A program made the position numbers and the translations under genes. From Armatimonadia bacterium (GTDB lineage: Bacteria; Armatimonadota; Zipacnadia; Zipacnadales; UBA11051), in contig JBDKRC010000317.1 of NCBI GenBank assembly GCA_039683575.1, forward strand, positions 1-18,102: a DNA stretch of 18,102 nucleotides. Direction: 5' to 3'. Below the pieces are notes generated by a model. It saw only the letters and a program-made list of their open reading frames with translations, did no database searches and was not told the origin of the DNA. Below, piece after piece: positions 1 through 18,102 of the stretch; position 1 is the first letter of the stretch; every line of letters starts with the position of its first letter.

Positions 1-32
1 AGGATAATCGGAACGGCTCGTGGACCAGACAT
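1..32 (-). CDS. N-terminal fragment of a CDS (MSGPRAVPII...), possibly an IS630 transposase/HTH ORF
   Basis: GGAG-tgatct-ATG on the minus strand with ATG at 32. Only 10 codons are visible, and the resemblance to M-x-GP-(R/K)-x-x-x-I-x-L IS630 N-termini is from recall. Confidence 0.4.
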   Translation of the reverse strand, partial: MSGPRAVPII

Positions 33-125
33 AGATCACTCCGCAAGCAAGATGATCTGCCTATTCCACAAGCCAGCCGAAATCCTTTCCTCTAACTGAT
101 TAGATATTTATTGGACAAGACACTA
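1..125 (-). mobile_element. Probable left end of an IS630-like insertion sequence (runs off the window)
   Basis: The minus strand reads CTAGTGTCTTGTCCAATAAATATC from 126. This is an AT-rich segment starting at a TA (124-125), which resembles IS630-type termini and TA targets. It lacks the host C skew and leads into an SD-preceded ATG at 32. The partner terminal repeat is not visible. Confidence 0.4.
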
Positions 126-162
126 GACTGTCGTCTCAGCTATTCCTGTTGCATGCCACCCA

Positions 163-230
163 GCCGTACGAGCGGCTTCCAGCCGCGAGGGCTACGCGCC
201 TGGAGCAGGTCTTCCAGACCTGCGGGGCTG
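163..230 (+). repeat. Two-hairpin REP-like module, copy 1
   Basis: GCCGTACGA-GCGGC ttcca GCCGC-GAG ... TGGA-GCAGGTC ttcca GACCTGC. Related copies lie at 8405-8471 and 15142-15218. Confidence 0.75.
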
Positions 231-309
231 CTGAGCCGCCAAGCCAGATTGAATCGGCAAGAATGGTCGGAAGGCCGCGTGTGGCGATATGTGATCGTGG
301 ATAGCGGCA

Positions 310-335
310 GGCGGGGTACGGAGCCCCCGCCCTAC
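310..335 (-). repeat. GTAG-type REP hairpin
   Basis: Minus strand GTAG-GGCGGGG gctccgta CCCCGCC: a GTAG tetranucleotide followed by a palindrome. Confidence 0.65.
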
Positions 336-368
336 AGTGGGGAGTCGCACCCTCATGAAGATGCCCAT

Positions 369-397
369 TTGACGCCCCCCACCAGCCGCGCTATCAT
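369..397 (+). promoter_or_regulatory. Sigma70-type promoter, near-leaderless start of the glycosyltransferase gene
   Basis: TTGACG (369-374), 17 nt, TATCAT (392-397). ATG at 408 is 10 nt downstream with no SD. Confidence 0.65.
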
Positions 398-407
398 CAT
401 CCCGATC

Positions 408-1958
408 ATGGCAACTTCCTCCCCCCCGGCGACTGGCACGCAAGCGCGCCCGCTCCTTCCGCTCCTCATCTGCCTCGCCGTCTTCTGTCTCACTGCCTCC
501 TTCTTCCGCCCCTACACCTCCGACGACTCCTTCATCACCTACCGCTACGCCCTCAATATCTCCCACGGTCTCGGCCCCGTCTACAACCCCGGCGAGGTCG
601 TCGAAGGCTACAGCAACCCGCTCTGGCTCGGCCTGCTTCTCGTCGGCCTCAAACTCGGCTTCGACCTCGTCACCTTCTCAAAAATCCTCGGCCTCCTCTG
701 CGGCCTCGGCGCCCTCCTTTGCTCCTACGGCCTAACCCTCCGCCTCACCGACGGCCGCGACTCCGCCGCCCCGTGGGGCCTCCTCCTCCTCGCCACCAGC
801 GCCGGCCTCGGCTACTACGCCCTCTCCGGCATGGAAACCCCGCTCTACGCCTTCCTGCTAACCGCCGCCGCCTATTGCCTCTTCCTCACCAGCCCCGCCG
901 CCATGGTCTCTTTGCTCCTCGCCGCCCTCGCTGCAGCCTTCACCCGCCCCGAGGGCCTCGGCATCCTTCTCGTTGTGATCTTCTGGCGCGCCGTAAGCCT
1001 CCGCGACCTCTCCGCCAGCACCCGCCGCGCCTTCTACCTCTCCACGGCCTCCGCCCTGCTCATTACCATCCTCGCCCTCCTCCTGCGCCACCGCACCTTT
1101 GGCCAGTGGCTACCCAACACCTTCTACGCCAAGCCCCCCGGCGCGTTCGGCGGCATGTCTTATCTGGCGGCCCTGACCTACCTCCGCGACTACCTGCTCA
1201 CCGGTGGCAACGCCCTCTGGCTCGCGCTAGCGGCCTGCCCGCTCCTCATCCGCCGCTGGCGCGTCCCCGCCCTCGGCGCCCTCTCCCTCGTCGTGGTCGA
1301 GGTCGCCCTGGTCGTCCACGCTCGCGGCGACTGGATGGCCCTCAGCCGCTTCCTTGTCCCCTGCACGCCCCTCCTCGTCGGCCTCGGCTACGCTGCCCTG
1401 CTCCGCAACCTCTCCTCCCGCCCACTGGTCGCCCTTCTCCTCATCCTCCTTGCCGGCCTCAACGCCATCCAGTTAGCCGAGCAAGTCACCGCCTTCCGCG
1501 CCGGTGAGTATCCCCAGAACGTCATGGCCGGCGAGCCCCAGCGCCTCGCGGGGCAGTGGCTCCGCGCCAACCTCCCGAAGGACAGCGTCATCGCCACCAA
1601 GCGCATCGGCGGCGTAGGCTACTACTCCGGCCTGCGCCTCATAGACACCCTCGGCCTCACCGACCGCCGCATCGCCATGATCCGCCATACCAGCCACACG
1701 CGCGGCGAAGCCGAGCAGCAAGCCATTGCCGCCGAAGTCTTCAGCCGCCGCCCCGATGCAATACTACTGGCCGTCATGAAACGCTGGGATAAAGTCCCCC
1801 TCGACAAGCCCGCCCCCGACGTGGCAAACAACCTCCGCGACGTAGACAACGCCCTCTACGCCGGCCTCGAAGCCCACAACTACAAGTTCCTCCGCCGCCT
1901 CCCTCAAGGCGGCGCCGGCGAGTTCGCGGTCTACCTCAGGGTAGGAGCGCTCCCCTGA
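408..1958 (+). CDS. Multi-pass membrane GT-C-fold glycosyltransferase (AftB/PMT-like, lipid-linked sugar donor)
   Basis: DD motif after TM1 (SDDSFITYRYALNISHGLGPVYNPGEVVEGYSNPLW), plus SGMETPL, TRPEG, PNTFYAK, GDWM..RF and DTLGLTD motifs and many TM segments. Start moved from 111 to ATG 408 because of the promoter and the repeat content upstream. Confidence 0.8.
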   Translation: MATSSPPATGTQARPLLPLLICLAVFCLTASFFRPYTSDDSFITYRYALNISHGLGPVYNPGEVVEGYSNPLWLGLLLVGLKLGFDLVTFSKILGLLCGLGALLCSYGLTLRLTDGRDSAAPWGLLLLATSAGLGYYALSGMETPLYAFLLTAAAYCLFLTSPAAMVSLLLAALAAAFTRPEGLGILLVVIFWRAVSLRDLSASTRRAFYLSTASALLITILALLLRHRTFGQWLPNTFYAKPPGAFGGMSYLAALTYLRDYLLTGGNALWLALAACPLLIRRWRVPALGALSLVVVEVALVVHARGDWMALSRFLVPCTPLLVGLGYAALLRNLSSRPLVALLLILLAGLNAIQLAEQVTAFRAGEYPQNVMAGEPQRLAGQWLRANLPKDSVIATKRIGGVGYYSGLRLIDTLGLTDRRIAMIRHTSHTRGEAEQQAIAAEVFSRRPDAILLAVMKRWDKVPLDKPAPDVANNLRDVDNALYAGLEAHNYKFLRRLPQGGAGEFAVYLRVGALP

Positions 1959-2225
1959 GCGCGACTGTCACCGACCAGACTCTCGCTCGCCGCCTCCCCC
2001 AAGGCGGCTCCGGTGAATTCGCGGTCTACCTCAGGGTAGGAGCGCTCCCCTGAGCGCGACTGTCACCGACCAGACCCTCGCTCGCCGCCTCCCTCAAGGC
2101 GGCGCCGGCGAATTCGCCATCTACCTCAGGGCAGGAGCGCTCCCCGCGCGACCATCCCCGACCAGCCTCTCGCTCGTCGCCTCTCCCAGGGCGGCTCCGG
2201 TGAGTTCTCCATCTACGTCAGATAG
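1893..2225 (+). repeat. Tandem array of 3.5 units (95/95/92 bp): GT gene 3' end plus a REP hairpin
   Basis: Units start at 1893, 1988, 2083 and 2175. Each begins CGYCGCCTC...GGCGGC.CCGG.GA.TTC....TCTAC.TCAG. Units 1-3 continue with G(T/C)AGGAGCGCTCCCC..GCGCGA...CCGACCAG. Confidence 0.95.
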
Positions 2226-2270
2226 TCCGGATGTGGAGGGCAGAGCAGTTGACGTTTTTCCATCAGGGGG

Positions 2271-2298
2271 TTTACGTGGGGATTGTTTCGTGTATAAT
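2271..2298 (+). promoter_or_regulatory. Sigma70-type promoter of the RNA/NYN cassette
   Basis: Perfect TATAAT at 2293-2298 and TTTACG at 2271-2276 (16-nt spacer), in an AT-richer patch. Confidence 0.65.
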
Positions 2299-2299
2299 G

Positions 2300-2384
2300 A
2301 GTCCAGTGACATTTCCTTCTGGCCTGCCCAGGTTGGAGGTCACGCGCTTCCCCGCCCTCCACTGGACTGGCGGGGTTTGTCTTT
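2300..2384 (+). ncRNA. Candidate structured small RNA or leader upstream of the NYN gene
   Basis: Nested stem GTGAC(2306-2310)/GTCAC(2339-2343), TTCC/GGAG, GGCCT/AGGTT. It is followed by hairpin CCCCGCC/GGCGGGG with a T-rich tail, whose loop CACTGGACT (2360-2368) is complementary to AGTCCAGTG (2300-2308). Confidence 0.5.
2350..2384 (+). terminator. Intrinsic terminator or attenuator between promoter and NYN start
   Basis: 7-bp GC stem (2350-2356/2369-2375) followed by TTTGTCTTT. Confidence 0.6.
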
Positions 2385-2400
2385 CGGGGGGTCCCCTTCC

Positions 2401-3081
2401 ATGCTTTCCTCTTCGCCGCTAGCCCCATCGCGCCAGAACGTGGTCTTCTTCATTGACGGCATGAATCTATGGCACGAATGCGAACGCAAGTTTCACCATG
2501 GCAATGTCCATCCGGATCTGCTGGCCGCACAGTTCCTTGGCACGCGCCACTTGAAGCAAATTCGATTCTACTGCGGGATAGACAACCCGCGCGAGAGACC
2601 CACCAGACATGCGTCGCGGACGCGACAGCACAAATCGTTCGAGGCCAAGGGTGTATACGTTTGGACGAACACGATGAAGTACTCAGATCGGGAAGCAGTT
2701 GTCGAGGGGGTTCCACCATGTCAGTGTGGGTTCAGGAAGTCGAGAATGGTCAGAGACGCCCGCGAAAAAGGGATTGATCTGCGAATAGCGCTGGACATGC
2801 TTCGTATGGCTAGACACGGAGAGTTTGATGTGGCCGTGCTTGTCTCCGCAGACAATGACATGAAGCAGGTTGTTGACGAACTCAAGCGACTCGCAGACGA
2901 AATCGGCAGGAAGATTGCTGTAGAGAACGTGGTTGTCTGGGATGAGGGCAATAAGAAATACCCCAGGATTCCGGGCTGTTCGCGCTACCACATTGTCAAC
3001 GATGCGGTCTTCCAGATCATCAAAGACACGGACGACTACACAAGATCTCCCGCCGCAACGCCATCGTCGGTAATTCCCTAG
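2401..3081 (+). CDS. NYN domain (LabA/DUF88, PIN-like) predicted ribonuclease
   Basis: Motifs VFFIDGMNL, IRFY, REKGIDLRIALDM and AVLVSADNDM carry the four acidic catalytic residues. A CQCG insert precedes EKG. Start placed at ATG 2401, after the promoter and terminator. Confidence 0.9.
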   Translation: MLSSSPLAPSRQNVVFFIDGMNLWHECERKFHHGNVHPDLLAAQFLGTRHLKQIRFYCGIDNPRERPTRHASRTRQHKSFEAKGVYVWTNTMKYSDREAVVEGVPPCQCGFRKSRMVRDAREKGIDLRIALDMLRMARHGEFDVAVLVSADNDMKQVVDELKRLADEIGRKIAVENVVVWDEGNKKYPRIPGCSRYHIVNDAVFQIIKDTDDYTRSPAATPSSVIP

Positions 3082-3097
3082 CTGCAATCAGCGTCTG

Positions 3098-6000
3098 CTA
3101 CTTCCCCACCCCCACCTCCGCCCGCGTCATCGTCTGCACCCTGTAAACCCCCTTACCCGTCCGCTGCACCCACGTCGTCGCCGGGATCCGGAACACATCC
3201 CCCGGCCCCACATCGCTGATCCACATCTGCCGCCGCCCATCCCCATCCGCGTCCTTGTATACCTCCGCCAGCGCCTTATCCCCCTTCGCCACTTTCAGCA
3301 CATTCCCGCTCGCGCTCAGTATCTTCAGACTCTCCGTCTTGTCCTCATTGTAAAGCCACCGCCCCGCATGCCGCCCGCCCTCGATCTTCCCATACCCCGC
3401 CAGCGGCGCCACGGTCTGCACGGTCCCCGCCGCTTCGTCAAACCCCTCCGCCATCGCCGTCCCCACAATGAACAGCACATCCCCAAACCCCAGCACCGTC
3501 TTGCCGTCCTTCACTGCCGCCGATTTGATCGTGTAGCTGCCCCGCTGTAGCTCATTGCCCAGTATCACCACCCGGTCCACCATCGCCTCGGGCGCCCGAA
3601 CCGCCCCCTCCACCGTAATCGCATTGGCCGCCGGATCAACCGCCACCACCTTCCCCGCTGGCGATGCTTCCACCTCAAGCGAGAAGTCCCCATACTTCAG
3701 CCGCGTCCCGTTCACCAGCAGCGCCCTCTGTACCCCCTGCTCATCCACCGTCACCAGCGCGTACTGCCCCTGCACCGCAAACTCCTTCCCCGCCCCGTCC
3801 CACACCACCATCTCGCTCGTATCCACCGCGCTGTGCACAAAGTCCGTCCCGCCTGTCCGCCGCACCGCCACCCCCACCGCTTCCGGCGCCGCCTTAGCCG
3901 CCTCCAGCAGCCGCACCTCACTCACCGCCGCCGCACCCACATGCGGCTCCACTACCGCCACATACTTCGACAGCATCCCCGGCTCGCCCACATTCCGCGC
4001 CAGCGCATACTTGATCGTCCGCGGGTTACTCGTCTGCGCCTCAGGCTCCCCATCGGCCACGATCACTTCCTGCGCGCACCCCGCCGGCATCGTCATCGTG
4101 ATCGCGAGGTCCTTCTGGTCCCAGTGGTTCCAGGTCGCGCTCCACCCCTTCTCCGGCCGCATTCGCTGCACGTTCCACAGCCCCTGCAGCCCGCTGCTGA
4201 CCCCGCTCGCCGTCGCCAGCAGCGGCTCCTCCCGCGTCAGGTCCCGCCCAATCACCATGCTGTTGATCATGATGTAGTTGATCCCGCTGTTGACCGCCTT
4301 CAGCTTCAGCGTCTCCGCCTTCGCCGGCAGCTCAAACACCTGGCTCTGCCACTTGTACGCCTTCCCGTCCTTCGTCTCGATCTTCACCGGCACCACTGTC
4401 TCCCCCAGCCGCAGCTCCACCTCGCTCAGTCCCGGCTTGTGGTCCCAGTACTCCACAAACAGCTTGTACTTCCCCGCCGCCAGCGCCGGTATCTTCACCG
4501 ACATCTCCACCCCCGGCTTAGTCGTCAAGATCCCCTTCCCATGCGGCGTCCAGGTCTCGCCCGCCTGCTTCCAGTAATCCGCCGCTTTCACCACACCCTC
4601 CCCATGCGCCAGATCCACCGCCAGGTCCCCGCCCGTCGCCCTCGCCGGTGGCTGCTTGCCATACGCCACCTCCTCCCCCGCCAGCGTCCCCTTCGTCTGC
4701 ACCGCTCCCAGTGCGCCGCCCGTCACGGTCATCTCCGGCGCGCCCGCATGGTAGCACCAGTCATGCTGCTTGCCCCCGCGCACTCGCCACACGTCCAGCA
4801 GATAAGACTGCTCCGGCGAGATGTCCACCAGCGCGCTCGTCCGCCGGTACAGCGTCGCCAGCTCCGGATACGCCCGCTCCGCCGACGCCTCCACCACCTG
4901 CACCCCCGGCGTCCCCACGAGCATCTCCAGGTCCCCCGCCTCATAGGTCATCTGCGGCAGTTCATCAACCATCACGCAGTAGTGCTTGTACGTGTCCGCC
5001 CGCCGCCATTCATAGAAATCCGGCCGTGTAAACGGCGTCGGGTACCCATCCTCCGGCATGACCACCCGCCCGTGCGAGAACATCTCCACATTGAGCCGGT
5101 CAAAGTGCCCGTGCCCGCCGCCCGCATCGCCATAGTACATGCTTAGCGCCCGCTCCCGCCCTTTCGCTCCCGTCTCCAGTATCGCGCACCCATACCCGCC
5201 CAGATTTCGCGTCTTCAGTTCCGGCAGCGTCACGCCCTCGGCCGCCTTGTCCACGGCCGCCCCGTCGAAGTAGTCCTCCATCAGCCCGCCCGAGGATGCC
5301 CCCATGTCCTTGAGCATCCGCGCATACTTCGCGTCGCGGTACTGCATGAAGGCCGTGCCCTGCAAATCCGGCGTCAGCGCAATCGGCGACGTCCCGGTGA
5401 GGCGCCCGCTGTCCCCGATGGAGGGCGAGAACCTCCCCGCCACGGTCAGATCGCGCCCGATATCCGCCATCTTCCGCAGCTTCGGATTGCTCCAGACATT
5501 CAGCCCCAATCGCGGCAGCAGTTGCGCCACGTTGTAGAAGTTAGTGCACCAGCCCGACGAGTACCCCGGCGACGACTCCGCCCCCAGCCCCTCGCGGTAG
5601 AACCCGTTCCAAAGCAGGTCCTCCATCCTCCCGCCCCCGCGCATGATCCAGTCCGTCATGTCCTTCGAGGTCGGCCCCCGCTGCGGATCATCATTCTTCA
5701 GCACCAGCGCCAGGTTCGCCAGCGTCAACTGGTGCATCCCCATGTTCCCCGCCACATACCCCGTCATCACGTCCTTCACCATCACCCACAGCATCTTCTC
5801 GATGACGTCCCCCGGCTTGCCCAGCCCCTTCCCCGCCAAAAACGCCTCCAGCCCCTTGTCCTCCGCCACCCCCGGATACACCGCATCAAACGTCAGCGCA
5901 ATATTGCTATCATTGCCGGTGCTCCAGATATAGTCAGAAATTCGCCCATTGATCCCCCACATCCCCTCATGGTAGCACTGCTTGCGGTAGTCAAACCGCT

Positions 6001-6637
6001 CGTACTCGCTCCCGATTTTCGCCAGCATCACCCCCGCCTTGTGCGCATACTCCGCCTTCCCGGTGCACAGATAAGCCGCCCGCAGCGCATTCAGCCCGCC
6101 CAGCACGTCCTTCGACCACCGCTGCCAGAAGATATAGTACGAGACAAAGTAGTACCGCCGCCCGTCCTTCTTATCCACCCACCCGACTCCATTGTCCGCA
6201 TACCCCGGCTCCTCCACTGGCTTCCCCGCCAGCCCCTCGGTATTCCACGGCTTGAAGTCATTGCTCGGAAACACCGTCTGGCACACCGGGCACTTGACCT
6301 TGAAGGGCTGCTCCCGGCTCGTAATCCAGGGATAATGCCCCGCCTTCCGGTTGACCTCATCCCCGCAGATGGGGCAATCATGCGCGATGCAGACATTGAT
6401 AGCCCGCATCTGCTCCGGCGGCGGCACAAAGTCCCAAAGCTCCTGATCGCTCATCGCCAGAATCCACGCACACTCCCGCTCCAACCCCGCCACCTCATCC
6501 TTAGCCGCCTGCGAACCCGCGATCTTGCCCTTCAGCCGAGACATAAAGGCCTCGTCATAATAAGTCCGCGCTTGCTTGGCCGAGACGCCAGACAGCGACA
6601 GTAGCAGCAAGATGACCAGCAGCAGGCACTTTTCCAC
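3098..6637 (-). CDS. Secreted heparinase II/III-like polysaccharide lyase
   Basis: Signal peptide, alpha-toroid region (GNMGMHQ, EGLGAESSPGYS), GHGHFDRLNVEMF and HYCVMVDE motifs, and LYRRT...YLLDVWRVRGGKQHDW. GTG start at 6637 with GGAGGA SD 7 nt upstream. Confidence 0.8.
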   Translation of the reverse strand: MEKCLLLVILLLLSLSGVSAKQARTYYDEAFMSRLKGKIAGSQAAKDEVAGLERECAWILAMSDQELWDFVPPPEQMRAINVCIAHDCPICGDEVNRKAGHYPWITSREQPFKVKCPVCQTVFPSNDFKPWNTEGLAGKPVEEPGYADNGVGWVDKKDGRRYYFVSYYIFWQRWSKDVLGGLNALRAAYLCTGKAEYAHKAGVMLAKIGSEYERFDYRKQCYHEGMWGINGRISDYIWSTGNDSNIALTFDAVYPGVAEDKGLEAFLAGKGLGKPGDVIEKMLWVMVKDVMTGYVAGNMGMHQLTLANLALVLKNDDPQRGPTSKDMTDWIMRGGGRMEDLLWNGFYREGLGAESSPGYSSGWCTNFYNVAQLLPRLGLNVWSNPKLRKMADIGRDLTVAGRFSPSIGDSGRLTGTSPIALTPDLQGTAFMQYRDAKYARMLKDMGASSGGLMEDYFDGAAVDKAAEGVTLPELKTRNLGGYGCAILETGAKGRERALSMYYGDAGGGHGHFDRLNVEMFSHGRVVMPEDGYPTPFTRPDFYEWRRADTYKHYCVMVDELPQMTYEAGDLEMLVGTPGVQVVEASAERAYPELATLYRRTSALVDISPEQSYLLDVWRVRGGKQHDWCYHAGAPEMTVTGGALGAVQTKGTLAGEEVAYGKQPPARATGGDLAVDLAHGEGVVKAADYWKQAGETWTPHGKGILTTKPGVEMSVKIPALAAGKYKLFVEYWDHKPGLSEVELRLGETVVPVKIETKDGKAYKWQSQVFELPAKAETLKLKAVNSGINYIMINSMVIGRDLTREEPLLATASGVSSGLQGLWNVQRMRPEKGWSATWNHWDQKDLAITMTMPAGCAQEVIVADGEPEAQTSNPRTIKYALARNVGEPGMLSKYVAVVEPHVGAAAVSEVRLLEAAKAAPEAVGVAVRRTGGTDFVHSAVDTSEMVVWDGAGKEFAVQGQYALVTVDEQGVQRALLVNGTRLKYGDFSLEVEASPAGKVVAVDPAANAITVEGAVRAPEAMVDRVVILGNELQRGSYTIKSAAVKDGKTVLGFGDVLFIVGTAMAEGFDEAAGTVQTVAPLAGYGKIEGGRHAGRWLYNEDKTESLKILSASGNVLKVAKGDKALAEVYKDADGDGRRQMWISDVGPGDVFRIPATTWVQRTGKGVYRVQTMTRAEVGVGK

Positions 6638-6707
6638 GCGAATGTCCTCCGTGCCAGAGCGTGATACAGTCTCGACGTGCCCTGACGACTTGTTAATGAT
6701 AGAGTAA

Positions 6708-6730
6708 GTGGGAGGGGCTTTCAGCCCTGA
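6708..6730 (+). repeat. GTGG-type REP hairpin
   Basis: GTGGGA-GGGGCT ttc AGCCCT-GA, similar to GTGGGAGGGGCCACTGGCCCCGA at 14018-14040. Confidence 0.6.
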
Positions 6731-6766
6731 AGACCACGCAACATGCGCCGGAACGAAGCCCATCCG

Positions 6767-6937
6767 TTAGGGCCGCGACCGCCGCAGTCTCACCTCGATA
6801 TCAGCGGGCTCAGTGAAGTACTGGGACGGGTCATGGGTGTCCCAGAACCGCAGTTCCTGTTCCTCTGTCTCGAAATTGGGGAGCTCTCTGTAGGGCTTGC
6901 GTGAAGGTCTGTCCGGTTGTTTCCCTGAATTGGGCAT
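6767..6937 (-). CDS. 56-aa CopG/BrnA-type antitoxin N-terminal domain (orphan, no RHH part); absent from the ORF track
   Basis: Manual translation MPNSGKQPDRPSRKPYRELPNFETEEQELRFWDTHDPSQYFTEPADIEVRLRRSRP*. The P-x-F-x-T/S-EE-x-E-x-x-FWDTHD motif is characteristic of CopG_antitoxin-family proteins. Confidence 0.75.
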   Translation of the reverse strand: MPNSGKQPDRPSRKPYRELPNFETEEQELRFWDTHDPSQYFTEPADIEVRLRRSRP

Positions 6938-6943
6938 GGCTAC

Positions 6944-6972
6944 ACCATACAGTTCCGCAGGTGTGCTGACAA
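6944..6972 (-). promoter_or_regulatory. Sigma70-type leaderless promoter for the antitoxin-like ORF
   Basis: TTGTCA (6972-6967), 17 nt, TATGGT (6949-6944), 6 nt, ATG (6937). Confidence 0.5.
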
Positions 6973-7012
6973 TGATGAGTCGCGGGTAATCCTACTCCAC
7001 TGGTGATACAAC

Positions 7013-8377
7013 ATGTCTTGGCACCTCACCTCCTGCATCTTGGTAACCATATCCATGCTTCCACTCCAAGCCGCCCCCGCCCCGCCTGCCACCTTCCAAT
7101 CCGGCGACACCGTCGCCATCATCGGCGACAGCATCACCCACGGCCGCAAGTGGCACCGCTACGTCTACAACTACTATTTGACCCGCTTCCCCGACCGCCA
7201 GGTCCGATTTGTTAACCTCGGCATCGCCGGCGACTCCGCCGGTGGCGCTGTCCGCCGCCTCGACTGGGACATCCTCCCCAACCGCCCCAACGTCGCCGCC
7301 ATCTTCCTGGGCATGAATGACGTGGGCCGTGGCAACTACGCCCCCGGCGAGCCCACTGAGGCCGTCCTCAAGGCTCGCCAGGCCGCCCTGGACAACTACG
7401 CCAAGAACATGGACGAGCTATCCCAAAAGCTCCTCGCCAATGGCGTGCAGCGCCTCGTCTTCATCACGCCCTCCCCCTACGACGACACCGCCGACATAGG
7501 CGAGAACTTCCCCGGCGTCAACGCCGCCCTCGCCCGCTGCGGCCAGATCGGCCGCGAACTCGCCGCCAAGTACCACGGCAGCGTCATCGACCTCAACGGC
7601 CCCATGACCGCCCTCAACCTCGAGCACCAGAAGACCGATCCCAAGTTCACCGTCATCGGCCCCGACCGCGTCCACCCCGGCGACCTCGGCATGATGGTCA
7701 TCGCCTACTACTTCCTCACCGGCCAAAACGCCCCCACCCTCGTCTCCCGCGTCGCCATAGCCAATGGCAAAGCCGACACCGCCAACGCCGACCTCACCAA
7801 CCTCAGAACCACCGACCAGGGCCTCTCCTTCGACCTGCTCGAAAAGTCCCTCCCGTGGCCGATCGAGGCCAGCGCCAGACCGGCCCTGGACCTCGTGCCG
7901 CTCGAACAAAACCTCAACCAGCAGCAGTTCGCCGCCACCCTACCCGCCGGCACCTACCGTCTCACCATCAACAACCAACCCGTCGGCGACTACACCGCCG
8001 AAGCCCTCAAAGCGGGCGTCAACCTCGCCCTCAATGACAAGACGCCGCAATACCAGCAGGCTCTCAAGGTCTGGCAGACCAACGAGCAGCGCTCCGCTCT
8101 CGAAATCCGCATCCGCACCATGGCCCAGATCCAGGCGATCATCAAGCCCAGGGGCGTCAACGAGGACGATCCGGCCGCTACGGAGGCCTCCTTCAACGAA
8201 TGGCTCTCCCACGTCGGCGAAAGCATGCACCCCTACTTCAAGAGCCAGTTCAACGTCTACAAATCCACGCGCACCGATCTGCCCAACCTCAAGCAGCAGA
8301 TCGAGACTCTCCAGCAGCAGCTATGGCAGCTAGACCAGCCTGTCCCGCACCATTATGAGTTGACGCGCCTGCCGTGA
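7013..8377 (+). CDS. Secreted SGNH/GDSL hydrolase (carbohydrate esterase-like)
   Basis: Blocks GDSIT, NLGIAGD, LGMND and DRVHP, with a signal peptide ending LQA-A. Confidence 0.92.
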   Translation: MSWHLTSCILVTISMLPLQAAPAPPATFQSGDTVAIIGDSITHGRKWHRYVYNYYLTRFPDRQVRFVNLGIAGDSAGGAVRRLDWDILPNRPNVAAIFLGMNDVGRGNYAPGEPTEAVLKARQAALDNYAKNMDELSQKLLANGVQRLVFITPSPYDDTADIGENFPGVNAALARCGQIGRELAAKYHGSVIDLNGPMTALNLEHQKTDPKFTVIGPDRVHPGDLGMMVIAYYFLTGQNAPTLVSRVAIANGKADTANADLTNLRTTDQGLSFDLLEKSLPWPIEASARPALDLVPLEQNLNQQQFAATLPAGTYRLTINNQPVGDYTAEALKAGVNLALNDKTPQYQQALKVWQTNEQRSALEIRIRTMAQIQAIIKPRGVNEDDPAATEASFNEWLSHVGESMHPYFKSQFNVYKSTRTDLPNLKQQIETLQQQLWQLDQPVPHHYELTRLP

Positions 8378-8404
8378 GCAGCCGCCGCACCCACTGACCA
8401 TTCT

Positions 8405-8471
8405 GCCGTACGAGCGGCATCCTTGCCGCGAGCTGACGCCACTGGAGCCCGGCTTCCAGCCGGGCGGGCTG
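8405..8471 (+). repeat. Two-hairpin REP-like module, copy 2
   Basis: GCCGTACGA-GCGGCA tcct TGCCGC-GAG ... TGGA-GCCCGGC ttcca GCCGGGC-GGGCTG. Confidence 0.75.
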
Positions 8472-8509
8472 TCGCACCCACACACCCGACGAACACGGAG
8501 CCAACACCC

Positions 8510-10669
8510 ATGTCCCTCCAAACCGGAACCCTTCGCCTCACCAAGACCCCCTCCGGCTGGAACCTCCGCTGGCCCAACCACCCTCGCGCCGCCGCCACAA
8601 AAATGGGGACTGACCCCGTTTTCGCCCTCTCCCCGTCAGCCCCCCAACAACCCCCATGCGAAAATGGGGTCTGTCCCCATTTTCCCGACGCCAAAGCCAC
8701 CCTCGAATCCTCCTTCACCCAAAACAACGTCCGCTTCACCACCGCCGCCCTCGCCCTCCCCGGCTCCTCCCAGATCATCTTCACCGTCACCGCCCACAAC
8801 CTCTCCGCCTCCCCGGTGACCATCGATAGCCTCAGCCTCCTCCACACCGAAGCCCTAACCCTCGGCCGCCTCACCGCCGACACCCCCTGCTCCGTCTACG
8901 TGGACTCCGGCAGCCAGGGCGGCACCCACGTCGCCCCGCTCGGCGAGGGCCAAACTTGCGCGGGCATATGCGCCATCCAAAACCCCGCCGCCAACCTCGG
9001 CTTCGTCTGTGCCTTCCTCTCCTTCGCCCACGACAACACCATCCAAGTCGCCTCCTCCGCCTCCGGCCTCTCCCTCCGCGCCACGACCACCACTCCGGTC
9101 ACCCTCGCTCCCGGCGAGGAGCACCGCTACGACTCTCTCCTCCTCGACGTCCGCCCGAGCGCGCTGGAAGCCATGGAAGCCTACGCCTCCGTAGTCAAAG
9201 CCGTGGTCAATCCGCCCCTTCCTGCCGAGCTCCCCATGGGCTGGCTGTCCTGGTACGCCTACCGCCTCACCATGACCGAAGACCTCATCCTGCAAAACGC
9301 CGCCATCGTCGCCCACCACTTCCAGAAGTACGGCGTCAACATGATTCACCCCGACCACGGCTGGCAGTACAAGGACATCTGCGGCCACTGGGTCAACAAC
9401 GAGAAGTTCTCTCACGGCATGAAATGGCTAGCCCGCAAGCTCGCCAAGCTGGACCTGACCCTCGGCCTCTGGGTCGCCCCCTCCACCATCTCCGAGTGGG
9501 CGCCCTTCTACAAGGAGCATCCCGAGGGCCTCGTCGCCGGTCCGGACGGCAAGCCTCTCGTCATCAGCGAGAAGTGGTACTGGGCCCCGCACGGCAAGAC
9601 CTTCAACCTCAACCCGCTCACCGCCGCCGGCGAGCAGTACCTGCGCGACTTCGGCAAGCAAATGCGCTCCTACGGCGCGGTCTACCTCAAAACCGACTTC
9701 ATCGGCGGCTGGCACGGTGCCCGCCGCCTCCGCCAGGGCATGCGCGTCCTGCGCGAGGCCGTCGGCCCCGACATGACCCTCCGCCCCTGCAGCACCGCCC
9801 TCAACACCCAGCTTGGCGTCTGCAACGAAATCGGCATCGCCCGCGACATTGGCAACGCCAACAGCCTCTGGGAGCACCTGCAGGTCGAGACCCTCGAACT
9901 TGCCTCCAAGTGGTTCATGCACAACAAGTTCTGGCTCAACAATCCCGACGTCCTGATCGTCGGCGACCCCGAAGAGACCCCCGGCGAGGCCCGTGGCCGC
10001 GTCACTCTCCTCGCCCTCACCGGCGGCGTAGTCTTCCTCGGCGACCGCATGCCCGAGCTCGAACAGCAACCCGCCCGCCTCGCCCTGTGCAGCCTCTGTA
10101 TCCCTTCCAGTAACCAGCCCGCCCGCCCGCTCGACCTCTTCGACTGTGGCCGCGACCGCACCTATCCCCGCCTCTGGCACCTCCCCGCGCGCCCCAAGTG
10201 GGGCACTTGGGAAATCCTCGGCCTCTTCAACTGGTCCGACCAGCCGCTAACGGAGACCATCACCCGCGACACCCTCAACCTCCCGCCCGGCCAGTACCTC
10301 GTCTGGGACTTCTGGAACCAAAAGCTCCTCGGCAAGCTAGGCCGCGGCCTAACCATAGAAGTCCCCCCCGGCGACGCCGCCTGCCTCCGCATCATGCCCA
10401 TCCCGCACCATCCCACGGTCCTCTCCACCAACATGCACATAACCCAGGGCCTCGTCGAACTCAGCAACGTCAAATGGAACGAAGACCAGCGCAAGCTAAC
10501 CGGCGAAGCCACCCGAGCCCCCGAGGAGTCTGGCACCATCTACCTCTACCTCCCCAAGGGCTACAACCTCCGCCAGACCAAGTCCGCAACGATGCTAGCC
10601 CCCAACATAGCCAAACTCGACGTAACCTTCCAAAGCCCCACCCGCCGCTGGTCCGCCACTTTCGACTAG
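8510..10669 (+). CDS. Alpha-galactosidase-like glycoside hydrolase (clan GH-D, GH36/GH27)
   Basis: PMGWLSWY, HPDHGWQ, GLWVAP, YLKTDF (nucleophile), IARDI (acid/base), WLNNPD and FLGD. ATG 8510 has GGAG at 8497-8500. Confidence 0.85.
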   Translation: MSLQTGTLRLTKTPSGWNLRWPNHPRAAATKMGTDPVFALSPSAPQQPPCENGVCPHFPDAKATLESSFTQNNVRFTTAALALPGSSQIIFTVTAHNLSASPVTIDSLSLLHTEALTLGRLTADTPCSVYVDSGSQGGTHVAPLGEGQTCAGICAIQNPAANLGFVCAFLSFAHDNTIQVASSASGLSLRATTTTPVTLAPGEEHRYDSLLLDVRPSALEAMEAYASVVKAVVNPPLPAELPMGWLSWYAYRLTMTEDLILQNAAIVAHHFQKYGVNMIHPDHGWQYKDICGHWVNNEKFSHGMKWLARKLAKLDLTLGLWVAPSTISEWAPFYKEHPEGLVAGPDGKPLVISEKWYWAPHGKTFNLNPLTAAGEQYLRDFGKQMRSYGAVYLKTDFIGGWHGARRLRQGMRVLREAVGPDMTLRPCSTALNTQLGVCNEIGIARDIGNANSLWEHLQVETLELASKWFMHNKFWLNNPDVLIVGDPEETPGEARGRVTLLALTGGVVFLGDRMPELEQQPARLALCSLCIPSSNQPARPLDLFDCGRDRTYPRLWHLPARPKWGTWEILGLFNWSDQPLTETITRDTLNLPPGQYLVWDFWNQKLLGKLGRGLTIEVPPGDAACLRIMPIPHHPTVLSTNMHITQGLVELSNVKWNEDQRKLTGEATRAPEESGTIYLYLPKGYNLRQTKSATMLAPNIAKLDVTFQSPTRRWSATFD
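8599..8684. repeat. Inverted pair of 25-bp palindromes inserted in frame in the GH36 gene
   Basis: AAAAATGGGGACTGACCCCGTTTTC (8599-8623) and GAAAATGGGGTCTGTCCCCATTTTC (8660-8684). They match 22/25 as reverse complements, and each is self-palindromic. Confidence 0.85.
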
Positions 10670-10693
10670 CCAAACACGGGCCTCCGACTCACG

Positions 10694-10719
10694 AAAAAGG
10701 GGCGCCCAAGGGCGCCCCT
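10694..10719 (-). terminator. Intrinsic terminator (possibly bidirectional) between convergent GH genes
   Basis: AGGGGCGCCC/GGGCGCCCCT stem with an A5 tract on the left, which reads as T5 on the minus strand. Confidence 0.7.
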
Positions 10720-10735
10720 CGTACTCATCATCTCA

Positions 10736-10851
10736 GTAGCGCGGGCGGCTCGCCCGCGCCCGCCGTCATCCCGGAGTGTTCCGTCCCCACGTCCCGGAGG
10801 GACGCCCATGCCCTAGCCCGGGGTTTCAACCCCGGGCGGCTCGCCCGCGCC
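10736..10851 (+). repeat. Cluster of REP-like palindromes
   Basis: GTAGCGCGGGCGGCTCGCCCGCGC (10736-10759, core repeated at 10833-10851), CGTCCCggaGGGACG (10790-10804) and AGCCCGGGGTTTCAACCCCGGG (10815-10836). Confidence 0.75.
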
Positions 10852-10861
10852 ACCCACCCCC

Positions 10862-11135
10862 CTCACCCTCTCCTCTCCCGCCGTATCCTCCCCATCCTCG
10901 CCGTTATCCTGTCCATCCTGTATGCCTTCTCCCCTCGCGCCACCCATCTCCGACCAAACGTGCCATCCTGAGGAGCGTCGTCTGCGACGAAGGATCTCCG
11001 CCCTTTCCCGCCACGTCGCCGAGCTTCTTCGCTCTCTGGACTGGCATCCGGGCCCAGAACGACAACCTCTCACCCTCTCCTCTCCCGCCGTATCCTCCCC
11101 ATCCTCGCCGTTATCCTGTCCATCCTGTATGCCTT
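10862..11135 (+). repeat. Two identical 67-bp direct repeats flanking an imperfect inverted-repeat element
   Basis: 10862-10928 is identical to 11069-11135. Between them lie TGCCATCCTGAG...CGAAGGATCTC (10961-10998) and GAGCTTCTTCG...CCCAGAACGACA (11021-11064). Confidence 0.9.
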
Positions 11136-11155
11136 TTCTCCCCCCGCAACCGACC

Positions 11156-13876
11156 TCACTCAAACGAATAAGGCCGACTCCGCACCACAAACGCCTTCTT
11201 CGCCCCGCCCTCAACCACCATCTCTCCAACCGCCGCGACCCGCACCATCCCCGCCTGCCGCGGCACCTTCACACTCACCGTCGCGCCCGCCTTCGGCAGC
11301 GCCCCCAGGTCCGCCAGCTTCCGCCCCTCCATGTCCTGCAGCTCCAGCTTCCCTGCCGCGCCCGATACCTTCTGCCGGTGCTGGCCCAGCCCCACGACCT
11401 CCACCTTCACCGGTAGCTCCGCCTCCTTCACCACAATCGCCGTCCGCTGCTCGTCATACGCCGTGCTGAACTTGATCCGCGGCGCATTGTGCGGCAGTAT
11501 CGCCGGCTCCGAAGTCATCCCTTCCGCATACCGCGGCAGCCCGTACTCGGCCAGGTTCTTGCCCATGTTGAACAGGATGAACCCATCCGCCCCGTTCGCC
11601 CGCGCCAGTTCCATCTGGCTGACTACCTGGTCGTCCTCGATGATGAACTGCCCGATCCCGCTATACAGCGGCACGTTGCTGTTGATCTGGTTGACCTGGT
11701 TCGACACCAGCGCGCTCAGCCGCGAGTCGCTCTCCGTGTAGTTCATCGGGCACACGAAGTCCAGCCATCCCTCACGGCACCACAGCACCCAGTCCTGCCC
11801 CACAGAGCTTCGGGACCCGGGATAGTCGCTGAACACCGCCGCCGAGATCTTGATCCACGGCTTGATCGCATGCGCCTGCTCAGATACTGCCTTCACCAGC
11901 CGCGTGATCTGCGCGCACCGGAAGTCCTGGTACTCCGCCTTCAGAGCCCCGCTCACGCAATCCGCCGGCCAGTCGGCCACCTTTGCCCCGCGCCCTTGCT
12001 CAAACCTCTCCCGGCACCCGTTGCAGTAGCACGACTCGCCGCCGGGATACCGGATATAGTCGAAGTGCACTCCATCCACATCATAGTTCCGCACCACTTC
12101 CAGCATCGTGTCCAGCTCGAGTTTGAAGTTCGCCGGGTTCGACGAACACAGCCACCTCAGCTCCTCGCCCTTGTTGCTGACCTGCAGCCGCCCCTCCTGC
12201 CGCATCTTCTCTACAAACTCCTGCGGCGCGGTCGACAGGTTCCAGTTCACCTTCCACGGGTGGACCTCGACGCCATACTTCTTCCCCGCCGCCACGCACT
12301 GCGCGATCTGGTCGCCCTGCTCATTGAAAGTCTTCGAGTGCGGCAAGAGCTTGCTGTCATAGTGCGCCACCCCGCCCCACCACATGTTCGGCACCACGGC
12401 ATTGAAGTTCCCCGCCTTCAGCCGCTTCATCGCCTCCTCCCAGCTACCGCAGTCCCCCGTCCCCGAGTGGTTCCACACCGCGCGGAACTCCGACGTCCGC
12501 GGCGTGTGCGCCACAAAGTAGCTGTCGGCCAGCGCGTCATGATACTTCTGTGCCGCCGCCAGCACCTCCGGGTACTTCTTGTCACCCAAAAGCTGCTGCG
12601 CCTGCTTCTCCGCCACCGCTGCCGCCGCCGTAGCTGCTTTCACCTTGTCGGCAAACGCACTCCCCGGTGTCACCTTATCCAGCCACGCCTTCAGCTCCGT
12701 CCGCGTGGCATACGGCCCGACTTTCTCCGCCTTCGCCAACGCCAACTGCGCCGCCGTCGGCCAGGCGTCCGGCACGAAATGCCCGATCAGCGCCATCAAG
12801 AACGCCTGCTTAGCCGCCGAGTCCGCGTCGGTCAGCACATGCCCCATGAACGCCCCGTTGTCGTTGATCACGACCGCAGGACCCTGCGTCTTGCCCTCCG
12901 CGTCCTGCCACACCCCGATCACCTTCGCGCCCTCGCCCGCCTCGAATCCCGTCGAATTCCACGAATTCTGCGCCATTATCGCCGGCAGCCCCGGCAGCGC
13001 CCCCTCCTCGAACTTCACGTTCGCAAATTGCCCCTCGCGCTCTCGCGGCCGGTAGGCCATCTTCGTAGCCCCGAGCAGCCCCGCCAGCCTTCCCGGCAGC
13101 GAGTAGAACACGATGATCTTCCCGCCGCCCTCCACATACTCCGCCGCCTTGTTGACGGTCTCCTCAGCCATCCCCGGACTATACGCAAAGATCGCCAGCT
13201 TCTGGTTCTTCAGCGCCCCGCCCGCTACATCGCTATCGGTCAAGACCCCATACCGCAGCCCGGTCTTGTCCAGGAACGTGCAAAGCTGCTTAGCCACACC
13301 CTGCGCCGACTTCGCCTCCGCCCCGGTCCCGCCGCCGCAAACCACCGCCAGATCCTCCGTCCGCGCCCCAAGGTTGTCTATCGCGCAGAAGCTGTCCTCC
13401 GGCTTGCCGCGCCACACGTTCACTCGAATCGTGTCCACCTTGTCCCAACCGGCAGGTTGGTCTTCCACGCGAAAGATGCCCTTGCCGAGGCTGATGCGCT
13501 GCCAGCCTTTGTTGGCTGAGAAGCCCCCGCCATACCAGCCGTTGCCGCTATGGAAGTAGATGGTGCAAGACCCGCCCACCCCATCGGTATCGGCATAGAA
13601 ATCAAAAGTAATCGCCCCGGCCTTCAGCAGGTCCAGATTGACCTTCCGGTCATACGCCGCGCGATTTACCTCCTGCGAAAACGGGCATGGGATCTTCAGT
13701 GTCTGCTTGTTGCCATGCGCCATGAGTTCCGCCGGCCCCGACTTCTCCACCGGCTGCCAGGCCTCACGCAGAGCCGTCAAGTCCGCATAGTTGAACTCGT
13801 CAATCTTCACAACCTCCGCCCCAAAACAAACCGCCCCAACCGCCAGCAAACAGACACCAATGATCAAGCCGCGCAT
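11156..13876 (-). CDS. Secreted family-10-like glycosyl hydrolase (GHL10/DUF187) with N-terminal CBM-like and class-I GATase-like domains
   Basis: EFRAVW, FNAVVPNMWWGG.AHYDS, GVEVHPW, WLCSSNP, YDVDGVHFDYIRYP, QDW..W...GWLDFVCPMNY, a signal peptide and a GGGAGG SD. Confidence 0.88.
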   Translation of the reverse strand: MRGLIIGVCLLAVGAVCFGAEVVKIDEFNYADLTALREAWQPVEKSGPAELMAHGNKQTLKIPCPFSQEVNRAAYDRKVNLDLLKAGAITFDFYADTDGVGGSCTIYFHSGNGWYGGGFSANKGWQRISLGKGIFRVEDQPAGWDKVDTIRVNVWRGKPEDSFCAIDNLGARTEDLAVVCGGGTGAEAKSAQGVAKQLCTFLDKTGLRYGVLTDSDVAGGALKNQKLAIFAYSPGMAEETVNKAAEYVEGGGKIIVFYSLPGRLAGLLGATKMAYRPREREGQFANVKFEEGALPGLPAIMAQNSWNSTGFEAGEGAKVIGVWQDAEGKTQGPAVVINDNGAFMGHVLTDADSAAKQAFLMALIGHFVPDAWPTAAQLALAKAEKVGPYATRTELKAWLDKVTPGSAFADKVKAATAAAAVAEKQAQQLLGDKKYPEVLAAAQKYHDALADSYFVAHTPRTSEFRAVWNHSGTGDCGSWEEAMKRLKAGNFNAVVPNMWWGGVAHYDSKLLPHSKTFNEQGDQIAQCVAAGKKYGVEVHPWKVNWNLSTAPQEFVEKMRQEGRLQVSNKGEELRWLCSSNPANFKLELDTMLEVVRNYDVDGVHFDYIRYPGGESCYCNGCRERFEQGRGAKVADWPADCVSGALKAEYQDFRCAQITRLVKAVSEQAHAIKPWIKISAAVFSDYPGSRSSVGQDWVLWCREGWLDFVCPMNYTESDSRLSALVSNQVNQINSNVPLYSGIGQFIIEDDQVVSQMELARANGADGFILFNMGKNLAEYGLPRYAEGMTSEPAILPHNAPRIKFSTAYDEQRTAIVVKEAELPVKVEVVGLGQHRQKVSGAAGKLELQDMEGRKLADLGALPKAGATVSVKVPRQAGMVRVAAVGEMVVEGGAKKAFVVRSRPYSFE

Positions 13877-13911
13877 AATACCCTCCCGTAACCATTCTGC
13901 AATTCCAGAAC

Positions 13912-14155
13912 ATCACCCCGACCAACCAAGGTCCCGCGTCCCACCGTAAGGAGGGGCCGAGCTTCAGCCGGCCCGCCGTTATCTCCGACCAACGATGTGG
14001 GAAAGGCCATTGCCTCTGTGGGAGGGGCCACTGGCCCCGACGCATCCCTGCCCGCCGGCCGTTATCCCCGACCAACCCTCGTCACGCGTCTTTGGACGGG
14101 CCGCATGACCACAGCCTCACCGTGGTCATCCGGCCCACGCCGTTATCCATGACCC
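13912..14155. repeat. Degenerate array: GGGCC..GGCCC hairpins each followed by GCCGTTATCyCCGACCAAC
   Basis: Motif at 13975-13993 and 14058-14076 (18/19 identical), degenerate at 14139-14155 and partial at about 13912-13926. Confidence 0.7.
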
Positions 14156-14229
14156 CCTGTCGTCTCCCCGCCCCCAGCCCCCTCCCCCCCCCGCCCGCCA
14201 GTCCCGTCGCGCTCTCCCCGCCAGAACCC

Positions 14230-14263
14230 AAAGCGGGCGAGGGAACCAAATCCCTCGCCCGCT
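14230..14263 (-). terminator. Intrinsic terminator of the isomerase gene
   Basis: Perfect 13-bp stem AGCGGGCGAGGGA/TCCCTCGCCCGCT about 30 nt after the stop codon, with a short T tail on the minus strand. Confidence 0.7.
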
Positions 14264-14292
14264 AGATGCCACATTCCTACCTCAAACACCTG

Positions 14293-15114
14293 CTAGCAAA
14301 GCGGCTCCAGAATCGCCATCGCCGCCTTGATATCATCAACCTGCTTATCCCCGCTGATCTCGCGCTCAATCGTCAGTGCCCCGCAGTACCCCATGCTCTT
14401 GAGCTTCGGTACCAGCACCGGGAAGTTCACGCGCCCTTCGCCCATCGGCTTCTCGTGGCCCAGATCCTTGCCATTGGTCGGGTACTCCCCGTCCTTGGCA
14501 TGCACGCCGCGCACCCACGTGCCGAACACGTCGAGCGCATCCACCGGGTTGCCGTTGCCATACATCAGAATGTTGGCCGGGTCGAGGTTGATGCCCTGGT
14601 TGTCGTAACCAACGTCCTCAATCGTCCGCAAAAGCGTGATCGGCGTCTCCTGGCCGGTCTCATACCAGAACTGCACGCCATTGTCGGTGCAGGCCGCCAG
14701 CACGTCCTTCAGGGCCGCCACGGTCTCGATATACTTCCGGTCGCCGGGCCACTCGGGGATGAACCCGCAGTGCGTGGTGATGGACGCGATCCCGATCTCG
14801 CCGGCCACAGCCGCTGCGGCCTGCAGCGCCTTCACACGCTCGGCGCGCCACTCATCCGGAACGAGCCCGATGGTGCTCGGCCCCTCGGTGAAGTTCCACA
14901 CTGCCGGCCCGGGCAGGCTCGCCCACAGCGTCGTCACAGTCACGTTATGCGCTTCAGCCGCGGCCTTCAGCGCGTGTCCGGTCTCAATGGTAGCCGAAGG
15001 CGGCCACCCAAGCTGGCACGACGGCAGGCCCAGGCTCTGCACCTTGGCCATAGCCTCATCAGGATCGCCCTCCCGCAGGTGCAGCATTACACCAATCATC
15101 AACTTACAAGACAT
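14293..15114 (-). CDS. Sugar phosphate isomerase/epimerase (xylose isomerase-like TIM barrel, AP endonuclease 2 family)
   Basis: HCGFIPE, ETGQE, INLDPAN, VHAKDG, GEGRVNF and LTIERE metal-binding motifs. ATG 15114 has an AAGGGAG SD. Confidence 0.92.
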   Translation of the reverse strand: MSCKLMIGVMLHLREGDPDEAMAKVQSLGLPSCQLGWPPSATIETGHALKAAAEAHNVTVTTLWASLPGPAVWNFTEGPSTIGLVPDEWRAERVKALQAAAAVAGEIGIASITTHCGFIPEWPGDRKYIETVAALKDVLAACTDNGVQFWYETGQETPITLLRTIEDVGYDNQGINLDPANILMYGNGNPVDALDVFGTWVRGVHAKDGEYPTNGKDLGHEKPMGEGRVNFPVLVPKLKSMGYCGALTIEREISGDKQVDDIKAAMAILEPLC

Positions 15115-15141
15115 AGCAATCTCCCTTAACCGATTATCAGT

Positions 15142-15218
15142 CGTACGAGCGGCATCTTTGCGACTGCACACAGTCGCCACGCGAGATAACGCCAACAAAG
15201 CCGGGCTTCCAGCCCGGC
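15142..15218 (+). repeat. Two-hairpin REP-like module, copy 3, with a nested extra hairpin
   Basis: CGTACGAGCGGCATCTTT[GCGACTG caca CAGTC]GCCACGCGAG...GCCGGGC ttcca GCCCGGC. Confidence 0.7.
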
Positions 15219-15265
15219 GTCAAATGACCGCTTACGCCGCTTCCACGTCCGCAGCTACCATTCGC

Positions 15266-15356
15266 CCAAAACGGGGACGGAGCCTTCGCGCCGCGATCCC
15301 CATCGTCATAGCCAAACAAACCCCAGTCCGGCGCGAAGGCTCCGTCCCCATTTTGG
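15266..15356. repeat. 91-bp MITE/REPIN-like element with 28-bp inverted repeats
   Basis: CCAAAACGGGGACGGAGCCTTCGCGCCG (15266-15293) matches the reverse complement of 15329-15356 at 27/28. It shares the AAAA(T/C)GGGGAC terminus with the 8599-8684 element. Confidence 0.85.
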
Positions 15357-15407
15357 CCACCACGCCCCGCGCCGCCTCACCGCCGTTGCCTCTGCCGTCC
15401 CTGATCC

Positions 15408-15758
15408 CTAACCCCTGACCTCTGACCCCTGCCTCACCATCACAACCGCCTGCGCCGACGTCCCATCTTCCCCCCGCACCAGCACCCGGGCCAGATACCG
15501 CCCCGCCGCCGCGTTCTTCCCCATCCCCGTCCGCCCATTCCACTGCAGCACGCTGCGGCCCTTCTCCAGCCTCATTTCCGGCAGCACCGCCACTCGCTTG
15601 CCCGCCATATCCAGCACGGTCATCTGCACGCGCGCCGGCGCCGCGAGCCGCACCACAACTCGTGCGCCACCGCTATTTGCCTCTGTCTCACTCACCTCAA
15701 CCAGCGGCGGCAGCGCCTCCGTCGCCGTCTGAAAACTCCAGGTGTCGGTCAGATCCAT
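15408..15758 (-). CDS. Stand-alone FlgD-Ig-like C-terminal domain protein (possibly a gene remnant)
   Basis: ARVQMTVLDMAGKRVAVL...G...LQWNGR...G...AGRYLARV fits the FlgD-Ig pattern. ATG 15758 has an AGGAG SD, and codons are G-ending like other minus-strand genes. Confidence 0.65.
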   Translation of the reverse strand: MDLTDTWSFQTATEALPPLVEVSETEANSGGARVVVRLAAPARVQMTVLDMAGKRVAVLPEMRLEKGRSVLQWNGRTGMGKNAAAGRYLARVLVRGEDGTSAQAVVMVRQGSEVRG

Positions 15759-15790
15759 ACTTGCTCCTATGTCCGCTGCATTCCCAACTG

Positions 15791-15877
15791 GTAGGAGCGC
15801 TCCCCGTGCGGACGGCACGTCCGCCGCGCGACATCTCCGCTCCCCGTGCGGACGGCACGTCCGCCGCGCGAGCGCGA
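15791..15877 (+). repeat. GTAG-REP with a nested hairpin, tandemly duplicated (34 bp, period 40)
   Basis: GTAGGAGCGCTCCCC (same as 1941 and 2036), then GCGGACG gca CGTCCGC, then GCGCGA. 15798-15831 is identical to 15838-15871. Confidence 0.85.
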
Positions 15878-15885
15878 CGATCCCT

Positions 15886-16545
15886 CTATTCTTCGGGCCG
15901 CGTCAGCACAATTCCTGCCGCCGCCAGTCCCGCCGGGAGGTCCAACAAGGTCTTCAGCGACAAGTCCGCCTCGACCTCTTCCGGCCCCAGGTAAATCGTG
16001 AACATCCCCAGCTCCTGCGCCGGCACGAGGTTCCACGGGAAATCCTCCACCATCGCCACGTCCGCCGGGTCCTGTCCCAACTCCTCCATCACGCACGCAT
16101 ACGCCGAGACCTCCGGCTTGGGACACCACTGCATCGCCTCGATATCAAACACGCCGTCGAAACAATGGTCAATCGCCAGCGCCTGCAGCACCTTGTCGGC
16201 ATAATCCGCCGCGGAGTTGGTGATTACGTAAAGCTCCGCTTGCAGCCCCTCGAGCATCCGCGCCAGCGGCTCATCCGCGCACAGATACTCCGCCGGGTCG
16301 AACCCGTCGAAGCTGTCCACATACATCTCGCGCTGCGGAATCCCAAACTCGATCTCCCCGCCCCGCGCGGTGGTTCCATACTCCCGCCACAGCCTCTGCC
16401 GCAGCTCATCCGCCTCCTCCCGCGGCATCTGCAGCCGGTGCGCCAGAAAGTCCGTAATCCGGCAGTCCCCCGCCTGCAAAAGCCCAGTCCCGGGCGCATA
16501 AAGCGTCTGGTCCAGATCAAACAATATCGTAGTAATAACCCTCAT
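15886..16545 (-). CDS. HAD-superfamily hydrolase, pyrimidine 5'-nucleotidase-like
   Basis: Motif I FDLDQTLY, YGTT..G cap, motif II ITNS, motif III PKP and motif IV MVED...NL..A..LGM.T. Confidence 0.9.
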   Translation of the reverse strand: MRVITTILFDLDQTLYAPGTGLLQAGDCRITDFLAHRLQMPREEADELRQRLWREYGTTARGGEIEFGIPQREMYVDSFDGFDPAEYLCADEPLARMLEGLQAELYVITNSAADYADKVLQALAIDHCFDGVFDIEAMQWCPKPEVSAYACVMEELGQDPADVAMVEDFPWNLVPAQELGMFTIYLGPEEVEADLSLKTLLDLPAGLAAAGIVLTRPEE

Positions 16546-16574
16546 ATCTCTTCTCAACCCATCTCCGCCTTCTC

Positions 16575-16656
16575 TCGCCTTTATCCTCCCCATCCTTCTC
16601 ATCCTTACATCCTTTGAATTCCCGCCTCTCTCCCTCTCTCATCCTGTCCATCCTGA
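16575..16656. repeat. ATCCT-periodic pyrimidine-rich repeat
   Basis: TTATCCTCCCCATCCTTCTCATCCTTACATCCTT ... ATCCTGTCCATCCTG. The same 9-nt-period motif occurs inside the 67-bp repeats at 10862 and 11069. Confidence 0.6.
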
Positions 16657-16671
16657 CAAGTTCCTCCCCCC

Positions 16672-16702
16672 AAAAAAAGCGCCCGACATCGCTGCCGGGC
16701 GC
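16672..16702 (-). terminator. Intrinsic terminator of the KP-repeat protein gene
   Basis: GCGCCCGGCA/TGTCGGGCGC stem on the minus strand followed by T7, about 20 nt after the stop codon. Confidence 0.8.
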
Positions 16703-16724
16703 CTGTCGTATTACTCGGTTCCCC

Positions 16725-17951
16725 CTACTCCTTGAACTCTACCCCCAGCGCCGACAGCGCCGCATCCACCTGCCGCTCGGACTCGTCGAAGTTGCCGTAC
16801 GCAAACGCCTGCCGCGAGTCCGTCAGCATCTTCGCCACTGCCGTCGTCGACTGCGGGTCCGCCGCCTTCAGCTTGTCAAACGGTCCCTTGACCGCCGCGA
16901 ACTTCGCGCGGATCCGGTTCTTCTGCGGCACCTTCGCCATGGACGGGTCCGCTGCCCCAGTAGTCGGCTTGATCACCGCCGTCGGCTTCGTTGCCGGCTT
17001 CGTCGCCGTCGCCACAGGCTTCGCTGTCGCGGGCTTGGCCACGACCGGCTTGGCCGTCACGGGCTTGACTACCGTCGCTACGGGCTTGGCGGCCGGCTTG
17101 GCAATTGCCGGTTTGGCCACGACTGGTTTGACCGCTGCGGGCTTCACGGTCACAGGCTTGACAACCGTCGTCGCCGGAAGCTTCGGGGCCTCGCCCTTGC
17201 CGGTCAGGTAATAGCTCAGATCGCCGTATAGCCCCCGCGCCATCGCTTCCTTCTGCGCGGTCCAGTCCTGGTCGTTCATCTCCCGCGCCGTTCGCATGGC
17301 ATCCACGATCAGCAGCATCGCGCCGCTCTCGCCGCCGGTCATGGTGCTCGTAGGCCGCACCGTCGCCGCGGGCTTAACCACTGCCGCCACGGGCTTGGCC
17401 GTCGCGGCCACCGGCTTGGCGGCTGCTACAGGCTTTACAACCACGGGCTTCACTGTCGTCGCCGGCTTGGCGGGCGGAGCCGCTGTCGCGGGCTTTACAG
17501 CCACGGGCGTAGTCGCCGTCGCCGCCACCTTCACCGGCTTGCCATACCCAAGCTGCTCCGGCGGCAACTTGCTGCAGGGCGTCGCCTTGGGCAGTTGCGC
17601 TCGCAGCTTGTTGGCCCACTGCAGCCCCAGCGCCTTCTCGGTCATCTTGTTGGCCGCGGCCTCTGCCGGGTACACCGCCATCACTGGCCGGTCCCACGCG
17701 TACACGGTCCACAGGTTGCCCTTCTGCTTGAGCGCCACCTGGGGGTGCTGCGTGTCTTCTTTGGAGATCACTTCGATGAGCACCTTATCCACACTCGCCG
17801 CCCGCTCGTCAACTGTCTTGAAGCTCCCCGGATCGCGCAGCCGCGCCACCAGCGCTCCGCCCAGGCTGATATCAGCCGTCTGGGCCACCGCCGGCAGCAC
17901 GATACCGAGCAATAGTACCATCACAACCACGGTCCCGATAATGGTGCGCAT
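16725..17951 (-). CDS. Secreted hypothetical protein with two Lys-Pro/Ala/Val/Thr repeat linkers
   Basis: Signal peptide ending AVA-Q, AGGAGG SD before ATG 17951, and three small folded segments separated by (V/A)(V/A)KP repeats. Confidence 0.8.
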   Translation of the reverse strand: MRTIIGTVVVMVLLLGIVLPAVAQTADISLGGALVARLRDPGSFKTVDERAASVDKVLIEVISKEDTQHPQVALKQKGNLWTVYAWDRPVMAVYPAEAAANKMTEKALGLQWANKLRAQLPKATPCSKLPPEQLGYGKPVKVAATATTPVAVKPATAAPPAKPATTVKPVVVKPVAAAKPVAATAKPVAAVVKPAATVRPTSTMTGGESGAMLLIVDAMRTAREMNDQDWTAQKEAMARGLYGDLSYYLTGKGEAPKLPATTVVKPVTVKPAAVKPVVAKPAIAKPAAKPVATVVKPVTAKPVVAKPATAKPVATATKPATKPTAVIKPTTGAADPSMAKVPQKNRIRAKFAAVKGPFDKLKAADPQSTTAVAKMLTDSRQAFAYGNFDESERQVDAALSALGVEFKE

Positions 17952-18030
17952 CAGATGCCTCCTGTATCGCAGCCTCTGAGCTGCCAGGCGCCAAACGTCC
18001 GCGCCGGCAGCCTCGACCGCGCCTCTTCGC

Positions 18031-18060
18031 ATGATACCCGCCGCCCCTCCCCACCGTCAA
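18031..18060 (-). promoter_or_regulatory. Sigma70-type promoter
   Basis: TTGACG (18060-18055), 18 nt, TATCAT (18036-18031). These are the same hexamers as the promoter at 369-397. Confidence 0.6.
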
Positions 18061-18102
18061 CAGACAGGGTGTAACCTGCTGTTGTCGGTAGCCGTGTCGT
18101 CG

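Follow-up and report, generated by a model that had tools for sequence, protein, structure and literature searches.

A conserved hairpin RNA adjoining a family of bacterial NYN nuclease genes: probably an RNA-controlled nuclease module in a mobile cassette

A conserved hairpin RNA, encoded directly upstream of a NYN-domain nuclease gene and on the same strand, makes up with that gene a small cassette that is kept in many bacterial phyla and is probably an RNA-controlled nuclease module that has not been described before. The analysis started from one such cassette in an 18,102-nt stretch of Armatimonadia bacterium DNA (hereafter, the window) and was extended to homologous loci. Under any mechanism, the hairpin is a marker of a NYN gene family that is small yet broad in its phylogenetic range. 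If the RNA controls the nuclease, RNA-antitoxin systems would gain a protein fold new to them, as well as a new and far simpler RNA architecture. It would also explain the missing protein partner of stand-alone bacterial NYN genes, including the phenotype-less candidate HEC-09, and would offer a compact RNA–protein pair for study, consisting of a 60-nt hairpin and a 210-aa nuclease.

The window sequence holds a promoter, a 5′ hairpin and a terminator upstream of the NYN gene (Table 1). A first-pass annotation had described a TATAAT element, a nested hairpin and a GC-stem/T-tail terminator ahead of the NYN start codon, and each of them was located in the sequence. The promoter is near-consensus, with 10 of 12 matching positions, and a promoter scan of 1800–3400 returned two promoter-like sites, as compared with a mean of 0.4 in shuffled sequences. 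From the usual spacing, transcription is predicted to start near A2305. The 5′ hairpin carries an inner stem-loop at about 2318–2332. The terminator consists of an outer stem (CCCCGCC, 2350–2356, paired with GGCGGGG, 2369–2375), a 12-nt loop (2357–2368) and the T tail TTTGTCTTTC (2376–2385), and inside the loop UCC (2358–2360) and GGA (2364–2366) can form a mini-stem around the triloop ACU. It was detected by a dedicated script, a first scan limited to loops of 3–8 nt having skipped the 12-nt loop. The NYN start codon lies 15 nt past the end of the promoter–terminator block (2271–2385), and family loci have GGGGG or GGAGG at the Shine-Dalgarno-like position. The MFE of 2295–2400 is ordinary (z = −0.47; 58 of 200 shuffles fold as well or better); it is conservation in homologous loci, and not the window sequence by itself, that places the arrangement beyond chance.

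Table 1. Features of the NYN locus in the window (position 1 is the first letter of the window).
Feature	Position	Strand	Description
Sigma-70-type promoter (predicted)	2271–2298	+	−35 TTTACG 2271–2276; 16-nt spacer; −10 TATAAT 2293–2298
AGTCCAGTG	2300–2308	+	Exact complement of CACTGGACT at 2360–2368 in the terminator loop
Leader 5′ hairpin	2306–2344	+	MFE fold; basal stem GUGAC 2306–2310 / GUCAC 2340–2344
Intrinsic-terminator hairpin	2350–2385	+	Outer stem, 12-nt loop, T tail
Shine-Dalgarno-like G-rich run	2386–2391	+	GGGGGG, 9 nt 5′ of the ATG
NYN-domain (PIN-like) nuclease gene, intact	2401–3081	+	226 aa; ATG 2401, stop 3081

The protein encoded by this gene matches the Pfam NYN profile PF01936 with 40.6 bits (cut-off 24.2; E = 4.7e-10), and NCBIfam profiles gave no match to it. 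Its AlphaFold model has a mean pLDDT of 94, and the best PDB folds are 2qip (E = 1.1e-7, TM 0.71) and the NYN domain of MARF1, 5yaa (E = 3.4e-4, TM 0.65–0.68), with TM values normalised to the target. In a 55-sequence alignment (A3), N22, E122, K123, G124, D126, D132, D143, D151 and D153 are invariant, and D19 is conserved in at least 90% of sequences. Judged from this model, the window protein has a NYN/PIN-like fold with conserved acidic residues. The family comprises 424 clusters at E ≤ 1e-30 among the 1.84 billion representatives searched, with one protein (P0005) 60% identical to that of the window; a phage collection gave no match to the window protein, and a plasmid collection gave a single weak one. 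A longer reading frame starting from GTG 2200 was rejected: in homologues the protein begins 10–14 residues ahead of the conserved FIDG block, and the DNA before it retains a promoter and a hairpin instead of a protein sequence.

The evidence for a conserved RNA comes from these homologous loci. A covariance model, R1, was built from 79 leader RNA instances and matches 122 of 167 loci (50/87 + 72/80), always on the NYN strand and nearly always directly upstream of the NYN gene; among viral-contig loci, 11 of 13 match. Paired cells amount to 96.2% in the 79-sequence alignment, with compensatory change in 9 of the 12 pairs. None of 500 shuffles reached any of the RNA-structure measures, and in slid controls 41–61% of cells were paired. 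Of 944 cells, 77 hold G–U pairs, which are possible only in the NYN-sense orientation. Covariation supports a single nested hairpin as the family consensus, in which an unpaired A of the internal loop, a GNRA-type loop, a 5′ A-UU-CU leader and a UUAUUU tail are all at least 90% conserved. The unpaired bases keep this level over more than ten phyla, in which the NYN proteins are only about 25–48% identical to that of the window, and such conservation at low protein identity argues that the leader is not a plain terminator. Furthermore, among 113 non-redundant upstream regions no shorter than 200 nt, 100 had a hairpin with a T-run on the sense strand, as compared with 5 of 113 on the opposite strand.

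The transcription signals are conserved as well. Homologous loci have TTGACA-16/17-TAnnnT at the same place as the window promoter, and a predicted promoter scoring at least 9/12 is present in 58 of 93 family loci, as compared with 5 of 93 shuffles; in 50 of these 58, the −10 element ends 13–16 nt upstream of the stem. The three closest genomic homologues (45–47% protein identity) all show TTGACA-17-TAtAAT followed by a short RNA, with its GC stem and T tail, directly 5′ of the start codon. From the end of the stem to the start codon, the distance has a rough median of 21 nt in 74 loci, which leaves no room for a separate NYN promoter. The layout of promoter, RNA, terminator and NYN gene that had been claimed for the window is thus kept in many phyla with a covarying stem, so that the conserved structure for which the first-pass annotation had proposed to search upstream of homologues does exist. 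The comparison with Rfam that it had also proposed left the window RNA outside every Rfam 15 family. No relevant match was obtained for window positions 1–4000 at E up to 10, for 15 family loci (E up to 1) or for seven more (E up to 5), the sole overlap being with anti-hemB at a locus with two hairpins, L061 (23.9 bits, against a gathering score of 49.5). From these comparisons, and independently of mechanism, the hairpin is an RNA motif with good support and a wide distribution, for which Rfam 15 has no entry.

The window RNA matches R1 weakly, at 2335–2397 with 14.9 bits (E = 0.051), which is the best match on both strands of the whole window; canonical members score 40–82 bits. Its alignment covers the outer stem and the tail, and the 12-nt loop replaces the family inner stem-loop. 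In MFE folds, a long imperfect hairpin occupies the 5′ hairpin position in both the window and one relative, locus L013, and within the clade this extra element occurs in these two only, adding about 30 nt in alignment A5 that are missing from L021, L014, L102, L103 and L104. The terminator loop sequence UCCACUGGA is also common to the window and L013. We treat the window RNA, on the strength of these alignments, as a divergent clade variant of the leader family, common only to these two loci. A search of the window's own genome with R1 returned no match at E ≤ 1, a search made insensitive by the 14.9-bit score of the genome's own variant.

An exact 9-nt complementarity between the region just downstream of the −10 element and the terminator loop (Table 1) had been read as allowing a pseudoknot or an alternative fold. 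The complementarity itself is real, and a run of at least nine complementary nucleotides arose in 12 of 2000 mononucleotide shuffles of 2299–2384. The structural reading found no support: the complement is absent from L013, the sole relative with the same two-hairpin leader, in a comparison of the 5′ hairpin and the complement that comprises two sequences only. Moreover, a start near A2305 leaves about four of the nine complementary bases inside the RNA, as the accompanying caution about clipping of the 5′ pairing strand had foreseen. A full pseudoknot also looks sterically implausible, as 0 nt would separate the two 3′ strands. Missing in L013 and lying mostly upstream of the predicted start, the complement has at most a putative role.

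The RNA is tied to the NYN gene in genomic distribution. In each of four genomes searched, one motif and one family NYN gene were found, adjacent to each other. A further 150 genomes of one order yielded only two R1 matches, both plain terminators of about 31 bits, a score that generic terminators reach with this model. No conserved partner gene emerged from the neighbourhoods, in which the biggest cluster covered 5 of 117 loci. The cassette is sporadic, its gene being present in 2 of 401 genomes of the phylum (E ≤ 1e-20). At six loci, five of them distinct (L211, L212/L213, L214, L216 and L217), it stands between a phage terminase gene and a portal gene, and promoter, RNA and NYN gene make up the whole terminase–portal insert in L214 and likewise in the other four. 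Some other cassettes are embedded in type I restriction-modification loci. On these genomic settings, RNA and NYN gene travel together as a self-contained mobile cassette. The window neighbours are a membrane protein with no Pfam match, a heparinase II/III-like protein, a GDSL lipase and glycoside hydrolases. Genomes of the same genus offered no syntenic cassette-free site, the flanking genes being about 65–68% identical and on different contigs. Taken together, the conserved layout, the covariation, the joint travel and the lack of an Rfam match make a specific partnership between RNA and NYN likely.

Copies of the RNA without an intact NYN gene occur in two genomes. One (L048) has six RNA units, each with promoter and terminator, beside a frameshifted NYN gene, from which it follows that NYN can be dispensable; the other (L057) has one orphan unit. 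Two tandem hairpins were seen at L061 only, among about 117 loci. Repeats of other kinds were considered and set aside. A 95-bp × 3.5 tandem array (1893–2221), a candidate for a ToxI-like repeat antitoxin, lies upstream of the promoter, starts within the 3′ end of the upstream gene and has no counterpart at homologous loci; its core is dispersed over 46 sites in the genome, often as inverted pairs. A MITE or REP mobile hairpin was likewise rejected as an identity for the leader, which is present in one copy per genome and always beside NYN.

The best explanation, which we put forward tentatively, casts the RNA of a two-part cassette as a specific partner that inhibits or regulates NYN. A strong promoter would drive a short RNA hairpin (about 80 nt in the window, about 60 nt in canonical members) ending at the intrinsic terminator. 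Read-through would be confined to a minority of transcripts, and these alone would yield the NYN ribonuclease. The RNA would be in excess over the protein, following the logic of type III toxin-antitoxin systems. Its most likely role would be to bind NYN and keep the nuclease inactive or in check, and a loss of transcription, for example upon phage infection, would then free the nuclease.

Certain features of the RNA count against an inhibitory partner of the known kind. As a GC hairpin it is very stable, RNA antitoxins of known systems being described as labile (PMC5086642), and it has neither a repeat array nor any sign of nuclease processing. The weak match of the window RNA to the family model (E = 0.051) is a further point on that side, as is the frameshifted NYN gene of L048. 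In prophage-like clusters, moreover, the terminator is situated within a late operon, which speaks for a leaky or conditional terminator and likewise counts against this account. Linkage and co-inheritance, in addition, would suit an autoregulatory leader equally.

An autoregulatory leader or attenuator, through which NYN would bind or cleave the 5′ hairpin of its own mRNA and so set its own level, with the short RNA as a by-product, is a serious rival, even though we regard it as rather unlikely. RNase III, RNase E and PNPase all autoregulate through their own leaders. The hairpin begins about 7 nt past the predicted start and ends near the ribosome-binding site (median 21 nt), motif and gene are linked one to one in cis, and RNA variants track NYN clades, with an Armatimonadetes-type variant and unrelated two-hairpin leaders of HEC-09 type, all of which would be expected of such a leader. 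However, the T tail is as conserved as the stem, and a site for binding or cleavage needs no tail. Near-consensus promoters would be odd for a gene that is then attenuated, and the stand-alone RNA units with promoter and terminator in L048 and L057 have no NYN reading frame behind them.

Less probable still is a passive attenuator, in which a strong promoter and a leaky terminator would hold a potentially harmful nuclease at a low constitutive level, with no specific interaction between RNA and NYN, and conservation would reflect co-transfer and general terminator constraints. The ordinary folding energy of the window RNA agrees with this account, as do the R1 scores of generic terminators and the window hairpin, which has lost the family inner stem-loop and still retains stem and tail. 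It is hard to reconcile, on the other hand, with loop and unpaired bases conserved across phyla at low protein identity, with duplicated and orphan RNA units, or with the fact that each distinct NYN subfamily keeps its own leader type. An independent trans-acting small RNA that merely shares the NYN locus and base-pairs elsewhere, for instance through its C-rich 5′ part with G-rich ribosome-binding sites, would account for the separate promoter and terminator, the orphan copies and the complementarity of 5′ CUCCCC to G-rich Shine-Dalgarno runs, but it is highly improbable, as the C-rich segment is locked within a 9-bp GC stem, the RNA offers only about 7 single-stranded nucleotides, and the motif was found only beside NYN in the four genomes searched.

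The inhibitory partnership may be taken one step further. It is possible, albeit doubtful, that the cassettes represent a new RNA–protein class of toxin-antitoxin or abortive-infection system, structurally unrelated to ToxIN, CptIN and TenpIN, in which a single-hairpin RNA with a promoter and terminator of its own would restrain NYN. Such a class would have spread horizontally over more than ten phyla, into prophage or gene-transfer-agent-like head modules and restriction-modification loci, and other NYN subfamilies, including that of HEC-09 type, would be restrained in like manner by cognate leader RNAs of their own.

Several known systems share part of this organisation. The E. coli genes rnc, rne and pnp have autoregulatory 5′ leaders and resemble the cassette in carrying a structured element at the 5′ end of a ribonuclease's own mRNA, but to our knowledge those leaders have no conserved T tail, form no separate transcription units and do not move across phyla with their genes. 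VapBC type II toxin-antitoxin systems pair a PIN-domain toxin with a protein antitoxin encoded upstream. The NYN cassette is likewise a small, sporadic two-part unit with a PIN-like nuclease, but it conserves no partner reading frame, having an RNA hairpin as its conserved upstream element. Phage morons are self-contained units with their own transcription signals, inserted between phage genes, and the cassettes between the conserved head genes terminase and portal (L211–L214, L216 and L217) resemble them, except that the cassette terminator stands before the gene instead of after it.

HEC-09 is the closest comparison on the protein side. This NYN candidate, found within Hma defence loci (PADLOC PDLC04163), is reported to have conferred no protection against any phage tested (bioRxiv 10.1101/2024.01.29.577857). 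That result, obtained with a distantly related NYN protein, counts to that extent against a defence reading. Both are stand-alone NYN proteins of about 200 aa, and 54 of 55 family members match the HEC-09 profile, but the matches are weak (best E = 1e-17), as compared with E = 1e-27 to 1e-98 for true HEC-09 members. The window protein, at E = 2.3e-11 over positions 2–147 of 203, gave no strong full-length match, and no Hma helicase–methylase–ATPase locus was found among the neighbour genes checked. On these profile scores, we read the window family as a sister family of HEC-09. Upstream of HEC-09-type genes in Gammaproteobacteria, a promoter, a hairpin and a GC hairpin with a T-run were found in 9 of 15 loci by script and in 11 by eye, and none of the 15 leaders matches R1.

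The closest comparison in layout is with type III toxin-antitoxin systems, which are described as having a single promoter, an RNA, a Rho-independent terminator and an RNase gene, an order that yields more RNA than protein (PMC5086642). As in ToxIN, CptIN and TenpIN/AbiQ, one promoter is followed by an upstream non-coding RNA, a terminator and a ribonuclease gene (PMC5086642): a single upstream promoter is predicted in the window (2271–2298) and in 58 of 93 loci, and a terminator separates RNA and nuclease gene in the window (2350–2385) and in 100 of 113 upstream regions. In contrast to type III systems, the protein is NYN/PIN-like and not ToxN, CptN or TenpN (PF01936 being its only Pfam match), and the RNA consists of one hairpin that keeps its native ends, whereas type III RNA is a tandem array cut into pseudoknotted units. 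No tandem direct-repeat array was found in the window or the family, which have a single hairpin (two in L061), and no pseudoknot in the family consensus, which is a nested hairpin. Formal type III membership therefore fails on the RNA as well as on the toxin, and the earlier type III-like label holds for the order of promoter, RNA, terminator and RNase, not for repeat array, pseudoknot or toxin family. Our literature searches found no work combining NYN with type III toxin-antitoxin systems and no RNA partner of any bacterial NYN protein. What the NYN cassettes do have in common with type III systems, beyond the layout, is that they are small and mobile and occur in phage-related and defence settings.

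On reading positions 1900–3400 of the window, a predicted promoter, a nested hairpin, a GC-stem/T-tail terminator and an intact NYN gene were all present, as the first-pass annotation had described (see the table). Promoter-like sites number two in the 1.6 kb scanned, against 0.4 expected. The annotation had also pointed to a 9-nt complement, and CACTGGACT in the terminator loop (2360–2368) is indeed the exact complement of 2300–2308, a run length reached in just 12 of 2000 shuffles of the leader. However, no counterpart was found in L013, a homologous locus, and at normal promoter spacing the RNA is predicted to start at about A2305, so that only some four of the nine complementary bases would remain inside the transcript. 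In stability the predicted leader fold does not exceed shuffled sequence (z = −0.47), so the window taken alone proves little.

Elements of the NYN cassette in the window
Feature	Position	Strand	Details
Predicted promoter	2271–2298	+	TTTACG, 16 nt, TATAAT; 10/12 matches
Long imperfect 5′ hairpin	base 2306–2310 paired with 2340–2344	+	predicted fold
Predicted terminator	GC stem 2350–2356/2369–2375	+	12-nt loop; then TTTGTCTTTC at 2376–2385
G-run	between T tail and NYN ATG	+	
NYN-domain gene	2401–3081	+	ATG at 2401; 226 aa; Pfam 40.6 bits (cut-off 24.2)

The decisive evidence for the cassette is comparative and comes from homologous loci (L-numbers). In each of the three nearest genomic homologues (45–47% identity), a promoter close to consensus is followed by a short RNA that has a GC stem and a T tail, and next comes the start codon. 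We collected 160 loci, drawn from named genomes as well as metagenomes; tblastn matches were obtained at 165 loci, with the N-terminus included in 133, and distinct upstream regions numbered 117, nearly all of which contain a leader element with the consensus core AnTTnCTCCCCGCCnGACnnGCCGnAAGGCCTCGGGCGGGGTTATTTTTTT. Several of our counts rest on simple purpose-written scripts. The covariation looked for upstream of NYN homologues, following the first-pass annotation, was found: across 79 instances a 9-bp outer stem of the RNA leads through an asymmetric internal loop, in which an A is invariant, to a 3-bp inner stem capped by a GNRA-type loop, with 96.2% of cells paired and compensatory change in 9 of the 12 pairs. 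These measures were reached by none of 500 shuffles, and slid controls had 41–61% of cells paired. G-U pairs make up 77 of 944 cells and would read as A-C mismatches on the opposite strand; therefore, the structure belongs to an RNA sense to NYN.

R1, a covariance model built from these hairpins, matches 50 of 87 and 72 of 80 loci, and all 128 matches lie on the NYN strand, nearly all directly 5′ of the gene. Loci that R1 misses are mostly distant NYN paralogues, 5′-truncated contigs or an Armatimonadetes-type variant. A hairpin-plus-T-run detector recognized 100 of 113 upstream regions in the sense direction versus 5 of 113 in antisense. One strong match (62 bits) precedes an NYN match in L083, a record titled Halobacteria archaeon MAG, which is explained either by horizontal acquisition in an archaeon or by mis-binning.

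The leader RNA appears to be so far undescribed and NYN-specific. A search of Rfam, as proposed in the first-pass annotation, gave no family of release 15 on the element in the window and 22 loci, even at permissive E-values, and a full-text literature search returned no report of an RNA partner for any bacterial NYN protein. In each of four genomes tested there is a single motif and a single family NYN gene, adjoining, and 150 other genomes of one order yielded only two R1 matches (~31 bits), both ordinary terminators without NYN.

Within the family, a predicted promoter (at least 9/12) stands ahead of 58 of 93 hairpins, versus 5 of 93 in shuffles, and in 50 of those 58 loci its −10 element ends 13–16 nt 5′ of the stem. 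This fixed spacing places a conserved A at the likely start and predicts a canonical RNA of ~60 nt, comprising a 7-nt leader, the hairpin and the U tail. From stem to start codon the median distance is roughly 21 nt (74 loci), so that NYN would be made only from read-through transcripts.

Across the whole window R1 scores best at the terminator hairpin, but weakly (14.9 bits, E 0.051), with just the outer stem and tail aligned. When the seven closest-clade leaders were aligned, all had a common promoter and a common 3′ half (GGACU, G-rich strand, UUU), whereas two features set the window and L013 apart from the remaining five: an extra ~30-nt 5′ hairpin, and a shortened terminator with the same loop, UCCACUGGA, in both. 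The window RNA is thus best read as a divergent form of the family RNA's clade-specific version, with one comparable relative, L013. HEC-09 proper, a sister NYN family and a candidate defence protein, occurs in 15 of 400 gammaproteobacterial genomes. Its loci have unrelated two-hairpin leaders with a T-run (9/15 by script, 11/15 by eye, versus 1/45 control windows), none of the 15 matching R1. A UUCG-type loop caps the first hairpin in L201–L204 and L206; in L203, L204 and L206 the second hairpin reads GGGGCCUC-UUCG-GAGGCCCC, followed by a T-run; in L195, L196 and L210 (set L195–L210) the hairpins lack a T-run. That the NYN subfamilies compared keep different leaders points to co-evolution of RNA and protein.

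The AlphaFold model of the window NYN is confident (pLDDT 94), and the solved folds nearest to it are those of two NYN proteins, 2qip and MARF1. Residues N22, E122, K123, G124, D126, D132, D143, D151 and D153 are invariant in an alignment of 55 homologues. PADLOC gave a modest match to HEC-09 (E 2.3e-11), and an NCBIfam search gave none. The gene is rare and patchy in distribution: two of the three same-genus genomes yielded no copy, 2 of the 401 genomes searched in the phylum have one (E ≤ 1e-20), and there are 424 matching cluster representatives among 1.84 billion (E ≤ 1e-30). In the closest clade, Cys-x-Cys/His (PPCxHG, residues ~105–110) and Cys-x3-His (C.R.H, ~190–197) motifs are conserved together and may form a zinc site absent in the wider family; both are missing from the proteins P0014 and P0015.

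Its surroundings mark the cassette as mobile and self-contained. Clustering of 457 neighbouring ORFs from 117 loci gave no conserved partner gene, the biggest cluster being a type I methylase (5 loci), and Pfam on 139 neighbours returned type I restriction-modification domains (4–5 members each), integrases and otherwise unrelated genes. Thirteen predicted viral contigs have the NYN gene, 11 of them with the R1 motif. In L214 the whole 805-nt terminase-portal gap (1808–2613) is promoter, RNA and NYN, and L211, L212/L213, L216 and L217 share this insertion between large terminase and portal genes. These 11–22-kb predicted viral contigs are gene-transfer-agent or prophage-like head modules, so the apparent terminator falls inside a late operon. 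A conserved 142-aa protein (cluster of 4 loci) lies directly upstream of the cassette on the same strand in L109, L112 and L113, noted together with a 1058-aa protein further upstream in three loci. DUF7680 is matched by three neighbour proteins. tRNA genes that lie no more than a few hundred bases away from the cassette in L042 (3552–3633), L108 and L173 may mark island integration sites.

RNA-only copies occur occasionally. The L048 genome has at least ten hairpin RNA units over the L048 locus (3700–6740) and a second contig; they fall into two sequence types, the majority have a promoter and a terminator of their own (both predicted in six L048 units), and they appear interleaved with duplicated HslV-like gene fragments. 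Its sole family NYN gene is split by a one-base frameshift. In L057 an orphan promoter-hairpin unit (2110–2290), followed by a 17-codon remnant, lies 1.7 kb upstream of an intact cassette, and L061 has two tandem hairpins. One MAG yields four NYN loci (L057, L063, L080 and L084).

A tandem array upstream in the window (1893–2221; 95-bp unit × 3.5, 88% matches) was rejected as part of the cassette, being a dispersed repeat that resembles REP/REPIN-type elements, with matches to its core (GGTAGGAGCGCTCCCCTGAGCGCGAC...) at 46 genome places on both strands, often as inverted pairs. The array begins in the last codons of the upstream ORF (111–1958), so that the 3′ end of this gene is repeated out of frame. 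The repeat was also noted at 15794 and in L002–L010.

What recurs, then, is a strand-specific hairpin with a U tail, behind a fixed promoter and exclusively linked to an intact nuclease directly downstream. We suggest that the hairpin would terminate most transcripts and that a short RNA would accumulate and interact with NYN. Some specific RNA-NYN interaction is probable, since conservation across phyla extends to unpaired bases and no neighbour other than NYN is conserved. Its nature is more tentative. An inhibitory, antitoxin-like partner is our favoured reading, held with considerable doubt: the RNA appears very stable, shows neither repeats nor signs of processing, and in several loci has its terminator within a phage late operon, and HEC-09 gave no defence in the sole published test (bioRxiv 10.1101/2024.01.29.577857). 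A leader that regulates NYN purely in cis is a serious rival, somewhat less likely, as the T tail, strong promoters and stand-alone or duplicated RNA units fit a trans-acting RNA in excess.

The first-pass annotation had proposed a type III-like toxin-antitoxin system. The layout does match the genetic organisation of such loci in the published description (PMC5086642), but three defining features, namely the repeat array, the toxin family and the pseudoknot, fail in the cassette. It is therefore not a member of the type III group (ToxIN, CptIN, TenpIN), although by analogy of layout it may work like one.
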